Assembly: GCA_021812365.1 (NCBI GenBank)
Contig: JAKANQ010000001.1
Coordinates: 32,763 to 96,762 of the forward strand
Direction of reading: 5' to 3'
Origin: a bacterium
GTDB lineage: Bacteria > Patescibacteriota > Minisyncoccia > UBA6257 > GWB1-50-10
DNA length: 64,000 nucleotides
Of this stretch, positions 1 through 64,000 are shown piece by piece. A model generated the notes under the pieces. That model saw nothing but the letters and a program-made list of their open reading frames with translations, was not told the DNA's origin and made no database searches. How positions within the stretch are numbered: the stretch's first letter is position 1; the number at the start of each line of letters is the position of its first letter. The translations under genes and the position numbers were made by a program.

Positions 1-271
1 CGACTATGAAAATACTAAAGCCCCAGATATATACCTTTTTGCGTCCTATGGTATCACCCAGTTTGCCCCAAATAGGAACAAATACCGCATTTGCAAGGAT
101 ATACGCAGTGGCAATCCATCCCGCGGACGCAACGGTAATACTGAACTCGTTTATTATCTTAGGAAGCGCAAGATTGACTATGGTCTGGTCGAGCCGACCT
201 AAAAATGTGCCCACAATGACAGTGAGCAATATCCACCATCGCAATTTTGAATCCTTTTGGCCATTTTCCAT
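1..271 (-). CDS. DHA2 (EmrB/QacA-like) MFS efflux transporter, N-terminal part; truncated by window edge
   Basis: Hand translation from ATG at 271: MENGQKDSKLRWWILLTVIVGTFLGRLDQTIVNLALPKI...WIATAYILANAVFVPIWGKLGDTIGRKK. Contains the DxTIVNxALP and GKLGDxxGRKK MFS motifs and follows two HlyD genes. Confidence 0.85.
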   Translation of the reverse strand, partial: MENGQKDSKLRWWILLTVIVGTFLGRLDQTIVNLALPKIINEFSITVASAGWIATAYILANAVFVPIWGKLGDTIGRKKVYIWGFSIFIV

Positions 272-274
272 CTA

Positions 275-916
275 TTATTTTGTATATACCGTTATCTTTG
301 CGGACATGCCATCCTTCAACTCCGGATAATCCGCCACATTAAAGCGCACCTTCACATCAAATTTTTTCACGGGTCTTTTATCGGAAATTGAGAACGTAAC
401 TCCCGTATCGTCCGATGTTTGACTCACGCTTTCCACAACCCCGACATATGTTTTATTTCCGAATGTATCGACGGTGAATGTGGCTTGCTGGCCCGGCTTA
501 ATCATTTCCAATCCCTTAGTCTCTTCAAGAGCTCCCACCACTCTCATATCTTCGGGGTGAACCATTGAAACGATTGGATTTCCGGGAGCGAAAAATGTTC
601 CAATGTTGTTTGAAGTACTTACCACGATACCGCTTTGTTTCGAAGCGACGATTTCGGTTCCCACCAATGCGACGGGAGTATTTGCGGCAATCACATCTCC
701 CTCCTTCACATAAAGCGCATTCAATGTTCCGGCAACATTTCCGGAAAGATTGATCATCGGGACATTTATTTCCGAATTTTCAATGAATACCGTTCCCGCG
801 TTCGCCTGCCAAAAAAGGAACCCACCCAACAGCAAAAAGACGGCAACCATACCTGCAATGCTTTGTATTACGGATTTGCTGAATATACCCCCCTTTTTCT
901 CGTTTTTTTCTTCCAT
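275..916 (-). CDS. HlyD/EmrA-family membrane fusion protein (short, no hairpin)
   Basis: N-terminal TM, lipoyl-like VKEGDVI motif, beta-barrel C-terminus ending GMSAKITV; start placed at MEEKN. Confidence 0.75.
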   Translation of the reverse strand: MEEKNEKKGGIFSKSVIQSIAGMVAVFLLLGGFLFWQANAGTVFIENSEINVPMINLSGNVAGTLNALYVKEGDVIAANTPVALVGTEIVASKQSGIVVSTSNNIGTFFAPGNPIVSMVHPEDMRVVGALEETKGLEMIKPGQQATFTVDTFGNKTYVGVVESVSQTSDDTGVTFSISDKRPVKKFDVKVRFNVADYPELKDGMSAKITVYTK

Positions 917-926
917 ATAATTGATT

Positions 927-2048
927 TTATTTGTGTGACACAATTTCAATAGCAGCAATGTTCGGTATCGCTATCTGTCCCGCCGTTATGGACACATTTG
1001 TTATTGTTCCATCAATGGGCGCGACGATGATGGTGTTGTTATATGCACTTTGCGCAATCTGTAATGCTCCTTCCATACTTTGTACTTGGGCTTTCGCTAT
1101 TTCCAGATCTTCTGATCTCGCCGGAGCTTGTTTTAATGCCAGCGCCGCTTTTGCTTGTGCTAGCGAGAATTGAGCATTCTTCACCGCTTGAGCATACAAA
1201 TTGATGGAATCATATGTCGCATCAACCGCCGATTTTTGAGAAGCTGCGGACAACTGGTATGCGTTGAGGGTGGCGCGGCTGCTTTCGCGCGTGACCTGAG
1301 TGTAATTGGTCAAAAGCGAAATGAAATCAACAAAATATGCGCGAACAATCGCGGAATAATTTAAGGAGTCATCAACGACTTTATTCACGGTATTGTCAGA
1401 AATGGATGATACCTCGTCTTGCCAAGCGGCCAAATCGGAATTGATCATCTGTCGCTCGTTGTTCACTTTATTCACGAGATCGGGGTTTGTTTGAACCGTA
1501 TCTGAGATGAAGAATTGAGGACTCAGCGATTGAGGATTGTTGAATGAATTATTCGTACCTATGAGAACCGCTGTTTTTACATTGTTATACGCACTGGTGA
1601 GTTCGTTTTGAAGATTTTGCTTTGCATTGCTCAACGCGGCGGAAGCGGAATCGACAGATGCCTGAGAGACCGCGATATCCGGAGTAAACGCGCCGTTCAT
1701 CAATTTATTGTAATTTGTTTGAGCTACCAAATATGCTGCTTTCGCTTGATTGATCGCTCCAATCGCATTTTCCGCATCAAGACTTGCGAGCACTGTTCCT
1801 GCTTTCACGGTATCACCTATCTTCACTGATACATCTTTAATTCTTCCGCCCGTAGCGAACGCAAGTGTTAGGTCTTGTGAGGCCGACTGTGCGGTCGATG
1901 ATGACAATGCGCCTATCTCCGCGGTTCTCCTTGAGAGAGCGTTTTTGTGGCTTACCACGCTTGCTATGCCGACGGAAAGGGCGATTACACTTGCAATTCC
2001 TATCGCAAGTTTTGGCGTTGAAATTATTTTTTTAAGATGTTGTTTCAT
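927..2048 (-). CDS. HlyD-family efflux periplasmic adaptor (long coiled coil)
   Basis: N-terminal TM, GGRIKDVSVKIGDTVKAG and IVAPIDGTI lipoyl halves flanking a long helical region. Confidence 0.8.
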   Translation of the reverse strand: MKQHLKKIISTPKLAIGIASVIALSVGIASVVSHKNALSRRTAEIGALSSSTAQSASQDLTLAFATGGRIKDVSVKIGDTVKAGTVLASLDAENAIGAINQAKAAYLVAQTNYNKLMNGAFTPDIAVSQASVDSASAALSNAKQNLQNELTSAYNNVKTAVLIGTNNSFNNPQSLSPQFFISDTVQTNPDLVNKVNNERQMINSDLAAWQDEVSSISDNTVNKVVDDSLNYSAIVRAYFVDFISLLTNYTQVTRESSRATLNAYQLSAASQKSAVDATYDSINLYAQAVKNAQFSLAQAKAALALKQAPARSEDLEIAKAQVQSMEGALQIAQSAYNNTIIVAPIDGTITNVSITAGQIAIPNIAAIEIVSHK

Positions 2049-2225
2049 GTTTATTCTATTGATTGATATATTGAAAATGCTGGCCATCTAGAGCTAGAAC
2101 CGACCAGGTTCAAGCCCTGTAAAGCGGATTTGAACTAATTTTAACCTATTTCACGACGCATCTCGAGCGCTCCATATTTTCTAGAAAGTGACAAAAGTGA
2201 CACAAGAATGGGACTTTAGTGCGTC

Positions 2226-2621
2226 CTAGTATCTTCGTAATCCAGTTTTATCCAATATTACCCGAACAGTTAAATAGCAAGCGGGATAAAGGATTACGGT
2301 ACCTGTGATGGTAAGCCAATTACTGGCGAAAACATCCGATCCCCAAATTAAACCAATAACAAAAAGGATTCCAAAATAAAGATAGTTGTATAGCACGCTA
2401 CCCAACATTCCCCAACGACCCAATACGGCTCTAACCGCTGCGATAATAAGTATCACCGCGAGTACCACGATAATTGATAACCAATGTGCCGACAGAAACG
2501 ACAACAAGGCATTCCACAACATGCGATATGCCTGCTTCGTTCCCTCATCAATAGCATTAAAAAACGCATCAAGCGTTTTCTTTGTAAACTCGGTTCCTGT
2601 CGCTGTGCTAGTAGAGTTCAT
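2226..2621 (-). CDS. Hypothetical membrane protein (~3 TM), last gene of the repressor/TIR operon
   Basis: Three hydrophobic segments; ATG (MNSTST) 8 nt after the TIR stop. Confidence 0.7.
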   Translation of the reverse strand: MNSTSTATGTEFTKKTLDAFFNAIDEGTKQAYRMLWNALLSFLSAHWLSIIVVLAVILIIAAVRAVLGRWGMLGSVLYNYLYFGILFVIGLIWGSDVFASNWLTITGTVILYPACYLTVRVILDKTGLRRY

Positions 2622-2629
2622 TTTTGAGA

Positions 2630-3181
2630 TTAAAACACATGACCCCAACTTAAATAAGTATCCTTGGAATAATAAGATAAGCCGCTTTTGGGAAGTTTAT
2701 TGAAATCAAATTGTGAAACTGCATCTGCTATTGGCTCTTTTTTGAAAGGTACATGAATAACCATAGCGGTTTTATTATTAATACGTTCAGTGAGAGCCTT
2801 TGGCCAAAGAGAAGATAAGGCGACAGGATCCATAATTCTTTCATAACCCGTGTATGCCGCAATGATTGGCATTTTACAGTTATCTACAGCGTGAGCTATT
2901 TCAAATGGAATCCAGTCTGTGTCTAGACGAGTCGTCGGACCGATAATCAATAGAAGATGTTTTGAATTATTCATCCTTTCTCTGAGCGCACGCCTCAAAG
3001 TTTCTTTGGTGCTTGAATCTCTAACATCACGTTTTTCGTGACTGTTTATAAATTTAAAATCTCCATCTTCATCTCTCACTTTCCACATTCGGAGCGTATT
3101 GTAATACTTCATGTCCGAATCTGTTGGATCTGAAGTATTGTTAGCATGAAATGCTACATATGTGCCGTTTCTATAGTTCAT
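2630..3181 (-). CDS. TIR-domain protein (ThsB-like)
   Basis: YRNGTYVAF beta-A strand, LRERMNNSKHLLLIIG, WIPFEI with the conserved catalytic Glu. Confidence 0.85.
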   Translation of the reverse strand: MNYRNGTYVAFHANNTSDPTDSDMKYYNTLRMWKVRDEDGDFKFINSHEKRDVRDSSTKETLRRALRERMNNSKHLLLIIGPTTRLDTDWIPFEIAHAVDNCKMPIIAAYTGYERIMDPVALSSLWPKALTERINNKTAMVIHVPFKKEPIADAVSQFDFNKLPKSGLSYYSKDTYLSWGHVF

Positions 3182-3183
3182 AG

Positions 3184-3786
3184 TTATTTCTCCTTTTGTT
3201 TTTTGTGGATCATTATCAGATATAAAATAATTGAGATCGAGAGAAGAATAAAAATAATTACATTAAGAAACGAACTGAGCGACAATCCGCTAATACAAGC
3301 GGCTTTAATTTCCCCGTATATTTTCGTAGCACTTATAGCAAGCAAGAGTAATGGGAAAATTATCGTATAAAGTGTCCACATCCAATCAGAAAAGATTGGG
3401 TATCGATCAAGATATGATTTTCCCTCTCGCGTAATGATGTCCTCGCCAGACTCCTTGTTTAGAGACTCCTCGATTTTATGGACGTAGGAATATTGTCTTT
3501 CAACAAAAACGGCTACTTGAAAATAGCGGATTGTGAAGATAAGCAAAAGAAACCATGCAATATTCCCTATAATAGCTAGATCTAATTTAAGATTTAAGCC
3601 AAATTTAAAATTTAAAAAATCATTAACTACAACATCGGATGTAATTGGAGAAATTATTTGAAAGGCCAAAAAACCAAGAGCGAGGACGACAAAAATCATT
3701 AAGCGATCACGCCTTTTCACACTCTCATTAATAATTGCACAAGTGTCTTTATAGTGATCGTAAATTATTGATATTTTTTCAGACAT
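3184..3786 (-). CDS. Uncharacterised 4-TM membrane protein, candidate defence effector
   Basis: Four hydrophobic helices in two pairs; translationally coupled between the two TIR genes. Confidence 0.7.
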   Translation of the reverse strand: MSEKISIIYDHYKDTCAIINESVKRRDRLMIFVVLALGFLAFQIISPITSDVVVNDFLNFKFGLNLKLDLAIIGNIAWFLLLIFTIRYFQVAVFVERQYSYVHKIEESLNKESGEDIITREGKSYLDRYPIFSDWMWTLYTIIFPLLLLAISATKIYGEIKAACISGLSLSSFLNVIIFILLSISIILYLIMIHKKQKEK

Positions 3787-4234
3787 ACCTACGAATAAAC
3801 TGGTTGGGATAAGGGGCTTCGTCGAGAGCCTTTAGTATGTTTGCTTCTGTAAACGAATATACCCAAGCGGCCCTTGATCCTAAAAGTTCTTCAGGAGATT
3901 CAAACGTTCTATCTAATTTAACTGCTGCGATTCGCTTACCAAGATCAATACTTTGCCGCACTTCGAAGTTTATCCAATTTTTATATCCAATGAGGCCACG
4001 ATTTCTGTGTGGGGAGTTTGCATGTTCACCAACAATCACGAGTGTATGAGTAGCATCTTTTATCTTGGATGTAAGCGCCGCCTTTATTCTTCCGACATTT
4101 GAGCTATTAATTTCTTCTGGAGTAGCATCGTCAAATACAAATTTGAACTTTGGATTTTCATTCCAAGCTTCGAGTAGGTATTTATAATGCTTGTCGTTGT
4201 CGTAATCAAAACTGACAAATACTGAAGGTTTCAT
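3779..4234 (-). CDS. TIR-domain protein (ThsB/MTH538 DUF1863-like)
   Basis: VFVSFDYDND, IKAALTSKIKDATHTLVIVG, NWINFEV (catalytic Glu). Confidence 0.88.
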   Translation of the reverse strand: MKPSVFVSFDYDNDKHYKYLLEAWNENPKFKFVFDDATPEEINSSNVGRIKAALTSKIKDATHTLVIVGEHANSPHRNRGLIGYKNWINFEVRQSIDLGKRIAAVKLDRTFESPEELLGSRAAWVYSFTEANILKALDEAPYPNQFIRRYV

Positions 4235-4245
4235 TTTGTGTTTGT

Positions 4246-4485
4246 TTAATTTTTCCTATCTTTCGGCGGATTCGGATCCTTGCCGTAGCTATCTTTATCA
4301 CTGATTTTGCCATCCTTGTTGTGAATGACATGCTCAACTCCTGCTTTTTTAGCTTCGCGAATAGATTTTTCTTCGGCAGTTTCTTTAGTGTGAGAAGAAG
4401 AAACAGGTTTTTGCTGACCCTCTTTCTTGGTTTCCCACATACCACGGTCGGAGTTATAAACCGTATGAATGTTCTTTTTTGACAT
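4246..4485 (-). CDS. DUF2188-family protein
   Basis: HTV...WETKKEG...TKETA...VIHNKDGKISDKDSYGKDP pattern typical of DUF2188. Confidence 0.85.
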   Translation of the reverse strand: MSKKNIHTVYNSDRGMWETKKEGQQKPVSSSHTKETAEEKSIREAKKAGVEHVIHNKDGKISDKDSYGKDPNPPKDRKN

Positions 4486-4487
4486 GG

Positions 4488-5147
4488 TTAACTTGATTTT
4501 GGTTTTTTAATTACGTCTACGACCTTTCCGCTGATCTGAAAATCATCTCCTCTGTGAACGAATATAGGCATGAATGTTTCGGTGGATTCAGACTCAAGCA
4601 CAATCTGATCGTGTTCTTTATCTTCCTTGTAGCGTTTAATGGTGCCCATGCCGTCGATAACCGCCACCACGATATCTCCATTTTTAGGATTCTTGTAGGT
4701 GCTATCAACCACGACAAAATCACCATCCTCAATGGTTGGACCATCGGGACGTACCTTCGCCAAATTCATAGACAGACCATCTGCAACGAGAACAAAGAGG
4801 TCCTGCTTCTTACGGGGTAGCATTTTAGCGGAAACCTTGAGGTATCCCTCTGTTCGACTTTCCGCGAATATGGTTGCTGGCCCGCAATTTGCAGCTCCCA
4901 CGATAGGAAGGGAGTAGAACAGGCTCTTAGCGGCTGATTTAAGGTTAAAGCCCCTGCTTACGGGCTTTATAACGCCCTTATCGAGGTTAACCTGCAATAA
5001 CCCAGCTTTTCCCAGCTGGATCAGGTGGTGTTTCACGATCTGGGGCTTGTTTTCCACCCCGATGAGTTTAGCGATTTGGCGATAGCTCAAAGACTCCAAA
5101 TTTTGATGTTTTGAGAGGTTTAATATTGCGGCCTGGATTTTATGCAT
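4488..5147 (-). CDS. LexA/CI-like repressor with S24 peptidase domain
   Basis: N-terminal wHTH (SYRQIAKLIG...HHLIQL), Cys-Gly cleavage site (ANCG), catalytic Ser (GLSM) and Lys (TIKR). Confidence 0.88.
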   Translation of the reverse strand: MHKIQAAILNLSKHQNLESLSYRQIAKLIGVENKPQIVKHHLIQLGKAGLLQVNLDKGVIKPVSRGFNLKSAAKSLFYSLPIVGAANCGPATIFAESRTEGYLKVSAKMLPRKKQDLFVLVADGLSMNLAKVRPDGPTIEDGDFVVVDSTYKNPKNGDIVVAVIDGMGTIKRYKEDKEHDQIVLESESTETFMPIFVHRGDDFQISGKVVDVIKKPKSS

Positions 5148-5153
5148 GCCTTA

Positions 5154-5182
5154 ATATTAGCATACTTTTTGGCTGTTTGCAA
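5154..5182 (-). promoter_or_regulatory. Sigma70-type promoter of the repressor/TIR operon (leaderless)
   Basis: TTGCAA-N17-TAATAT with extended TG, 6 nt before the ATG at 5147. Confidence 0.6.
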
Positions 5183-5209
5183 GCTCGTCCGTAAATAAGT
5201 TTTACACGG

Positions 5210-5237
5210 TTGACACTATCTCGGGTGGTTATATAAT
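5210..5237 (+). promoter_or_regulatory. Consensus sigma70 promoter of the rightward operon
   Basis: TTGACA (5210-5215)-N16-TATAAT (5232-5237), 6 nt before ATG 5244. Confidence 0.75.
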
Positions 5238-5243
5238 GGAACT

Positions 5244-5528
5244 ATGTCCATGCAAAAGGTCGGTGAAAATCGGTTTCTGTATCGTTGCCCTAAATGTGAT
5301 ATGCCTATGCTGGAAAAGGTGGGGTCTAAACTTCTCCTTTTGCAACACTACAAGGGGCAGCGTGTTAAAACCGAGATAGAACGGGATTTGATAGCTCCCA
5401 CCAACAAGCTCACTATTCGGTGCGGCTCATGTAAAGAAGGAGCACAAACGTTTCTTCACTTCACAGAAATAATCAGAATGGGAGAATCCACTTCGGCGAA
5501 AGTAGTTGAGGTAGGTAGCGTGGTATAA
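5244..5528 (+). CDS. Small zinc-ribbon protein (Com-like arrangement)
   Basis: Two CxxC pairs (RCPKC, RCGSC); divergent from the repressor. Confidence 0.65.
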   Translation: MSMQKVGENRFLYRCPKCDMPMLEKVGSKLLLLQHYKGQRVKTEIERDLIAPTNKLTIRCGSCKEGAQTFLHFTEIIRMGESTSAKVVEVGSVV

Positions 5529-5561
5529 TAGGAGCGTAGGTTAACAATTTAACAGAGCATC

Positions 5562-5627
5562 GTCTGGAACGCCCAGACATTCATCTATACCAAATGGTAT
5601 GGGTGCGTGTCTGGGCGTTTTTTGTTT
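5562..5627 (+). terminator. Intrinsic terminator / possible attenuator upstream of the MTase-terminase genes
   Basis: AACGCCCAGACA (5568-5579) pairs with TGTCTGGGCGTT (5608-5619), followed by a T-tract; alternative hairpin GTCTGG/CCAGAC. Confidence 0.6.
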
Positions 5628-5683
5628 ATCGAGTAAAGGTCGACGGTAAACATTCAAACGCCTCAACAAAAATAAACAAAAAC

Positions 5684-6976
5684 ATGAAACATCTAACTTG
5701 GCACAATGAAATAAGGAAAGTTAAGGACCTCATTCCCTGTGGTTCCAACCCACGCGTTATATCAGATAAAGAGCTTCGGGATCTTAAAAAAAGTATTAAG
5801 CGTTCAGGATATGCGGAGATTATCGCAATTGATGTTGATGGGGAAATTGTTGCAGGTAATCAGAGGCATCGCGCTCTTATGGAAATGGGTATGGGTGACA
5901 CAGAGGTAGATGTCCGGGCTCCGAGCCGTAAGCTCACAAAAGAAGAGTTCGATCGCTACCTTATAGCAAGCAACGCGCTTGGTGGCACTTGGGATTTTGA
6001 GAAGCTTAAATCGTTCAATCTCGATGAATTGATCGACATTGGATTCGATAAAAAAGAACTGGAGAATATTTGGACCGAAAATCTTGAGGTTGAAGATGAT
6101 GATTTTAACGAAACCGCTGAACTTAAAAAGATAAAGATTGCCAAAACCAAGCGCGGTGATTTAATCGCGCTTGGTCCTCATAAGCTTCTTTGCGGGGATT
6201 CTACCAAGCCTGAAACGCTCAAGCGGTTATTCGGGAAAGAACGCGCTTCTGTAATTTATAGCGACCCCGTTTATAATCTCCGTGGTGGTGTTGATTACAA
6301 CAAGGGCATCGGCGGCCGCGCAAATTATGGTGGCCATGTAAACGACACCCGCACCGACGATGAATACCGGGATTTTATTCGGAAAAGTCTTGAGTGCGCC
6401 CTTTCCGTGACTAAAGAAGATGCCCATGTCTTCTATTGGAACGACGAATCGAATATTTGGTTAATCCAAACCCTTTACCGTGAGCTAGGAATAGCGAACA
6501 AGCGCGTTTGTTTGTGGCTCAAGAACGGACAGAACCCGACTCCTGGCGTTGCATTCAATAAGTGCTATGAGCCATGCATTTACGGGGTTCGCGGAAAGCC
6601 ATATATCTCAAAGAACTTGCAGAACCTGAACGAGGTGATGAATAAGGAAATCACGACTGGCAACAGTCTCCTTGAAGAAACGCTTGATCACTTGGATGTG
6701 TGGATGGTAAGGCGTCTTTCTGGCAAAAGTTATGAACACGCCACGAGTAAACCAACCAAGCTTCACGAAAAAGCAATTCGGAGATGTACCTGTCCGGGTG
6801 AAATTATCTTGGATAGCTTTCTAGGCTCTGGCAGCACGTTAATCGCGGCCGAACAATTGAAGCGTCGCGTCTATGCCATCGAACTTGAGCCTATCTTCTG
6901 TGATCTTGCAATTAAACGGTATGAACGGCTCAGCGGGAAAAAGGCAAAAGTAATCCACCACTATGAAGAAGAATAA
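5684..6976 (+). CDS. ParB-like N-terminal domain fused to an N6-adenine/N4-cytosine (beta class) DNA methyltransferase
   Basis: NPR...IVAGNQRHRAL ParB motifs; DPVY (DPPY-like) followed by HATSKP and DSFLGSGST. Confidence 0.88.
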   Translation: MKHLTWHNEIRKVKDLIPCGSNPRVISDKELRDLKKSIKRSGYAEIIAIDVDGEIVAGNQRHRALMEMGMGDTEVDVRAPSRKLTKEEFDRYLIASNALGGTWDFEKLKSFNLDELIDIGFDKKELENIWTENLEVEDDDFNETAELKKIKIAKTKRGDLIALGPHKLLCGDSTKPETLKRLFGKERASVIYSDPVYNLRGGVDYNKGIGGRANYGGHVNDTRTDDEYRDFIRKSLECALSVTKEDAHVFYWNDESNIWLIQTLYRELGIANKRVCLWLKNGQNPTPGVAFNKCYEPCIYGVRGKPYISKNLQNLNEVMNKEITTGNSLLEETLDHLDVWMVRRLSGKSYEHATSKPTKLHEKAIRRCTCPGEIILDSFLGSGSTLIAAEQLKRRVYAIELEPIFCDLAIKRYERLSGKKAKVIHHYEEE

Positions 6977-7364
6977 AAAGCAAAGTGAATTTTTGGAGCA
7001 ACTCAAGAAGATTCCTATTGTTTCCGTAGCTGCGGAGAAAACCGGCCTCTCGCGCAACAGTATCTATCGTTGGAAGCGGGATGATAAGGAATTTGAGAAG
7101 ACCATGGAAGATGCTCTCGCAGAGGGCGAAGCCCTTATTAACGATATGAGTGAGAGCCAACTACTCTCGTTCATCAAGGATAAGAGTTGGCAAGCGGTGT
7201 CATTTTGGTTGCGTCACAGAAACCCGAAGTTCCGCGAGCGCGTGGAAGTAACGGCGAAAATTGAAAATATTGAGTCGCTCACGCCAGAACAAGAAGATAT
7301 TGTTCGGAAAGCATTAGAGCTTGAATCGCAGGAAAAAGAATTACCAAAAGAGATACAAGTATGA
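6963..7364 (+). CDS. Putative terminase small subunit (HTH)
   Basis: HTH (VSVAAEKTGLSRNSIYRW), AVSFWL motif; overlaps the large terminase start. Confidence 0.7.
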   Translation: MKKNKKQSEFLEQLKKIPIVSVAAEKTGLSRNSIYRWKRDDKEFEKTMEDALAEGEALINDMSESQLLSFIKDKSWQAVSFWLRHRNPKFRERVEVTAKIENIESLTPEQEDIVRKALELESQEKELPKEIQV

Positions 7365-8800
7365 ACCAAGACAAAATCCCACAAGATGTTGTGGATGCCA
7401 TGGTGAAGGATAGGAAGATACGGATCACAATAATCAAAAAAAGCTTTTGGTACTTTTTCCACTTCTACCTTCCTCACTACATAAGATACAAAACCGCGCC
7501 GTTCCACCGCGAAATGTTTTCGATTGCGGAGAATGAATCTGTGAAAACGGTAGTTATCGAGGCGTTCAGGAATTCCGCAAAAACAACCATCATGACGCTC
7601 GCATATCCAATTTGGGCTATCATTGGCTGTCAGCAAAAGAAGTTCATCGTCATTCTCGCGCAGACTCAGCAACAGGCACGCCAAATCCTCTCAAACATAA
7701 AACGTGAGATGGAATCTAATATGTTATTGCGCGCAGACTTGGGGCCATTCGAAGAGCCAGACGATGAATGGCGTGCGGTATCTTTGGTGATTCCACGATA
7801 CGGAGCGCGTATTACGGTCGCCTCCATAGACCAATCCGTGCGTGGATTGCGGCACGGCCCCTATCGGCCCGATCTCATTATTTGCGACGACTTAGAAGAC
7901 TTGGATTCCGTGAGGAGCCGCGATATGCGCGACAAGCTCTACGAATGGCTTGTGGGCGATATTATCCCCTTAGGAGATGTGAATACCAGGTTGATTGTCG
8001 TAGGTACGCGGCTCCACGAAGATTCACTCATTATGCGTCTTCGTAAGCTGATTAGTGAGAAAAGAGTAAATGGAATTGCGCGTACCTATCCGCTCATAGA
8101 CGGGCAAGGAAATATTGCGTGGCCTGGGAAATATCCCAATGAGGAAACGATTGAAAAAGAAAAGCAACGTGTGGGCGATGAACGCGCATGGCGCAGAGAG
8201 TATTGTTTGGAAATCGTGGGCGACACCGATCAGGTAATAGACCAAACATGGATTCATTACTACGACAATCTTCCGATTAAGAAGGGTGCATACATCACGC
8301 TTACCGCAATCGACCTCGCTATTTCCGAGTCAAATCGCGCTGACTATACCGCCATGGTTACTGCAAATATATACATCATAGATGGCCAGATTTACGTCTA
8401 TATTCTTGAGCCAATCGTGAACGAACGGCTCACATATCCGGATATACTGGAGCGCGCACAAATCGTCTATTCCGCTTTCCACAAAAGCGGAGGGGTCATT
8501 ATCGTTGAGGATGTAGGTTTCCAAAAGTCTCTCGTGCAAGATCTTGAAGCTATGGGATACAACGCAGTCTCGTTTAAACCGGGCGGTGCAGATAAGCGTA
8601 TGCGTCTATCCCTTACGGCGGGAATGGTAAAATCTGGCCATGTGTTATTTCCGCGAAAGGGTGCGGAACTTCTCATTGATCAGATTGTTCATTTAGGGCA
8701 AGAGAAGCACGACGATTTGGCGGACGCCTTTTCCATGTTGGTAATAAAATCGGAAACATACCGACCATATACAGCGAGTGATTTTGTCGTTCTCGTTTAA
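7361..8800 (+). CDS. Terminase large subunit-like ATPase/nuclease
   Basis: Walker A FRNSAKTT, Walker B LIICDDLED, GTRLHEDSL coupling motif, RNase H-fold acidic residues (AIDLA, HDDLADA). Confidence 0.88.
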   Translation: MNQDKIPQDVVDAMVKDRKIRITIIKKSFWYFFHFYLPHYIRYKTAPFHREMFSIAENESVKTVVIEAFRNSAKTTIMTLAYPIWAIIGCQQKKFIVILAQTQQQARQILSNIKREMESNMLLRADLGPFEEPDDEWRAVSLVIPRYGARITVASIDQSVRGLRHGPYRPDLIICDDLEDLDSVRSRDMRDKLYEWLVGDIIPLGDVNTRLIVVGTRLHEDSLIMRLRKLISEKRVNGIARTYPLIDGQGNIAWPGKYPNEETIEKEKQRVGDERAWRREYCLEIVGDTDQVIDQTWIHYYDNLPIKKGAYITLTAIDLAISESNRADYTAMVTANIYIIDGQIYVYILEPIVNERLTYPDILERAQIVYSAFHKSGGVIIVEDVGFQKSLVQDLEAMGYNAVSFKPGGADKRMRLSLTAGMVKSGHVLFPRKGAELLIDQIVHLGQEKHDDLADAFSMLVIKSETYRPYTASDFVVLV

Positions 8801-8811
8801 CTGCTGGCATT

Positions 8812-8850
8812 AAAACAAAACCACCGATATGTTCGGTGGCTTTGTTTTGG
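8812..8850. terminator. Bidirectional intrinsic terminator
   Basis: AAAACAAAA-CCACCGA/TCGGTGG-CTTTGTTTT between convergent genes. Confidence 0.7.
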
Positions 8851-8855
8851 TGTTT

Positions 8856-9494
8856 TTACCGATAGTCTTCAACAATCATCGTATAAGTGCCGATTGTATT
8901 GGCATCAATGTAGTATTCTCCAGCACCGTACTCAATCGTTTCATCCTTCACCGGACCCATTACATTCATAATCGCTCCGGCTAGTATTTTACCTTTGTAC
9001 AAAAATGCCTGACAAAAATCTCCGGTACAGTCATAACGAATCCGAAAACGCGAACCCGTTATAGTAAAGGGTTCAGATTTCTTCGCGCCGTTTCCGGAAA
9101 AGGTAAAGATTTGTTGGTACGATTTTCCGGGTTGAACCGCAACTGGTTGCGTACGTTCGGGGCTTGTCGGTTGCTGATTATTAACGGTCTTACTCGCCTC
9201 GGGTGACGGCGTATTGTTCTGAGAAATCTCCGCGCCACCGTTCTTCGCTATGAAGACCCCGGCCAAAATAACCAGAATTATAATCGCCAAGATTCTAACC
9301 CCACTCGACAACTCATGCTTAATCCTACCCTCAATGATTTTGTTTATCGGCGGAATCGAAATTGTCGAGGCAACAATAAAGAGAAACCCAGCAAGTGTGT
9401 TGCTTGCTATATTAGCGATTCCCGTAATGAGCAGTATCACGCCAACCAACCATCCAAGAATCAAACCAACGGTTATTTTTTTGTTTTCGTTCAT
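8856..9494 (-). CDS. Hypothetical membrane-anchored protein (3 TM, P/S/T-rich linker, small beta-rich C-terminal domain)
   Basis: ORF track; hydrophobic N-terminus, low-complexity linker. Confidence 0.75.
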   Translation of the reverse strand: MNENKKITVGLILGWLVGVILLITGIANIASNTLAGFLFIVASTISIPPINKIIEGRIKHELSSGVRILAIIILVILAGVFIAKNGGAEISQNNTPSPEASKTVNNQQPTSPERTQPVAVQPGKSYQQIFTFSGNGAKKSEPFTITGSRFRIRYDCTGDFCQAFLYKGKILAGAIMNVMGPVKDETIEYGAGEYYIDANTIGTYTMIVEDYR

Positions 9495-9528
9495 ATGTTT
9501 TTAGTTGAGTCTTGTTCGACCTTGAAGT

Positions 9529-9710
9529 GCTGGCTAGAAACACAAAGCTGCTAGCCAGCGGTCCCTTGCGGAACCCATACTCCTTTCGGAATATGACCAT
9601 CCCTGGTGTTCTGACTAGCAGCTCTCTACCAGGGATGGATTTAGAACCGTGCCGCCGGATTACTCCGATGGGTTAGGTTCCGCCTTACAGCTAGTAAGGC
9701 TATTCAGTTG
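9529..9710 (-). ncRNA. Candidate structured cis-regulatory RNA in the 5' leader of 8856..9494
   Basis: Six adjacent hairpins, three capped by GNRA tetraloops (GUAA, GAAA, GCAA) on the minus strand, plus a 13-nt loop/stem complementarity. Confidence 0.65.
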
Positions 9711-9844
9711 TAAATTGATTTTAACGCATTTCGACCTTTGATTCTATACCCCTATCACAAACCATTGTTTTTGCTAAGCCGGACCATCGACACGTTGTCG
9801 ACAACTTAGCTTTACTTCCCCGACCAGTCTGTCATCCATTAAAT

Positions 9845-11164
9845 ATGGATAAAGAACAAAGGACAGGACTTATCGGCAATCCAGCTGTAGTTCCTATAAT
9901 AAAGGTCAGATATTGCTTATATGCTAGAAAGTCGACCGAACAGGACGAGAAACAAGCCCTTTCGATAGACTCACAGATAAAAGAAATGCTAGCCATCGCT
10001 GAACGCGATGAATTGGAAATAGTCGATATTCGCAGAGAAGCTCATTCAGCTAAAGATTCGGGGCAGAGACTAGTGTTCAAGGAATTATTAGAGGATATAC
10101 GACGAGGGAGATATAACGGAATTCTTACCTGGGCACCCGATCGGTTAAGCAGAAACGCAGGAGATTTAGGAAGTGTGGTTGATCTAATGGATCAAAAATC
10201 GCTTATCGAAATTCGGACTTATGGTCAACAATTCAGAAATTCTCCAAATGAAAAGTTCTTACTAATGATTTTATGCAGTCAGGCAAAACTGGAGAACGAC
10301 AATAAAAGTATCAATGTAAAACGTGGATTAAAGACAAGAGTTGAAATGGGTTTATGGCCAGCCCCAGCTCCAACGGGATATTTAAAAGAAAAGCGGATGG
10401 ATAGAAAATGTGAAACTCTTATTGACCCAGCCAGAGCGCCAGTCATCAAACAGGTGTTTGAAAAAGTTGCTTATGAAAAATGGAGTGGTCGGAAAGTTTA
10501 TAACTGGCTCAAATTCGATCTTAACTTTAAGACGGCTACTGGGAACAAGAATCTCACATTAGGGAATGTGTATATGATTCTTCAAAATCATTTCTATTAT
10601 GGAACTTTTGAATATCCTAAAAATAGCGGCAATTGGTATAAAGGAAAACATGAGCCGATCATAACTAAGGAACTGTTTGATGCGGTTCAAAACCAGGTCA
10701 AAAGCCAATTCATACGATCCGAGAGTAAGGAATTTGCTTTTACTAAATTAATGACCTGCGGCCTATGTGGATCAGGCATAACGGCCGATGAGAAGTTCAA
10801 AAAGCAGAAAAATGGGAATGTTCACCGTCACGTTTACTACGGGTGTACGAAAGTACGAGATAGAGATTGTAAATGTGGGTATATCAACGAGGTTGACCTC
10901 CTAAAACAATTTGAGAAACTTATTGAAAAAATAGATATCGACGAAATCGGAATCAAGGAGAAAATCAAAACTGAGGTTGAGCGGTTTAAGAAATTTCAGC
11001 AAGTAGTTCTCGGATCTAAGAAAAAGATTGTAGTTGCCGATATAGACATAAGAAATTATGCGAAGTACATCCTTAGGGAAAGCAAGGATATAGAGAAAAG
11101 AGAACTTCTAGGATGCCTTAGAAGTAAGATTATTTTAAATAATAAGCAAATCACCATTTCTTAA
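9845..11164 (+). CDS. Large serine recombinase (resolvase + recombinase + Zn ribbon)
   Basis: YARKST catalytic Ser, DRLSRN, APTGY, GKHEPII, CGLCG...YYGC...C. Confidence 0.92.
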   Translation: MDKEQRTGLIGNPAVVPIIKVRYCLYARKSTEQDEKQALSIDSQIKEMLAIAERDELEIVDIRREAHSAKDSGQRLVFKELLEDIRRGRYNGILTWAPDRLSRNAGDLGSVVDLMDQKSLIEIRTYGQQFRNSPNEKFLLMILCSQAKLENDNKSINVKRGLKTRVEMGLWPAPAPTGYLKEKRMDRKCETLIDPARAPVIKQVFEKVAYEKWSGRKVYNWLKFDLNFKTATGNKNLTLGNVYMILQNHFYYGTFEYPKNSGNWYKGKHEPIITKELFDAVQNQVKSQFIRSESKEFAFTKLMTCGLCGSGITADEKFKKQKNGNVHRHVYYGCTKVRDRDCKCGYINEVDLLKQFEKLIEKIDIDEIGIKEKIKTEVERFKKFQQVVLGSKKKIVVADIDIRNYAKYILRESKDIEKRELLGCLRSKIILNNKQITIS

Positions 11165-11257
11165 TGAACTACTCTCTTGCGGTATCAAAAAAATCATTGA
11201 ATTTAAGGGGTCTACTGAGCTTTCCCGGGGACGAATTGAATAGTATAATCAAACAAA

Positions 11258-14200
11258 ATGTCGGACACATTACTTAAAGTAGTTCCAAAACAGCGGAAAT
11301 ACTATCAGGATAAAGCTAATAGCCTGAGGCTACTTGCGGCAAAAGAATTGAGAGATGCCTTTTTGGCCTCCTATGATGAGGATATCTCTCGAAAAACTGT
11401 TTCCGAGTCTTGTTTGGCTGAGTATATTGATACCTTTCCCGATCAAGACTCAGTAAAAACTTTTGCCTTTAATCTTTTAATAAACAATAAAGCTATAGAC
11501 GACTTACTGAAGGGATATGATCCGATAGAAATATCATATGTTGGCTCTTATATAGGAGAGGCAACCTACAGATCCTTTATCAGTCCAACTGATATTTCTC
11601 GAGTAATGGATTTCTTGGCACCATCAAAGGCTATTGGGTATTTTTTCACACCACCGGAGGTAGCATTCTTAATGGCCGATAAAATAATATCTTCTACTGA
11701 CAAAAGTATTGATATCCTAGATCCGAGTGCTGGATACGGTTCGCTATTAGTCGCGTCCTTAATAGTAGCAAAGAATAAAGGGGCAAAATTTAGTTCTGTA
11801 ACCGCAATTGAAGTTGATTCATTTACCTCAAAGAATTTAAAAAAGATTCTTGAAAGAGTTGTCGAGCTATTAGAATTTGATACAAAGCTAAATATTATCA
11901 ATGAAAATGCCATAGGATATTTAGCCAATAGTTTAAACGGTTTATTCGGTCGCCCTGCAAGATTTCAAAAAATCATAATGAATCCACCCTATGGGAGGGT
12001 GAAGTTTTTGAAAAACTTTTTAACAAACAAAGAAACTAGAACCTCTAGCGCTTTATTATCTCACGAAGAACAAGGGATAAAAATAAAAACAAAAGTAGAA
12101 AAGCTAACAAGAGAATTAGATATCATTTCACAAAAGCTCGGTTTCGATTCCAACGTAAGAGAGTACTCGAAATTATTTGTTGCATTAAGCCTCTCAAACT
12201 TAGCTCCCGACGGCCGGATGAGCGTGATTACCCCAAGTACTTGGCTTGGTGATGTTGAGTCGTATGACTTAAGGAAATTAATCATTAACAACTCATACCT
12301 AGAGCAAATTTTACTTTTCCCTGAAGACAGCGGCTTATTCGAAACCGTGAATCAACACACGGCAGTCAGTATCTTGTCTAAACAAGAAAAGGAAATGTTC
12401 GAGATTGTATCCGATTACAATTTGAATGTAAAATTTAGCAGGTCAAACAAGGTTTACTACGCCGATATTAAAAAAAATAATCCACAGGGATTAAAAATCC
12501 CGAAGCATGGCTCGGAGCATGATGAAATCATTTCCAAAATTCAACAACATAAACCGATCCGGCTAATTGAAAACTTAAAGAACCTTAGGGGAGAAATAGA
12601 TCTCTCCTTAAACAAGGATCTAGTATCCAACAAAGACACTGGCCGTCGATTAATCAGAGGCGATCACGTGGAAAGGTACATACTGCATCCGACGACAAAA
12701 TCTAAACGAGATGGATTCATTGAAGAAAGTAGGCTTGGCGAGAAGTTTCGATCACTTCCTAAATTTAAAGATAGTTTAAATTTCAGAATTGTTGGACGCC
12801 AAGTTTCTTACTTAGATAAAAAGAGGCGCTTAGATTTTTGCCTTATTGATCCTGATAGTTTTGTGAGTAATTCTTGCAACTACCTTTACTTTAAGTCTGA
12901 CGACGGCCAAAAAAAACCGAGCAGAAAGTTACTATCTTTATTGGGGATATTAAATAGCTCTGTTCTTGAATGGTATTTCAGGCTTTACAATAGCAACAAC
13001 CATGTCGCTAACTACGAGATAGCAAATTTTCCAGTCTGCTTAGATAGTGAATTTATTCCGCTAATAGCGAAATCTACGGAATTTCTTATCGGGGCATATA
13101 AAGAAGAATCACGGGATGAATCTGTTTCTGGCATAGAAGATTTCCACGATGCCTTGGTTGGCGTGGCGTATGATCTTACGCCAATAATGATCGGTACTAT
13201 TATGGAGTCAATTGACCCCAAAAGAAAAGGTAGGGTTGTAAATTTTGCGGAACACATATGTGAAGGTAATCTACCTCTCGATTTTATGAAGAGCGATCAT
13301 TGGTTTAATCATTATGTCTCAACGCTGTCTGATTTAGACCAAGAGATAATTAAACATGTTCCCCAAGGAGGAAATTGGCAAGATATTCCCGAGGAAGTTC
13401 CTTCTCAAAGGCTACGGCAGATACGTGAAATGTCGAAAGAGCGCGGTGTTGTGCGAACTACCTATTATGGAAGACTAAGACCGGATCAACCATCATATAC
13501 CATTGCTACGTACTATAATCGTCCCGGTAATGGAACAAACATTCATCCATGGGAAGACAGGACGATTTCTTCGCGTGAAGCGGCAAGACTCCAATCTTTT
13601 CCCGATAGTTATATTTTCTTTGGATCTGAAGGCGGTATTAGAACTCAGATAGGAAATGCCGTCCCTCCGCTACTTGCTTATTCATTGGGAAAGCATATCG
13701 GAAGCCGCTATGGCTTTGGCACCTGCGTTGACGCCTTTGCCGGTGCCGGTGGTCTAAGTTGTGGATTAGAGCTTGCTGGCTGGAAAGTGATTGCGGCTAA
13801 CGACAATGATAAACACGCCTCAATAACTTACCGGGCGAATAGGCCCACGGAAAAGACGCCGACTAGTGATGACAAAAAGACTTTCTTTGTAGAGGGAGAT
13901 ATTAACAATAAGAAAATTTGGGAAGAACTTTTATCAGGAATCAAAAAGAAGCTCGGCAATAAAGAATTAGATCTGCTAGTAGGTGGCCCACCGTGCCAAG
14001 GGTTTTCCCACGCTGGATTCAGAAGAGAGGATGATATACGCAACGACCTAGCCTCTATATATTTGAAGCTAGCAATTAAGCTAAGTCCTAAGACCTTTAT
14101 TCTTGAAAATGTAGAGGGACTTCTCACATACAATTCCGGACAGGTAGTAAAGGATATCATTGAGGCTTTGACGGATATCGGCTATCACGTTGAAGCTCCA

Positions 14201-14521
14201 TGGGTACTTAACGCAGAGCAATTTGGCGTACCTCAAATGCGAAGACGAGTATTGATTGTTGCGAATAGAAAAGAAATTGTGCCAAATATGCCAAACTTAT
14301 TTCGCAAATGTGCTGGTCGACGTTCTGGAAAGGTTATTGAGCAACTACACTTAGCACCTCCCGTGACTGCGGGAGAGGCTCTTATAGATCTACCACCGCT
14401 AAAGAAAAGAAGATTTCTAAAGGGAATTAATGATATTAACAAATTGTATTCCCAATGGTTAAAAGGGCTAATTAGCGCTGAGAGATTCCTAGAATCGCGA
14501 TCTAAGATAAGGGAATCGTAG
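11258..14521 (+). CDS. Bifunctional DNA methyltransferase: m6A (gamma) domain fused to a circularly permuted m5C domain
   Basis: DPSAGYG and NPPY; then REAARLQSFPD and QIGNAVPP (motifs IX, X) precede DAFAGAGG (I), GGPPCQGFS (IV), ENV (VI), QMRRR (VIII). Confidence 0.92.
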   Translation: MSDTLLKVVPKQRKYYQDKANSLRLLAAKELRDAFLASYDEDISRKTVSESCLAEYIDTFPDQDSVKTFAFNLLINNKAIDDLLKGYDPIEISYVGSYIGEATYRSFISPTDISRVMDFLAPSKAIGYFFTPPEVAFLMADKIISSTDKSIDILDPSAGYGSLLVASLIVAKNKGAKFSSVTAIEVDSFTSKNLKKILERVVELLEFDTKLNIINENAIGYLANSLNGLFGRPARFQKIIMNPPYGRVKFLKNFLTNKETRTSSALLSHEEQGIKIKTKVEKLTRELDIISQKLGFDSNVREYSKLFVALSLSNLAPDGRMSVITPSTWLGDVESYDLRKLIINNSYLEQILLFPEDSGLFETVNQHTAVSILSKQEKEMFEIVSDYNLNVKFSRSNKVYYADIKKNNPQGLKIPKHGSEHDEIISKIQQHKPIRLIENLKNLRGEIDLSLNKDLVSNKDTGRRLIRGDHVERYILHPTTKSKRDGFIEESRLGEKFRSLPKFKDSLNFRIVGRQVSYLDKKRRLDFCLIDPDSFVSNSCNYLYFKSDDGQKKPSRKLLSLLGILNSSVLEWYFRLYNSNNHVANYEIANFPVCLDSEFIPLIAKSTEFLIGAYKEESRDESVSGIEDFHDALVGVAYDLTPIMIGTIMESIDPKRKGRVVNFAEHICEGNLPLDFMKSDHWFNHYVSTLSDLDQEIIKHVPQGGNWQDIPEEVPSQRLRQIREMSKERGVVRTTYYGRLRPDQPSYTIATYYNRPGNGTNIHPWEDRTISSREAARLQSFPDSYIFFGSEGGIRTQIGNAVPPLLAYSLGKHIGSRYGFGTCVDAFAGAGGLSCGLELAGWKVIAANDNDKHASITYRANRPTEKTPTSDDKKTFFVEGDINNKKIWEELLSGIKKKLGNKELDLLVGGPPCQGFSHAGFRREDDIRNDLASIYLKLAIKLSPKTFILENVEGLLTYNSGQVVKDIIEALTDIGYHVEAPWVLNAEQFGVPQMRRRVLIVANRKEIVPNMPNLFRKCAGRRSGKVIEQLHLAPPVTAGEALIDLPPLKKRRFLKGINDINKLYSQWLKGLISAERFLESRSKIRES

Positions 14522-16082
14522 TAGAATCGCTGAGGATAGAAAAAACTTGGCGTAACTTTTTGCTTAGAGCAGAGTACTTCTTAGAATCAATTTTCTTTGA
14601 TCGCAAGCCTGAGATATTGCTTTCTCTTTTTGTGCTAGAAACATTTGTTTTCATAGCCCTGTCCCAATTCTTCATATCTGGTGACAGAGGTATTTTCTTT
14701 GCTTCGGCAACAACCGCATCAATTTCGCCACTAAAGTTATCTACGTAGATCTTACGCACCTTCCTATCAACAATGGACTTATCTTGATAAAGCATAAGTT
14801 CTTCGAACGCTATGCGAATTATTCTGTTCGAAAGACTATTGCGAAGCTTAGTATTGATTGGCGTTTTACTAAAGCTTGCAAAGGTTAGGTCACTAGAATT
14901 AAGTTTGTCGAACTTAACTCTGAACAGCGCATATTCTGGATGGAGTATCGTCGTTAGATATTCTGAATAACCGTTCTCGAAAAGAGAGTAAAGCGTTCTA
15001 AGATAGAAGTCTTGCATCGCCCTCATGTAGTCACTCAACTCTTTGGCATCCCTATCGTTTTTGACCAAAAACTTGTACTTATCCCACAATGGTTGCACTT
15101 GCCAACTAGCCACAGATTCATTTGTGCGTTTTTCATAGTCAATTAATATCTTTATATCGCTTAAAAACATTCTGCGATTCTTACTACTATTACAAGGTCC
15201 GCAAGTTGGGAGAAATAAAGGAAGCTGTTTAAATCCACAAGCTAAAGGACCAACATGATCTGGACTTATTTTCTTAAGCTTTTTGCCGCATATGTAACAC
15301 CTTCCGGCGCCAGCGGAATTATATAGCGCGTCAGCGATCAGCCAATCGCCGTCAGACCATAATTCAAAAACCCTTCTATCGTGAAGATAAGATTTAAGGT
15401 TTTCGGGCGATCTTCCGGGGTCTTTTGTAGCTCTGCATAAGTGGCAATAGTCATGGAAACCATCTAAGCGATCTGGTGGATTGCACATGAAACCGGGACT
15501 CAGATAGACTGAACGAATATAATTACTTTTCTCAAAAGCTTCTTTGGAAAAACCAAATTTATTAAAGAAATCAGCTCTTTCGGGAAAAATCTTTTCTAGG
15601 CGCTCTTCAATCTGCTTTTTATTTTCGATTCCGCCAAGAATTTTGATCGCCTCGTCAATAGGCATCTTTTTTGAGAATAGAGAAGTTTTTGTTTCTCTGT
15701 TTAGATATTCTGTAAATACGTGATTGAGATAGAAATAGCCGACGTTTTGCGATTTCCCGCATAGACGACAAGGTCTATAGCCTGTGGGGCTAATCAACCT
15801 CGCCGTTATACTAAAACGATCATCAGAATTTCCTTTTCCCGGAACTTTAAGACTGTTCGCCTTTTTAACCCACCACTCAAAGCGCTCTACGTAATATTTG
15901 TAAAAAGAGGTTGATTTGCCAGAGCTGACTTGCCAATTTATTTTCCCATTTTCAGATATGGCGTTAGGCATTCCTTTGAAGTTGGGGTGTTTAACAATAA
16001 GGCCCATGTAATCAATGTAATTTTGATGGGCCTGATATTTCCCTCTGCCGTAAACTGGTTTTGCCATTTCCTTCACTTCCAT
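14502..16082 (-). CDS. Alw26I/Eco31I/Esp3I-family type IIS restriction endonuclease
   Basis: CRLCG, SPGFMCNPPDRLDGFH, DRRVFELWSDGDW, HNH-like CxxC...DHVGP...CxxCN; convergent with the dual MTase. Confidence 0.85.
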   Translation of the reverse strand: MEVKEMAKPVYGRGKYQAHQNYIDYMGLIVKHPNFKGMPNAISENGKINWQVSSGKSTSFYKYYVERFEWWVKKANSLKVPGKGNSDDRFSITARLISPTGYRPCRLCGKSQNVGYFYLNHVFTEYLNRETKTSLFSKKMPIDEAIKILGGIENKKQIEERLEKIFPERADFFNKFGFSKEAFEKSNYIRSVYLSPGFMCNPPDRLDGFHDYCHLCRATKDPGRSPENLKSYLHDRRVFELWSDGDWLIADALYNSAGAGRCYICGKKLKKISPDHVGPLACGFKQLPLFLPTCGPCNSSKNRRMFLSDIKILIDYEKRTNESVASWQVQPLWDKYKFLVKNDRDAKELSDYMRAMQDFYLRTLYSLFENGYSEYLTTILHPEYALFRVKFDKLNSSDLTFASFSKTPINTKLRNSLSNRIIRIAFEELMLYQDKSIVDRKVRKIYVDNFSGEIDAVVAEAKKIPLSPDMKNWDRAMKTNVSSTKRESNISGLRSKKIDSKKYSALSKKLRQVFSILSDSTTIPLS

Positions 16083-16146
16083 AACCGAAATATGCCACTT
16101 TTTAGGTGTTTTTACAATGTTGTTTTTGTTTTATCAAGAACACCAA

Positions 16147-16185
16147 AAAGAAAAACCACTGAAATTTATCAGTGGTTTTTCTTTC
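16147..16185. terminator. Intrinsic terminator downstream of the tRNA-Gln locus
   Basis: AAAGAAAAACCACTGA...TCAGTGGTTTTTCTTT inverted repeat. Confidence 0.65.
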
Positions 16186-16283
16186 TTGAATACGGCACTC
16201 AGCCGGTATGCTATGGACTGTATGGAGTGCTCTCGCTCTTCGGCTTGATCCACGCTTCTCGAGCGGGATAACCTATCACGAGT

Positions 16284-16338
16284 TGGCTGGGGGACTAGGA
16301 ATCGGACCTAGATTCACGGCTTCAAAGGCCGCTGTCCT
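16284..16338 (-). repeat. 3' portion of tRNA-Gln (from A21 through encoded CCA)
   Basis: 16286-16338 is identical to 16386-16438 (exact 100-bp offset); ends in CCA. Confidence 0.9.
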
Positions 16339-16386
16339 GTCGCTCGCGCAGTGAGGAAATAAATACATGAACATTTCTATGCATTG

Positions 16387-16457
16387 CTGGGGGACTAGGA
16401 ATCGGACCTAGATTCACGGCTTCAAAGGCCGCTGTCCTACCATTAGACGATCCCCCA
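16387..16457 (-). tRNA. tRNA-Gln(TTG), complete inner copy without encoded CCA
   Basis: TGGGGGATCGTCTAATGGTAGGACAGCGGCCTTTGAAGCCGTGAATCTAGGTCCGATTCCTAGTCCCCCAG folds as a cloverleaf with anticodon TTG. Confidence 0.92.
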
Positions 16458-16522
16458 GCAATACACACAAAAACATGTGCATGTATTATATTTCCGAACG
16501 AAACGTAGTGACAAGCGTAGCG

Positions 16523-16543
16523 CTACCATTAGACGATCCCCCA
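16523..16543 (-). repeat. 5' portion (21 nt) of tRNA-Gln
   Basis: TGGGGGATCGTCTAATGGTAG, identical to 16437-16457; preceded by a TTTACA-N17-TAAAGT promoter-like sequence. Confidence 0.85.
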
Positions 16544-16689
16544 ATGAAGATAACTTTATACAATAAACGCAAAAGTGTAAATGAAAAGTACGTTCATAGA
16601 GGAACGTCGTTTTATAAGGTTTCAACGGCATAAACCATGCGTTATTCGGGGAATATGATATAATCGAATTAATCATTTCGAACTATCCT

Positions 16690-17076
16690 ATGGCAAAAAT
16701 ATTCATCATCGATGACGAGCATCCGATACTTAAGATGTATGAGCGCACATTCACGCTCAACGGGTTTGAGACTGAAACGGCATCCGGCGGCGTTGAGGCA
16801 CTCGCATTGCTGAACAGCAAAAAAGAGAAGCCCGACCTTATCCTATTGGACGTAATGATGCCTGAGATGAACGGTATTGAGTTTCTTGAACGAATAAAGA
16901 AAGAAAACGAGTTGAAACATATACCCGTGGTCATACTTACGAACGTTGGCGGAAATGAAGGAGTAAATAAGAGAGCGATGGAACTGGGCGCCGACCTCTA
17001 TTTGGAGAAGGTCGCGCATGCTCCCGCGGAAATAGTTGAAGAAGTAAGAAGGCTTCTTGAAAGCAGGAAGATCTAA
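16690..17076 (+). CDS. Single-domain response regulator (receiver)
   Basis: IIDDE, PDLILLDVMMPEMNG, LT, K motifs. Confidence 0.92.
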   Translation: MAKIFIIDDEHPILKMYERTFTLNGFETETASGGVEALALLNSKKEKPDLILLDVMMPEMNGIEFLERIKKENELKHIPVVILTNVGGNEGVNKRAMELGADLYLEKVAHAPAEIVEEVRRLLESRKI

Positions 17077-17078
17077 GG

Positions 17079-19385
17079 TTAATTTGCGAGTGGTAAGGTG
17101 AAGCCGAAGGTCGTTCCTCCGTCAGGAATGCTCTTTTCGAGTTTAATCGTTCCTCCCATCGCTTCCACCATCAATTTTGAGATATAGAGACCAAGCCCCG
17201 TACCTTGAGCGACGCTTCGTGTCAGAATATTTGGAGCCGCTTGCTGGAACTTATGGAAAAGAAGGGATTGATATTCAAGCGGTATACCTACTCCAGTATC
17301 TGAGACGAGCACCTTTATAAAGTGTTCTTCTTTTTCTATCCTTACCTTTATTCCTCCTTGTGTGGTGTAATTGATGGCGTTGCCGATGAGATTCAATAAA
17401 ATTTCTTTTACGCGATCCCTGTCCGCTTTGACTGGCGGCAATGAAACAGATGGCTTTTCAAATTCAAGAATGAGTTTCTTTTCCGATGCCAATTCTTTCA
17501 CTCCCTTTATCGTTTCTTCTATGATATCGGGCAGTGAAAGCACCTCTGTCTTCATTGTGATTCTACCCTGTTCGAAACGCGATACGTTAAGGAAGTCATT
17601 CACTATCTTAATGAGCCGAACGCTTCCATTCTCGATGTCATCAAGCATTTGAAGCACCTCGGGGTCGTGAATCGTCTTTGTATAATAGCTTCGTATGAGA
17701 GAGATATTTCCCCGTATCGCAGTGAGCGGAGTCTTCAATTCATGAGACGCAATGGAGAAGAATTCCTCCCTGCTTCGTTCAAGAATCTTCGCTTCGGTGA
17801 TATCCTCCACCAAAATAACAGTACCAATTATCTCCTCATGATCTCTTATCATGGTGATGGGAGAGAAGAGCATACGCAAGAACTTGCCCTTGAACGCAAT
17901 CTCCTCCATTTCGATTATTTTTTTCTCCTTCTTCGCTTTTACCGCCTGCTCCGAAAGGTTGACGCTGTTCTGTAGCGCCTTCTGTATGTCATTCAACGCC
18001 CAGCCCGAGTGTGGCAAGCTAAATATTGTTTCAATCGCGGGATTCGCGATAAGTACATTATTTTTCGTATCCGTAAGAAGAAATCCGAGTGATAAGCTAT
18101 TTATTGAAGCAGTGAGGCGCGCCTGTTCCTCCCTTAATTCTCTTGTGCGGTCAGTGACCTTTTGTTCGGTGTTTGCTTTTTCCGCCTTCAATTTCTTATC
18201 CAGTTCCTCAAGTGTCGCGTTATTTCTTGCCAGTTCGGTAAGCTTTTTCGCGAGTTCGGCGGTTCTCTCCCTTACCTTCTCTTCCAAGGCGTGATACGAT
18301 TCAGCCAATTTTTTAGTCATCTGATTGAACGTTCCCGCTAAAAGGCCGATTTCATCGGAAGAGGAAACATGAATTTGCTGGTTCAGATCGCCGTCGATTA
18401 TCTTTTGGGTTATCTTCGTGAGTGCTACGATGGGCGCCGTGAACACTTCGGAAAAATAGAATGCAATAAGGGCTACCAGGAAGGAGGAAATGAGAAATAC
18501 GATAATAAGGTCATTTCTCAGAAAGTCGATGGACGCTAATGCCTCTGCCCTATCAATCTTTACCGCCATCCCCCATCCCGTAAGGTCGATATATCTTGTT
18601 GCGGCCAATACGTTCTGTCCGCGATAATCAACGGCGTCGGTATATACCGACTCTATCTTTGAAAACGATAGAATAATGGGGCTGTGAATCTCACTCGCGT
18701 TTACGGTGCGTTTGAACGCGGCCTCAGAATCAAATCTGAGCGGAGTCAAGAAGACTGCGTTGCCATTCGAATCAAGTTTCGCCAGCTCAGTCTCCCCCGT
18801 TTTTCCGAGGCCCGTATAGTCTTGAATGACATAAAAAAGCTCATCTGCCGGAAATGACATGATGAGAAGTCCGAGCGGTCTTCCCTCGAACATTATTTTA
18901 TTGGTTATGAAGAGTTTTATAGTTTGTTCCTTCTTGTCTTTGGCAAGCGTATACACATTGTCATTCTCATTTTGTAAGAAATCCTCATCGCTAGAGAATG
19001 AGTCTCCGATGATACTTGTATCAGCCGAGGCAAGTATGGTTCCCGTGGCATTCGTGATATATATCGACACATCGGCAAGATTCGAGCTTTCCGTTGCTAA
19101 GATTTTATTGACTGCTTTTCCATCCGCACTATTCTTCAGTCGCAGATATTTTTCGAGTGAGACGCGGAGTTCATACATATTCGACAAGTTAATGACGCGC
19201 TCCCTATCTTGCTGAAGTATCGTGTTTAATCGCTGTTCTTGTTTCGCCGCGGTGGCCGTTAGCTGGTCAATGGTCTTATTCGTTATCTCCGTTTTGAATG
19301 AATTGTATGAAAGAAAATTGACCACCAAGAGCGGAATGAGAGATATGAGAAGGAATAAGATGACGAGTTTCGGTTTAATTTTCAT
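17079..19385 (-). CDS. Sensor histidine kinase (Cache-like, HAMP, PAS-like, HisKA, HATPase)
   Basis: Two TMs, DEIGLLAGTFNQM HAMP, SHELKTPL H-box, NLIGNAINY, DTGVGI, GTGLGL. Confidence 0.93.
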   Translation of the reverse strand: MKIKPKLVILFLLISLIPLLVVNFLSYNSFKTEITNKTIDQLTATAAKQEQRLNTILQQDRERVINLSNMYELRVSLEKYLRLKNSADGKAVNKILATESSNLADVSIYITNATGTILASADTSIIGDSFSSDEDFLQNENDNVYTLAKDKKEQTIKLFITNKIMFEGRPLGLLIMSFPADELFYVIQDYTGLGKTGETELAKLDSNGNAVFLTPLRFDSEAAFKRTVNASEIHSPIILSFSKIESVYTDAVDYRGQNVLAATRYIDLTGWGMAVKIDRAEALASIDFLRNDLIIVFLISSFLVALIAFYFSEVFTAPIVALTKITQKIIDGDLNQQIHVSSSDEIGLLAGTFNQMTKKLAESYHALEEKVRERTAELAKKLTELARNNATLEELDKKLKAEKANTEQKVTDRTRELREEQARLTASINSLSLGFLLTDTKNNVLIANPAIETIFSLPHSGWALNDIQKALQNSVNLSEQAVKAKKEKKIIEMEEIAFKGKFLRMLFSPITMIRDHEEIIGTVILVEDITEAKILERSREEFFSIASHELKTPLTAIRGNISLIRSYYTKTIHDPEVLQMLDDIENGSVRLIKIVNDFLNVSRFEQGRITMKTEVLSLPDIIEETIKGVKELASEKKLILEFEKPSVSLPPVKADRDRVKEILLNLIGNAINYTTQGGIKVRIEKEEHFIKVLVSDTGVGIPLEYQSLLFHKFQQAAPNILTRSVAQGTGLGLYISKLMVEAMGGTIKLEKSIPDGGTTFGFTLPLAN

Positions 19386-19412
19386 TTCCTTAATAAAGGC
19401 TCGGAGCGGCGT

Positions 19413-20507
19413 TTATTTAAGTGGTTCTGCTTTCTGATTCCTTACTATCAACGCCTCGTAGTTTCCCGCCACCTCTCCATTCGCGTCAAACTTTATATAG
19501 CCGGACTTTCCTTCAAATTCAATGTTTTGAAGAATTGTTTTTATCTCCTCACCCGTCTTGGCGCCTTTTTGCAGCGCTAAATAGATTGCCTGAAACGCAT
19601 CATATGCTTGGGGAGCGTAGAGTCCCGCATCAACGCCGAATTCGGCCCTGTGCATTTGTTTGAATGAATTACTGCCGGAAGAGACGGCGGTGATGATAAG
19701 TCCTTCACTTGCGCCGTTGGCATCGCTTAAAAGTGATCTATCGTTCATTGCCTCTGAACCAAATAGTGCCGCTTTTATCTTGAATTCTTGTATTGTCTTC
19801 AGTGCCGCGACGCTTGAAACGGTTGAATTTGAGACTATATAGATCACATCGGGATGGCTCTCTTGAATCTTCGTGATTTCGGTTTTCAGATCGATGGTGT
19901 TCACTTCAAACGGAACATCCGCGACAACACTTCCTCTTAAGCCCTCGAAGTTCTCTTTAAGAACATTTTGAAATGCTACGCCATAATCTTCATTAGAATA
20001 AAGAATTGCCAGTTTACGGTAATTCCTTTCATACATGAGATTCGCTGCGTATCTTCCCTGTAGACTATCCGGCGGCACGGTTCTGAAAAAATAATCATTT
20101 TGGATGCTCAATTCCGGACTCGTGGAACCGGGACTTATGAGCGGTATCTTATATTGGTTCGCGAGCGGTAGGGCTGCAAGAGATGCGCCTGAACAAATTT
20201 CTCCAATGACCGCGACAACGCCTTGGTCGATGAGCTTTTTCATCACCTCTGGAGCCTTTCCCTTATCGCATTGCGAATCTCCTAAAATTATTTCAATGTT
20301 ATCTGCCGCAAGTTCTTTTTTGGCGAGTTGAACACCCTTAAGAACGCTGTAGCCGAACGCGCTGTTTTCCCCGCTCAAGGGCGCCATAAGACCTATTTTG
20401 ATGGTCTTTTCCGAGGTTGAATATTGCTGCGGCAAATAGAGGTAATATACGATACCTCCGACGATGAGTCCGATGAGTGTAAATATGATAACAACTTTTT
20501 TATTCAT
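19413..20507 (-). CDS. LivJ/LivK-like (type 1) substrate-binding protein
   Basis: IKIGLMAPLSG, VIGEICSG, YFFRTVPPD, YDA, G(K)SGYIKFDANGE. Confidence 0.88.
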   Translation of the reverse strand: MNKKVVIIFTLIGLIVGGIVYYLYLPQQYSTSEKTIKIGLMAPLSGENSAFGYSVLKGVQLAKKELAADNIEIILGDSQCDKGKAPEVMKKLIDQGVVAVIGEICSGASLAALPLANQYKIPLISPGSTSPELSIQNDYFFRTVPPDSLQGRYAANLMYERNYRKLAILYSNEDYGVAFQNVLKENFEGLRGSVVADVPFEVNTIDLKTEITKIQESHPDVIYIVSNSTVSSVAALKTIQEFKIKAALFGSEAMNDRSLLSDANGASEGLIITAVSSGSNSFKQMHRAEFGVDAGLYAPQAYDAFQAIYLALQKGAKTGEEIKTILQNIEFEGKSGYIKFDANGEVAGNYEALIVRNQKAEPLK

Positions 20508-20597
20508 GAATACAATAGTATTCTCATTATACTCTTTTTATAGAACGAAATTTCATCTGATATGTGAGAATGGATGATTCTGGTATCATTAGAACGT

Positions 20598-21794
20598 ATG
20601 AATCTGGAATCAAAGGTTCCTAAGAATAAAAATGTGTTCTATGTGGGGCTTTTGAGTTTTTTCGGGGGCATCAGCCAGGATGTCTTTTCCCCCATTCTTC
20701 CCATTTATCTCACCTCTGTTCTTGGATTTGATAAGACATTCATAGGAATTGCCGACGGGTTGGTGACCGCAAGCGTTAATATATTTCAAGTTATCGCCGG
20801 ATTTTTTTCGGACAAGTTCAAGAAGCAGAAGCCTATCATTTTTGCGGGATATTTCTTTTCGATGGTCGGTAGAGCACTCCTTGCATTCTTCACCTCAGGT
20901 ACGATGATTCTTGGATTACGTTTTTTGGATGGTGTGGGAAAGGGCGTAAAGGACCCGCCGAAAGACGTCCTTATCGCGGGTTCCTCGGAGAGGAGTGTGC
21001 GCGGTAAGAGTTTTGGAATTGCCCGAATGCTCGATACCTTGGGCTCTGTTGCAGGCCCCTTGATTCTTTTTGTCCTTCTTTATCTGGTGCAAGGCACCGC
21101 AACCCCCTACCACCTCATCCTTCTTTTTAGCGCGGTTCCTTTGCTTATCACACTTTTGGTGCTTGTGATAAAGATACAAGAGATTCCGCGCGTGGAGACT
21201 GGTATAATCGCTGAAAAGAATTCCTCCATTCAGTTGCCGAAAGCGTTCTATTTTTTTCTCGCTATTGTCATTATCTTTACCATCGGCAATTCTTCCGATG
21301 CGTTTCTTATATTGCGCGCGAAGAATCTAGGCGTAACGCTTCTTGAGATTCCTCTCATAATTGCGCTTTTTAATTTTGTATATGCTTTGCTTGCGGTTCC
21401 CTTCGGTTCTCTTTCCGACAAAATAGGACGCGTTCCGACCATACTTATAAGTTGGTTCGCGTATGTTTTGGTGTATTTGGGGTTTGCCATTTCGACGCAC
21501 TCACTCTCGGTTTGGTTTCTTTACGGATTGTATGGAATCTATTATGCGGCGAATTTGGGCGTGGCAAAGGCATTTCTTGCGGATATGGTAGGCGCCGACC
21601 ATCGTGGAAAAGCGTTCGGTATCTATGGAACTACAGTGGGACTTGCAACTCTTCCCGCTAGTTTTTTCGCGGGATTTCTTTGGGATAAGTTCGGACCTCA
21701 GGCGCCTTTTTATTTTGGTGCGGGTATGGCCGGTCTCGCCACTTTCCTTCTTTTCATATTTTCCAAAAGGCTTTCGGTGGTAAAGCGGGATTAG
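20598..21794 (+). CDS. MFS transporter
   Basis: ~12 TMs; GFFSDKF, GSLSDKIGR, RGKAFG motifs. Confidence 0.9.
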   Translation: MNLESKVPKNKNVFYVGLLSFFGGISQDVFSPILPIYLTSVLGFDKTFIGIADGLVTASVNIFQVIAGFFSDKFKKQKPIIFAGYFFSMVGRALLAFFTSGTMILGLRFLDGVGKGVKDPPKDVLIAGSSERSVRGKSFGIARMLDTLGSVAGPLILFVLLYLVQGTATPYHLILLFSAVPLLITLLVLVIKIQEIPRVETGIIAEKNSSIQLPKAFYFFLAIVIIFTIGNSSDAFLILRAKNLGVTLLEIPLIIALFNFVYALLAVPFGSLSDKIGRVPTILISWFAYVLVYLGFAISTHSLSVWFLYGLYGIYYAANLGVAKAFLADMVGADHRGKAFGIYGTTVGLATLPASFFAGFLWDKFGPQAPFYFGAGMAGLATFLLFIFSKRLSVVKRD

Positions 21795-21902
21795 TGTTAT
21801 TTATTGACCTTCGCCGATCTTTCGATATGTCCCCTTCTTAAGGGTGACCACAACCGATTGGTCGATGCGGCCGATGAGCATTCCGCCAACAGATAGAACA
21901 TG

Positions 21903-21930
21903 GCACCCCGCATGGGGTGCTTTTTTGTTT
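21903..21930 (+). terminator. Intrinsic terminator
   Basis: GCACCCC-GCAT-GGGGTGC followed by TTTTTTGTTT. Confidence 0.75.
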
Positions 21931-21955
21931 CACAGCTATCTTGTATAATGGGCAT

Positions 21956-22255
21956 ATGCTAAAAATTGTCGGTAATGAAATATTCAGAAACAACCAAAAG
22001 GTTGGATGGATCTATGAGGAGCATCATATCCGTTCGCATGATAATAAGCAGCTCGGATATTTTACGAATGATTTCATATTCAGCAATGATGGGCATAGGC
22101 TTGCATATATCAAAGGAGATTACCTCTATCAGTATGGAGTAGATCCCAATGCAACGGGTGCAAAGATTCCGCTTGAAAAAGTGAATCAAAGTATGCCGGG
22201 AAGTATACTTCCCCAGATGGCAAAGTGCGCCATCTTCATGTTCATTGGATCCTAG
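21956..22255 (+). CDS. Hypothetical protein with short beta-hairpin repeats (beta-flower-like)
   Basis: Repeated units QKVGWI / KQLGYF / HRLAYI; TATAAT 6 nt before ATG. Confidence 0.6.
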   Translation: MLKIVGNEIFRNNQKVGWIYEEHHIRSHDNKQLGYFTNDFIFSNDGHRLAYIKGDYLYQYGVDPNATGAKIPLEKVNQSMPGSILPQMAKCAIFMFIGS

Positions 22256-22319
22256 AATCAATCGCTTTTAAAAGCTTAGCCTTATGGGAGAAGCTTTTTT
22301 ATTTTGCTACAATCCTTAT

Positions 22320-22850
22320 ATGGATCAAATAAATTTGGAGTATAGACATGTAGGAAACAAAACACTCGCGTTTTTCATTATACGGGAACTCGGGCTGTTC
22401 TTTCTTACTCTGTTAGTAGTCATTACGTTGGCCATCTCTTCGAAATTTGTGGCATTGCAATATGCACACATACTCACCTTATTGATTCCCTATCTTCTCT
22501 TGTTGCTCCTCCTTTTCCTTATTTTGGGAAGCATTAAGGGATGGTTCAAATATTCTCATTATTCGATGATTTTGTCCGATGAGGATATGACAATAACGCA
22601 AGGATTTGTGAGCCAAGAAGAGATAGGGATTCCCTATCGCAGAGTCAAAGAAATTCAAATCGAGCGCGATGTCATCGATGAGTTAGCTGGGCTAAGCGAT
22701 GTGGTAATTATCATTCAAGGGGCGGAAGAAAGCGGCGCTATGACGGAGCGGAGGGTTATTCTTCCTTCGTTACCCAAAGATGTTGCCATTCGGATTCAAA
22801 ATAAAATTTTAGGGAAAGCGGAGGTTCAAGAGATGACATTGGATAAATAG
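22320..22850 (+). CDS. Bacterial PH-domain (bPH_2/YdbS-like) membrane protein
   Basis: Two TMs then ITQGFV...IPYRRVKEIQIER...GLSDV. Confidence 0.75.
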   Translation: MDQINLEYRHVGNKTLAFFIIRELGLFFLTLLVVITLAISSKFVALQYAHILTLLIPYLLLLLLLFLILGSIKGWFKYSHYSMILSDEDMTITQGFVSQEEIGIPYRRVKEIQIERDVIDELAGLSDVVIIIQGAEESGAMTERRVILPSLPKDVAIRIQNKILGKAEVQEMTLDK

Positions 22851-22863
22851 AAAAAGACCGCGC

Positions 22864-23343
22864 TTATGCGCGGTCTTTTGGCACTATTTGATAGTACACT
22901 TCTTTTAAGCGGCTCAAATCCAACGTGAGCCATCGAACCCAATTCATCGTTACCTTATATAAAGTAAAATTGATGCCGACAATTTCAAGGAAGGGGCCGT
23001 AATAGAGTGCTCCTAATGTTGTGTCTTGGGAAAGTTTCTCGATAAAGTTTTTCTGTTCATCGCGCGAAACGATTTCTGCGGTTCCGCTCATTTGTAACGT
23101 TGCGGGGCCAAGATCGGTGCCGATTACGACAGCGATATTTTTATTGGTCGCAAGATTTCTCATCTTTCTTGAGTCGCCGCGGGTAATAAAAAATAAGTTG
23201 AATTTTTCATCCATATAGTAAAGTACCATCGCCGATTCGGGAATACCTTCCGGCGAGACTGTGGAAACAACCGCGAGTTTTCTTGCCTTTGCAAATTTTA
23301 TTGCTCCCTGCTCAATCTTTTCCGTTGCTTGTTCTATTTCCAT
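22864..23343 (-). CDS. Pyridoxamine 5'-phosphate oxidase-like FMN-binding protein
   Basis: VVSTVSPEGIPES, FITRGDSRKMRNLATNKNI. Confidence 0.8.
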   Translation of the reverse strand: MEIEQATEKIEQGAIKFAKARKLAVVSTVSPEGIPESAMVLYYMDEKFNLFFITRGDSRKMRNLATNKNIAVVIGTDLGPATLQMSGTAEIVSRDEQKNFIEKLSQDTTLGALYYGPFLEIVGINFTLYKVTMNWVRWLTLDLSRLKEVYYQIVPKDRA

Positions 23344-23452
23344 ATATTCGATTATAGCAAATGCAGTCATATCAAAAGTTACTCCGCGCAATAAATTGCC
23401 ATATGGTATTGTATTATATGTACCTTACTTGCGAGGCATGGTGCTTTCTAAT

Positions 23453-24028
23453 ATGACATTCAAACAAATTAAAAAAGGCACATTATCGTCATTAGTGATC
23501 GTTTCCTTCGGGATATATGTGTTCTTGAATCGCTCGCGAACTGCGGTGGGCATTCCCCCGTTTTCGGTTGCGGACGGCGAAAAACAGAATATTCCATCAA
23601 TATTACGTACGGACACGGGTATTCAGAATCCGATAACCGCCATCAGTCGTTCTTTTAATGAAGAGGGTGATAACGAAGATGTTTCAGTTGTTGCCAAACC
23701 GTCCGCGACGACTAAGCCGCCGTCTCAATCAATATCACTGGGAACGTATAAGAATGGCACGTGGAATGGCGCAGCCTCATATGCGTATACCGGAACCATT
23801 CAAGTGAATCTTACCATCGCTTCGGGAAAGATTGCCGATGTGCAGGCCATTGACGCATCGCGAAGCGGAACCTCAAAACAAATCAATGCAAATGCGTTGC
23901 CCATTCTGAAGAGTGAAACGATTCAGGCTCAGAGCGATAGCATCGATGCGGTTTCAGGCGCAACATATACGAGTGCCGCATATTTGGAATCGTTGAAGTC
24001 TGCGCTCTTGCAAGCCAAACCTATTTAA
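23453..24028 (+). CDS. Extracytosolic FMN-binding (flavinylated) protein
   Basis: N-terminal TM; YKNGTWNG and DAVSGATYTS flavinylation motif. Confidence 0.85.
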   Translation: MTFKQIKKGTLSSLVIVSFGIYVFLNRSRTAVGIPPFSVADGEKQNIPSILRTDTGIQNPITAISRSFNEEGDNEDVSVVAKPSATTKPPSQSISLGTYKNGTWNGAASYAYTGTIQVNLTIASGKIADVQAIDASRSGTSKQINANALPILKSETIQAQSDSIDAVSGATYTSAAYLESLKSALLQAKPI

Positions 24029-24777
24029 TGAGACAAGTTAATTTGATAATGGGAATGCCTATTACCGTGGAAATAGCCGACTCCGCGGTTACCGAGAAGG
24101 ATTTTGAAGCTGTCTTTTCGTATTTTCGTTCCGTAGATGAACAATTCAGTCCATATAAAGCGACGAGCGAGGTTTCAAAGCTCAATAGCGGAGAACTTAA
24201 AGAAAAAGATTACAGCAGCGAAATGAAGGAAGTGCTGTCTCTTGCGGAGAAAACCAAGAAAGATACAAATGGATATTTTGACGTATGGCATAAGGGGGCA
24301 TTTGATCCCTCTGGTATCGTAAAGGGCTGGTCAATCTATAATGCCGCGAAAATCCTTGACGCGAGAGGTTTCTCCAACTTCTATGTTGATGCGGGGGGCG
24401 ATATCGAGGTGAGGGGAAAAAATATGGAAGGAGTGTTATGGCGCGTTGGTATCCGCAATCCTTTTGAAACAAGCTCCATCATTAAGACTCTTCAGCTTAC
24501 CGATTGCGGAGTCGCGACTTCGGGAACATACATACGCGGGCAGCATATCTATAATCCTCACGACCAAGACTCCGAAATAAAGGACATTGTGAGTCTTACG
24601 GTCATCGGGCCCAACATATATGAAGCTGATAGATTTGCCACTGCGGCATTTGCAATGGGTGGAGATGGCATTATCTTTCTCGCTTCAATTCCCCATCTTG
24701 CCGCATATGTCATTGATGCAAAAGGTATTGCCACCATGACACCCAACTTTGAAAAATTCGTATATAACCCCAATTAA
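24028..24777 (+). CDS. apbE: FAD:protein FMN transferase
   Basis: MG.., DPSGIVKGW, DAGGDI, VATSG, HIYNP, ADRFATA. Confidence 0.9.
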   Translation: MRQVNLIMGMPITVEIADSAVTEKDFEAVFSYFRSVDEQFSPYKATSEVSKLNSGELKEKDYSSEMKEVLSLAEKTKKDTNGYFDVWHKGAFDPSGIVKGWSIYNAAKILDARGFSNFYVDAGGDIEVRGKNMEGVLWRVGIRNPFETSSIIKTLQLTDCGVATSGTYIRGQHIYNPHDQDSEIKDIVSLTVIGPNIYEADRFATAAFAMGGDGIIFLASIPHLAAYVIDAKGIATMTPNFEKFVYNPN

Positions 24778-24784
24778 TCCAATT

Positions 24785-26311
24785 ATGCTCACATTCATAG
24801 ATTCATTTCTTAATAAGACGACGATGTATCGCGTAGTACTTTATTATCTTGCATCCCTTCTTGGTATCGCGTTCGTTCTCAGTTTTTTCGGGGTTCTTCC
24901 ATTTACTCCGCTCCCGCTTTTACTATCCATTGCCGTTCTTGTGATGGTATCGTGGGCGGTAAATACCGCATTCGCATTCATATTCGAGGCTCCGACGAAT
25001 ATTGAATCGACATTCATTACCGCGTTCATTCTGGCGCTCATCATCACTCCCGCTTCTCTTAGCCATTTTTCATCATTCCTCGCTTTTATTCTATGGGCAT
25101 CAATTTGGGCTATGGCATCAAAGTTCATTTTTGCCATTGGAAATAAGCATATATTCAATCCCGCGGCGTTCGCAGTCGCGCTTACCGCAGTCACTCTCAA
25201 TCAATCGGCGAGCTGGTGGATCGGCAATTCATGGATGGCATTATTCGTATTGTTGGGAGGAATATTGCTTGTGAGAAAATTGAAACGCTTCGACCTCGCT
25301 TTTTCCTTCTTTGTTGTGGCATTCGTAACCATCATTGGATTTGGCATCGCCATGGGTGGCGAGCTTGTGCAACTTATGCAGCGAATGCTTTTCAATTCTC
25401 CTCTTCTTTTCTTTTCATTCGTAATGATCACCGAACCTCTTACTACGCCTCCCACGCGATTGCTTAGAATGCTCTATGGGGCGTTTGTAGGATTCTTATT
25501 TGCCCCAGGAGTCCATGTGGGGTCTCTTTATTCAACACCCGAATTGGCGCTGCTTGTAGGGAATCTTTATTCATATGCCGTAAGTCCCAAGAAGAAACAT
25601 ATTTTGAAACTTGAAGAAAGAGTCAAGGTCACGCCAACTATCTTTGATTTTGTGTTCAATACCGATGAGCAGTTTGAATTCAAACCAGGCCAGTATTTGG
25701 AATGGACATTAGGACATTATAGGCCCGATGACCGCGGCAATAGGCGCTATTTTACGATTGCGTCGTCGCCCACCGAACCGGGAATACGGCTTGGTGTTAA
25801 GTTCTACGAACCTCCAAGCACATTCAAGAAAACACTTGCATTCATGCGTCCCGGAGATGAGCTTGTTGCTTCGCAGCTTTCCGGAGATTTCGTACTTCCT
25901 ACCGACATTAGAAAAAAATTAGTATTCATCGCGGGGGGCGTGGGGATCACTCCGTTTCGAAGCATGATAAAGTATCTCTCCGATAAGGATGAGAAGAGGG
26001 ATGTGATACTCCTCTACTCCAACAGGACCGCAGATGAGATTGCATATAAGAATGTATTCGATGAAGCGGCCCAAAAGATAGGACTTAAAGCTCTCTATGC
26101 GGTCACCGATGCGAAAGCGAATATTCCCGATTGGTGCCACGGAGGTGTCATCGATGGAAGGATGATTGCGGCGAACATTCCCGATTACAAAGAACGCGTC
26201 TTCTATATTTCGGGACCGAGGGTCATGGTTGACGCGTTTCAAAGTACGTTAAAAGGATTGGGCGTGAAACGGAAACAGATAAAAATCGATTTTTTCCCAG
26301 GATTCGCATAA
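24785..26311 (+). CDS. NqrB/RnfD-like membrane domain fused to an FNR-type FAD/NAD oxidoreductase
   Basis: KHIFNPAA, MITEPLTTP, then RYFTIASSP, AGGVGITPFRSM, YISGP. Confidence 0.88.
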   Translation: MLTFIDSFLNKTTMYRVVLYYLASLLGIAFVLSFFGVLPFTPLPLLLSIAVLVMVSWAVNTAFAFIFEAPTNIESTFITAFILALIITPASLSHFSSFLAFILWASIWAMASKFIFAIGNKHIFNPAAFAVALTAVTLNQSASWWIGNSWMALFVLLGGILLVRKLKRFDLAFSFFVVAFVTIIGFGIAMGGELVQLMQRMLFNSPLLFFSFVMITEPLTTPPTRLLRMLYGAFVGFLFAPGVHVGSLYSTPELALLVGNLYSYAVSPKKKHILKLEERVKVTPTIFDFVFNTDEQFEFKPGQYLEWTLGHYRPDDRGNRRYFTIASSPTEPGIRLGVKFYEPPSTFKKTLAFMRPGDELVASQLSGDFVLPTDIRKKLVFIAGGVGITPFRSMIKYLSDKDEKRDVILLYSNRTADEIAYKNVFDEAAQKIGLKALYAVTDAKANIPDWCHGGVIDGRMIAANIPDYKERVFYISGPRVMVDAFQSTLKGLGVKRKQIKIDFFPGFA

Positions 26312-26353
26312 TAAGAAAATACCGCCATGAAGACGGTATTTTTATCGGTATTA

Positions 26354-26791
26354 CTATTGCTGCGGAATAGGAGTCTGAGGAATAGGCCTTATCTGAATCA
26401 TTTGAGCGGACATACTTCCGTCGGAATTCAATGTTCCATTCGCATTTATTTCCTTGCCGATCTGAAGGTCATTCAGCGTTCCGCTAGTTGATTTTGAGAT
26501 TTGCGTTGTCCCTGAGAAGAAGACGAATCGCGAGCTTCCATCCCTTGATTTCACGGTAATACTCTTATCGTCTTTATTCGTTATCTCGCCCATGATGAAA
26601 TTCGCGTTCGAGACGCCGCCCCTCCTCCCCTGTATTCCGTAGATTCCCCTTTGGACCCCCCCGTTTTGCAGAACATTGGCCGCGCTGTTTTTGCCGTATT
26701 GAATACCTCCCCAAAAACCAAGCAAGACCGCCATTACCATCCCTATTGCGAACATCATTGTTTTATTTTTTTTCATATTTAATTTATTCAT
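26354..26791 (-). CDS. Hypothetical membrane-anchored OB-fold-like protein (DUF5666-like)
   Basis: TM, Gly-rich linker, GEITNKDDKSITVKSRDG. Confidence 0.6.
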   Translation of the reverse strand: MNKLNMKKNKTMMFAIGMVMAVLLGFWGGIQYGKNSAANVLQNGGVQRGIYGIQGRRGGVSNANFIMGEITNKDDKSITVKSRDGSSRFVFFSGTTQISKSTSGTLNDLQIGKEINANGTLNSDGSMSAQMIQIRPIPQTPIPQQ

Positions 26792-28007
26792 ATCTTAGTG
26801 CTTCAATCGGATTCAATTTTGCCGCTCGGCGCGCGGGATAATATCCGAAGATGATTCCAATTGCAGCCGAAACTCCGAAGGCAAGCATCACTGACGTTGT
26901 TGAGACTGTAGTTGTAATGCTTGCAAACGTTGAAATGAGCCACGCGAAGAACCAGCCGAATAGCACACCGATCAATCCACCAAGGAATGTAAGCATTATT
27001 GATTCCGCAAGGAATTGCGTGCTTATATCCTTTTTCTTCGCACCAATCGCCTTTCTAAGGCCTATTTCGCGTGTTCGCTCGGTTACGGTGGTCAACATCA
27101 TATTCATGATGCCAATGCCGCCCACGAGAAGAGATATGCCCGCGATTGCGCCAAGAAGTATCGTGAATATTCCTGTCACCGAGGATGCGGTTGCAACGAT
27201 GTCCGCTTGGTTTATAACACTGAAATCGGCTTTGGTGGGATCTTTGATATTGTGCCGCTCAAGTAAAATATCTGTTATTTGCTGTTGAATGGCGGACATT
27301 GAGTTCGCGTCTTCTGCGGCGATACTGATGGATGTGACATAAGTATCTCCCGCAAGGTATCGCTGCGCGGTTGAAAGCGGAACGAATACCATATCATCTT
27401 GACTTCCAAATCCACTGCCACCCTTTGCTTTTGTAACTCCTATTATCTTGAAGTCAACCTTATTGATTCGTATCGTCTGCCCTATGGGGTCGCTATCGGT
27501 TCCAAAAAGGTCATCTCGCGTAGTGGGTCCGATGACCGCAACGCGGGAAAGACTTTTCACATTTTGATCACTGATGAATGTACCACTATCAACTTCGACA
27601 TTACGTACGGTCGGATACGAAGCGACGGTTCCCACCACCTGGGTATTTGTGTTCGTTCCTTTTGCGGTAACTTGATATCTGCGTGATATTTCAGGAGCGA
27701 CTGCTTTTGCGAGGTCAACTTCCTTTATGATGGCGTCCGCATCTTCCTGTGTCAGTGTTTGCGCGGTTCCGCGCCCCTCGCTTATTTGTACGCCAGGGCC
27801 GCGTTGTGCCCCCGGAGTGACGATGAGAAGGTTTGAACCGATTGATTGTATCTTTGATTCAATTGAGCTCTGCGCGCCCTGACCGATTGATACCATGGCA
27901 ATGACGGATCCGATACCTATTACGATACCAAGCATGGTAAGTCCGGTTCTCACCTTATTGACCGTAAGCGATGAATATGTTTCCGACAAAAGATCAGGTA
28001 GTTTCAT
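26784..28007 (-). CDS. MacB-like ABC transporter permease
   Basis: LTMLGIVIGIGSV, GGIGIMNMML, ERTREIGLRKAIGA, PIEALRYE. Confidence 0.92.
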   Translation of the reverse strand: MKLPDLLSETYSSLTVNKVRTGLTMLGIVIGIGSVIAMVSIGQGAQSSIESKIQSIGSNLLIVTPGAQRGPGVQISEGRGTAQTLTQEDADAIIKEVDLAKAVAPEISRRYQVTAKGTNTNTQVVGTVASYPTVRNVEVDSGTFISDQNVKSLSRVAVIGPTTRDDLFGTDSDPIGQTIRINKVDFKIIGVTKAKGGSGFGSQDDMVFVPLSTAQRYLAGDTYVTSISIAAEDANSMSAIQQQITDILLERHNIKDPTKADFSVINQADIVATASSVTGIFTILLGAIAGISLLVGGIGIMNMMLTTVTERTREIGLRKAIGAKKKDISTQFLAESIMLTFLGGLIGVLFGWFFAWLISTFASITTTVSTTSVMLAFGVSAAIGIIFGYYPARRAAKLNPIEALRYE

Positions 28008-28719
28008 GGGTATGATGAAGAGTTGCGACTCTTTTTGCACTATTTTCCTTATCTTCGATGATAAGTCCGTCCTGAATGTGTATTATCCTATCAGCGTGTT
28101 CTGCTACGTACCGTTCATGGGTGATTAATACTATGGTATGCGCATGATGTTCATTTAACTTTTGAAATGTATCAAGAACGATCTCTCCGGTTTTAGAATC
28201 AAGATTTCCCGTAGGCTCATCGGCAAAGATTATGCTCGGATTATTCACGAGTGCGCGCGCAATAGCCACGCGCTGCATCTGTCCTCCCGAAAGCTGATTT
28301 GAAAGATGATTCCAGCGCCCTTCTTCAAGGCCCGCCGAAGTGAGCGCGTCTTTTGCGAGCATTTCACGTTTTTGTTTCGGAACTTCCGAATAAAGGAGCG
28401 GGAGCGTCACATTTCTCATGACAGTAGCTCGTGAAAGGAGGTTAAACGATTGGAATACGAATCCAATCTTATTTTTTCTTACGTCCGCCAATTCATCATC
28501 TGAGAGTTTTGACACATCTCGCCCATCCAGAAAATAGGTTCCCGATGTTGGACTGTCGAGAGCGCCTAAAATATGCATAAGTGTTGATTTGCCCGAACCA
28601 GAGGGGCCCATTATTGCCACATATTCCCCGTCATTGATGGTGAATGAGATTCCCTTGAGAACATCGGTCTCGGTTTCGCCGTTTTTATAGGTCTTTGTGA
28701 TATTTTTACACTCGATCAT
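27994..28719 (-). CDS. ABC transporter ATP-binding protein (MacB/LolD-like)
   Basis: [25 protein letters not shown]. Confidence 0.93.
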
Positions 28720-28727
28720 GATGGTGG

Positions 28728-30314
28728 TTATCTGCCAAATCCGGGAATTCTCAATCCCGAACCTTGAGTTTGCGTGGTCGTCTTTGCGGTGGGAGCTATG
28801 CTCCGCGTCACCACCTCATCGCCTTCCTGAAGTCCGCTTACTATTTCGGTCATCGTGTCATTTGAAGCGCCTATCGTCACTGTTTGTTCCTTTGGCACTG
28901 CCTCAGTCGTTGTCGTATTTTGCGCAGTGTCAATTATTTCAACATAATGCTCATTTCCTTGGTTCTTTACCGCCGCGTTGGGAACAAGCAAAACATCCTG
29001 CTTGATGTTGGTTATTATCGCGGCAGTTACGCTCATGCCCGGTTTAATTCCGCTGTCTTTGCCATCAAATCCAACTTTTACATTGTATGTAACGACTCCT
29101 TGAGAAATGGTTCCTATCGTATCGATTTCAATTACTTTTCCGGTCAAACTCAAGCCATCGAGAGCGTCGAATGTGAGCGTTGCTTTTTGCCCTATTTTCA
29201 CCTTTGATACGTCAACTTCGTTGAGCGCTATTTCGGCGTAGAAATTTGAAGAAATGAGCGTCGCAAAGACAGATGAAGGTGATGCGGTATCCCCAACCTC
29301 CGGAGTCACTGTTGCAATTACGCCGCTAAACGGTGCGCGTATCGTGTAATACTGAAGCGCAGCTTGTGCGTCAGCAAGCGCGTTTTCTCGCTGTCGTATC
29401 GTAAGTTCTTGAGATGCTACATCATATGGCGCATTCGTGATCGAAGAGAGGACGGAGGAAAGATTCGCAATATGCGGATTTATTTCAGAGGTGTATGTGG
29501 TAAGATCCGTCTTATGTTTGAGGATAAGAGATGAATAGATAGTCGGAATCGTTCTGCCTCGCTGCGTATAATAATCGTTCACATAGTCGAGAACGTTGGT
29601 GGTGTTTTTTATCGCGTCGGCAGTCTTTGTCGCGACATCGGCTGTCTCATTTGCAAATGCCACGATTGTATCTTGCGAATCGTTTCTGTTCAATGTGTGA
29701 TAATTTGCGAACGTCGTATCATAGGCGTTACGAGCGGTCTGATAGCTTGATTCAGCGCTATTCACAAGCGGCGTGATGGCATCTCTGTCCTGCGGATCTA
29801 TGAGGTTAAGATATGAGACGATTGTTTTATCGTGAAGCGCGTCATTCAAGCCCGTCATGATGGTCGGCAGATCAAGGAATGTATTTGAAATCTCGTTATA
29901 TGTATCCGAAACGAGCTGATCGGTGTTTGCGCCAGATTCCTTTAGAATGGTGAGCTGGAGTTTGCTTGAATCAAGATTCACTTCGGCATCGCGCACCGCC
30001 TTTTCTGCATCCGTAGTATCCAGACGGCCTATTACCTCCCCCTCCGAAACATATTGTCCGTTATGAACAAGAATCGAGGTGATTCTTCCCGATGTTTCCG
30101 GTTTTATGTCGATTTGGTTCAATACCGAGACCTGACCGCTTCCCGATACTGAAGTAACAAGGGTGCCTTTTTCCGCAGCCGAGGAGACATATTGCGTGGA
30201 GGGTGTCGCGGCGGTAAGTTTCGCATAACCATAGTATGCCGTTGTGGCCATCACTATTGCGAGAACGACTGATGTAATTCTATGTCCGGAGATCCAATGC
30301 GTAATTTTTTTCAT
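28728..30314 (-). CDS. MacA-like periplasmic adaptor
   Basis: TM, lipoyl halves, IRAPFSG, KPGMSV, VPNAAV, GLQEGDEVV. Confidence 0.88.
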   Translation of the reverse strand: MKKITHWISGHRITSVVLAIVMATTAYYGYAKLTAATPSTQYVSSAAEKGTLVTSVSGSGQVSVLNQIDIKPETSGRITSILVHNGQYVSEGEVIGRLDTTDAEKAVRDAEVNLDSSKLQLTILKESGANTDQLVSDTYNEISNTFLDLPTIMTGLNDALHDKTIVSYLNLIDPQDRDAITPLVNSAESSYQTARNAYDTTFANYHTLNRNDSQDTIVAFANETADVATKTADAIKNTTNVLDYVNDYYTQRGRTIPTIYSSLILKHKTDLTTYTSEINPHIANLSSVLSSITNAPYDVASQELTIRQRENALADAQAALQYYTIRAPFSGVIATVTPEVGDTASPSSVFATLISSNFYAEIALNEVDVSKVKIGQKATLTFDALDGLSLTGKVIEIDTIGTISQGVVTYNVKVGFDGKDSGIKPGMSVTAAIITNIKQDVLLVPNAAVKNQGNEHYVEIIDTAQNTTTTEAVPKEQTVTIGASNDTMTEIVSGLQEGDEVVTRSIAPTAKTTTQTQGSGLRIPGFGR

Positions 30315-30317
30315 AGA

Positions 30318-30812
30318 TTATTGTGGGTTTGTTGAGGAAGGGGTTTGTGGAGGAGGCGGTAAAACTCTTACCAATTTTGCCTCTATCTGTCCTTCTTCGT
30401 TCGGATTACCCAAGACCGCCACCCATTCTCCGGGTTTCAAATCACTCGCAAGCACGTCGTCTCTAAATCGTTTGATGAGCGTGGAACTTGAAAGAAGGAC
30501 CGCCTTCTCCGCGCCGTCACGATCTTGAATGATGAGCGTGGAACTTGAATTCTTCAGTATCGGACCTCCTACGCCATGTCCCATCAAAAATTCCCCACCA
30601 CGAAACCCTTCATTGATACCCATCCTTTCGCGCCCCATGAAATTACGATAGTAATTATTTCCCCAGTTATATGAGAAAGAGGCCTTTCTTATTCCCACAT
30701 ACTCACCCGCTTTAAAGGCGAGCAATAAGACGAAAAGCGCGCCCACGATGCGAATCACATATTTTGCGGCTTTCGAATTTATTATTTCCTGCAGTTTTGT
30801 TTTTGTATTCAT
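30318..30812 (-). CDS. Hypothetical membrane-anchored protein (DUF5666-like)
   Basis: TM plus a small beta domain similar to 26354..26791. Confidence 0.6.
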   Translation of the reverse strand: MNTKTKLQEIINSKAAKYVIRIVGALFVLLLAFKAGEYVGIRKASFSYNWGNNYYRNFMGRERMGINEGFRGGEFLMGHGVGGPILKNSSSTLIIQDRDGAEKAVLLSSSTLIKRFRDDVLASDLKPGEWVAVLGNPNEEGQIEAKLVRVLPPPPQTPSSTNPQ

Positions 30813-30818
30813 ATGTTT

Positions 30819-31235
30819 TTAAATAGTTACGAACGTCGACTTCATTGTTGCTCTTATATTGAGTAGCAGCTGCCGCATTGAGAATAGGAAGAGAAACACG
30901 CTTCCGAATATTCCCACAGTGGCGAATATGGGTAAGGATTCCGCAAGTGACATAAGGAAGTCCTGCCAGTATGTGGCTACAATCTTTGCGTCGGAAAAAA
31001 GAAGAGATACGAATTGCAAAAAGCCCGATTGCGCGAATTCGCTGTAGAATTCCTTTGATACCGAAATAAGCGCAATGAGAGCGACAAATGTCATTGCGCC
31101 AAATAAAACAATGCGCGTATATACCGTGCCCCTTTTCTTCTTCGCCTCAATTTGGAGCATCGCTCCGCGTATAAGCCATTCGGGGGCTCCCTTTTCGGGC
31201 AGATACGAGAATAATTTTTTGTAATCGTTTTGCAT
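30819..31235 (-). CDS. Putative membrane anti-sigma factor
   Basis: Two TMs; directly downstream of the ECF sigma. Confidence 0.55.
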   Translation of the reverse strand: MQNDYKKLFSYLPEKGAPEWLIRGAMLQIEAKKKRGTVYTRIVLFGAMTFVALIALISVSKEFYSEFAQSGFLQFVSLLFSDAKIVATYWQDFLMSLAESLPIFATVGIFGSVFLFLFSMRQLLLNIRATMKSTFVTI

Positions 31236-31286
31236 GGTCCGACTCCTACTCTAGTACAACGATAACGTCATTTCGGGTGCAATCCT

Positions 31287-31847
31287 TTAATAATCGAAGT
31301 TTTTCTTTAATTGCATAAGTGCTCGACGGTGCTTGCTTTTTATAGTATTAATCGACTCATTTTCCAGCTCGGCTATCTCTTGAAGGGACAGCTCCTCTTT
31401 ATAATGGAGTAAAAGAATCGAGCGATATATGGGATTCAGCGCATCAATTGCCTTTGAAAGCTGAAGACCGAGATCGGCGCGCGTGAAGAGTTCTTCGGGT
31501 AGAGGTGAATCATCCGCAATCGTTTCTATGAAATTTTCCGGCTCATCGCGTTCATTACTAACGGGGACATCGGAAAAAAGCTTAGGTTTTTTCTTTTTAA
31601 GCCAATTAAACGAAGCATTTTTTGCAATGGCAAAGATCCATGTTTTGAATTTTTTTGTTCGGTCGAATCTTTCAATGTTCTTCCATGCGCTTACGAATAC
31701 ATCCTGCGTGATATCTTCGGCATCTCCCGCATTCCCCACAAGGTAATAGATGTAATTATAAATAGGCCCCATATACTCTTTTATAAGAGTTTCGAGCGCA
31801 TACTGATCGCCACGCAAGAACGCATATATAAGTTCCTCATCTTTCAT
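31287..31847 (-). CDS. ECF RNA polymerase sigma factor
   Basis: DAEDITQDVF, FKTWIFAIAKN, LSLQEIAE...TIKSKHRRA. Confidence 0.92.
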   Translation of the reverse strand: MKDEELIYAFLRGDQYALETLIKEYMGPIYNYIYYLVGNAGDAEDITQDVFVSAWKNIERFDRTKKFKTWIFAIAKNASFNWLKKKKPKLFSDVPVSNERDEPENFIETIADDSPLPEELFTRADLGLQLSKAIDALNPIYRSILLLHYKEELSLQEIAELENESINTIKSKHRRALMQLKKNFDY

Positions 31848-32015
31848 GTTTGTATCACTTTAAATAGTATTCTCAATTTATGCGAATGAAAACCTCGCCT
31901 CCCTATTACGCAAAATGGATTATTTTTTATTTGGTTTCTCGAATGCGGGCTTTTCCTTCGCTCATTATAGCAATCTAATTCTCAAAAATCGTGAGTTTTG
32001 TGATATGCTAAAGAG

Positions 32016-32615
32016 ATGACGGGGCTTAGCACCACAGCGATAATCGCGCTTCTTATCAAATATAGGTATTTCCTTATTTTCCCCATTGCTGTTCTTGAGG
32101 GTCCAATCATATCAATGGTTGTGGGGTTTCTTATTTATGCCGGATATCTGAACGGCATTGTCGCATTCGGCCTGCTGATTCTTGCCGATCTCGTGGGAGA
32201 TTCATTTTATTATTTCTTGGGCAGATTCGGACGAAAACGATTTCTTACAAAATATGGGCGTTATATAGGTATGAATGAAGCAAGGATTCTCGTTCTTGAG
32301 AAGCAATTTGAAAAAAACCATTGGAAGATACTTGCGGTGGGAAAGACGCAGGCAATAGGTTCGCTCATTCTTGTGGCGGCAGGGGTCGCAAAGGCGCCTT
32401 TCAATAAATTTTTATGGTATAACCTGCTTGGCTCATTTCCCAAAACACTCCTCTTCATCCTTATTGGATATTTCTTCGGTCATGGCTATCTGGAAATCAA
32501 TAAATTCTCGGGATATACCGGCTGGGTTTCCATCTCGTTGTCGATTTTGCTTGTATTCTCGTATATCATGGTAAGACTTTATTTAAAGAAAAAGAACAGA
32601 CTTAATGGCCAATAG
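32016..32615 (+). CDS. DedA/VTT-family membrane protein
   Basis: LEGP, GDSFYYFLGR, AAGVAK..F.KFLWYNLLGS. Confidence 0.88.
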   Translation: MTGLSTTAIIALLIKYRYFLIFPIAVLEGPIISMVVGFLIYAGYLNGIVAFGLLILADLVGDSFYYFLGRFGRKRFLTKYGRYIGMNEARILVLEKQFEKNHWKILAVGKTQAIGSLILVAAGVAKAPFNKFLWYNLLGSFPKTLLFILIGYFFGHGYLEINKFSGYTGWVSISLSILLVFSYIMVRLYLKKKNRLNGQ

Positions 32616-33642
32616 AGAAAAGGTGCTTATTGTTACGGATGCATGGCGGCCTCAAAAGAATGGCGTGGTCATCGCATTGGAAAAAATGAAAGAGCTTCTT
32701 GAGAAAAAAGGGTATGACGTGTCAATCGCCCATCCTTATCTTTCTTCATTCAGGCTTCCGCTCTTTTTCTATCCCGAAATAGAATTTTCCATTTTTCCCT
32801 CTCGAATCATTCGCGCCATGGTTGCGCAAGAAATGCCCGATTATATCCACATCGCTACCGAAGGGCCGCTTGGTCTTGCGGCACGCAATCATTGCGTAAG
32901 AAATAAGATACGCTTTACCACCTCGTACCATACTCACTACCCCATCTACTTGAAGCTAAGGTTCGGTTTTCTATTTGATGCGGCATACCGGTATATTCGA
33001 TGGCTTCATCGTGATGCAGTACGGACGATGGTGGCCACTGAAACCATGAAGGATGAACTTCAGAAGAGGAAATTTGAGCACCTTGTAATTTGGCCGCTCG
33101 GCGTTGATATAGATTTTTTCAAGAAAAACGAGCACGCAGTACCTCCTGATTATTTGAAAAATGCCAAGAAACCAATTTTCATATATTTTGGAAGGGTTGC
33201 AATCGAAAAAAACGTGGAAGCGTTCCTGAGATGCGATTTACCGGGAACAAAACTCGTTGTGGGCGGAGGGCCACAATGTGCGGAGCTTAAAAGGAAATAC
33301 GGCGATAATGCGTTATTTACGCATATGGAGGGCTATAAAAAAGATGAGGAATTAATCGATCTTTTGTCGCTCGCCGATGTATTCGTATTTCCATCCAAGA
33401 CGGAAACCTTTGGCCTTGTCGCACTCGAGGCTCTTGCCTGTGAGCTTCCCGTCGCCGCATATAATGTCATGGGACCAAAAGATATCGTAAGAAATGACAT
33501 CGATGGCATATTGGATGATGACCTCAAAAAAGCTGCACTCCGGTGCCTTGCGCTTCCTCGGAAGCGGCTTAGGGAACGAGCTCTCACATTTTCATGGAAT
33601 AACTCAGCGGAAACGTTCGTAAATAATCTCGCTAAGAATTAG
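32605..33642 (+). CDS. GT4 glycosyltransferase
   Basis: TDAWRPQKNGVV, HIATEGPLG, FPSKTETFGLVALEALAC. Confidence 0.9.
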   Translation: MANREKVLIVTDAWRPQKNGVVIALEKMKELLEKKGYDVSIAHPYLSSFRLPLFFYPEIEFSIFPSRIIRAMVAQEMPDYIHIATEGPLGLAARNHCVRNKIRFTTSYHTHYPIYLKLRFGFLFDAAYRYIRWLHRDAVRTMVATETMKDELQKRKFEHLVIWPLGVDIDFFKKNEHAVPPDYLKNAKKPIFIYFGRVAIEKNVEAFLRCDLPGTKLVVGGGPQCAELKRKYGDNALFTHMEGYKKDEELIDLLSLADVFVFPSKTETFGLVALEALACELPVAAYNVMGPKDIVRNDIDGILDDDLKKAALRCLALPRKRLRERALTFSWNNSAETFVNNLAKN

Positions 33643-34331
33643 TGGGATTTTCTGTCCACTTTCAGCTTGTGCATCCTATAATTTTGCTTAATTATACCCT
33701 TTACGCTTACGAGTTGAATGATTTCGCGTATCATTTTGATATCGCCCCAAATGCCTTTCCAGAATCCTGCTTTCGCGGATTTTCTTGGAGTTATCACATT
33801 CTTCCATTTCACTATCTTGATACGATGTGAATTATCTATGAGCACCTGATTAAAAAATGATTCGATTGCAAAACTTGGCAATTTCTCAATATCATCTAAA
33901 TGCGGCGCTATAATGGCCTTTTTAAATACTCTTTCCCCCGAGATATAATCCATGCCGATAAGATGCATTATTGGAAGACTGTTCTTTCTCAAGCTTATCG
34001 ATATATCAGCTTCACCATTCAAAACCGGCTCAATGAGCCTTGTCACATCTTCTTTGCATATGCCGACAAGGTCCGCATCAAGCATGCATAGATAATCGAA
34101 TTTTGCGTTGCGAATTCCCGTCACTACCGCAAAACTCTTCCCCCTATTTTTGGGAAGGTTGATGAGAGTGACCCCAGGCCATCGTTCCACTACCTCCTTG
34201 GTAGTGTCCGAGGAACCGTCATTAACGACAATAACCTCATCTATCAATGGATGGTTTTCAACCGCACTCAATACGTTGTGTATTCGTTTCCCCTCATTGT
34301 ATGCCGCAATTACGCAAGAAACCCCCTTCAT
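33639..34331 (-). CDS. GT2 glycosyltransferase
   Basis: VIAAYNE, VVNDGSSD, LDADL. Confidence 0.88.
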   Translation of the reverse strand: MKGVSCVIAAYNEGKRIHNVLSAVENHPLIDEVIVVNDGSSDTTKEVVERWPGVTLINLPKNRGKSFAVVTGIRNAKFDYLCMLDADLVGICKEDVTRLIEPVLNGEADISISLRKNSLPIMHLIGMDYISGERVFKKAIIAPHLDDIEKLPSFAIESFFNQVLIDNSHRIKIVKWKNVITPRKSAKAGFWKGIWGDIKMIREIIQLVSVKGIIKQNYRMHKLKVDRKSH

Positions 34332-34332
34332 A

Positions 34333-34968
34333 TTATGCGGCGAAAAGCGCATAATCCTTCGAGAAGATCTTACGTGCGATATTGTATATTCCAAATGCAA
34401 TGAAGAACGCGGAAAATACATCAATCGAATAGTGAAGGTGTCCAAGAAGCACGCTTACCGCGCCCGCAATGGTCGAAATAAGGAAGAAATATTTCCAAAT
34501 ATCCCTCTTCCAATAAATGAGAGCGAGCATGAATGGAAGCCCCGTATGCGCTGAGAAGAAAAGATCGTCACCGGAACTTATTACATCCAATCCTTTTATG
34601 CCGTACCCTTGAGCTCCCGCGATTGGCGGGGCCAAGTGAGTGAGTACCATGAAAAACGACCGTATCACCACAAAAAGCGCGATGCTTTTCAATACGAAAG
34701 GGAGATCCCTCGGCTCATAGAGGAGCAGCATCACTAAGATAATCAAGAAGAGAAGCGCTCCATAGATGAACATAAAACTCATATCGATGATGGGGAGCCT
34801 ATCAAGGATGAGGTCCGTTACCACGTTGCTGGCGCTTATTGAGGTATAAATATTGGCAAAATAGTTTACAAAAAGGCTTGCCACAAGGAATAAGAGGCCC
34901 ATAAGCCCGCTCATAAGCGAGGGGCGTTTAAACCAGAATGACCTATGCTTTTGTAGTACTTCTTTCAT
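34333..34968 (-). CDS. PAP2 / sphingomyelin-synthase-like membrane protein
   Basis: DLFFSAHT and HLHYSIDV motifs; ~6 TMs. Confidence 0.75.
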   Translation of the reverse strand: MKEVLQKHRSFWFKRPSLMSGLMGLLFLVASLFVNYFANIYTSISASNVVTDLILDRLPIIDMSFMFIYGALLFLIILVMLLLYEPRDLPFVLKSIALFVVIRSFFMVLTHLAPPIAGAQGYGIKGLDVISSGDDLFFSAHTGLPFMLALIYWKRDIWKYFFLISTIAGAVSVLLGHLHYSIDVFSAFFIAFGIYNIARKIFSKDYALFAA

Positions 34969-35074
34969 AATAAAAGGCTTCTTCCTATTATAGCAGAGAT
35001 CCGTTTTTCAAAGCTTTCACGCATCCTTATTTTTTAGTATACTGTTACTGTAACGCATACACAAACATAAAACA

Positions 35075-35638
35075 ATGATTATTATAAATTCAGCGGTGCC
35101 TGATTTCGAGGTAGATATGTTTCAAGGGGACGAGATAAAGAAGATAAAACTTTCTGAATATAAAGGGAAATGGGTCGCACTCATCTTCTATCCTGCGGAT
35201 TTTACATTCGTATGTCCGACCGAGCTCGAAGATGCGCAGTCGCATTATGAGGAAATAAAGAAGTTAGGTGGAGAAATTTTAAGTGTGAGTACCGATACCG
35301 CATTCGTGCACAAGGCGTGGCATGACAGTTCGCCCGCCATTGGAAAGATCCGGTATCCGATGGTGGCTGACCCCACGGGAAATCTTTCAAGGATGTTTGG
35401 AACATATATTGAAAGCGAGGGTGTTTCATTGAGAGGTACATTCATAATCGATCCTGATGGAGTGCTAAAGACAATAGAGATTCACGACAACAGTATCGGA
35501 AGGAGTGCAAAGGAATTAGTGAGAAAACTTGAGGCCGCCAAATTCGTTCGAGAACACAAAGGAAATGTATGTCCCGCAAGTTGGGAGCCTGGAAAAGAAG
35601 TTCTTACGCCAGGAATCGATCTTATCGGAAAGATCTAA
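35075..35638 (+). CDS. ahpC: 2-Cys peroxiredoxin
   Basis: FYPADFTFVCPTE and VCPASW. Confidence 0.95.
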   Translation: MIIINSAVPDFEVDMFQGDEIKKIKLSEYKGKWVALIFYPADFTFVCPTELEDAQSHYEEIKKLGGEILSVSTDTAFVHKAWHDSSPAIGKIRYPMVADPTGNLSRMFGTYIESEGVSLRGTFIIDPDGVLKTIEIHDNSIGRSAKELVRKLEAAKFVREHKGNVCPASWEPGKEVLTPGIDLIGKI

Positions 35639-35740
35639 AGACAGAAGAGAATCCCGCTCGTAAAAAAGCGGGGTTTTTGTTTGACTTTAGTAAATATGCG
35701 GAACATTATGAGATTAGAACTTCGTCAAATGGAGGCTTCC

Positions 35741-36361
35741 ATGATCATTGAAGTTGAGGGATTGAGCTGTGCCGGCAAGACCACGCAAGCGAAAATACTA
35801 GAAACTTTTTTTAATAGTATGGGATATAGCGTGACGATTGCGAATGAGCCTGGAATGACTGTTTTTGGGACTCACCTTGGCAAAGTCATTCATTCCGACA
35901 TGCCGCGCGACAGTCTCGCGGAAGCGCTCGCCCTTCTTTCAATGGAAGCGCAGCTCTATTCGGAAATCATCATGCCGGAACTTGTACTTCCCAATCACAT
36001 TATTCTTCGTGATGGTGGGCGAGGTACGCTCTTAAGTTACCTTTATACCAATACATCGCTTAGTATCGAATCGCTTACACGACTTATCAATAGTGCAACG
36101 CGAAATACGCGAATGACCATCTCTATTTTTATCGATGTTCCTCCTGAGATCGCACTGAGACGGCTTGCCGAAAGCAGTCCCAAAAGATCGCGTTCAAAAT
36201 TTGATGAACGGCCAAAGGAACTCCTTAAACGCCAGCGTGATGTACTTCGCATGCTTTCGGAGAATCATACGGATTGGATCGTGGTAAACGGAGTCTGTTC
36301 TCCAAACGATGTGTTCAGACAGATACAGCACAAGATTAAGACCGTAACATTGGTTTCCTGA
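35741..36361 (+). CDS. Thymidylate kinase-like protein (divergent)
   Basis: EGLSCAGKTTQ P-loop, NEPG, IDVPPEIALRR; the usual DR motif reads DG. Confidence 0.7.
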   Translation: MIIEVEGLSCAGKTTQAKILETFFNSMGYSVTIANEPGMTVFGTHLGKVIHSDMPRDSLAEALALLSMEAQLYSEIIMPELVLPNHIILRDGGRGTLLSYLYTNTSLSIESLTRLINSATRNTRMTISIFIDVPPEIALRRLAESSPKRSRSKFDERPKELLKRQRDVLRMLSENHTDWIVVNGVCSPNDVFRQIQHKIKTVTLVS

Positions 36362-36455
36362 TTGTTTTAACCCCGCTTACGCGGGGCTTTTTCTTAGTGC
36401 CGCTTTTGATTGTAATAAAAGCCCCCGATTATTTTCGGGGGAAAAGGTGTCCTAT

Positions 36456-36773
36456 CTATTTGAGGCGGGCAGTGACCGAAGTCATGATCTTCAGCTTTCC
36501 GGCGATGAGTCGGGCGATATCCGTTGCCCTTGAAAAGCTTTCATTCCTCGCCACCTCGAGAACGAGGGAGTCGTGTGCGGCCCCAAGTTTCTTGTTGTGA
36601 AAATGAAGGGTTCCGATTCTTTCCTCATTCATCACGATACCGAAACGTTCTCGCGGACGATGCAGGAGGATGACATCTCCTTCGTCATTCGTCAGTATAT
36701 ATCCCCGCTCCTCCAAAAATTGGCCCACTGCGAGGGATACCTCCATCGGCCCTGCTCCGCTCTTCCTGTTCAT
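36456..36773 (-). CDS. Hypothetical protein
   Basis: ORF with AAGGAGG 7 nt upstream. Confidence 0.55.
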   Translation of the reverse strand: MNRKSGAGPMEVSLAVGQFLEERGYILTNDEGDVILLHRPRERFGIVMNEERIGTLHFHNKKLGAAHDSLVLEVARNESFSRATDIARLIAGKLKIMTSVTARLK

Positions 36774-36916
36774 CTCGCGTCCTCCTTGTAAATGTGCGTA
36801 AGCGAACTGTTACAATATCTCATTTTTTATCTCATTTGTCAACTCATACTTTTTATTAATTGACAAAATCATCATTATCTATCAAAATTAGAACTCAGGT
36901 TTATTTCTACTTACCT

Positions 36917-38368
36917 ATGGCACGCAACGAAGTTATATTACGCTTTGATAATGTTTCCTTTGAATTTGGACATCACTCACCTATTTTAAATGAGGTCAGT
37001 TTTTCCGTACGTGACGGATGGAAAGTCACACTTATGGGTCAGAATGGGGCGGGAAAGAGTACCATATTCCAGCTTATCACGGAAGCTCTAAGTCCTGAGG
37101 AGGGAAATATTCATATCGCGGACGGTCTTTCCATCGCCATTGCTCGCCAGGTCATTCCTCGCGATCAGATGGTGCTCTCGGTGCGTGAATTTTTTGAAAG
37201 ATGCTTTGACACTAAAATATACGATATTGACCCTCGCATTGATGAGGTACTTGAAGTTGTGAATTTACACGCACCTCACGATCGCATCGTCGGTTCGTTT
37301 TCGGGGGGACAGCAGGCTCGTCTGCTTCTTGCATCGGCACTTATTCAAAAGCCCGATCTTCTATTGCTTGATGAGCCGACAAACAATTTGGATAAAGACG
37401 GCATCGCACATCTCACAAAATTTCTCATTGATTATAAGAAGACGTGTATCGTCATCTCACACGACGCGGATTTCTTGAACGCATTTACTCAAGGAGTTCT
37501 CTACCTCGACATTTTTACACAAAAAGTTGAACAATATGTAGGTAACTATAAGGATGTGGTTGCCGAGATTTCAGCAAGAATCGAGAAAGAGAACAGGAAG
37601 AACGCATTGCTGGAAAAGGAGATTCAAGCAAACAAAGACAAGGCGAACTTCTTCGCGCATAAAGGCGGCCAGATGAGACTTGTTGCAAAGAAAATGAGAG
37701 AGAAGGTTGAAGAAATGGAGGAGGCAAAGGTGGATGTCCGAAAGGAAGATAAGACGATACGTCAGTTCGTCATTCCCTCACAGCCTGAACTCATCGGTGA
37801 AATATTGCATATCTCGTCATTTTCAATATTCAAAGAACACAAACCTACAGTCAAAAAAGCAAATATCTCATTGAAGAAGAATCAACATCTTTTGCTTGTG
37901 GGAAGGAACGGTATTGGGAAGAGCACTCTTTTGGAAGCGCTGGCGAGCGGCAAGAATAAGGGCGCCACGATCGCGGAAGATGTGCGCGTAGGATACTATC
38001 GACAGGATTTCTCGACGCTGAACTTTGAGGATTCCGTATATACAGCCCTTTCTTCTGTTTCTGAAAATATCGGTGAGGAGCAGCTTCGTTCCATCGCGGC
38101 GGGTTTTCTCATCGATGAAGAAATGATGAGGAAAAGGGTTGGTTCCCTTTCTGAGGGGCAAAAAGGACTTGTTGCAATGGCGCAGCTTGTGCTTCTGCGT
38201 CCCGGACTTCTCATTCTTGATGAGCCGACCAATCATATCAATTTCCGCCACCTTCCCATCATTGCTTCGGCTCTCAATAAGTATGATGGTGCTATGATAC
38301 TTGTAAGCCACGTTCCCGAATTCGTATCACAAATTCGAATTGATGAGGTGTTTGACCTCGAAAAATAA
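36917..38368 (+). CDS. ABC-F family ATPase
   Basis: Two NBDs (GQNGAGKST, FSGGQ, LDEPTN; GRNGIGKST, LSEGQ, LDEPTN), no TM. Confidence 0.92.
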   Translation: MARNEVILRFDNVSFEFGHHSPILNEVSFSVRDGWKVTLMGQNGAGKSTIFQLITEALSPEEGNIHIADGLSIAIARQVIPRDQMVLSVREFFERCFDTKIYDIDPRIDEVLEVVNLHAPHDRIVGSFSGGQQARLLLASALIQKPDLLLLDEPTNNLDKDGIAHLTKFLIDYKKTCIVISHDADFLNAFTQGVLYLDIFTQKVEQYVGNYKDVVAEISARIEKENRKNALLEKEIQANKDKANFFAHKGGQMRLVAKKMREKVEEMEEAKVDVRKEDKTIRQFVIPSQPELIGEILHISSFSIFKEHKPTVKKANISLKKNQHLLLVGRNGIGKSTLLEALASGKNKGATIAEDVRVGYYRQDFSTLNFEDSVYTALSSVSENIGEEQLRSIAAGFLIDEEMMRKRVGSLSEGQKGLVAMAQLVLLRPGLLILDEPTNHINFRHLPIIASALNKYDGAMILVSHVPEFVSQIRIDEVFDLEK

Positions 38369-38392
38369 GACAGAACTCTCTATACTGTACGT

Positions 38393-38740
38393 ATGGATAC
38401 CGAAACGATCATCTGTCCGAAGTGCGGTTCAATAGTTCCCGCATCGGCCTATTTTTGTCCTCAGTGCGGAAAACCGCTTAAAGCAAAGCCGATATCAACC
38501 TCCTTTTCAAAGCAAGTCCTCGTATACTTGGTAAGTTTCTTTCTTCCTCCTTTTGGACTCACCTACGCATGGCAGTACTATAAACAGAATGATGAAAAAT
38601 CAAAGGAAATCGCGCTCTTTTCCCTCATTCTTACCGTAGTTTCAGTGATACTCACGCTTTGGGCCGCAAACTCAATGATGAACTCGCTAACGCAATCCTT
38701 GGGCATTGGAGGCGGTTTAGGAAATCTTAACGGCTTGTGA
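38393..38740 (+). CDS. Zinc-ribbon membrane protein
   Basis: CPKCG...FCPQCG plus two TMs. Confidence 0.75.
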   Translation: MDTETIICPKCGSIVPASAYFCPQCGKPLKAKPISTSFSKQVLVYLVSFFLPPFGLTYAWQYYKQNDEKSKEIALFSLILTVVSVILTLWAANSMMNSLTQSLGIGGGLGNLNGL

Positions 38741-38744
38741 ACAA

Positions 38745-38778
38745 AAAAATCACACTCAATAATGAGTGTGATTTTTTA
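38745..38778. terminator. Bidirectional terminator
   Basis: AAAAAATCACACTCA/TGAGTGTGATTTTTT. Confidence 0.75.
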
Positions 38779-40140
38779 TTATTTTCCAAATGACCTGCTT
38801 GGTCGTGAGCCGCGACTTCTGAATCTCGGTTTTTTCTTGAATGAACCTTCTGTCTTGAAAGGTGAACTCTGCCCAGATTCTCTGCGCGCCGCGTATCCCG
38901 CGACGTTATGCCGTTTTGCGTGACCTCTTCCCACAGGATTGAATCTTCGAGGTGAGAAACGACGCTCTTCACGTTCAGGTCGTTCCGGAGGAATTCCCAT
39001 CTTTGCCGCAGGAAGCGGATTGGGTAATTCAGGTAACTTTGAAACCGGTAGCGTTTCGCGAATCAGTCTTTCAATCGCGCGAATATCGTCTCTTTGATTT
39101 CCACGTGCAAATGAGATTGCGTGGCCGCTTACTCCCGCGCGTCCCGTACGCCCGATTCGATGTACGTAATCATCCGCATTTTCAGGAAGGTCATAGTTTA
39201 TGACCACTTCAATATTACTCACATCAATACCGCGCGCCGCAATATCAGTCGCAACAAGTACTCGATACTTTCCGTTTTTGAATCCCTCAAGCGCTTCGCG
39301 GCGCTGGCCAAGCGAACGATTTGAGTGAATCTCGGTTGCGGAATGCCCCAAAAATCTCACCAATGCCGCTATTCGTTTCGCATTATGCTTTGTGCGAGAA
39401 AAGACGAGTACGGAACCCTTGTATTCCTGCAATAGTTTTTCTAAAAGTCTCGATTTATCCTCTTGCGACACAATGAACAATTCCTGCGTCACGTCCTTTG
39501 CGGTACTGCCTGGACGCGCAATCTCGATTCTGATCGGCAGTTTCATATAGGCGCGAGCGATGGAGACGATCTCCTCGGGCATCGTTGCCGAAAAAAGCAT
39601 CGTTTGTCGCTCCTCGGGAATTGCCGCGATGATCTGCTTCAATTGAGGGGCAAATCCCATGTCCAACATTCTGTCCGCCTCATCCAATACAAGCATGGTG
39701 ACCTTGCTCAAGTTGATGGTTTTTTGGTCCACGTGGTCGATAAGACGTCCGGGGGTGCCTATGACTATGTCCGGCCTTCGTGCGAGCGCGCGAAGTTGGC
39801 GCGGCATCGGTTCGCCTCCTATGATAACAGCTGTTTTCACTCCAAGCTGCATTCCTATCTTATTCAATGATTCCGCTACCTGAACTGCGAGTTCACGCGT
39901 AGGAACCACCACAAGGCCAAGGCTTTGCTCTTTTAGCACGCGCTGAATCATCGGAATACCGAATGCGAGTGTTTTTCCCGTTCCGGTCTGCGCGACGCCC
40001 ATCACATCCTTTCCCTCCATTGCGATCGGAATAGCCTGTTCCTGAATAGGCGTAGGTTTTGTAAAATTGATTTTTTGTAAGATTCCGAGAATTGCGGGCG
40101 CTATGCCAAGTCCTTCAAATCCCTTTTCGTTGTTTGTCAT
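38779..40140 (-). CDS. DEAD-box RNA helicase (RhlE-like)
   Basis: Q motif, AQTGTGKT, PTRELA, DEAD, SAT, ARGID, HRIGRTGR. Confidence 0.95.
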   Translation of the reverse strand: MTNNEKGFEGLGIAPAILGILQKINFTKPTPIQEQAIPIAMEGKDVMGVAQTGTGKTLAFGIPMIQRVLKEQSLGLVVVPTRELAVQVAESLNKIGMQLGVKTAVIIGGEPMPRQLRALARRPDIVIGTPGRLIDHVDQKTINLSKVTMLVLDEADRMLDMGFAPQLKQIIAAIPEERQTMLFSATMPEEIVSIARAYMKLPIRIEIARPGSTAKDVTQELFIVSQEDKSRLLEKLLQEYKGSVLVFSRTKHNAKRIAALVRFLGHSATEIHSNRSLGQRREALEGFKNGKYRVLVATDIAARGIDVSNIEVVINYDLPENADDYVHRIGRTGRAGVSGHAISFARGNQRDDIRAIERLIRETLPVSKLPELPNPLPAAKMGIPPERPEREERRFSPRRFNPVGRGHAKRHNVAGYAARRESGQSSPFKTEGSFKKKPRFRSRGSRPSRSFGK

Positions 40141-40241
40141 TCGTCGACCATCATATCACATTGACAAAATAAAGCAAATATTTCTTTTTGATGTTACAGT
40201 TCAAATAAAATCCCCTCCAAATATGATTGGAGGGGATGGTC

Positions 40242-40787
40242 TCATCCATCAACCCTGAATTGTTCCGGATTGGCAATTAAATCTGCAAGACCAAGTTTGA
40301 CCGCCTTTTCTGAAGTAATTGATACCTCATTATTCATCAATTCACTGATTTTTCTTAATGAGAGTGACCCGCCAGATCTTTCTACGAGGATATTTCGATA
40401 TCTTTCGATCGCATGATCTATTTCCCATGCCACCGTACGCATCAAATTCGTACTAAGCTTTGAATTTCTATGCAAATCATCAATACCAACATTGTGGAAA
40501 AATAAGGTCGTATTTTTTGTCAAAATGCGAGTTTTTCCCGCAGCTAAGATTATCGGCGCCGTTGAACTCACTTCCCCCGTACCGACGGTGATGAGCGTCG
40601 GTTTTAGAAGCTGTATTGCATCGTAAAAAGCCAGACCTACGTCCATCTCCCCGCCACCGCTGAAAAGCCACAATGTAATGGGCTCCTCCTTGCTTTTCAA
40701 AAGGAGCTTTTCAATTTTGCTCATTACGCGAGCATACCCCTGGCGATCGATGTAACCAACCCACTTCACCAAACGGTTGAGATTCAT
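40242..40787 (-). CDS. ClpP-like (S14) protease subunit, divergent
   Basis: SGGGE..G.AFYD, VSSTA (Ser), FFHN (His), AVKLGLAD. Confidence 0.75.
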   Translation of the reverse strand: MNLNRLVKWVGYIDRQGYARVMSKIEKLLLKSKEEPITLWLFSGGGEMDVGLAFYDAIQLLKPTLITVGTGEVSSTAPIILAAGKTRILTKNTTLFFHNVGIDDLHRNSKLSTNLMRTVAWEIDHAIERYRNILVERSGGSLSLRKISELMNNEVSITSEKAVKLGLADLIANPEQFRVDG

Positions 40788-40865
40788 ATGCCCCCCCTAT
40801 AGCAATGTTCTTATTACAAAATACGCCACTCACGGTGGAAGTCAATTTCCCTTTTGCCTACCGCC

Positions 40866-42071
40866 TTACTCGTATCGTAGGGCTTCCGCCGGCTCCATTT
40901 TTGCAGCCCTCCTTGCAGGCAAAAAGCCGGCTATCATTCCCGTAATGAAGGCGATTATAAGAATGACGAAGATACCAAGAAAATCGAGAGATTCGAAGGA
41001 GAAAAATCCTTTTATGCCGAATCCATCGGCAATAAGTCCTATCGCATATGCAAGCACTATGCCCAATATCGCCCCTATCGCACCTCCTATAAATCCGATG
41101 ACTCCTGACTCAATGAGGAACATGAGCAGTATGTTTCCCGAAGATGCGCCTACCGCCTTCAATATGCCAATGTGCTTGGTACGTTCAAGGACGGAAGTGT
41201 ACATTGTGTTCATGATTCCCACCGCACCCACGATAAGTGATACCAACGCAATGACGATCAATACGAACTCTACGATTGAAAGCACGCTTCCTATGAGGAC
41301 ATTCGCTTTCTCCGGTGTAAGCACTGAAAAATCAGGGACCACCTCTTGCTTTGAAAGTTTGAATTTTATTTGCTGGGCAATGAGATCTATATCAACGCCT
41401 GGATTCGTCTTTACGAGTGCGGTCATCGCGCCCTGTCTTCCGGTAAGATGACGGAATATCGGGATGGAAAGAAAAGCGGAATTATCATCGTCCGTTCCAG
41501 TCTTTGCAAGAATTCCCGCAACGACGATCTTCCTTGATTTGATGATTATCTCATCGCCGGTCTTTATTGGAGTCTTAAATAACTTCGTTGCGGCCAAATA
41601 TCCGAATACAATCTCATTTTTGTCATTATTTTCAGGCCATACCCCCTCTTCAAGCCTCAATCCTTGCGATTCTTGAAACACAATTTGTATTTCTTTCCAT
41701 TCAACCGCGTGCACAAGCAGCCCCTTTTTTTCACCGTGCGATTCGATGTTAAGTGAGGCCACGTCGACGGGTGTTGCGAATTTAACCCCCTCTATGGTTT
41801 CAAGGGCATCTATATCCTTGTCTCTGAATCGTTCGCCTGAGACGAGCCCCACCATCGGATTCGTTTCCTTTCCGGGGTACACCATAATAAGATCGGAACC
41901 GAACATTTGAAGCGCCTTTGCAATCACGTTCTGAACGCCGGAACTTATCGAGAAAATAGTGACCACGAGCATGATGCCTATCACTATTCCGAGAACAGTA
42001 AGCCAACTTCTTATTGGTCTGAACCTGATGCTTTTGAAAATAAGGGTAAGAAATTGTATTCCCATGATCAT
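40866..42071 (-). CDS. MacB-like ABC permease
   Basis: GAVGIMNTMYTSVLERTKHIGILKAVGA, PAEALRYE. Confidence 0.9.
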   Translation of the reverse strand: MIMGIQFLTLIFKSIRFRPIRSWLTVLGIVIGIMLVVTIFSISSGVQNVIAKALQMFGSDLIMVYPGKETNPMVGLVSGERFRDKDIDALETIEGVKFATPVDVASLNIESHGEKKGLLVHAVEWKEIQIVFQESQGLRLEEGVWPENNDKNEIVFGYLAATKLFKTPIKTGDEIIIKSRKIVVAGILAKTGTDDDNSAFLSIPIFRHLTGRQGAMTALVKTNPGVDIDLIAQQIKFKLSKQEVVPDFSVLTPEKANVLIGSVLSIVEFVLIVIALVSLIVGAVGIMNTMYTSVLERTKHIGILKAVGASSGNILLMFLIESGVIGFIGGAIGAILGIVLAYAIGLIADGFGIKGFFSFESLDFLGIFVILIIAFITGMIAGFLPARRAAKMEPAEALRYE

Positions 42072-42934
42072 TCTGTGTACATTGCTTTGTGGACATGGTG
42101 GTCGGGAACCAGTGCCCCATCTTTTAAGGTGATTATCTCATCGGCTTTCTCCGCGATATCTTTGTCATGCGTCACAATGACCAATGTTTTCTTTTGAACG
42201 CGATTGAACTCAATGAGCATTTCAAGTAACTTGTTTCCCGTGTTCGAATCCAAATTGCCCGTTGGCTCGTCACAAAGGAGAATTGCGGGATCATTTGAAA
42301 GAGCTCGTAAAATAGCGACCCTCTGCTGTTCCCCTCCTGATAATTGCGAAGGTCTGTGATTCATTCGTTCTTCCAGCCCCATTGCCTTAAATTGTTCCCT
42401 CACTTTTTCTGCATCGGTTTTTCGCGCCGCAAATATGCGCGGTACGGTGACATTTTCATGCGCGGTGAGCCATGGAATGAGGTTATACTGCTGGAATACG
42501 AATCCGAATGTCTCTGACCTGAGAAGAGCGCTCTCATCATCCCCTAGTGCTGAAATATCGGAACCGCGCAGATAGACCTTTCCCGATGTAGGCTTATCCA
42601 AAAGTCCCATCATATTCAACAAAGTGCTTTTTCCGGAGCCGCTTGCGCCGATGATAGAGACGAAATCTCCTTCCCAAATATGAACATCCAATTCTTTTAG
42701 CACTTGTGTCTCGACTTCGTCGCTCTTAAAAATCTTCCATACGCCATCGAGATGAATAAGAGGCACTCCCATGAATTTTTTAGGATTTTTCTTAAATCGC
42801 TCAAAGCATCCTTCCCCACAAAAATAAAATTGACGGCCTTCGTAGGAGTGCGTGATCACCCCCGGAAAGGATGCGAGGTGCATTCCGCATACAAGGTCAA
42901 TCTTCTTTTCTTCAATCTCTTCGTTCGTGTGCAT
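42068..42934 (-). CDS. ABC ATPase (LolD/MacB-like) with an N-terminal YHS/TRASH-like domain
   Basis: DLVCGM...YEGRQFYFCGEGCFERFKKNP then [25 protein letters not shown]. Confidence 0.88.
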   Translation of the reverse strand: MHTNEEIEEKKIDLVCGMHLASFPGVITHSYEGRQFYFCGEGCFERFKKNPKKFMGVPLIHLDGVWKIFKSDEVETQVLKELDVHIWEGDFVSIIGASGSGKSTLLNMMGLLDKPTSGKVYLRGSDISALGDDESALLRSETFGFVFQQYNLIPWLTAHENVTVPRIFAARKTDAEKVREQFKAMGLEERMNHRPSQLSGGEQQRVAILRALSNDPAILLCDEPTGNLDSNTGNKLLEMLIEFNRVQKKTLVIVTHDKDIAEKADEIITLKDGALVPDHHVHKAMYTE

Positions 42935-42940
42935 GAGCGA

Positions 42941-44491
42941 TTAACTTCCTGAGACGAGCACCAGTTGACCCTCATTTAATCCACGCGTCACCTCAATGGT
43001 GTCATCATCTGAAATGCCGGTTTCTATCTCAACTTCTTGTATGGCGCCATTTTCCAGAATTTTGACATAGCGTCTGTTTCCACTTTTATATACGGCAATT
43101 TCGGGAATAGCGAGGACATTCTTCTTTGTTATTCCATATATCACAAGATCCGCACTCATTCCGGCTCGAATTTGGCGACTTGTATCAGTTCCTGCGTCAA
43201 ACACTATATTCACTCGAAAATATTTATCTCCTTCCTCAACTATTTCCTTTGAATCAATTGAGAAGACCTTGCCGGAATATTTAACTCCCGGAAAAGAATC
43301 AAATTCTATTGAAACGACTCCGGCGTCTTCTTCCCGTATCCTTCCGATATCAAGCTCTGAAATATCAGATTGTATCTTAAGTTCCGGAATCGAAAGTGAG
43401 ACCGCAATTTTACCAGGTCCCGAAAGTTCGTTTCTTTCAACCCATATCTTGGTCACCTTTGCGTCAGCGGGTGCTCTCAATGTCGCCTTAGCGATTCTTT
43501 CGTTCACTGTCGCAATCTCATCATTTATCTCATCAATTTGCGCGTGCGCGATGGCAATCTCCTCGGATCTTGTTCCCGCCTGTTTCAATGCAAGCTGATT
43601 TTCCGCGATTATCACATTTGATCTTGCAACTTCAAGTTTCTCTTGTGCGACAGTGAGGTTTGTCATCGCGAGCCCCATTGCCGTTCTGCCTGCGGATATA
43701 TTTACTCGCCACGCATCTATCGTTGTTTGCGTCAACGCGCCACTTGGCGCGAGATTGCTCAAAATGAGCGCCGCCTTGCTCGAAACGGTCTGCGCGAGTA
43801 AAAGATTATCTTTGGATATCTCGCTTATTGCACCAAGATCGCTTGAAGTTGAGAGTGAAGCAATGAGTGAGCTCCAATCAGAAAACTTACGTTCCATCAA
43901 AAGTCTCGCGGCCTCTATATCTGTCTTAAGCTGATTATCGGTTGGTTGAAAAGAAAGCTTCGGATCTGATCTCGGATTGAGAAAGAGCGGATCTATTTTA
44001 TTGCGTATTGCATCATCCGCCTTTATTTGAGCATCGATGATCGCATCAGTGAGGCCATTCTTTGCGTTATAGAGTGCTACTTTTGCGTTCTCGACTTGAG
44101 AGGCCGAAATGGTCATATCCTCGAGTGTTACACCCGCTTGAAGCTTTTGAAGTGTCGCCTTGCTTTGAAGTAGAATCGAATTCAATCGGTCTTTTTCAAG
44201 CGAAAGGTCTGTTGTCTCAAGCCGCATAAGCGAATCTCCTTTCTTTACGGTTTGCCCCTCGGAAACAAAGATCTTTTCGAGATTTCCTGAGAACGGGAAT
44301 TCAAGGTCAAACTCCTTTTGTGATACCACATCGCCGCGCTCATGCACCATTTCTTGAATATCCTTTCGCACGACCGAGGCTGTTATCACGTCATCGATCT
44401 TCACGCGAAAATATTTATTCCAAAGCCAAAAGGAGGTTATTGCAATTCCAAAGATGACAATTGCAGCTAAGTAATAGGTTATCTTCTTCAT
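42941..44491 (-). CDS. MacA-like periplasmic adaptor
   Basis: TM, VSEGQTVKKGD, LRAPAD, RAGMSAD, GLNEGQLV. Confidence 0.87.
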   Translation of the reverse strand: MKKITYYLAAIVIFGIAITSFWLWNKYFRVKIDDVITASVVRKDIQEMVHERGDVVSQKEFDLEFPFSGNLEKIFVSEGQTVKKGDSLMRLETTDLSLEKDRLNSILLQSKATLQKLQAGVTLEDMTISASQVENAKVALYNAKNGLTDAIIDAQIKADDAIRNKIDPLFLNPRSDPKLSFQPTDNQLKTDIEAARLLMERKFSDWSSLIASLSTSSDLGAISEISKDNLLLAQTVSSKAALILSNLAPSGALTQTTIDAWRVNISAGRTAMGLAMTNLTVAQEKLEVARSNVIIAENQLALKQAGTRSEEIAIAHAQIDEINDEIATVNERIAKATLRAPADAKVTKIWVERNELSGPGKIAVSLSIPELKIQSDISELDIGRIREEDAGVVSIEFDSFPGVKYSGKVFSIDSKEIVEEGDKYFRVNIVFDAGTDTSRQIRAGMSADLVIYGITKKNVLAIPEIAVYKSGNRRYVKILENGAIQEVEIETGISDDDTIEVTRGLNEGQLVLVSGS

Positions 44492-44579
44492 TTACCTTAT
44501 TATATCATTATGCGAATGTATGAAATTGATATAATAAAAAGGTAAGCCTAAAGGTCGTAAACAAATTTACCAATCTAAC

Positions 44580-44786
44580 ATGTGGCATAAATTAACATTC
44601 ATTCTTCTTATCATCGGAGGATTGAACTGGCTGCTTGTCGGTCTTGCGGGATGGGATATTGGCGCATTGTTTGGTGGCCAAGGGGCAGCTGTTTCGAGAA
44701 TAATCTATATTCTCGTTGGTCTCTCCGCGCTTGCTCAGGCCTTTACGCATAAAGGCACCTGCAAAGTGTGTGAAGCAAAGATGTAA
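44580..44786 (+). CDS. DUF378-family small membrane protein
   Basis: LLIIGGLNWLLVG...SRIIYILVGLSA. Confidence 0.88.
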   Translation: MWHKLTFILLIIGGLNWLLVGLAGWDIGALFGGQGAAVSRIIYILVGLSALAQAFTHKGTCKVCEAKM

Positions 44787-44797
44787 CAATTGTTGCA

Positions 44798-44833
44798 ATC
44801 AAAAAACACGACGTAATGTCGTGTTTTTTGATT
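44798..44833. terminator. Bidirectional terminator
   Basis: AATCAAAAAACACGAC/GTCGTGTTTTTTGATT. Confidence 0.75.
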
Positions 44834-44838
44834 CTCTA

Positions 44839-45675
44839 CTATTTGAAAAGACTAAGATTTTCTTCTAACGCATAGAATACGGAATCGCGGGCGCCGGAAT
44901 CTTTCATCGTTGCCCCTTTCTTCTTTCTAATATCTCGTATGCTTCTCATGGCTTTTTCATACATCGCGGCAATATCAGGTCGATGTACCGTTTCAGCGTA
45001 TGCTTTATACACTTTCAGCTGATCTGCGATTTCCTCAAGAATCTGGAATTGAATGGGGTGGTTTCCGAGTTCTCTCTTTCTCCCCTCAAGCCACATTGCC
45101 GACAACTCTCGAATCGTTTTTTCATCCGCACCTATGACCACGCGAGGAACATTGGGTAAGCGTTCACGGACGCCCATATACTCGGAATGGAAATATTTCA
45201 CCTCTGCAAGCGTTCCATTTTCAATCTCTTGTTTTATGCGCTTGAACTTCTTTTCGGCATCATGACTGAATGTCACATCAATGCCCATTGCAAGATGCGT
45301 CACGGACTTGCCACCCTCTTTTAATTCGGCGATCGTATCAACGCCATTCTTTATGTCGTCGTATCGCGAAGGCTTGATGGTTTCCGCATCCGGTCCGAAC
45401 CATTCACTTAATTCCGCATGCTCATGCACGATTGCTTCAAAAACAGTCGCTAATTTCTTATGTTTTTTCTGTTCTAACGTTTCCCGGTCCTCAAACTCTC
45501 TTTCCATCCTTTCAACATATTGAACATCATTCCTTATTTCATCAGTGCCATACACATCACTGAAATCTTCCGGTTTTATCTCAGCTTCCTCAATGATGGA
45601 CTTTGCCTTCTCGAACGCTTTATCAAGCGTCAATTGTTCGAAATTATTCTTTGAATCTATCCGTTCAAAATTCAT
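44839..45675 (-). CDS. Hypothetical protein
   Basis: 278-aa ORF with TATATT 9 nt upstream; DDIKNGVD...GIDVT motif. Confidence 0.7.
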   Translation of the reverse strand: MNFERIDSKNNFEQLTLDKAFEKAKSIIEEAEIKPEDFSDVYGTDEIRNDVQYVERMEREFEDRETLEQKKHKKLATVFEAIVHEHAELSEWFGPDAETIKPSRYDDIKNGVDTIAELKEGGKSVTHLAMGIDVTFSHDAEKKFKRIKQEIENGTLAEVKYFHSEYMGVRERLPNVPRVVIGADEKTIRELSAMWLEGRKRELGNHPIQFQILEEIADQLKVYKAYAETVHRPDIAAMYEKAMRSIRDIRKKKGATMKDSGARDSVFYALEENLSLFK

Positions 45676-45692
45676 AGATAATGAATATAGTG

Positions 45693-46385
45693 CTATGCGA
45701 CCCGCTTCAGTGAAGTTATTTCTTCATCGGTGAGCTGTCGCCACTTTCCCGGTTTTATGTCCTTTAGTGTTATTTTCCCGATCCTTAGCCGTTTTAATTC
45801 CTGTATGGTGAGATAGACCGCCGCGCACATTCTGCGTATCTGATGTTTTTTTCCTTCTTTTAAGATTATCTTGAATGTATAGGGGCCCACAAGTTTTGTC
45901 TTTGCGGGGAGCGTTATCCCCTCTGCGAGCATTATTCCTTCCTCCATCTTCCTCAGTTTTCCCGGCGTGAGCGGTTCCCTAACCGTGACTTCATACTCCT
46001 TTTCAATGAGATGGTCTGTGCCCGTGACGGTCGAGGTGATTGCGCCGTCATTGGAAAGGAGAAGTAGTCCTTCGCTTTCCTTATCCAATCTCCCTACTGT
46101 ATTCAGATATTTGAATTCGGGAAGCAGATCAAAGACCGTCGGCCCCTCCTCTTTGATTTTTGAAGAAACGATGCCGCGCGGCTTATTAAGTGCAATCGTT
46201 ATCTTCTTTCCGAGCGAAGGACGCGCTGACGGCAATATCTCAATTGTATCCTTTTCGGGATCTATTTGAGTGCCAAGCTCCTTCACCACCTTTCCATTCA
46301 CGGTGATGAATCCCTTCAATATAAAATCTTCCGTCTCTCTTCGAGAAAGTATCTTACGCTCCGACATGTATTTCTGAATGCGCAT
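45693..46385 (-). CDS. RsuA/RluB-family pseudouridine synthase
   Basis: S4 domain, LNKPRG, VGRLDKESEGLLL, EGKKHQIRRM. Confidence 0.92.
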   Translation of the reverse strand: MRIQKYMSERKILSRRETEDFILKGFITVNGKVVKELGTQIDPEKDTIEILPSARPSLGKKITIALNKPRGIVSSKIKEEGPTVFDLLPEFKYLNTVGRLDKESEGLLLLSNDGAITSTVTGTDHLIEKEYEVTVREPLTPGKLRKMEEGIMLAEGITLPAKTKLVGPYTFKIILKEGKKHQIRRMCAAVYLTIQELKRLRIGKITLKDIKPGKWRQLTDEEITSLKRVA

Positions 46386-46409
46386 TTCCCTTATAGTAGC
46401 CCCGCGCGT

Positions 46410-47387
46410 CTATTTGCGCAATAAAAATGCTTTTATGATGCGTTGAACTTCCTTTCCATCTTTCGCGCCCATCAACTCTATTCGCAATTCTTTCGCATCA
46501 TCAAATCCCGAAACATATGCTTTATAGTGTTTTTTCATGACATCAAAACGCTTGATTCCTTTGAATTTCTTCTCAAAAAGATTCGTGTGTTCAACCATGA
46601 CCTTCAATCTCTCCTTCATAGGAATTTCCTTTCCTTCATATTTTCCACTGAAGAGCCATGGATTGCCGAATATCGCTCGTCCGAGCATAACGCCATCAAC
46701 TCCGTATTCATCCGCTTTTGCCTTCGCGTCTCTCATATCGCGTACGTCGCCATTTCCTAATATAAGCGTCCTCGTGGGCGATGAATCATATCTTCGCGCA
46801 ATACGTACAGCCTCGCCGAGTACCTCCCAGTGAGCGGCCACCTTTGACATCTCCTTGCGGGTGCGGGCATGAATCGTGATTGCCGCGGGTTCCGCCTCCA
46901 AAAGGACGGGCAGCCATGTTTTTAAATTGTTTTCGTTATAGCCAATTCTCGTTTTGACCGAAACGGGCATATCACCCGCACCACGTTTTGCAGCCGCGAT
47001 GATCTCAGCCGCCAACTTAGGATTTTTCATAAGCGCGGCGCCCGCTCCTTGTTTTTCTATCGCCCTGTCGGGACAACCCATATTGATATCCAATCCATCA
47101 AACTTAAGTTTCTTTATGAGGCGGGCGCATTCTTCCATGTGATTCGGACGAGAACCAAAAAGCTGTGCAACGATAGGGCGCTCGTTTTTGTCGTACCGAA
47201 GGTCAACAAGAAGCCTCTCCCTGCCCTTTTCCGAACATAGTCCGTCACATGCCACGAACTCCGTCCAAGTCACGTCCGGAGCGCCATATTTTGCGATTAT
47301 CGCGCGAAAGGCCGCATCCGTGACATCAGCCATCGGCGCAAGTGCAAATATCGGTTTTTTCAGTTTTTTCCAGAATCCTTGTACCAT
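46410..47387 (-). CDS. tRNA-dihydrouridine synthase
   Basis: LAPMADVTD, DINMGCP, SVKTRIG, HARTR, NGDV. Confidence 0.93.
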   Translation of the reverse strand: MVQGFWKKLKKPIFALAPMADVTDAAFRAIIAKYGAPDVTWTEFVACDGLCSEKGRERLLVDLRYDKNERPIVAQLFGSRPNHMEECARLIKKLKFDGLDINMGCPDRAIEKQGAGAALMKNPKLAAEIIAAAKRGAGDMPVSVKTRIGYNENNLKTWLPVLLEAEPAAITIHARTRKEMSKVAAHWEVLGEAVRIARRYDSSPTRTLILGNGDVRDMRDAKAKADEYGVDGVMLGRAIFGNPWLFSGKYEGKEIPMKERLKVMVEHTNLFEKKFKGIKRFDVMKKHYKAYVSGFDDAKELRIELMGAKDGKEVQRIIKAFLLRK

Positions 47388-47425
47388 GGTCACTAAATGC
47401 CCCATCGAACGATGGGGCGGAGCAC

Positions 47426-48766
47426 CTACTTTTTCAATATCTCCTTCACCCTTGAAGGCAGGTCTTTTTGTTTCACCTCCTCCTGAGTGCGCGCATTCAT
47501 ATCCTTGATAAGTGCGGTCCCCTTACTTGATTCGGTTGCCCCGATTATCACAACGACTGGGATCTCCATGGCCACCGCATAGGCGAGTTGTCCTTTTAGG
47601 TTTTCTTCTCCTCCCGCATAAAATTCCGCATTGAGACCCTCGGCGCGAAGGGCCACGGAGTTCTTTATCACGTCCTTTTCACCCGCCTCATCGAAATTGA
47701 GGAAAAGCGCCTCGGTGACAGACCTCTCTTTTTTTACAAGATTCAACTGTTCCATCGCGGCAAAGAGCCTGTCGATTCCAACAGATGTTCCCACCGCAGG
47801 AATAGCCGCGCTTCCAAATCGTTCAATGAGATTGTCATACCTCCCTCCTGAAAACACGCTTCCTATCTGCGGAAGTTCCGTAAGTATTGTTTCGAAAATC
47901 GTTCCCGTATAATATCCCAATCCTCTTGCGACGGAAAAATCTATTGCCCAAACATCGTCCGGCACTTCAAGCATCTTTAAGTAGTCTGTAATCGATTCAA
48001 GTTCTTTTATTCCTTCATTTGCACCATTATTCTCTCCCATAAGTTTCTCCGCCTTTTCAAGCATGCTTTTCGCGGTACTCCCTTTCAATTCTACGAATTT
48101 GCGAATTGCTTCTATCTGTTCGGCTGATAGATAGGCCCCCTTCTTATCAGCCAATTCAACGGCAACATCGTTCCATGACTGCTTATCGAGTTTATCTAAG
48201 GCGCGTAACACCGGCTCTGTTTTCCAGGCTTCAAACCCCGCATATTCAGCTAATGCGTTCAATATCTTTCTGTTATTGATGCGTATGACAAATTTTAAAA
48301 ATCCCAGTGCGCGCATCGTTTCCGTCATAAGCGCGATTATCTCCGCATCTGAGGAGAGTTTGTCAGACCCTACAATGTCCGCATCGCATTGCATGAATTC
48401 CCGATAACGGCCTGCTTGCTGGCGTTCACCTCGCCACACCCTTCCCATTTCATATCGCTTGAAAGGCTTTTTCAGAGTACCGGCGCTCGCTGCCATCACG
48501 CGCGCAAGAGGGACCGTGAGGTCAAAACGCAGAGATAACTCATTCTCATCTCCGCCTTGCGACACAATGCCATATATCTGCTTTTTAAAATTTTGATCGC
48601 CTCCCGTCAACACGTCGGTCTTTTCGACGGCTGATGTGGAAAGCGGCGAAAAGCCAAAACGCTCGAATACGTTTCGAATCGTATCGAGCATTTTTTGCCT
48701 AGGAATCATATCTTCGGGAAGATAGTCCTTAAATCCGCCAGGAAGCTTCGGTTCTATTGCTTGCAT
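47426..48766 (-). CDS. hisS: Histidine--tRNA ligase
   Basis: LRFDLTVPLAR, GRYREFMQCD, RGLGYYTG, GGRYDNL. Confidence 0.96.
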   Translation of the reverse strand: MQAIEPKLPGGFKDYLPEDMIPRQKMLDTIRNVFERFGFSPLSTSAVEKTDVLTGGDQNFKKQIYGIVSQGGDENELSLRFDLTVPLARVMAASAGTLKKPFKRYEMGRVWRGERQQAGRYREFMQCDADIVGSDKLSSDAEIIALMTETMRALGFLKFVIRINNRKILNALAEYAGFEAWKTEPVLRALDKLDKQSWNDVAVELADKKGAYLSAEQIEAIRKFVELKGSTAKSMLEKAEKLMGENNGANEGIKELESITDYLKMLEVPDDVWAIDFSVARGLGYYTGTIFETILTELPQIGSVFSGGRYDNLIERFGSAAIPAVGTSVGIDRLFAAMEQLNLVKKERSVTEALFLNFDEAGEKDVIKNSVALRAEGLNAEFYAGGEENLKGQLAYAVAMEIPVVVIIGATESSKGTALIKDMNARTQEEVKQKDLPSRVKEILKK

Positions 48767-48836
48767 TGTCTATAGTATGCATTATTAGGCGCAGTTTTTG
48801 AAGTGGCTGCGAAAAAATGAATACTCAATACGCTCC

Positions 48837-49007
48837 TTATTTCCTTTTGCCGCAATGCTCGCACTTCTTGCCCATTTCATATTTTTTTCCGCACGAAACG
48901 CAGATTTTCCCCGGCTTTCCTTTATGCGTATGCACCGTGTGCACTTCACAAGGACATTCACACGCCAGACAAACCTCTGAATTTTCGCTTTCTTTTTGTT
49001 TTTCCAT
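48837..49007 (-). CDS. 56-aa Cys/His-rich microprotein (metallothionein/zinc-finger-like), absent from the ORF track
   Basis: Hand translation MEKQKESENSEVCLACECPCEVHTVHTHKGKPGKICVSCGKKYEMGKKCEHCGKRK; ATG 8 nt after the DoxX stop. Confidence 0.65.
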   Translation of the reverse strand: MEKQKESENSEVCLACECPCEVHTVHTHKGKPGKICVSCGKKYEMGKKCEHCGKRK

Positions 49008-49015
49008 GGCCGCTT

Positions 49016-49405
49016 TTATTGGATTCCTATCGTTCCGCCTCCCACGAGTAGAATCGTGATGCTTGCCGCAAGCAAGATAAGATCAAACTCCCATCCAGTT
49101 CCCGTTTTCGACGAAAATGGAACATTCCATTTTGCTATTTTCATGGTGATGGCTCCGATCATGACACAGATGAGAAGCAATGCGCCCAACTGCGTATAAA
49201 AACCGAATATGAGATACAATGCTGAGATAACCTCCACAAAACCCAACAGAATGACCATAAAACTCAATCCTGCCATTCCCATTCCTTCCGCCATGGCTTT
49301 GGGATGTTTGAATTTCGGCATTGCGTGCACTAAAAAAATGATTCCGATGATGAAGCGAAGAAAAAATAAACCGATATTACTGTACTGCAGTGATTCGATG
49401 AACAT
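49016..49405 (-). CDS. DoxX-family membrane protein
   Basis: LRFIIGIIFLVHAMPKF, E.ISA, GWEFDLILLA. Confidence 0.88.
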   Translation of the reverse strand: MFIESLQYSNIGLFFLRFIIGIIFLVHAMPKFKHPKAMAEGMGMAGLSFMVILLGFVEVISALYLIFGFYTQLGALLLICVMIGAITMKIAKWNVPFSSKTGTGWEFDLILLAASITILLVGGGTIGIQ

Positions 49406-49446
49406 TTTATTTATATCGTTGTTTTATCATTTCGACCTTGAATTTG

Positions 49447-49929
49447 CTATTCGACGACAATAACGGTTCCTGTATCGGCTGGATTTAAATGATTGTGATA
49501 CTTCCAAGTACCGACGATATCAAACTCGAATGACCAGTATCCGCCCGGTTTTATAATCCTGCACGCATCAAATGTGCTGCCTACGCATCCCCCCGTGGTC
49601 GGATAATCCGTGTGGGTGGGGTGAGGATCGGATGCGGGTCTCATATCATGCGTACTTTGATTTTGAAACGTAATTGTTGCCCCCTTTCTTATGGTCAAGG
49701 GATTCGGAGAAAAACCTTTGTCGGTATATATGACGGTATTCTGCATAGGAAGCGAGGCATTAGGACTCCTCTCAGTCGTCACGGGAGGAGGCGGTAATCG
49801 GACGCCCGTGATCGGGTCTCTGCTTTGAGAAGAGGAGAACAAGGTTGGATTTGTCGCCCAGTAGTATCCTCCAAGCGCAACTACAAAAATAAAAACAACG
49901 ATGAAAATAATCTTATTCTTATCCAACAT
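49447..49929 (-). CDS. Membrane-anchored cupredoxin-like protein
   Basis: GFSPNPLTIRKGATITFQN, HPTH, GTWKYHNHL...GTVIV. Confidence 0.75.
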   Translation of the reverse strand: MLDKNKIIFIVVFIFVVALGGYYWATNPTLFSSSQSRDPITGVRLPPPPVTTERSPNASLPMQNTVIYTDKGFSPNPLTIRKGATITFQNQSTHDMRPASDPHPTHTDYPTTGGCVGSTFDACRIIKPGGYWSFEFDIVGTWKYHNHLNPADTGTVIVVE

Positions 49930-49999
49930 ATGTATTCATTGTAGCAAACCCGCTCTTCAGAGGAAACAAAAAACGACTCATCAAGTCGTTTTTTATATT

Positions 50000-50073
50000 T
50001 GGTGCGGGATACGGGAATCGAACCCGTGTCTCAACCTTGGGAAGGTCGCATTCTGCCACTAAACCAATCCCGC
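50000..50073 (-). tRNA. tRNA-Gly(CCC)
   Basis: GCGGGATTGGTTTAGTGGCAGAATGCGACCTTCCCAAGGTTGAGACACGGGTTCGATTCCCGTATCCCGCACCA cloverleaf with CCA. Confidence 0.95.
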
Positions 50074-50078
50074 ATTAT

Positions 50079-50375
50079 CTATTGTATGGCACTTGAGGAA
50101 GCAGTACTCGACGTTTCCGGAACGACGATTATCATTTGTTCTCCATTATTCTTATAATTGAATCGCGCTTTCGATTCTTTTATAAGATTTTCAGGAAGTT
50201 CAAAATATTTTATTGAATTCTGAAGCGAAGCATTTTCGCTATTGAGTTTTTTAGTCGCTTCTGAAAGATTTAGAATCTCCTCGTGTATCTTATTTTTTTG
50301 CTGTACTAAAGAATATCCCACCCATGTAAGTATTGCAACAAGCGCTGCAATGAATGATAGTTTTAGAAACCGCAT
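50079..50375 (-). CDS. Septum formation initiator (FtsB/DivIC-like)
   Basis: TM, coiled coil, E.KARFNY....GE.MIIVVP. Confidence 0.75.
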   Translation of the reverse strand: MRFLKLSFIAALVAILTWVGYSLVQQKNKIHEEILNLSEATKKLNSENASLQNSIKYFELPENLIKESKARFNYKNNGEQMIIVVPETSSTASSSAIQ

Positions 50376-50388
50376 TGTGCCTATTATA

Positions 50389-52209
50389 CTATCGTTTTAA
50401 CAATTCTTTAAATACTTCAGGGGCAATCTGCACCTGCGCTCTCGCCTCAAGATTTTTCTTCCCTCGCTGCTGTTTTTTCCATAATTTCATCTTACGAGAC
50501 CTATCTCCTCCATACAGATATCCGGTGACATCTTTTCTCAATGCGGGAATGTCTTCGCGTGCAACTATCTTTCCTTCAGCCTGCGCCTGAATCGGCTGGG
50601 TCCACTGCTGACGAGGAAGATGTTCTTTAAGCCTATCGACCATCTTTCTCGCTTCTCTTGTCGCCACTTCACGCGGCAAGAATCTGCTAAGTCCCGGAAT
50701 GACCTCATGGGACACGAGAATATCCACGCGCACCACATCGGCCTTTTCATATTCCAACACTTCATAACTGAAGGATGCCATTCCCTTCGTCGATGATTTA
50801 AGCTGATCATCAAAATCACTCACAAGTTCCGCGAGTGGCATTTGCGTTATAAGATGCACCCTATCGCCCAATGTTTCCGTATGTAGGTCCGAAAAGCGAA
50901 ACGCTCGCTGAAGCGCAATTACATTCGAAAGATATTCATTCGGTAAGATGATATCCAATTTGATGATGGGTTCCCATATCTCATCAAAATCTTGCGGAAG
51001 CTCTTCCGGTTTTACGATAGTAAGCCAATCATTTCCCCGTTTTACGCGATATAACACGGAGGGAAATGTATTCACCGTCTCAACCTTGAATTCACGCCGC
51101 AATCGTTCTGCGGTTATTTCAAAGTGAAGGCGCCCCAAAAACCCGACCTTAAATCCCCTCCCTAATACTTCGTTCTGATCAGGTTCAATATGAAGTGCCG
51201 AATCATTCAATTTAAGTTTTTGCAGCCCTCTCGTGAGCGCCTCATAGTTATCGCTCTCTTCCGGATAGAATGACACGAAGACAACAGGCATTGCCTCTTT
51301 ATAGCCGTGAAGCGCAAATCGTTCCGCATCTCTTATATTTTTTGAAACAAGGACCGTATCTCCTATCTTTATCTTTTCGGGATCGCGGATACCCGTTGCC
51401 ACATAGCCGATTTCTCCCGCGGTGAGTTTTTCAGAAACAGGCAGCGCGATGAGCTGCGGCATAAAATAGCCGATCTCTTTGATACGCGAATGAGTATTGG
51501 TGGCAACCATCACAATCTCATCTTCTCCCGTGATCTCTCCATCAAACATTCGTATGGATGCGACCACGCCCTTATGGTCATCAAAGAACGAGTCAAAAAT
51601 AAGCGCGCGACCGAAAGCTTCAACGCTCTTTTGCGGGGGTGGGACTTTTTCGATAACGTCATCAAGGAGTTCTCTCACCCCATCGCCCGTCTTACCGGAA
51701 ATATGATGTATCTCCTTTTCATCCACTCCGATAAGCTCCGCGAGGCTTTTCCGAAGCGTAAAGAGCCGCTCATCGTCAAGATTGATGTTTCCTGCGGAAT
51801 CTTTGAAAAAATCCACCTTGTTGAGCGCTCCCACCACGGTAAGTCCCGCCGCTTTTGCGAGCCGATGATTTGCCAATGTTTGTGCCTGAATGCCCTGAGT
51901 CGCATCCACCAAAAGCACCGCGCCCTCTACCGCATTTAATGAGCGCGAGACCTCATATGAAAAATCGGAGTGTCCCGGCGTATCGATAAGATTCAATATA
52001 TAGTTTGTTCCCTTGTGTTCATATCTCATGCGCACGGGAGCCATTTTAATGGTGATGCCCCTCTCACGCTCAAGCTCAAGTTGGTCAAGATATTGAGCCT
52101 TCATCTTGCGCATTTCCACCGTTTTTGTGACTTCCAAAAAACGATCGGCAAGAGTACTCTTGCCGTGATCAACGTGCGCTATTATTACAAAATTTCTTAT
52201 ATTCTTCAT
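50389..52209 (-). CDS. lepA: Elongation factor 4
   Basis: IRNFVIIAHVDHGKSTLADR, ERERGITIK, DTPGH, RKDVTGYLYGGD. Confidence 0.96.
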   Translation of the reverse strand: MKNIRNFVIIAHVDHGKSTLADRFLEVTKTVEMRKMKAQYLDQLELERERGITIKMAPVRMRYEHKGTNYILNLIDTPGHSDFSYEVSRSLNAVEGAVLLVDATQGIQAQTLANHRLAKAAGLTVVGALNKVDFFKDSAGNINLDDERLFTLRKSLAELIGVDEKEIHHISGKTGDGVRELLDDVIEKVPPPQKSVEAFGRALIFDSFFDDHKGVVASIRMFDGEITGEDEIVMVATNTHSRIKEIGYFMPQLIALPVSEKLTAGEIGYVATGIRDPEKIKIGDTVLVSKNIRDAERFALHGYKEAMPVVFVSFYPEESDNYEALTRGLQKLKLNDSALHIEPDQNEVLGRGFKVGFLGRLHFEITAERLRREFKVETVNTFPSVLYRVKRGNDWLTIVKPEELPQDFDEIWEPIIKLDIILPNEYLSNVIALQRAFRFSDLHTETLGDRVHLITQMPLAELVSDFDDQLKSSTKGMASFSYEVLEYEKADVVRVDILVSHEVIPGLSRFLPREVATREARKMVDRLKEHLPRQQWTQPIQAQAEGKIVAREDIPALRKDVTGYLYGGDRSRKMKLWKKQQRGKKNLEARAQVQIAPEVFKELLKR

Positions 52210-54302
52210 TGTTTTGCGAGCTTCAGCGTAAGAATCACTCTTCCGTCCGGATCGTCGTTCGAATACGTGTATGTGGGCGTTCCTGTTTCTTCCCACACAA
52301 ATCCAATAGGCGCCGCTATGGTCGCACTAAGTTTCGTTGAGACCCCTGACTGCTTTTCATAGACAAATGTATATGTGGAACCCGTCGTGGGAGGGGTGAG
52401 AGAAGTATTATCGTTATGGTATCTCAGCGTCAAGACTCCCGTTTTTCTTGGTTCTACGTTGAACCAAGTACCGAATGCTGTTTTATTAAATTCATTCATA
52501 ACCCACGCGTTGAATTCCGGTATTGCGGTTGTTGAATTATCGATTGCTTGAAGATCGGCATTTTCGTCATAGCCGTTCGAGTCATAGTTGAACTTCGGCT
52601 TTTCAAGCTTAATTGAATTACCTTTCATCGAAATGAGAGCGGAGCCAGGATCCGTGAGTATCTGGATGAAATCCTGATTCTTTGAGTTCCACCATGGATC
52701 TTTCTTATCTCCTCCATTATGAACACGGGTTACCGTCAGATCGGTAAGAACGGCGCCACTTGTATCAATATTGATGTTCGCGTCGACGGACTGATTGATA
52801 AGTGCATCGGTCTTGCCGCCCGCGACATTCGCATCAACTACCGCAAGATATGAACCGAGAAAATTCGAAGGAATATCAAACACGGACCCATCCACGTCGG
52901 ATTGCTTAAGAAATGATGCAAGTGAATCATCCTTTGCGTAGAACATTATATCCTTTTTTGCCACGTGTTCCCCAAGTTTCTTCAAAAATATGTTCTGACT
53001 ATTTGAATCAAGTGCCTTCATCTTTTCTAAAAGAAGGGGGGCAAGCACCTTCAGTATCTTTTTAGGCTGTCCTGCTTTTTTATCCTTTCCCGCTTCCACC
53101 TCTCGCTGCACTTCAGTGAGAAAATTATTCTGGTCGATGGTTAGATCATAGTCTGGCAGATAGATTGGACCGGTTGCTTCAAGCATTGATTGAATGACCG
53201 GAATATTGACGGCAATGGCGCCGTCAAACGTCACCCCATTTTCGCTATACATTTTGGAAAGTTCGAGAAAATTAATGACGGTCTTTGCCGATGTAGGAAA
53301 ATCAAAGAACCAGTTCGCATCGCGCGCCCCCCAATTTTGAGTTATTGTCTGTAATTGATACGGAGGAACTATCTTTTCAAAGAACTGGCCATCAGGATCG
53401 TAGATATCCCTCACGTCGATATTTTGCATCTGTCCATTCCGTATCGATATGTCGGCATAACTTCCGATAAAACCGCCCCCGGGACGTATTTCCGACGGGT
53501 TTTGGAACAATACCAGAAAGTGACGCGTGTTATCCGAATTAAGTATGGTAATAAGGCTTCCAAGAAATGAATTCGCTTTATAGAGCGAGGCGCTATTCTC
53601 CAAATACCTTTTCCCAATCGCATCATCGATGGTATCGAACGAAGAAGAAAGTTTTCTTAGATTGGAGGTTGCGTTTTTAACCGCTTGAGCTTCGCTATTT
53701 ATATTTGCAATCGATGTTTGCATGCCGCGAAGCTCAGACAAGAACGCGGGCCCATCGGATTGGAAATTATGAAATCCATTCTTTTTTAAGTCCTCGGTGG
53801 CATTTGAGAGATTCAAGAAATTAAGATTCAACGATGCCACATGCTGAATAAGCGAGCCGCTTTCCTTGAATGCGGGGATAATATCTCCTAACAAATTCAA
53901 AAAACCGATGGCGTGATTATTTTTCAATAATTGATCGAGCTGTGCGATATTTTTCCCATTTTGTTCAAGCGTCGCACTTGCTTTCTCAGGTTCAAGATTC
54001 TGCAATGAATGAACCGAATTCGAGAAATTCTCTCCAATCTGCTCACCTGATTTCTTAAGCGCGTCCTTCACACTGAAAAGTCTCACCCCCTCAAACGCGA
54101 TGAGGACCAATAATAGCGATACGAATGCGAGTGCCGTTTTTTTGAAGATGGAATGTATTCTTTTTGCATGGTCATATTCTCCGATAGGAGTCCTTCGTAG
54201 ATCTATCGAAGGGTGATGTGATGACCATGAATAGTTGGCGGCCGGATTCTTCACATCGACCACCACGGGAACCACATTATTGCGGGAAACCTTTTTTTTC
54301 AT
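52206..54302 (-). CDS. DUF4012-domain membrane-anchored protein
   Basis: LVLFQNPSEIRPGGGFIGSY, RDANWFFDFPTSA, EKQSG. Confidence 0.8.
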   Translation of the reverse strand: MKKKVSRNNVVPVVVDVKNPAANYSWSSHHPSIDLRRTPIGEYDHAKRIHSIFKKTALAFVSLLLVLIAFEGVRLFSVKDALKKSGEQIGENFSNSVHSLQNLEPEKASATLEQNGKNIAQLDQLLKNNHAIGFLNLLGDIIPAFKESGSLIQHVASLNLNFLNLSNATEDLKKNGFHNFQSDGPAFLSELRGMQTSIANINSEAQAVKNATSNLRKLSSSFDTIDDAIGKRYLENSASLYKANSFLGSLITILNSDNTRHFLVLFQNPSEIRPGGGFIGSYADISIRNGQMQNIDVRDIYDPDGQFFEKIVPPYQLQTITQNWGARDANWFFDFPTSAKTVINFLELSKMYSENGVTFDGAIAVNIPVIQSMLEATGPIYLPDYDLTIDQNNFLTEVQREVEAGKDKKAGQPKKILKVLAPLLLEKMKALDSNSQNIFLKKLGEHVAKKDIMFYAKDDSLASFLKQSDVDGSVFDIPSNFLGSYLAVVDANVAGGKTDALINQSVDANINIDTSGAVLTDLTVTRVHNGGDKKDPWWNSKNQDFIQILTDPGSALISMKGNSIKLEKPKFNYDSNGYDENADLQAIDNSTTAIPEFNAWVMNEFNKTAFGTWFNVEPRKTGVLTLRYHNDNTSLTPPTTGSTYTFVYEKQSGVSTKLSATIAAPIGFVWEETGTPTYTYSNDDPDGRVILTLKLAKQ

Positions 54303-55441
54303 TGTTGGAATGTATCAAAAATTGAGATAAGTTCATCTGCGGCATTTTCCCATGTAAACCTTTTTACATTTTCAAATCCTCGTACCCGAAGCTCTTCTTT
54401 CATTGTATCGTTTTTGAGCAGAAGCGAAATTGCATAAATAAGTTCCTCGATTTTCCACGGATCAACAAGAAGCGCCGAATCACCCATTATTTCCGGAAGC
54501 GAGGACCTATTCGATGTGATCACCGGCGCACCGCATGCCGCAGCTTCCAACGGAGGAAATCCAAAACCCTCAAAGAACGATGGATATATAAACGCTTCCG
54601 TGAGATTGTAGAGCATCCTTAAATCTTCATACGAAGCCTCTCCCCAGAATATGATATCTTTTGACCACGTCGCATTCTTCGCATCCTTAAAAATTGTATC
54701 ACAGAGCCATCCCCTTTTCCCCACGATTATAAGCTGCAGCTCTCTGTTGAAGGGGTCTTCTTTCACCACATCAAACGCTTTAATGATTCCTGAAATATTC
54801 TTTCGCGGTTCAAGCGTTCCCACGAATAATATGAATGGCTTTACCATGCCGTGTTTCTTTATGAATTCGGCCTTCATCTTATCAGTTTCAGACAGGCGTT
54901 TATACCATGGATTTATTCCGGAATGCACCACGCGAATCTTTTGAGGGTCGACTCCAAGCGTCTTTATGAGGTCCTGCTTTGTAAATTCGGAAACCACGAT
55001 AAGCATATCGGCATTCATTGCCTGTTTCTTATAACCCTGCTGCCAATGCCATACTCGTTTGCGAAACGGATAAAATTCCGGAAAATGGATGAACGAGAGA
55101 TCGTGAAATGTAATGACTCTTTTCGTCCCTTTCGAGGTCGGAAAAAAATTGAAATGGGGACTGAATACGATATTTGAATGCAATGTTTCCGTGATGCGCG
55201 GCACTCCGAATAATCGCATAGATACTTCAAGCACCCTATTCGGCACATTCAATTCGAACACGTTCGTATTGCCTCGCTTCCAATTATCGGGGAGGGGTGC
55301 TTTTTTAATGCCACTGTAAAAGAACTGATATGTATTCTTCCTGTCCCTTTCGAGCAAATTTTCAATGATAAATCTGGCATATTCCTCAATTCCGGAAATG
55401 CGCCCCTTGCTCAATAGTCGTGTATCAATAAGAATATTCAT
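54299..55441 (-). CDS. GT4 glycosyltransferase
   Basis: GTLEPRKNI, YPSFFEGFGFPPLEAAACG. Confidence 0.92.
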   Translation of the reverse strand: MNILIDTRLLSKGRISGIEEYARFIIENLLERDRKNTYQFFYSGIKKAPLPDNWKRGNTNVFELNVPNRVLEVSMRLFGVPRITETLHSNIVFSPHFNFFPTSKGTKRVITFHDLSFIHFPEFYPFRKRVWHWQQGYKKQAMNADMLIVVSEFTKQDLIKTLGVDPQKIRVVHSGINPWYKRLSETDKMKAEFIKKHGMVKPFILFVGTLEPRKNISGIIKAFDVVKEDPFNRELQLIIVGKRGWLCDTIFKDAKNATWSKDIIFWGEASYEDLRMLYNLTEAFIYPSFFEGFGFPPLEAAACGAPVITSNRSSLPEIMGDSALLVDPWKIEELIYAISLLLKNDTMKEELRVRGFENVKRFTWENAADELISIFDTFQQ

Positions 55442-55466
55442 CTCGCGTAATGCATATGTTCCGCGC

Positions 55467-56567
55467 TTATTCTGAAAAACCTGATGCTCGAATCACTCTC
55501 GTCATTTCTTGTACAAAATTGCTCTTTGAAAAGCGCTGGGCCTTTTGGGCTATTATTCTTCTATCGAATTTCATAGTCTCGAATTCTTTTACCGCATTCT
55601 CTATGGCTTCCGGAGATTGTTCGCTAAAAAGCAACCCAGTCTGCTTATTGATGACTATCTCTCCGCCGCCGCCCACTTTGTATGCAATGACAGGAAGCCC
55701 GCACGCTTGTGCTTCGGCGGCTACAAGGCCAAAATCCTCTATTTGCGGGAATATAAGCGCTTTTGCATTCGAATATAATTTACGAAGCTCATCATCCGAG
55801 ATGCCGGTAAGAAATTCTATATGAGGCGAACGGACAAGTGCTCTCAATTTTTCCGCCTCCGGTCCCGCCCCCACGATCTTCAAAGGTTTTTTAAGACGAT
55901 TGAACGCGCGAATGGTAATATCGAATCCTTTGTAGTACAAAAGTCTTCCGACCATCAAATAGTATTCCTTATGCTCGCTATTCGGTTCCGGATAAAAAAT
56001 ATCCGTCGACACCGGCGGATAGATGACATCCGCTTCCCTTAGATAATATGAATTGATCTTGTTTGAAATGAATTGAGAATTTGCTAAAAAAAGATTCACG
56101 TGGGTAGCCGCATGGACATCCCAGCTTCGCAACGACTTCGCGATAGGATATACAAAAAAATCCTTCAGTGGCCATGGCGCAAACGAGAGGTTCTTCAAAT
56201 ATTCAACTTCCCACGCGTAGCGCAACGGGCTGTGGCAATAACTTATATGATACTTTCCCTTCACATGGAATCCTTTTGCGTACCCCGCCGTCGAAGAAAG
56301 AACAAGGTCATATGGTTTATCGCTCTTCATCAGATTGGCAGCGAACGGCATGAAAGGAATGAACATTCGATGATGTTTGCGGACAAAGGGAATATCCAAC
56401 ACGCTTGTTTTTTTTATATTATGTTCGAAAATCCCGAATGTTCGTTCGGGATCATAAAGTAATGTATAAAGGTCCGCATCCGGATACATTTCAAGCATTA
56501 CCTGAAGCACTCGCTCAGCACCCCCAAACTGATTCAAGTAATCATGCAGAATCGCAACACGCATCAC
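55467..56567 (-). CDS. GT4 glycosyltransferase
   Basis: HDYLNQFGGAERVL, EDFGLVAAEAQACG. Confidence 0.92.
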   Translation of the reverse strand: MMRVAILHDYLNQFGGAERVLQVMLEMYPDADLYTLLYDPERTFGIFEHNIKKTSVLDIPFVRKHHRMFIPFMPFAANLMKSDKPYDLVLSSTAGYAKGFHVKGKYHISYCHSPLRYAWEVEYLKNLSFAPWPLKDFFVYPIAKSLRSWDVHAATHVNLFLANSQFISNKINSYYLREADVIYPPVSTDIFYPEPNSEHKEYYLMVGRLLYYKGFDITIRAFNRLKKPLKIVGAGPEAEKLRALVRSPHIEFLTGISDDELRKLYSNAKALIFPQIEDFGLVAAEAQACGLPVIAYKVGGGGEIVINKQTGLLFSEQSPEAIENAVKEFETMKFDRRIIAQKAQRFSKSNFVQEMTRVIRASGFSE

Positions 56568-56605
56568 TTCATCATAACGGAGAATGGAATTTCATGCCAC
56601 AAATC

Positions 56606-57196
56606 TCACACGCCCGTTGGATCCGAAAAAAGTATCCAAATGGTCCGTCCGAGTATTTGCATATCCAATATGAATGATTGATGCTCCAAATAATATTTAT
56701 CGAGTTCAAGCTCCTTTAAAAACGGGAGGGCCGAAGCACCGCTTACCTGTGAAAGTCCGGTAAGTCCTGCTTTTGCGGCTGACAGGCCTTTAAATTCTTC
56801 CGGATAGGCTGCAATTTCTCCCGGCTCATGAGGACGCGGTCCCACAAGAGAAAGGTCGCCCAAAAGAACATTGAAAAACTGCGGAAACTCATCAAGACGC
56901 AGTTTTCTCAATACTTTCCCCACCTTGGTCAATCTCGGATCATTCTTTATTTTAAAAAGAGGCCCGTCTCTCCTCTCATTCAGATGAATAAGATCCTTCT
57001 TCATCGCGTGAGCATTTCTCACCATTGAACGAAATTTACATATGAACACTCGACGACCGCCGCTTATCCGTTCAAGCGATACGAATACGGGCCAACCATC
57101 TTCCAAAAGAATTGCAAACGCTATTATCGGCGTAATAAAAATAAAGATGATTATCCCCAGGAGTGAGCCTATAACGTCGAATATTCGTTTGAACAC
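56606..57196 (-). CDS. Bacterial sugar (phosphoglycosyl) transferase
   Basis: KRIFDVIGS, KFRSM, DPRLTKVG, LDEFPQ, SLVGPRP; GTG start inferred. Confidence 0.9.
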   Translation of the reverse strand: MFKRIFDVIGSLLGIIIFIFITPIIAFAILLEDGWPVFVSLERISGGRRVFICKFRSMVRNAHAMKKDLIHLNERRDGPLFKIKNDPRLTKVGKVLRKLRLDEFPQFFNVLLGDLSLVGPRPHEPGEIAAYPEEFKGLSAAKAGLTGLSQVSGASALPFLKELELDKYYLEHQSFILDMQILGRTIWILFSDPTGV

Positions 57197-57213
57197 AGTT
57201 GTATAATAATACA
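57197..57213. promoter_or_regulatory. Overlapping bidirectional -10 elements
   Basis: TATAAT (+, 57202-57207) and TATTAT (-, 57203-57208), each 6 nt from a divergent start codon. Confidence 0.6.
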
Positions 57214-57486
57214 ATGAACTCGAAAAGCCTACTTATGTTCTATGGCAAAGAGTGTCCTCATTGTGAAAAAATGATGCCACTTGTTGAACAGCTTGAACGC
57301 GAATTGGACACATCCGTGCAACGGTTCGAGGTGTGGCATGACCCCGAGAATCAGGAGATGATGCAAAAATACGACCTTACGAGCTGCGGGGGCGTTCCTT
57401 TTTTCTTCAACACGAAAACGGAAAAATTCATCTGTGGAGAGGCTGATTATAATGACCTACTCGTGTGGGCCAAAGCGGATGGTTAA
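57214..57486 (+). CDS. Small thioredoxin/glutaredoxin-like protein
   Basis: FYGKECPHC, CGGVPFF. Confidence 0.8.
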   Translation: MNSKSLLMFYGKECPHCEKMMPLVEQLERELDTSVQRFEVWHDPENQEMMQKYDLTSCGGVPFFFNTKTEKFICGEADYNDLLVWAKADG

Positions 57487-58181
57487 TCTCTTGAGATAGC
57501 GACCGCAAACTCACCTTTTTGTTTTTCAAGATTCCCAATGTGCGAGAGAGCATCTTTTGCCGTACCCCTGAAGATGTCTTCGTGAAGTTTCGTCAGTTCT
57601 CTCCCCACCACGATCCTTCGATCATTTCCCAGAACCTCAACGATGCTTGAGAGAGCTTTCTCAATTCTATGGGGGGACTCATAAAACACGACAGGCCATG
57701 TCTCTAACTTTTGCAGACTCTCAAAAAAGGTCTTCCTCCCTTTTTTGTGAGGCGGATAACCTAAAAATGTGAATTGCTCAGTGTTAAATCCGGAAATTGA
57801 GAGCAAAGAAATCACTGCGGAAGCGCCGGGAATAGGAATTATCGGAACCTGAGGAAGTTCCTTTGAAACAATCTCAATAAGTCTGCTGCCCGGGTCGGCA
57901 ATTCCCGGCGTGCCCGCATCGGTCACCAAAGCGATATCCTTTCCATCTTTCAACATTTCCATCAGTTTTGCCGCCGCGCGATTGTGCGAATGTTCGTCAT
58001 AATGGAAAACGGGTTTTTGTATCTTGTAGTGAAAGAGTAGTTTTGAACTCACGCGCGTATCTTCCGCAAATATCGCATCAACACTCTTCAATGTTTCCAA
58101 TGCCCGCATTGTGATATCGCCCAAATTGCCAATGGGTGTTGCGACCATGAACAATGTTCCGTATTTCACATTTTCCATCAT
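57483..58181 (-). CDS. rsmI: 16S rRNA (cytidine1402-2'-O)-methyltransferase
   Basis: VATPIGNLGDIT.RA, EDTR, DAGTPGIADPG, YESPHR, RELTKLHE. Confidence 0.95.
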   Translation of the reverse strand: MMENVKYGTLFMVATPIGNLGDITMRALETLKSVDAIFAEDTRVSSKLLFHYKIQKPVFHYDEHSHNRAAAKLMEMLKDGKDIALVTDAGTPGIADPGSRLIEIVSKELPQVPIIPIPGASAVISLLSISGFNTEQFTFLGYPPHKKGRKTFFESLQKLETWPVVFYESPHRIEKALSSIVEVLGNDRRIVVGRELTKLHEDIFRGTAKDALSHIGNLEKQKGEFAVAISRD

Positions 58182-58235
58182 ATGCTAATAGTATAGATTA
58201 AAAAAATTAACCCCGCTTGTTGCAGGGTTAATCGA

Positions 58236-58556
58236 TTACTTCGTCTTCAAGCGTTCGCGGATCTTCTTACTTGAATAAGTGCGAACATGATAGAGCTTTG
58301 AAGTGTGCACCTTTTTCGGTGTTGAAAGTATCTCAACTTTCGCGATTGACGGAGAGTGCGCTTGGAATACCTTCTCAACGCCAACTTCCGAAATCACTGA
58401 ACGAACGGTAAATGACGCTCCCGCCTCAGAACCGTGTTTATGTGCAATAACGAGACCTTCAAATGCACTCTGGCGCTCCTTATCGCCTTCCTTGATGCGT
58501 TCCCATACGCGAACTTTCGCGCCTGAACGGATTTTCGAGAGAATGTCTTTTTCCAT
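58236..58556 (-). CDS. rplS: 50S ribosomal protein L19
   Basis: VRVWERIKEGDKERQSAFEGLVI, FTVR, GVEKVF..HSP. Confidence 0.93.
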   Translation of the reverse strand: MEKDILSKIRSGAKVRVWERIKEGDKERQSAFEGLVIAHKHGSEAGASFTVRSVISEVGVEKVFQAHSPSIAKVEILSTPKKVHTSKLYHVRTYSSKKIRERLKTK

Positions 58557-58603
58557 AACCAATACAGTGTAAAAGAAACAGTAAAAAAAATCAACCCCCG
58601 ACC

Positions 58604-59353
58604 TTAAAAGGCCTGATGAGATTCCAATATGTTGAGGGCTTTTTGGAGCTCTGTTGGAAGTTCCGCCTCAAGTTTCAACCTGTTTCCGTCCGGCGTACTG
58701 AACTCAATTGATTCGGCATGCAGAAAATGACGCTCGAGTCCAAGATTATTCGCTTTAGGTCCGTAAAGCGTATCACCCACTATCGGATGCCCTATTGAGG
58801 CGAGATGGACCCTTATCTGGTGAGTTCTTCCCGTATGAGGCGTTACATGAAGCAAAGAATAGTAGACCGCTCCTCTGCCGCCCAGCACACTCTGCTGATA
58901 GACCTTTGCCACCTTATAGTCGGTAACCGCATCCTTCACCATCTTCATATTTCTTGCCACCGTACTTCGTTTTATGGTTCCGGGTTTCAATCCAATCGGG
59001 GTATCTATCGTACCGCTCCCCAGGAGCCTGCCGTTTACCAGAGCAACGTATGTTTTTTTCACCTGATGATTCTGGAAAAGATCCTTCATAAAGCTGAAAA
59101 ATCTCTGATTTCTGGCTATCACAATGACGCCGGATGTATTTTTATCAAGCCTATGCATGATTCCGGGGCGGTTCTCGGGGTCATCTCCCACCTTCCTGAT
59201 CTCGGGGAACTCCTTTGAGGCGATATCCGCGAGCGTTCGCTCGCCTTCACGGCCCTCAAACCCCTTCACAGCATGCACAAGCATCCCGGCGGGCTTATTG
59301 TAGGCAACAAAGTCCTTTGTCTTATAAATGATGCTTTCCATGGTTCTGTTCAT
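58604..59353 (-). CDS. RluA-family pseudouridine synthase
   Basis: NKPAGMLVH, HRLDKNTSG, TGRTHQIRVH, GDTLYG. Confidence 0.93.
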   Translation of the reverse strand: MNRTMESIIYKTKDFVAYNKPAGMLVHAVKGFEGREGERTLADIASKEFPEIRKVGDDPENRPGIMHRLDKNTSGVIVIARNQRFFSFMKDLFQNHQVKKTYVALVNGRLLGSGTIDTPIGLKPGTIKRSTVARNMKMVKDAVTDYKVAKVYQQSVLGGRGAVYYSLLHVTPHTGRTHQIRVHLASIGHPIVGDTLYGPKANNLGLERHFLHAESIEFSTPDGNRLKLEAELPTELQKALNILESHQAF

Positions 59354-59546
59354 AGTATCACCAATATCCAAAAAACTCAATAAAATAAGGGGTTTTTACA
59401 TATGTTAGCCCCTAAAATGCCTTGCGAAGCTTGCAAAATTCGGGAAGACGTGCTAGGGTATGTATATAAAACCCCGTAGGGGGTTTTTCATTTGGGGCAT
59501 TAGTTAATACCCGTCGGCTCCAAGAATACAAAGACAAAAAAGACAA

Positions 59547-59993
59547 ATGACCGCAAAACTCGTATCAGCACTTATAAGCCTTTCAGTCTTCGCATTTCCG
59601 ACACCCTCGGATATACCCGCAACTGGAAGCCATGAGGCTATCACCAACGCCATCGTGCATGTCGCAAAGGCGGCTACAGGAAGCAGCGAAAACGAACCAA
59701 AGAACAAAATAATGAAACTTTGGGTTACCGCATACGCAAGCACTCCGGAAGAGACCGATTCGACTCCGTTCGAAACGGCAATGGGCACCTTCGTTCATGA
59801 TGGCATCGTTGCAACGAATATGCTTCCTTTCGGCACCAAAGTCTCATTTCCAAAACTTTTTGGCAATAAGATATTCGTAGTTGAGGATAGAATGAATGTT
59901 CGAAAGAAGAATTTCATTGATATTTGGATGCCTAAAAAGAGCGAAGCGGTGAAATTCGGGATTTCATACTCAGATGTTGTTGTGTGGGAATAG
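59547..59993 (+). CDS. 3D-domain (cell-wall/lytic transglycosylase-like) protein
   Basis: Signal peptide, VTAY, TDSTPF.TA, LPFGTKV, VEDRM, IDIWM. Confidence 0.85.
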   Translation: MTAKLVSALISLSVFAFPTPSDIPATGSHEAITNAIVHVAKAATGSSENEPKNKIMKLWVTAYASTPEETDSTPFETAMGTFVHDGIVATNMLPFGTKVSFPKLFGNKIFVVEDRMNVRKKNFIDIWMPKKSEAVKFGISYSDVVVWE

Positions 59994-60065
59994 TTCTGTA
60001 TATACCACCGCAAAAGCGCCACCAATGAAGGTGGCGCTTTTTATTTGAAATGATAAAATTACGCT

Positions 60066-61361
60066 ATGAATTTTCAAATTGAGGGTGGAAAGCCCTTATC
60101 AGGAACCATTTCAGTGAACTCCTCCAAAAATTCCGCGGTTGGTCTTTTATGCGCCTCCCTTCTCAATAAGAGCACGACGACCATCACCAATATGCCGAAG
60201 ATTGAGGAGGTATACCGAATAATCGAGGTTTTGGAAAGCATAGGCGTGAAAACCGAATGGAATGGCCCTTCGCTCACCATCACTCCCCCCAAAAAACTTT
60301 CCATACATTCGCTGAATGAGGAATCCGCAAAGAAAACTCGAAGCATTGTCATGTTCATGGGTCCGCTTGTGCATCTTTTTAAGACATTTAAGATTCCACA
60401 AACCGGTGGATGCAAACTTGGCTCACGAACCGTGCAGCCACACCTCTTTGCGCTTGAGAAGCTTGGCGTGTCTATTGCCACAAAAACGGACGCATATGAG
60501 GTAAGTGTCAACAAACTCCATGCTAGTGAGATAGTTCTCTATGAGTCCGGCGATACCGTCACTGAAAATGTGCTGATGGCGGCATCAAAGATTCAGGGCA
60601 AGACTCATGTGAAACTCGCTTCCGCAAACTATATGGTGCAGGACCTCTGCCACTTCCTTCAGCTTTTCGGAGTTCAAATTGATGGAATAGGCACCACCAC
60701 ACTCACCATACAGGGAGTGAAAGACATCAATATGCCCGTATCATATACCTTAAGCGAAGATCCTATTGAGGCGATGCTTTTTCTCTCTATCGCTGCGACC
60801 ACCAATTCACATATCACTATCACAAAATGCCCCATTGAATTCCTTGAACTTGAGCTTTTGAAGTTGGAAAAAATGGGGTTCAAATTCAAACTCTCGAAGA
60901 AGTATCTATCCGCAAACGGCTTTACCGAACTCGTCGACATTGAGACATTCCCTTCAAAATTGACCGCGGTTCACGAAAAGATATATGCGCGCCCATTTCC
61001 AGGACTTAACATCGACAATCTGCCATTCTTTGTTCCTATTGCCGCCCGCGCAAAAGGACAGACTTTGATTCATGACTGGGTATATGAAAATCGTGCGCTC
61101 TACTATTTGGAACTTTCAAAACTTGGCGTAAATCTTCTCCTTGCCGACCCGCATCGCGTCTTCATAACCGGACCTACAAAATTTAAGGCTGCCGAAGTGA
61201 TCTGTCCTCCCGCCTTGCGACCCGCCGCAATAATCATGATAACGATGCTTGCGGCACCGGGAACCTCACTTCTTCGAAATGTCTATTCTATCAATCGAGG
61301 ATATGAGGATATCGCGACAAGACTTAAGAAGATAGGAGCGCGCATTGAGATAGTGAAATAA
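60066..61361 (+). CDS. murA: UDP-N-acetylglucosamine 1-carboxyvinyltransferase
   Basis: SKNS, GGCKLGSR active-site Cys loop, YENR, LRPAA, RGYE. Confidence 0.92.
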   Translation: MNFQIEGGKPLSGTISVNSSKNSAVGLLCASLLNKSTTTITNMPKIEEVYRIIEVLESIGVKTEWNGPSLTITPPKKLSIHSLNEESAKKTRSIVMFMGPLVHLFKTFKIPQTGGCKLGSRTVQPHLFALEKLGVSIATKTDAYEVSVNKLHASEIVLYESGDTVTENVLMAASKIQGKTHVKLASANYMVQDLCHFLQLFGVQIDGIGTTTLTIQGVKDINMPVSYTLSEDPIEAMLFLSIAATTNSHITITKCPIEFLELELLKLEKMGFKFKLSKKYLSANGFTELVDIETFPSKLTAVHEKIYARPFPGLNIDNLPFFVPIAARAKGQTLIHDWVYENRALYYLELSKLGVNLLLADPHRVFITGPTKFKAAEVICPPALRPAAIIMITMLAAPGTSLLRNVYSINRGYEDIATRLKKIGARIEIVK

Positions 61362-61395
61362 TAAAAAACCGCCCTTTCCGGCAAGGGCGGTATTT

Positions 61396-61692
61396 CTATT
61401 TTGATTCCGCGGCCTCTTTTTTAGTGTCCGCTTCCTCTCCCGGATGCTTGAAGCGGGTGAGAAAATAACTCACCACGACCACGATAAGGGTGAGAAATAG
61501 AGCATACGTTATTTTTGCCGTGAGTCCATTTCCCGTAGGAAAAAGAACCTCAATAGCAGATTTTACCGCTTCATTCCACGCAAGACCAGCCACAAAACTG
61601 AAACTGGTGACAATGAGCGTGATCGTTTGATTTCTCGCTTCTCTGCGAAATCGCAGTTGTTCTCGCGTGAGTTTTTCCTTTATTTTACGCAT
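61396..61692 (-). CDS. Small 2-TM protein (DUF5654-like)
   Basis: FSFVAGLAWNEAVK...YA...T. Confidence 0.75.
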   Translation of the reverse strand: MRKIKEKLTREQLRFRREARNQTITLIVTSFSFVAGLAWNEAVKSAIEVLFPTGNGLTAKITYALFLTLIVVVVSYFLTRFKHPGEEADTKKEAAESK

Positions 61693-62299
61693 TCCTTAGT
61701 TGCTTGTAATTCTCCTCGATACTGTCCCAGTCAACGACGTTCCACCACTCGGTGATATATTCCGCGCGGCGGTTCTGAAACTTCAAATAATACGCGTGTT
61801 CCCACACGTCAAGGCACATGATAGGTTTCATACCCACCGAGAGCGGATTGTCCTGATTTGAACTCATCATTGTTTTCAATAAGCCATGCTCATCGATGAC
61901 GAGCCATGCCCAACCACTCCCGAATACGCCCGCGCCAAGCTTTGAAAAATCTTCCTTGAATTTCGCAAATCCTCCGAGGTCTTTTTCGATGAGTTCGCCA
62001 ACTTTCCCGGTCGGCATTCCGCCCTTATTCGGTCCCATACTTTTCCAAAAGAGCGTGTGTGCCACATGACCTCCGCCGTGATTTCTTACCGCTGTGCGTA
62101 TCGCTTCCGGAATTGCGCTCAGGTCGCGCAATAACTCTTCGGGACTTTTTGCCTGCAATTCAGGATTGTTCTCAACCGCCTCATTTAATTTCGCGACATA
62201 TGTTGCGTGATGCTTTGAATGATGAACCTCCATCGTTCGCGCATCTATGAATGGTTCTAACGCATCATATGCGTATGGTAATTTTGGTAATTCGTACAT
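61685..62299 (-). CDS. sodA: Mn/Fe superoxide dismutase
   Basis: LPYAYDALEP, HHSKHH, NHGGGH..H, DVWEHAYY. Confidence 0.93.
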   Translation of the reverse strand: MYELPKLPYAYDALEPFIDARTMEVHHSKHHATYVAKLNEAVENNPELQAKSPEELLRDLSAIPEAIRTAVRNHGGGHVAHTLFWKSMGPNKGGMPTGKVGELIEKDLGGFAKFKEDFSKLGAGVFGSGWAWLVIDEHGLLKTMMSSNQDNPLSVGMKPIMCLDVWEHAYYLKFQNRRAEYITEWWNVVDWDSIEENYKQLRNA

Positions 62300-62311
62300 A
62301 CGTACATTATA

Positions 62312-62980
62312 TCACGCCCTCGTGCGAGGGGTATGAAATCCTATAGGAATGATAAGTGCGTCTTTTTGCGTAAAACTACCCACGCGCGTGCGCATGAGCG
62401 CGGAAAGATACCCCCCTACACTCAGCTTTCTTCCGATGTCTCTTGCGAGCGAACGAATATAGACGCCGGGTCCCGTTACCACCTTTATCTTCAGGTAAGG
62501 CCACTTGAATGAAACGAGCTCTATCTTCTTTACTATCACCTTTCGCGCCTCAAGTTCAAGCTTCTCACCCGCACGCGTGCGCTCATATGCCCGTTCACCG
62601 CTCACTTTTATGGCGCTATATACCGGCGGCACCTGCATTATCTCACCCTCGAATTCCTTTAAAACATCATAAATCTGTTTGAGAGACGGCCGTCGTATCG
62701 GATGCACTTCCGTCTTAATGCCCTCGCTGTCATCCGTCGAACTTTCCTTACCCAAACGGATAGTTGCTTCGTACTCCTTCTCTTTGGCAACTTCCTCGCT
62801 TATTTTCTTTGTCGCCTCACGCCCTACCGCAATCACAAGCACGCCCGATGCTTTTGGATCCAGCGTTCCCGCATGTCCTATCTTCTTTTCGGTTATCCGC
62901 TTCTTTATCTCGCGAATGACATCATAAGAACTTGGACCTTTGGGCTTCCATACACCGAATATGCCTTTTAGCTCATCCAT
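62312..62980 (-). CDS. truB: tRNA pseudouridine(55) synthase
   Basis: KIGHAGTLDP.ASGVL, QVPPVYSAIKV, GVYIRSLARDIG. Confidence 0.95.
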   Translation of the reverse strand: MDELKGIFGVWKPKGPSSYDVIREIKKRITEKKIGHAGTLDPKASGVLVIAVGREATKKISEEVAKEKEYEATIRLGKESSTDDSEGIKTEVHPIRRPSLKQIYDVLKEFEGEIMQVPPVYSAIKVSGERAYERTRAGEKLELEARKVIVKKIELVSFKWPYLKIKVVTGPGVYIRSLARDIGRKLSVGGYLSALMRTRVGSFTQKDALIIPIGFHTPRTRA

Positions 62981-63683
62981 TGATCAAATTAGACGCAAGA
63001 TATGAGGCGATAGTTGCCGCAGTTTCGGCACGAAGCGTAAGAGCGCCCAATCCTGCGATGAGGAATCCGTTCTCTTTTGCTTCTACGAGCTCCTTATTGC
63101 CCCATCCGCCCTCGGGTCCGATAAAAATGCCGATGTTCTCTTTTCCCTCAAGCATGGCACCTGAAAATTGTTTCCCCGTTCCATCAAAAAAGATATTGAT
63201 GTCGTTCTTTGCCGCATCAGGAAGAACCTTTTCAAATGAGACGACGCCCGCTATCGCAGGCACAATTCCGCGGCCTGATTGCTCGGCTGCTTCCTTCACT
63301 ATCTTCTCAACTCGCTCCGTGCTGATATTCAACTTTACCGTACGCGATGAGATGATGGGTACGATACTCCGCACTCCGGCCTCAGTCGCCTTTTGCGCCG
63401 CAAGCTCAAAATTCTCCCTCTTCAGCGTTGAGAGATACAAGGTCACTTTTCGCTTTGGTTCATTTGTATTCATCATCCGCTCTACTACGTGAACCTCAAC
63501 GAAATTCTTTCCGCATTCCTCAATTCTGCAACGAGCCTCTTCCAAACTTCCCGTTGAAAGAATAAGCTCTTCTCCTTTCACAAGCTTAAGAACATTCTTT
63601 ATTTGATTTACCAAATCATCTTCGGTTATGCGAAGGTGCTCTTCTCGGATATTAAAATCGCCAATGAAGCGATGTATTTTCAT
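62973..63683 (-). CDS. rsmE: 16S rRNA (uracil1498-N3)-methyltransferase
   Basis: QKATEAGV, EAAEQSGR, IGPEGG, LRAETA. Confidence 0.95.
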   Translation of the reverse strand: MKIHRFIGDFNIREEHLRITEDDLVNQIKNVLKLVKGEELILSTGSLEEARCRIEECGKNFVEVHVVERMMNTNEPKRKVTLYLSTLKRENFELAAQKATEAGVRSIVPIISSRTVKLNISTERVEKIVKEAAEQSGRGIVPAIAGVVSFEKVLPDAAKNDINIFFDGTGKQFSGAMLEGKENIGIFIGPEGGWGNKELVEAKENGFLIAGLGALTLRAETAATIASYLASNLING

Positions 63684-63700
63684 ATCTCTAGACTACTACA

Positions 63701-63737
63701 AATGAATCCGCTCCTCAATTGAGGAGCGGATTCATTG
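63701..63737. terminator. Intrinsic terminator (long perfect inverted repeat)
   Basis: AATGAATCCGCTCCTCAA/TTGAGGAGCGGATTCATT. Confidence 0.7.
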
Positions 63738-63741
63738 ATTT

Positions 63742-63978
63742 CTATTTGATTCCTGCCGCTTCGTTTATCGCGCTCTTATCAAATCCTATGATTATCTTTC
63801 CATTGATATCAAGGACCGGCACGCCAAGCTGGCCTGATTTTTTTATCATTTCCTCACGAGCAACGAGGTCGGACATCACATCCTTATCCTCATAGTTGAC
63901 TCCTTTTTGGTCAAAATATGTCTTTGCCATCTTGCAATAGACACACGACGGGGTTGAATAGATTATCACTGGTTTCAT
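63742..63978 (-). CDS. Glutaredoxin/NrdH-like redoxin
   Basis: YSTPSCVYC, SGQLGVPV, IIGFD. Confidence 0.9.
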   Translation of the reverse strand: MKPVIIYSTPSCVYCKMAKTYFDQKGVNYEDKDVMSDLVAREEMIKKSGQLGVPVLDINGKIIIGFDKSAINEAAGIK

Positions 63979-64000
63979 ATTGTTATGATACCATATATGT

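Follow-up and report, generated by a model that had tools for sequence, protein, structure and literature searches.

A TIR protein and a four-helix membrane protein encoded as a gene pair, a probable Thoeris-type system whose effector would be a new membrane protein

The operon and the element that carries it

The window analyzed here is a 64,000-nucleotide stretch of DNA from a bacterium of the phylum Patescibacteriota. Six of its genes, all on the minus strand, form a tightly packed operon (Table 1). We recomputed the gaps between them and obtained the values of the first-pass annotation (2, 11, -8, 2 and 8 nt). Hydropathy analysis also returned the four and three transmembrane (TM) segments previously counted in the two membrane proteins, the third segment of the 3-TM protein being at the threshold. 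The GC content of the cassette is 33-41% versus 47% for the genome.

Table 1. Genes of the operon and neighboring features (positions within the window)
Feature	Position	Strand	Properties
LexA-like repressor	4488-5147	-	219 aa; Peptidase_S24, E 9.5e-22 (Pfam, passes cut-off); operon head
DUF2188 protein	4246-4485	-	79 aa; PF09954, E 8.7e-14 (passes cut-off); PADLOC PDC-S16, 3.9e-23
TIR-1, ThsB-like	3779-4234	-	151 aa; PF08937, E 6.7e-11; F6; E91 at the catalytic position
4-TM protein, unnamed family	3184-3786	-	200 aa; TM segments 30-48, 68-86, 136-154, 176-194 (hydropathy)
TIR-2, type II-class ThsB	2630-3181	-	183 aa; PF08937, E 7.1e-16; Y8 and E94
3-TM protein, no family	2226-2621	-	131 aa from ATG; 140 aa from TTG at 2648
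Rest of likely integrated element	5244-16082	+	Context; second gene of the restriction-modification pair on the minus strand
tRNA-Gln	16386-16457		Near the element

The likely integrated element contains a zinc-ribbon gene, a ParB-methyltransferase, small and large terminase-like genes, a serine recombinase and a restriction-modification pair. No pair of att repeats was found around it (the best match was 14 bp, E 0.28). The LexA-like protein also matched TIGR00498 (4.7e-25, under the cut-off of that model), and a divergent sigma-70 promoter match (12/12) was located at 5210-5237.

The operon was compared with 79 genome loci encoding members of the 4-TM family. In 8 of them, the DUF2188 gene immediately precedes TIR-1; it was absent from L134, a sister cassette that shares 82% DNA identity with the window cassette. 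In L135, DUF2188 precedes a different TIR cassette, the same slot being filled there by another TIR-plus-membrane cassette that is PDC-M50A-like. DUF2188 is an optional lead gene of the cargo operon and lies outside the core. The 3-TM protein, for which no PADLOC, Pfam or NCBIfam family was above cut-off, was encoded at none of the 79 loci, including L001 and L004, which carry TIR-2. At ten loci of its own, its homologs were located behind unrelated genes in eight, and a TIR was nearby in two. It is a passenger of the element and not part of the TIR system; like the LexA-like repressor and DUF2188, it belongs to the element that carries the cassette.

The first-pass annotation had proposed a four-gene system, in which both TIRs, the 4-TM protein and the 3-TM protein would act together, perhaps with a two-subunit membrane effector. 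The gene order is kept in L134 and the gaps are tight, as this proposal would predict. However, the distribution of the 3-TM gene and the restriction of TIR-2 to one sub-lineage make such a system very improbable.

The TIR-1/4-TM gene pair

TIR-1 and TIR-2 are both above the Pfam cut-off of ThsB_TIR (PF08937), and both have the catalytic Glu that had been noted in them (WINFEV, E91; WIPFEI, E94), as it aligned with the Glu column of 19 other TIRs. This residue was kept in 69 of 69 TIR-1 homologs. In most loci TIR-1 is a bare PF08937 domain of 140-150 aa, which is the ThsB form, and the window protein matched PADLOC models ThsB1 (2.3e-14) and PDC-M50B (2.7e-9). It has Phe (F6) where type II TIRs have Tyr.

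A question raised by the first-pass annotation was whether 4-TM homologs co-occur with TIRs across genomes. They do: in 66 of the 79 loci, which represent many phyla, TIR-1 and the 4-TM gene are no more than 150 nt apart. Among the other loci, the distance was about 550 nt in L041, TIR-1 was cut by the contig end in L056, and upstream DNA was missing in L050, L061 and L067. In seven loci, the next gene coded for a TIR of another family, either PF10137 (L032, L037 and L038) or PF13676 (L029, L065, L066 and L070), the assignment in L037, L038 and L070 being based on their grouping with proteins that had been scanned. A single locus, L060, had DNA on both sides and yet no TIR. Altogether, some TIR was present in 75 of the 79 loci, and the background rate of any PF08937 match was 8 of 70 Bacillus-group genomes (one genome was left unscored) and 68 of 301 Bacteroidota genomes. 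The TIR-1/4-TM pair occurs in 2 of these 8 Bacillus-group genomes. In viral loci, TIR-1 adjoined the 4-TM gene in 15 of 15 cases (several of them redundant), and in the reciprocal test the 4-TM gene was next to TIR-1 in all five viral TIR-1 loci.

Both gene orders were observed, and TIR-1 is doubled in L074 and L079. Distances among the TIR-1 proteins correlated with those among their 4-TM partners (Spearman 0.53 for 61 pairs, with a maximum of 0.27 in 999 shuffles), which would also be expected from shared ancestry. No other neighbor cluster recurred with the pair across phyla in the 79-locus set, and PADLOC and Pfam scans detected no CBASS, Pycsar, Argonaute or Avs genes in the window cassette. 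Searches of PLSDB plasmids (with a Bacillus query) and of GenBank phages yielded no 4-TM relatives. The conserved unit consists of two genes, TIR-1 and 4-TM.

The 4-TM family is large (884 clusters at 50% identity; search E<=1e-3) and occurs in Patescibacteria, Bacillota, Bacteroidota, Pseudomonadota, Chloroflexota, Cyanobacteria, archaea and phages. As the first-pass annotation had anticipated, the window protein matched no described effector model, or anything else, above Pfam, PADLOC or NCBIfam cut-offs. No consistent Pfam or PADLOC family was found among the other members either (for Pfam, among the best 25 of 54 families for 114 members and the best 25 of 159 for 141 members). The AlphaFold2 model is all-helical (pLDDT 88.4). 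It had no Foldseek match in PDB at E<=0.001, and comparison with BFVD and a profile search of PDB sequences gave no clear match; the best VIA-align hit in PDB (Z 9.8, rmsd 6.3, 162 aligned) was to generic helical bundles.

The description of this protein as almost purely membrane-embedded had to be abandoned: residues 1-28 and 87-135 (77 of 200) are soluble helices, and they bear 24 of the 33 columns that are conserved at 70% or more. The conserved residues are H11, Y12, R26, Y88, Q90, Y99, Y101, E106, R120, E121, G122 and Y125. The Lys/Arg bias suggests an N-in/C-in topology, and Arg, His, Tyr and Glu are frequent among the conserved residues of the predicted cytoplasmic part. The outward-facing loops are least conserved (only one of their 37 columns reaches 70%). 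Conserved residues on a predicted cytoplasmic helical extension are as expected of a ligand-gated pore. With its tight linkage to TIRs across phyla, the 4-TM protein is the best candidate for the effector, a role already suggested for it, and is predicted to be a signal-gated membrane protein.

TIR-1 and the 4-TM protein probably constitute a Thoeris-type anti-phage system with a new membrane effector, given the gene pairing, the intact TIR Glu, the four hydrophobic helices and the conservation in residues 1-28 and 87-135. Both are core genes, and TIR-1 is predicted to serve as both sensor and signal synthase. Infection would switch on TIR-1, which would then make an NAD-derived ADP-ribose signal, and this signal would bind the predicted cytoplasmic helices of the 4-TM protein. 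By analogy with the models of ThsF, ThsG and ThsH in Yirmiya et al. 2025 (10.64898/2025.12.03.692087), the 4-TM protein may oligomerize with a ligand pocket between subunits. Likewise by analogy, it would then open as a membrane pore, and the cell would be arrested or killed (abortive infection).

The loci with other TIR families also allow a different division of roles, in which the 4-TM protein is a sensor or membrane anchor and TIR-1 is a toxic NADase. Phage contact would cluster TIR-1 and NAD+ would be drained with no diffusible signal. In these seven loci, the partner of the 4-TM protein is a TIR_2 or a CAP12-type TIR protein, and the neighboring TIR in L032, L037 and L038 belongs to the CAP12/Pycsar effector class, which fits a TIR acting as the effector. 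In addition, Yirmiya et al. 2025, who verified 15 of 30 operons, caution that NAD depletion may be the effector function of some TIRs in the putative types. However, conservation is lowest in the outward loops and marked in the cytoplasmic part, TIR-1 is a PF08937 ThsB-type domain, and a swap among unrelated TIR families is easier to reconcile with a small molecule than with a protein interface. We therefore regard the toxic NADase as improbable and favor TIR-1 as the signal synthase.

With regard to its product, the nearest outside relatives of TIR-1 (33-42% identity) adjoin DUF4231/SLATT and TPR-S proteins. In a quick TIR tree (81 rows, with only about 24 of the TIRs from 4-TM loci sampled), SH-aLRT was 81 for the TIR-1 clade and 92 for the node that joins it to type VII/VIII-like TIRs. 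TIR-1 was apart from the SIR2-SLOG-linked TIRs in this tree, although the product need not follow the tree. Because SLATT and TPR-S are effectors of types VII and VIII, both of which use cADPR, our first guess is that TIR-1 may make canonical cADPR, from a branch that is weakly supported.

TIR-2, an accessory protein and probable second sensor

TIR-2 is similar to EcThsB2 (PDB 8V6T, E 8.9e-15), and its Y8 and E94 fall in the Tyr and Glu columns of type II (His-ADPR) TIRs. The quick tree placed it inside a Macro-linked clade (SH-aLRT 99) of 22 rows, 10 of which adjoin a Macro effector and 8 more of which are without a recognizable effector neighbor. It had been suggested that one of the two TIRs could be the signal receptor. 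Neither looks like one, as the Glu is present in both and TIR-2 is of a signal-making class.

TIR-2 was found in four loci, the window, L001, L004 and L134, with close homologs in the last three only (91% to L134, E 1e-107 to L001 and 3e-104 to L004). It is intact and located 2-11 nt behind the 4-TM gene in all four, with different genes downstream of it in L001 and L004. No close relatives were detected in 400 other genomes of its own phylum or in viral contigs. TIR-2 is a later, local addition to one sub-lineage and is accessory, likely a second sensor for the same 4-TM effector.

It is also possible, but in our view doubtful, that TIR-2 is an orphan remaining after a type II Thoeris system lost the TM-Macro effector, or a solo actor, unlinked to the 4-TM protein in either case. 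In a set of 426 ThsB proteins, TM-Macro ThsA was the sole partner of Tyr-type TIRs (Shi 2024, PMC11204291), and TIR-2 beside a 4-TM gene is an exception to this rule. The mixed neighborhoods of the Macro-linked clade are also consistent with an orphan. Furthermore, no Macro was found in its own genome or those of L001 and L004: the PF20016 profile search was blank in all three, with its controls silent, and tblastn with controls covered its own genome. However, the intact gene, its constant position behind 4-TM and its high conservation despite differing downstream genes argue for a functional link with the 4-TM protein.

A bolder version of the second-sensor role, which we consider unlikely, is that the 4-TM protein is an uncatalogued ligand-gated pore, perhaps distant kin of 8xMP, that would be opened by both a cADPR-type signal from TIR-1 and a His-ADPR-type signal from TIR-2. 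If true, the 4-TM protein would be the first effector lacking a Macro domain that responds to a Tyr-type TIR. One pore would then be an OR gate escaping phage sponges specific for one signal, carried by elements of small-genome Patescibacteria and by phages. The TIR-2 add-on makes it possible to ask directly whether a single effector responds to two signals.

Comparison with known systems

The first-pass annotation saw no recognizable ThsA, and the search of the 626-kb, 98%-complete genome agreed: it revealed no Macro, SIR2-SLOG, caspase, SLATT, TPR-S, PDC-M50A-like or DUF2270 relative. Genome tblastn with 18 effector queries, 16 of which were tallied as controls and matched on fetched loci, gave one marginal match on another contig (E 0.01, 53 residues). 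SIR2-SLOG ThsA was detected neither in the cassette (PADLOC, Pfam) nor in the genome (tblastn with working controls); a PF18185 search of the genome was blank, as were its controls. TM-Macro ThsA (PF20016) was absent from the cassette, with only the E 0.01 fragment in genome tblastn, and a caspase-like effector was found in neither the cassette (Pfam) nor the genome (tblastn).

The premise that only SIR2-SLOG, TM-Macro and caspase-like effectors are known has been outdated by Yirmiya et al. 2025, who report a screen of about 600 million proteins, 29 catalogued effectors, several of them TM, and validated membrane-only effectors in types V and VII. Our own pair may already be in that catalog, as one of the TM effectors of their Fig. 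1C that they left untested or as ThsJ of the validated type IX, an effector that goes undescribed in their main text, and we think this slightly more probable than its absence. The scale of the screen and its several TM effectors point this way, and the two ThsB-positive Bacillus-group genomes with the pair put the family within the screen's reach, in the same genus as type IX. This would be compatible with a Thoeris-type pair and bears on novelty. No description of the TIR-1/4-TM pair was found in literature searches of open full text.

ThsJ in particular comes from Bacillus cereus VD021, and type IX (ThsB + ThsJ) is, like our pair, a two-gene TIR system of the Bacillus group. However, the Bacillus members of the 4-TM cluster are B. 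cereus ACH27, B. pseudomycoides and one unnamed, with VD021 not listed, which leaves room for a distant homolog. The type IX TIR is reported to make 3'cADPR, and TIR-1 is apart from the SIR2-SLOG-linked TIRs, with the same proviso about products. We consider identity with ThsJ unlikely.

Type V (ThsB + ThsF/DUF2270, 3'cADPR) also combines a bare TIR with a small all-helical membrane effector that has no enzyme or known ligand-binding domain and for which a charged cytoplasmic part has been proposed as the signal-binding site. However, ThsF has three TM helices and PF10028, whereas the 4-TM protein has four helices, and PF10028 was absent among the best 25 Pfam families listed for 114 and for 141 members; by Pfam it is not ThsF. 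An hhalign comparison with DUF2270 gave 3.2%, out of register, from shallow profiles with which a likely-related control (PDC-M50A-like versus DUF2270) reached only 1.0%, and a remote kinship with DUF2270 may still exist.

Type VII (ThsB + SLATT ThsH, cADPR) shares a membrane effector, and type VIII (ThsB + CMP-hydrolase-TPR ThsI, cADPR) shares, as does type VII, effector families that adjoin the outside relatives of TIR-1. Unlike ThsH, the window protein had no Pfam SLATT/DUF4231 match, nor was there one among the families listed; PADLOC RTasSLATT was touched by only 5 of 141 members (best E 0.006), whereas true SLATT neighbors had E<1e-9. Unlike ThsI, the 4-TM protein has no hydrolase or TPR domain. 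Type II (TM-Macro ThsA/ThsC + Tyr-type ThsB, His-ADPR; PMC11204291; Sabonis 2024, 10.1101/2024.01.03.573942) resembles the locus in the Tyr8/Glu site and clade of TIR-2 and in its membrane effector, but the 4-TM protein has no Macro domain, none was found in the genome, and TIR-2 is accessory.

PADLOC PDC-M50 also pairs a TIR (B, matched by TIR-1) with a small membrane protein (A), but PDC-M50A-like proteins have 130-150 aa and 2-3 helices. PDC-M50A matched none of 114 or 141 4-TM members, whereas controls L104 and L106 matched at E<1e-15. By hhalign, the 4-TM family gave 0.3% with PDC-M50A-like proteins and 0.6% with one true 8xMP member, again from shallow profiles (control 1%), and these values speak neither for nor against a relationship. 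Pfam 8xMP (PF24838, "RipA family octameric membrane protein") shows a weak, near full-length likeness: 5 of 141 members matched (best E 3.1e-5), and the match of the L044 ortholog (E 5.5e-4) spans profile positions 3-133 of 136 at 21 bits, with a cut-off of 30 bits. In the ESM Atlas, the nearest named clusters (8xMP) were at 0.76-0.81. None of these matches reaches its threshold (30 bits for the profile, the lead threshold for the Atlas), and 8xMP is at most a distant relative.

So far, every new Thoeris effector has been accompanied by a signal chemistry or a receptor fold not seen before. The 4-TM family is widespread, has no recognizable ligand-binding domain, and includes a Bacillus ortholog directly testable in B. 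subtilis. The logic of a TIR signal opening a membrane effector is already known.

The TIR-1/4-TM gene pair

The TIR-1 and 4-TM genes form a real and widespread two-gene Thoeris-type candidate. In the window they belong to a cassette of six minus-strand ORFs (LexA-like, DUF2188, TIR-1, 4-TM, TIR-2 and 3-TM), and our ORF calls reproduced the operon proposed in the first-pass annotation, with gaps of 2, 11, -8, 2 and 8 nt. Pfam bore out the DUF2188 and LexA-type peptidase assignments, and each of the two predicted TIRs scored above the ThsB_TIR cut-off. For the 4-TM (200 aa) and 3-TM (131 aa) proteins, nothing exceeded the cut-off in PADLOC, Pfam or NCBIfam; the 4-TM candidate effector family has no model in these libraries. 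The reported absence of a known Thoeris effector held in a search of the host genome (G000; 626 kb, 98% complete): 18 effector queries returned one marginal fragment, and 16 of the queries, tallied as controls, matched on the fetched comparison loci. The GC content of five cassette genes is 33-41%, versus 47% for the genome, and the loci nearest to the cassette are for the most part Patescibacteria records, which suggests that the host is a member of this group.

A single-sequence search yielded 149 relatives of the 4-TM protein, and by profile the family comprised 884 clusters at 50% identity (664 at 1e-10). A genome-contig scan, in which 108 stretches were confirmed, gave 79 loci; near-duplicates (L017/L018, L047/L049, L019/L021 and L074/L079) were kept in the counts. 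The suspected linkage of 4-TM homologues to TIRs across genomes was borne out, as 66 of the 79 loci carry a TIR-1 homologue (E<1e-20) no more than 150 nt from the 4-TM gene. Among the other 13, TIR-1 lies ~550 nt upstream in L041 and is severed by the contig end in L056, the next gene is a TIR of another kind in seven, three have no upstream DNA, and no TIR was found near the gene in L060. TIR-1 also adjoined the 4-TM gene in 15/15 viral loci (several redundant) and, reciprocally, the 4-TM gene was next in all five viral loci found with TIR-1. The background rate of any ThsB_TIR match was 8/70 in Bacillus-group and 68/301 in Bacteroidota genomes. Sequence distances of the partners were correlated (rho 0.53; 61 pairs after omission of five duplicate or truncated loci), part of which would be expected from shared ancestry alone.

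The pair was detected on phage or prophage contigs (L144-L148, L179-L193), beside terminase-like genes in L144-L147 and followed by a 349-aa TIR-like gene in L146 and L147. A DUF7701 gene directly precedes the pair in L054, L075 and L076, and the lone 4-TM gene in L060. In three Neobacillus loci (L032, L037, L038), which have no TIR-1, the gene after 4-TM encodes a CAP12/Pycsar-type TIR of 335-344 aa with a C-terminal domain of no assigned family. The SLATT gene and other small genes near the pair in L062 suggest a multi-effector TIR island.

Membrane protein, putative TIR signals and a proposed mechanism

Hydropathy places the helices of the 4-TM protein at residues 30-48, 68-86, 136-154 and 176-194. 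In its AlphaFold2 model (pLDDT 88.4, pTM 0.82), long helices 3-45 and 70-113 extend out of the membrane, followed by a short helix (121-125) and two more (130-166, 170-194). Because Lys/Arg content is higher in the N-terminus, middle and C-terminus (0.20, 0.13 and 0.43) than in the opposite loops (0.09 and 0.04), the sequence points to a cytoplasmic location of these three regions. Of 33 columns conserved at >=70% in 215 sequences, 24 lie within residues 1-28 and 87-135, against one in the two opposite loops. The near-invariant residues (H11, Y12, R26, Y88, Q90, Y99, Y101, E106, R120, E121, G122 and Y125) appear suited to binding of a phosphorylated nucleotide. Foldseek and VIA-align against PDB, a BFVD search and a profile search of PDB sequences gave no clear fold match; the only recurring lead, a sub-threshold likeness to the octameric membrane family 8xMP of Pfam, was not confirmed by hhalign to one 8xMP member.

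Both TIRs have the catalytic Glu ascribed to them, Glu91 in TIR-1 and Glu94 in TIR-2. In TIR-1 it occurs with Phe6 and is kept in 69/69 homologues. A quick tree built from 81 TIRs placed the TIR-1 sequences linked to 4-TM in one group (SH-aLRT 81), and the neighbors of their sister TIRs (SH-aLRT 92) were a TPR-S protein, a SLATT protein and a 194-aa protein of no assigned family. According to Yirmiya et al. 2025 (10.64898/2025.12.03.692087), type VIII (TPR-S-like) and type VII (SLATT-like) contexts use canonical cADPR. Since TIRs neighboring TPR-S and SLATT stand next in the tree, there is a weak pointer to canonical cADPR as the putative TIR-1 signal.

TIR-1 and 4-TM probably constitute a signal-gated, membrane-acting abortive-infection pair. 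Phage infection would activate TIR-1, which would convert NAD+ to an ADP-ribose derivative; this signal may bind a 4-TM oligomer in the space between its cytoplasmic helices, and the membrane would then be opened or destabilized and infection aborted. The gene pairing, the catalytic residue, the layout of the helices and the pattern of conservation are observed in the sequences, whereas the oligomer, its pocket, the signal and the anti-phage role are predicted. The main rival, in which 4-TM is the sensor and the TIR a toxin draining NAD, gains some room from the seven loci where the partner is a TIR_2 or CAP12-type protein, and we regard it as improbable.

TIR-2 (183 aa) is an unusual type II-class TIR add-on to the pair. 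It matches EcThsB2 (PDB 8V6T, E 8.9e-15), has Tyr8 with Glu94 in its site, and belongs to a 22-row clade (SH-aLRT 99) in which a Macro ThsA adjoins 10 rows. In Shi et al. (PMC11204291), the Tyr site is found, among 426 ThsB, only in systems with TM-Macro effectors and is tied to His-ADPR. Four loci (the window, L134, L001 and L004) have TIR-2 after the 4-TM gene. No Macro effector was detected in three genomes (G000, L001 and L004), in G000 also by tblastn with working controls, the controls of the profile search being silent. We slightly favor the possibility that TIR-2 feeds the 4-TM protein. That it is an orphan or independent of this protein is a lesser but serious possibility; orphan Tyr-type TIRs do exist, because eight further rows of the clade have no recognizable effector neighbor. 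These eight are from Bacteroidota-phylum genomes (L125, L130, L133, L163-L167), several in a constant housekeeping context.

Exchangeable neighbors and the surrounding element

The proposed four-gene TIR-4TM-TIR-3TM system was not supported: the 3-TM gene was absent from all 79 4-TM loci, and a TIR was near in only two of ten loci with 3-TM homologues, where the preceding genes varied. One of these, L134, is a sister cassette (82% DNA identity) with LexA, TIR-1, 4-TM, TIR-2 and 3-TM, without DUF2188. The other, L135, has LexA, DUF2188, a PDC-M50A-like membrane protein, a different ThsB, a 237-aa gene and 3-TM; the 237-aa protein looks E2-like by eye, with no match in a family scan. Judging from these layouts, the TIR cassette occupies a slot that LexA/DUF2188 and the 3-TM gene can flank, and it is exchangeable. 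DUF2188 (79 aa) precedes TIR-1 in 8/79 loci and is dispensable to the pair. It occurs in regulator-led putative defense operons according to Lau et al. (10.1101/2022.04.27.489752), and Yirmiya et al. list it as a putative Thoeris effector; it could be a second effector in this cassette.

To the right of the cassette are a zinc-ribbon gene, a ParB-methyltransferase, terminase-like genes, a serine recombinase, a restriction-modification pair and tRNA-Gln, and because of this gene set the region is likely an integrated element. A similar element recurs in Patescibacteria (also L001-L010, L134, L135 and L137), with exchangeable defense cargo and no capsid gene seen; a literature search found no published description of it.

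Coordinates of features in and around the cassette
Feature	Position	Strand	Remarks
14-bp near-palindrome	2155-2168 and 16251-16264		just beyond both ends of the likely element; 13/14, E 0.28, match alone not significant; possible serine-recombinase site
Recurring element	4488-11164		LexA-like repressor, ParB-methyltransferase, terminase-like genes, serine recombinase
212-aa membrane protein	8856-9494	minus	between terminase and recombinase; three N-terminal helices, soluble C-terminal domain; no family match
Restriction-modification pair	11258-16082		fused adenine/cytosine methyltransferase, 1087 aa (PADLOC MTase_II, E 1.3e-296; Alw26I/Eco31I/Esp3I-like, slightly below NCBIfam cut-off); facing 526-aa gene with His-Asn-His-like motif, probably its endonuclease partner
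tRNA-Gln	16386-16457	minus	3' 52 nt repeated 100 bp downstream; about 20 nt of 5' end repeated upstream
tRNA-Gln repeat copies	16287-16338 and 16524-16543		possible integration scars
Second LexA paralogue (49%)	G000:C11:21604-22254		another contig of the host genome
DUF2188 through 237-aa gene	L135:3107-5381		

Relation to known Thoeris systems

The effector tests that define Thoeris types I, II, IV and VII and PDC-M50 were negative for the TIR-1/4-TM cassette. As for type V, whose effector has three TM helices and the PF10028 label, the 4-TM protein has four helices and PF10028 was absent from the 25 families listed for 114 or 141 members; at the remote level, hhalign to DUF2270 gave 3.2%, with 1.0% for a control pair that is likely related (PDC-M50A-like and DUF2270). 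The pair is not described in the available text of Wang et al. 2024 (PMC11350192), PMC13069673, PMC13712596, PMC13434031 or Sabonis et al., and a literature search of open full text gave no description. The odds lean a little toward the 4-TM family being among the 29 effectors catalogued by Yirmiya et al.; its identity with ThsJ, the type IX effector, is unlikely. The PDC-M50A-like proteins may correspond to ThsF, the type V effector, because of one weak PF10028 match and an in-register, low-scoring alignment. In its proposed mode of action, the TIR-1/4-TM pair resembles type V and type VII Thoeris.

Follow-up and report, generated by a model that had tools for sequence, protein, structure and literature searches.

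Selfish inserts are known to occupy essential genes harmlessly in two ways, by self-splicing (introns and inteins) or by restoring one end of the gene (integrase islands and fungal mORFs). Integrase islands at tRNA genes show a one-sided att duplication across an integrase-encoding element, archaeal non-canonical tRNA introns and split tRNA genes rely on the bulge-helix-bulge motif, EndA and RtcB, and MITEs are non-autonomous derivatives of DNA transposons. The fungal mitochondrial mORFs are endonuclease ORFs that entered a gene along with a foreign copy of the gene end they displaced, as in Allomyces (atp6) and Glomus (atp6, atp9, cox2 and nad3) (PMC3630166). SegB of phage T4 is a free-standing GIY-YIG homing endonuclease encoded in a tRNA gene cluster (PMC2330249; PMC13096335), where it sits between genes and recognises the T-psi-C motif (PMC2330249).

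The locus analysed here lies in a window of 64,000 nucleotides (the whole stretch of DNA under study) from a bacterium with an ultra-small genome and consists of a complete tRNA-Gln inside a second tRNA-Gln that is split in its D-loop. As with the mORFs, a selfish insert would carry a replacement for the displaced part and leave the native piece as a remnant, the uninterrupted gene is found in close relatives, and GIY-YIG or LAGLIDADG ORFs are the presumed drivers. In contrast to the mORFs, the target here is a bacterial tRNA gene, the whole gene is replaced with remnants on both sides, the window copy lacks an ORF and has long complementary arms, and related forms show short terminal inverted repeats and ORF-less mini copies (PMC3630166). 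Common ground with SegB is a GIY-YIG gene among tRNA genes, a tRNA-gene motif recognised by SegB, and spread with the neighbouring tRNA genes (PMC2330249; PMC13096335), but the nested or duplicated tRNA halves and inverted-repeat arms found here are not described for SegB (PMC2330249), and the nucleases of the cassettes here are predicted ones. Integrase islands likewise target a tRNA gene, duplicate part of it and restore it; the sequence-only reading had already set this locus apart from them, rightly. Both ends are duplicated, the 186-bp insert has neither an ORF nor an integrase, and the break is in the D-loop and not in the 3′ part. As in archaeal introns and split tRNAs, the intervening sequence is outside the anticodon loop and complementary sequences unite the tRNA halves, but this bacterium has neither EndA nor RtcB, no bulge-helix-bulge was seen, the intervening sequence includes the same tRNA in complete form, and relatives show decayed outer halves. 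The element is like a MITE in being small, non-coding, present in several copies per genome and bounded by inverted repeats, with a sister subfamily that shares its ends with an ORF-bearing form; it probably lacks a consistent target-site duplication, and it differs in having homing-type nuclease ORFs and not known transposases among its relatives and in the functional-looking tRNA gene aboard.

Results

A complete tRNA-Gln is nested within a split tRNA-Gln

The nested layout that had been claimed for the minus strand was recovered from the sequence itself, ARAGORN, Rfam and exact repeats. Its features are as follows (G000 is the own genome, other G numbers are genomes of relatives, and L numbers are individual loci or contigs).

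16553..16581, minus strand: putative promoter-like TTTACA-17-TAAAGT of the resident (outer) tRNA-Gln, 9/12 consensus positions, about 10 nt upstream of outer nt 1
16523..16543, minus strand: outer 5′ piece, nt 1-21 of tRNA-Gln(UUG), an exact 21-nt repeat of the start of the inner tRNA
16458..16522, minus strand: 5′ arm s1, 65 nt (sequence, fold, inverted repeats)
16485..16514, minus strand: putative promoter-like TTGTCA-18-TATAAT within the 5′ arm, 11/12 consensus positions, about 27 nt upstream of the inner tRNA
16386..16457, minus strand: inner complete tRNA-Gln(UUG), CCA not encoded (ARAGORN; Rfam, 61.3 bits)
16339..16385, minus strand: 3′ arm s2, 47 nt (sequence, fold, inverted repeats; on contig 16309-16438 of run X4)
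16284..16338, minus strand: outer 3′ piece, nt 20-73 of tRNA-Gln plus encoded CCA (CCA at 16286-16284), an exact 53-nt repeat of the inner tRNA
16145..16186, minus strand: terminator-like hairpin of 18 pairs followed by a T run, downstream of the whole unit

ARAGORN reported a single tRNA-Gln(UUG) here, and the Rfam match covered 16387-16457. Two exact direct repeats (53 nt, 16286-16338 = 16386-16438; 21 nt, 16437-16457 = 16523-16543) identify the outer pieces as parts of this same tRNA (nt 1-21 and nt 20-73) that share the duplicated AG, so that removal of 186 nt rebuilds a tRNA equal to the inner one plus CCA, as had been proposed. The 5′ piece comprises the 5′ strands of the acceptor stem and D-stem and the D-loop up to U20/A21/G22, and the insertion point is in the D-loop, between U20 and A21. 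Only 112 nt of the insert are not tRNA: of the two spacers, the first has the 65 nt first given for it, and the second measures 47 nt instead of about 48. The inner tRNA-Gln(UUG) is predicted to be the working gene. CCA is encoded in about 4 of the 42 tRNAs of this genome, and also in the plain tRNA-Gln of a species of the same genus (G003).

The promoter-like box upstream of the outer gene is present as previously described. The second promoter-like site, inside s1, scores 10/12 at the same position in G005, another species of the genus, but the same scoring rule recovers it in only 2 of 12 nests; it was therefore rejected as a family-wide feature and is taken as specific to this genus. Among RNA runs, none matched more than 0.08 of the sampled words.

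The arms are predicted to form a single stem with the inner tRNA at its tip

The 5′ arm consists of a terminal hairpin (GCG-CUA-CGC), a strand of the closing stem, the conserved CGTTCGGAAAT, the 5′ strand of the long stem, and a leader (..TATTGC) that lengthens the acceptor stem of the inner tRNA. The 3′ arm begins with a trailer (AATGCA..) pairing with this leader and continues with the 3′ strand of the long stem, the conserved ATTTCCTCAC and the terminal GCGAGCG, which pairs with the start of the insert. The element is small and non-coding, with terminal inverted repeats (CGCT-A-CGC and GCG-AGCG) and long arms that pair as well, s1 and s2 being complementary over about 45 nt; the imperfect inverted repeats reported between the spacers are 21 nt at 86% (I2) and 20 nt at 80% (I4). 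The long stem with the inner tRNA at its tip was borne out by the predicted RNA fold of the 260 nt, in which a cloverleaf tips a long stem and the whole is enclosed by the acceptor stem of the outer gene (-102.8 kcal/mol, z = -5.3; none of 200 shuffled sequences folded as well). When the 184-nt insert was folded as ssDNA (z = -7.5), the arms again closed into one hairpin with paired termini.

A plain tRNA-Gln gene lies between the same flanks in the same genus

G005 carries the filled form: 258 of the 260 nt were matched at 83%, and both outer halves are intact. Another species of the genus, G001, has an uninterrupted tRNA-Gln within the same immediate flanks, so that the 22 nt upstream and the 35 nt downstream of the outer halves of G005 match stretches that are contiguous around the plain G001 tRNA (92.7% identity over 41 nt and 88.8% over 89 nt). 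A plain gene with shared flanks in a species of the same genus indicates that the outer gene is the resident and that the 186 bp were inserted, though the plain state of G001 may have arisen through later precise loss via the direct repeats. An origin of the outer 3′ piece as the att repeat of the adjoining mobile island, which carries R-M genes and abuts its 3′ end, was rejected, because contig C9 has no further copy of the tRNA 3′ part and the G005 nest has no such island.

Nests recur in relatives and may carry a different tRNA

Comparable structures were found in the same genus, in other genera and on metagenome contigs. In the own genome the tRNA-Gln(CUG) on contig C5 is nested in the same way; its outer 5′ half is degenerate, and two GC hairpins of about 20 nt interrupt its outer 3′ half. 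The arm motifs recur in nests of G030, G008, G031 and G329 and of metagenome contigs L201 (= L255), L228, L257, L232 (= L277) and L224. Nests are seen in a same-genus species and in at least four other genera; CGCTTGYC and CGYTCGGAA are common to those of G005, G008, G031 and G329. A layered nest was found in L226. Scanning metagenomes for TCGGAA-N20-50-tRNA-Gln start gave 94 loci, most of them merely TCGGAA near some tRNA-Gln, and an outer fragment was present in only 12: a 5′ piece was seen in 8, a 3′ piece in 8 and both pieces in 4. Three duplicate pairs are among these 12, and L240 = L261 is of another type. The scan of genome contigs for CGCTTGYC-N6-20-CGYTCGGAA gave at least 120 loci; the 80 matches listed were in unrelated phyla and presumably arose by chance. 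Motif matches in G291 and G449 were not part of a nest and were discounted as doubtful. A tblastx comparison of the locus ±1.5 kb with 19 loci gave no match beyond the tRNA region, so that the history of the locus may be vertical or horizontal.

Intact outer halves were found only in G000 (UUG) and G005, with L201 coming close. Of the 11 nests examined besides that of the window, 9 have outer halves that are degenerate, truncated, mutated or interrupted by inserts (G000 CUG, G030, G008, G031, G329, L228, L257, L232 and L224). Outer and inner copies agree at 100% of positions in both G000 and G005, even though six T-arm positions distinguish the tRNAs of the two species. Such agreement calls for gene conversion, for two insertions that are both recent, or for selection acting on the outer copy; a plain dead scar does not predict it, which counts against the explanation preferred below. 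In G329, L228, L232 and contig 2 of G052 the inner tRNA is unlike the outer one, and in L228 the outer acceptor pair is A-U and the inner one G-C, both strands having changed. The insert thus brings its own tRNA.

Endonuclease ORFs occupy the same D-loop site

In G012, G036 and G049, a GIY-YIG ORF and a full tRNA-Gln lie between outer pieces at the same D-loop site, and G019 has a LAGLIDADG ORF (LAGLIDADG_3) there. These loci have the layout of the nests: outer 5′ piece, X, full tRNA with extended acceptor stem, complementary 3′ arm and outer 3′ piece. The own genome has cassettes of this kind with ORFs at tRNA-Ser(GCU) and tRNA-Tyr, and it encodes four small GIY-YIG proteins. Furthermore, the ORF-less nest of G052 (L013) and the GIY-YIG cassette of G049 (L015) share the ends TTGCCCCGCCAAAT / ATTTGGCGGGGT and belong to a sister CCCCGCC subfamily. 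Among 96 family genomes no ORF-bearing cassette with ends of the window type (CGCTTGYC...CGYTCGGAA) was found, so that the link to endonucleases rests on site, architecture and the sister subfamily, and not on sequence; in the cassettes inspected by eye, no similarity to the window arms was seen. The 3′ arm of ORF-bearing cassettes is complementary both to the cassette 5′ end and to the last ORF bases beside the tRNA, and loss of the ORF interior would therefore leave two fully complementary arms.

A non-autonomous tRNA-replacing cassette as the preferred reading

Of the two interpretations first offered for this locus, a tiny tRNA-targeting insertion that complements the gene it disrupts fits the data: filled and plain relatives, recurrence, inner tRNAs that differ in some nests, and homing-endonuclease ORFs at the same site all agree with it. 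The insert is likely (probability roughly 0.58) a non-autonomous, ORF-less member of a selfish cassette family that invades tRNA genes with a replacement tRNA. Under this model the cell would rely on the inner tRNA, whose transcription would start at the resident promoter and perhaps, in this genus, also at the promoter-like site in the 5′ arm. RNase P and 3′ processing would then release it, possibly once RNase III has cleaved the long leader-trailer stem. The outer halves would be remnants that have lost their function, and their identity to the inner copy here would reflect either a recent insertion or gene conversion between the repeats; the long stem would date from the loss of the ORF. 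Mobility might depend on an endonuclease supplied in trans, or this copy may now be immobile; insertion could have followed homing by repair or a transposon-like step using the inverted-repeat ends.

It is possible, and we propose it tentatively, that these loci represent an undescribed class of mobile element in the tRNA genes of ultra-small bacteria, bounded by inverted repeats and sparing the host by a complete replacement tRNA held in its own hairpin loop. The autonomous forms would encode the nuclease, either GIY-YIG or LAGLIDADG; the non-autonomous or minimal forms would comprise ORF-less nests, hairpins lacking a tRNA and palindromes of 18-20 nt, and repeated invasion would give Russian-doll tRNA loci. 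In a bolder branch of this proposal, the intact outer halves in this genus may still yield a working two-piece or rejoined tRNA. We found no description of an ORF-less, tRNA-invading, self-complementing cassette in the literature searched. If true, a whole replacement tRNA in the insert's own hairpin would be a third way for a selfish insert to occupy an essential gene harmlessly, and it would explain that tRNA genes of these genomes are often ringed by tRNA fragments and GC palindromes. It would also bear on tRNA annotation, half-tRNAs and pseudo-tRNAs in such MAGs, on horizontal tRNA replacement between lineages, and on the old idea that split or intron-bearing tRNA genes derive from mobile elements. 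The ORF-bearing relatives encode endonucleases that are candidates for site-specific recognition of D-loop DNA in tRNA genes.

The hairpin as an independent element, or two one-sided events

The arms co-evolve: the cognate arm duplex has a mean of -32.9 kcal/mol versus -18.3 ± 6.2 kcal/mol for non-cognate pairs, the cognate arm ranked first in 9 of 12 nests, and double changes are seen in the extended acceptor stem. The arm motifs CGTTCGGAAAT ... ATTTCCTCTC also flank a simple tRNA-less hairpin beside the own tRNA-Lys (contig C22) and another after the L204 nest. The hairpin module could thus stand as an element by itself, which counts against the cassette model. The corresponding alternative, a MITE-like or ssDNA-hairpin element with CGYTCGGAA / TTCCTCNC arms that has no kinship with homing endonucleases, is moved by another enzyme and has the tRNA as cargo or capture, is rather unlikely. 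The tRNA-less copies, the want of an ORF-bearing copy with these ends in the family genomes and the single hairpin with paired termini, also as ssDNA, all favour it, as do minimal GC palindromes of the cassette ends alone, which lie at several positions within decayed tRNA halves and are unexplained by homology-driven homing. It has to contend with the GIY-YIG and LAGLIDADG ORFs that occupy this D-loop site, with an identical layout, in other genera, with the shared ends of the ORF-less and ORF-bearing CCCCGCC forms, and with an inconsistent overlap between insert and target (2-nt AG in G000, a single T in G005); the mini copies in L024 and L030 show no evident target-site duplication.

Could the nest instead be the chance meeting in one gene of a 5′ relic (nt 1-21 plus s1) and a 3′ element (s2 plus nt 20-73)? 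One-sided forms do exist, with only a 5′ fragment (own tRNA-Ser and tRNA-Tyr, G003 CUG, G219 and G019) or, in G241, as a 3′-side GIY-YIG cassette with a duplicated 3′ fragment. Two separate events are nevertheless distinctly improbable: the complementary arms co-vary across lineages, s1 and s2 are present or absent together in G005 and G001, and both duplications meet at the same D-loop position.

Splicing and in-situ origin

The second of the original interpretations, an intron-like unit yielding two tRNAs, was not supported. Here the inner tRNA would be freed by RNase P and 3′ processing, and the outer one by excision and ligation or as a two-piece tRNA held by the arm stem. The perfect outer halves of G000 and G005, despite the six differences between the species, speak for it, and in the predicted fold the outer halves would be joined in space. 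The arm stems of the 12 nests hold 29 G-U pairs versus 9 A-C mismatches, a weak argument, equally expected for a top-strand DNA hairpin, from a count that is biased by the folding rule and made on sequences too related, so that RNA and DNA hairpins are not separable by it. Against it, EndA (PF01974) was absent from the own genome (98.2% complete) and detected in 4 archaeal control genomes, and RtcB (PF01139) gave no match in the own genome (98% complete) and was detected in 10 control genomes. Group I introns in bacterial tRNA genes have a ribozyme core and are inserted in the anticodon loop; here the insert is in the D-loop, and no intron or ribozyme family was matched by Rfam at E ≤ 1 in 15500-17500. 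No bulge-helix-bulge was visible by eye (no 3-nt bulge pair around a 4-bp helix), the insert start AGCGC not being complementary to the 3′ exon start AGGAC. Together with the decayed outer halves of most related nests, this makes splicing into two tRNAs very unlikely, and the outer split copy is probably a dead shell rather than a spliced gene.

It is scarcely credible that the locus arose in situ and independently of any mobile element, the leader-trailer stem being a native tRNA-Gln processing structure of this lineage and the outer pieces the result of local duplications or faulty repair. Genes for tRNA-Gln with an extended acceptor stem are indeed common across the order, including some without visible outer pieces (for example in G010 and G012), but the filled and plain genes with shared flanks, the foreign inner tRNAs of several nests, the layered nests (L226) and the endonuclease ORFs at the same place all point to an insertion.

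The nest is supported by independent contigs

The junctions were compared with contigs from another assembler, drawn from four DNA runs of one study that may include the source sample. The plain-allele join (16523 to 16337) was absent from these contigs, which drop rare variants and so do not address polymorphism. Contigs covering 16050-16312, 16309-16438 and 16433-16800 include every junction with 0 differences; 16336-16361 is on no contig of runs X1-X3 and is covered by run X4. A repeat-induced misjoin is exceedingly improbable: the repeats are longer than common k-mers and no single contig or read of the four runs spans the whole nest, but each junction stands on another assembler's contig, the nest is the only path that uses each observed junction once, and the same structure is present at the second tRNA-Gln locus and in many other assemblies. 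The nest is not an assembly artefact.

A Complete tRNA-Gln Gene Is Nested in a Second tRNA-Gln Gene

The observation of one tRNA-Gln nested in another was confirmed by the sequence, ARAGORN, Rfam, the repeats and the fold. The layout described in the sequence-only reading was correct except for the length of the 3′ spacer (s2), which was one base off. The features of the locus are as follows:

16581-16553, minus strand: promoter-like TTTACA-17-TAAAGT (9/12 consensus matches)
16543-16523, minus strand: outer 5′ piece, nt 1-21 of tRNA-Gln(UUG), exact repeat
16522-16458, minus strand: 5′ spacer (s1), 65 nt
16457-16386, minus strand: complete inner tRNA-Gln(UUG) (ARAGORN; Rfam, 61.3 bits)
16385-16339, minus strand: 3′ spacer (s2), 47 nt
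16338-16284, minus strand: outer 3′ piece, nt 20-73 plus CCA, exact repeat
16186-16145, minus strand: terminator-like hairpin, ~100 nt past the outer 3′ piece

The duplications shared by the outer and inner tRNAs were exact over 53 nt and 21 nt in a repeat search, and the outer pieces overlap by AG, so that removal of 186 nt would restore the inner sequence with CCA at its end. The spacers s1 and s2 are imperfect inverted repeats of each other (I2, 86%; I4, 80%). As proposed from the sequence alone, the 260-nt RNA (16284-16543) folded into a long s1-s2 stem with the inner cloverleaf at its tip, and with the outer acceptor stem also formed; its energy was -102.8 kcal/mol, versus -76.4 ± 5.0 for shuffled sequences, and 0/200 shuffles were as good. 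The insert alone, folded as single-stranded DNA, adopted the same structure (z = -7.5). When 12 nests were scored by the same rule, a promoter-like site within s1 (TTGTCA-18-TATAAT, 11/12) was also present in a relative of the same genus, G005 (10/12), and absent from the other 10.

An Alw26I-type restriction endonuclease gene (14502-16082, minus strand) lies directly downstream of the nest, beside a fused N6A/m5C methyltransferase gene (11258-14521, plus strand). Upstream are a response regulator (16690-17076, plus strand), whose ORF lies on the opposite strand from the outer promoter-like site and starts ~110 nt away from it, and a Cache/HAMP/PAS histidine kinase (17079-19385, minus strand).

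The nest stretch was present in four DNA sequencing runs (X1-X4) of one study, which may include the source sample. Contigs from a different assembler matched 16050-16312, 16309-16438 (run X4) and 16433-16800 with 0 differences, so that every junction was reproduced; of the spanning-read check suggested earlier, the junctions held, and no single contig spanned the whole nest. The recurrence of the structure in other loci is a stronger argument against an artefact than this coverage. In addition, a second organism in runs X1-X3 (16454-16524) carries the outer 5′ piece joined to the inner tRNA by a different 36-nt spacer, which replaces the 65-nt arm (one contig per run, depth 8-17).

Nests Recur in the Same Genome, in Relatives and in Metagenomes

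A search for similar structures in CPR genomes had been proposed, and comparable nests were found in the same genome (626 kb, 25 contigs, 42 tRNAs), in relatives and in metagenomes. In the former, tRNA-Gln(CUG) on contig C5 (2130-2480, plus strand, outside the window) repeats this layout and its arm motifs (CTCGTTCGGAAAT and CTTCCTCTC). There, mutations have left the outer 5′ half degenerate, and two ~20-nt GC-rich hairpins break the outer 3′ half. When the 260-nt query was compared with 60 relatives, G005 matched with 83% identity over 258 nt and had both outer halves intact. Nests with the same motifs and with truncated or mutated outer halves were found in G030, G008, G031 and G329. A metagenome scan gave full nests in L201 (=L255), L228 and L257, and in addition L232 (=L277) and L224.

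The pattern TCGGAA-N20-50-tRNA-Gln start was detected in 10 of 401 genomes of the order, namely the own genome, 7 of the other 42 in its family and two more; of these two, G219 has the 5′ piece and s1 only, and G291 was judged a chance match. The 5′-arm pattern CGCTTGYC..CGYTCGGAA occurred in 6 of 96 family genomes, five of them as nests. The sixth match, in G449, is away from any tRNA: on contig 31 (L062, ~1480-1540 of the locus) the 3′-arm motif TTCCCTCAC is directly followed by the 5′-arm motifs GCTTGCCC and CGTTCGGAAA. This order may be due to chance, or the arm module may occur here in a permuted or solo form.

The Insert Lies Within a Resident tRNA Gene

The relative G001, of the same genus, carries a plain tRNA-Gln. 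The G005 nest and this plain gene have matching flanks, over the 22 nt that precede the outer 5′ piece in G005 and the 35 nt that follow its outer 3′ piece. With the adjoining tRNA parts counted, identity was 92.7% over 41 nt upstream and 88.8% over 89 nt downstream, and in G001 the two matching stretches are contiguous. Furthermore, CCA is encoded by the plain gene of G003 and by the outer 3′ piece of the window, and not by the inner copy. Because of these contiguous flanks and of the encoded CCA, the outer gene is the resident one, and the 186 bp are an insertion into a gene in its native promoter and terminator context. Plain genes may never have been invaded; alternatively, the insert may have been lost again, as a plain gene would result from recombination between the direct repeats (21 nt and 53 nt). 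Comparison of the window locus with 19 loci showed synteny with none of them outside the tRNA region. The first ~25 nt past the outer 3′ piece (in 16240-16283) resemble the flank after the differently armed nest of metagenome contig L201, and may belong to an island that uses tRNA-Gln, as its conserved end.

The inner and outer copies differ in several nests. In L228 an acceptor-stem pair is A-U in the outer tRNA and G-C in the inner one, and since both strands changed, the outer copy was once an independent working tRNA. The copies also differ in L232 and in G052 (C2). The G329 arms are ~95% identical to those of G031, and its inner tRNA variant differs from its own decayed outer halves; in L226 a further arm of this kind precedes the outer tRNA, which makes a nest within a nest. 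Recurrence, the plain relative and these differing copies support the suggestion, made from the sequence alone, of an insertion element that complements the gene it disrupts. In the window and in G005 each inner copy equals its outer copy exactly, yet six T-arm positions differ between the two species' tRNAs. Possible reasons are gene conversion between the repeats, selection acting on the outer copy, and two recent insertions, each from a conspecific donor; the perfect outer halves are the main unexplained point for a reading of the outer gene as a dead shell.

The Arms, the Hairpin Module and the Possibility of Splicing

The arms were compared in twelve nests (7 genomic and 5 metagenomic). 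The inner acceptor stem was extended in 12/12, and in most it continued into the long s1-s2 stem; in L228 pairing was limited to the extension. Cognate arms had a mean duplex energy of -32.9 kcal/mol versus -18.3 ± 6.2 for non-cognate arms, and the cognate arm ranked first in 9/12, the exceptions being two cross-pairing close relatives and the weakly pairing L228. RNAalifold on seven nests supported ~12 pairs extending the inner acceptor stem, with double changes present. The arm stems contained 29 G-U pairs versus 9 A-C mismatches, a count biased by the folding rule and by the relatedness of the sequences, and a top-strand DNA hairpin would be expected to give the same pattern. Recurrent features read from the nests were the long stem, a closing stem that joins both insert ends, a pyrimidine-rich internal loop (5′ side, CGYTCGG; 3′ side, CTCAC) and, right behind the 5′ junction, a small hairpin with the sequence GCG-NNN-CGC or AAGC-AAA-GCTT.

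The main rival to a self-complementing insertion element is that this hairpin module may be an element in its own right, and hairpins with arm motifs and no tRNA favor it. Just 3′ of tRNA-Lys(CUU) in the own genome (C22, 36213-36340), two tandem copies of window-type arm motifs (CGTTCGGAAAT and ATTTCCTCTC) lie opposite in orientation to the tRNA. One of the two surrounds a plain hairpin, and the tRNA tail recurs on their flanks in forward and reverse copies; in L204 the same motif pair surrounds a plain hairpin after the nest. In the own genome, CCTGCC..GGCAGG palindromes lie ≤300 nt from a tRNA in 3/4 cases and CCCCGC..GCGGGG palindromes in 8/60, versus ~4.5% of the genome. GC palindromes of these types also occur at several positions within decayed tRNA halves of relatives.

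The other suggestion of the sequence-only reading, an intron-like unit yielding two tRNAs, is unlikely, since neither an EndA domain nor RtcB was found in the own genome (98.2% complete; control genomes were detected), Rfam gave no intron or ribozyme match at the nest, no bulge-helix-bulge was seen by eye at the junctions, and among 11 other nests 9 have decayed outer halves. The own genome does have RNase III, which could cut the long stem, and such a cut would release the inner pre-tRNA and leave the outer halves unjoined.

Endonuclease Cassettes Occupy the Same D-Loop Site

In other genera, larger inserts were observed at the same place in the tRNA-Gln D-loop. In G012 and G036 a GIY-YIG ORF comes after the outer 5′ piece and two small GC hairpins, and is itself followed by a full tRNA-Gln, then a spacer, then the outer 3′ piece; a similar arrangement with a GIY-YIG ORF is seen in G049. 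In G019 a 22-nt 5′ piece precedes a LAGLIDADG ORF of 232 aa, after which comes a full tRNA-Gln(CUG). Pfam scores were 48-54 bits for the three GIY-YIG ORFs and 40.5 bits for the fourth (LAGLIDADG_3). The GIY-YIG ORFs of G012 (L024), G036 (L030) and G049 (L015) have no stop before the inner tRNA and read through into it (LVSKAAGSSNGR); the LAGLIDADG ORF of G019 stops just before its tRNA. As read from the sequences, the cassette 3′ spacer is the reverse complement both of the cassette 5′ end and of the last 7-14 nt of the ORF beside the tRNA. Loss of the ORF interior would leave two spacers complementary along their whole length, i.e., the architecture seen in the window. The same ends, TTGCCCCGCCAAAT and ATTTGGCGGGGT, are found in an ORF-less nest of G052 (L013) and in the GIY-YIG cassette of G049. 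The window nest would be linked to the cassettes by site, layout and analogy, not by sequence, because no ORF-bearing partner with window-type ends was found with the 5′-arm pattern in 96 family genomes.

The own genome also carries this ORF-bearing kind of cassette at other tRNAs, with small GIY-YIG ORFs (97-98 aa, PF01541) at tRNA-Ser(GCU) and tRNA-Tyr (C15, 160-575, plus strand; C6, 1-400, minus strand), each between a duplicated 27-nt 5′ fragment, which contains or precedes a GC palindrome, and the full gene.

The full-text literature searched, with subscription journals largely outside its scope, gave no account of nested tRNA genes or tRNA-gene endonuclease cassettes in these bacteria. 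The closest described systems include fungal mitochondrial mobile endonuclease ORFs, which enter a gene, bring along a foreign copy of the C-terminus that they displace, and leave the native piece in place as a leftover (PMC3630166), and T4 SegB, which lies in a tRNA gene cluster and is a GIY-YIG homing endonuclease recognizing a tRNA-gene motif (PMC2330249). Compared with what is described there, the nest differs in that its target is a bacterial tRNA gene, that replacement covers the gene as a whole and so leaves remnants on either side, that the insert has complementary arms, and that ORF-less and minimal forms exist.

L030 also has two ORF-less mini copies of ~45-57 nt with cassette ends, and L024 has one, inside or beside the outer 3′ half. 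In L055 (G241, contig 8) a full tRNA-Gln(CUG) is followed by a GIY-YIG ORF and then by a duplicated 3′ tRNA fragment. This arrangement is a 3′-side variant of the cassette, and the same tRNA has another full copy 1.3 kb away.
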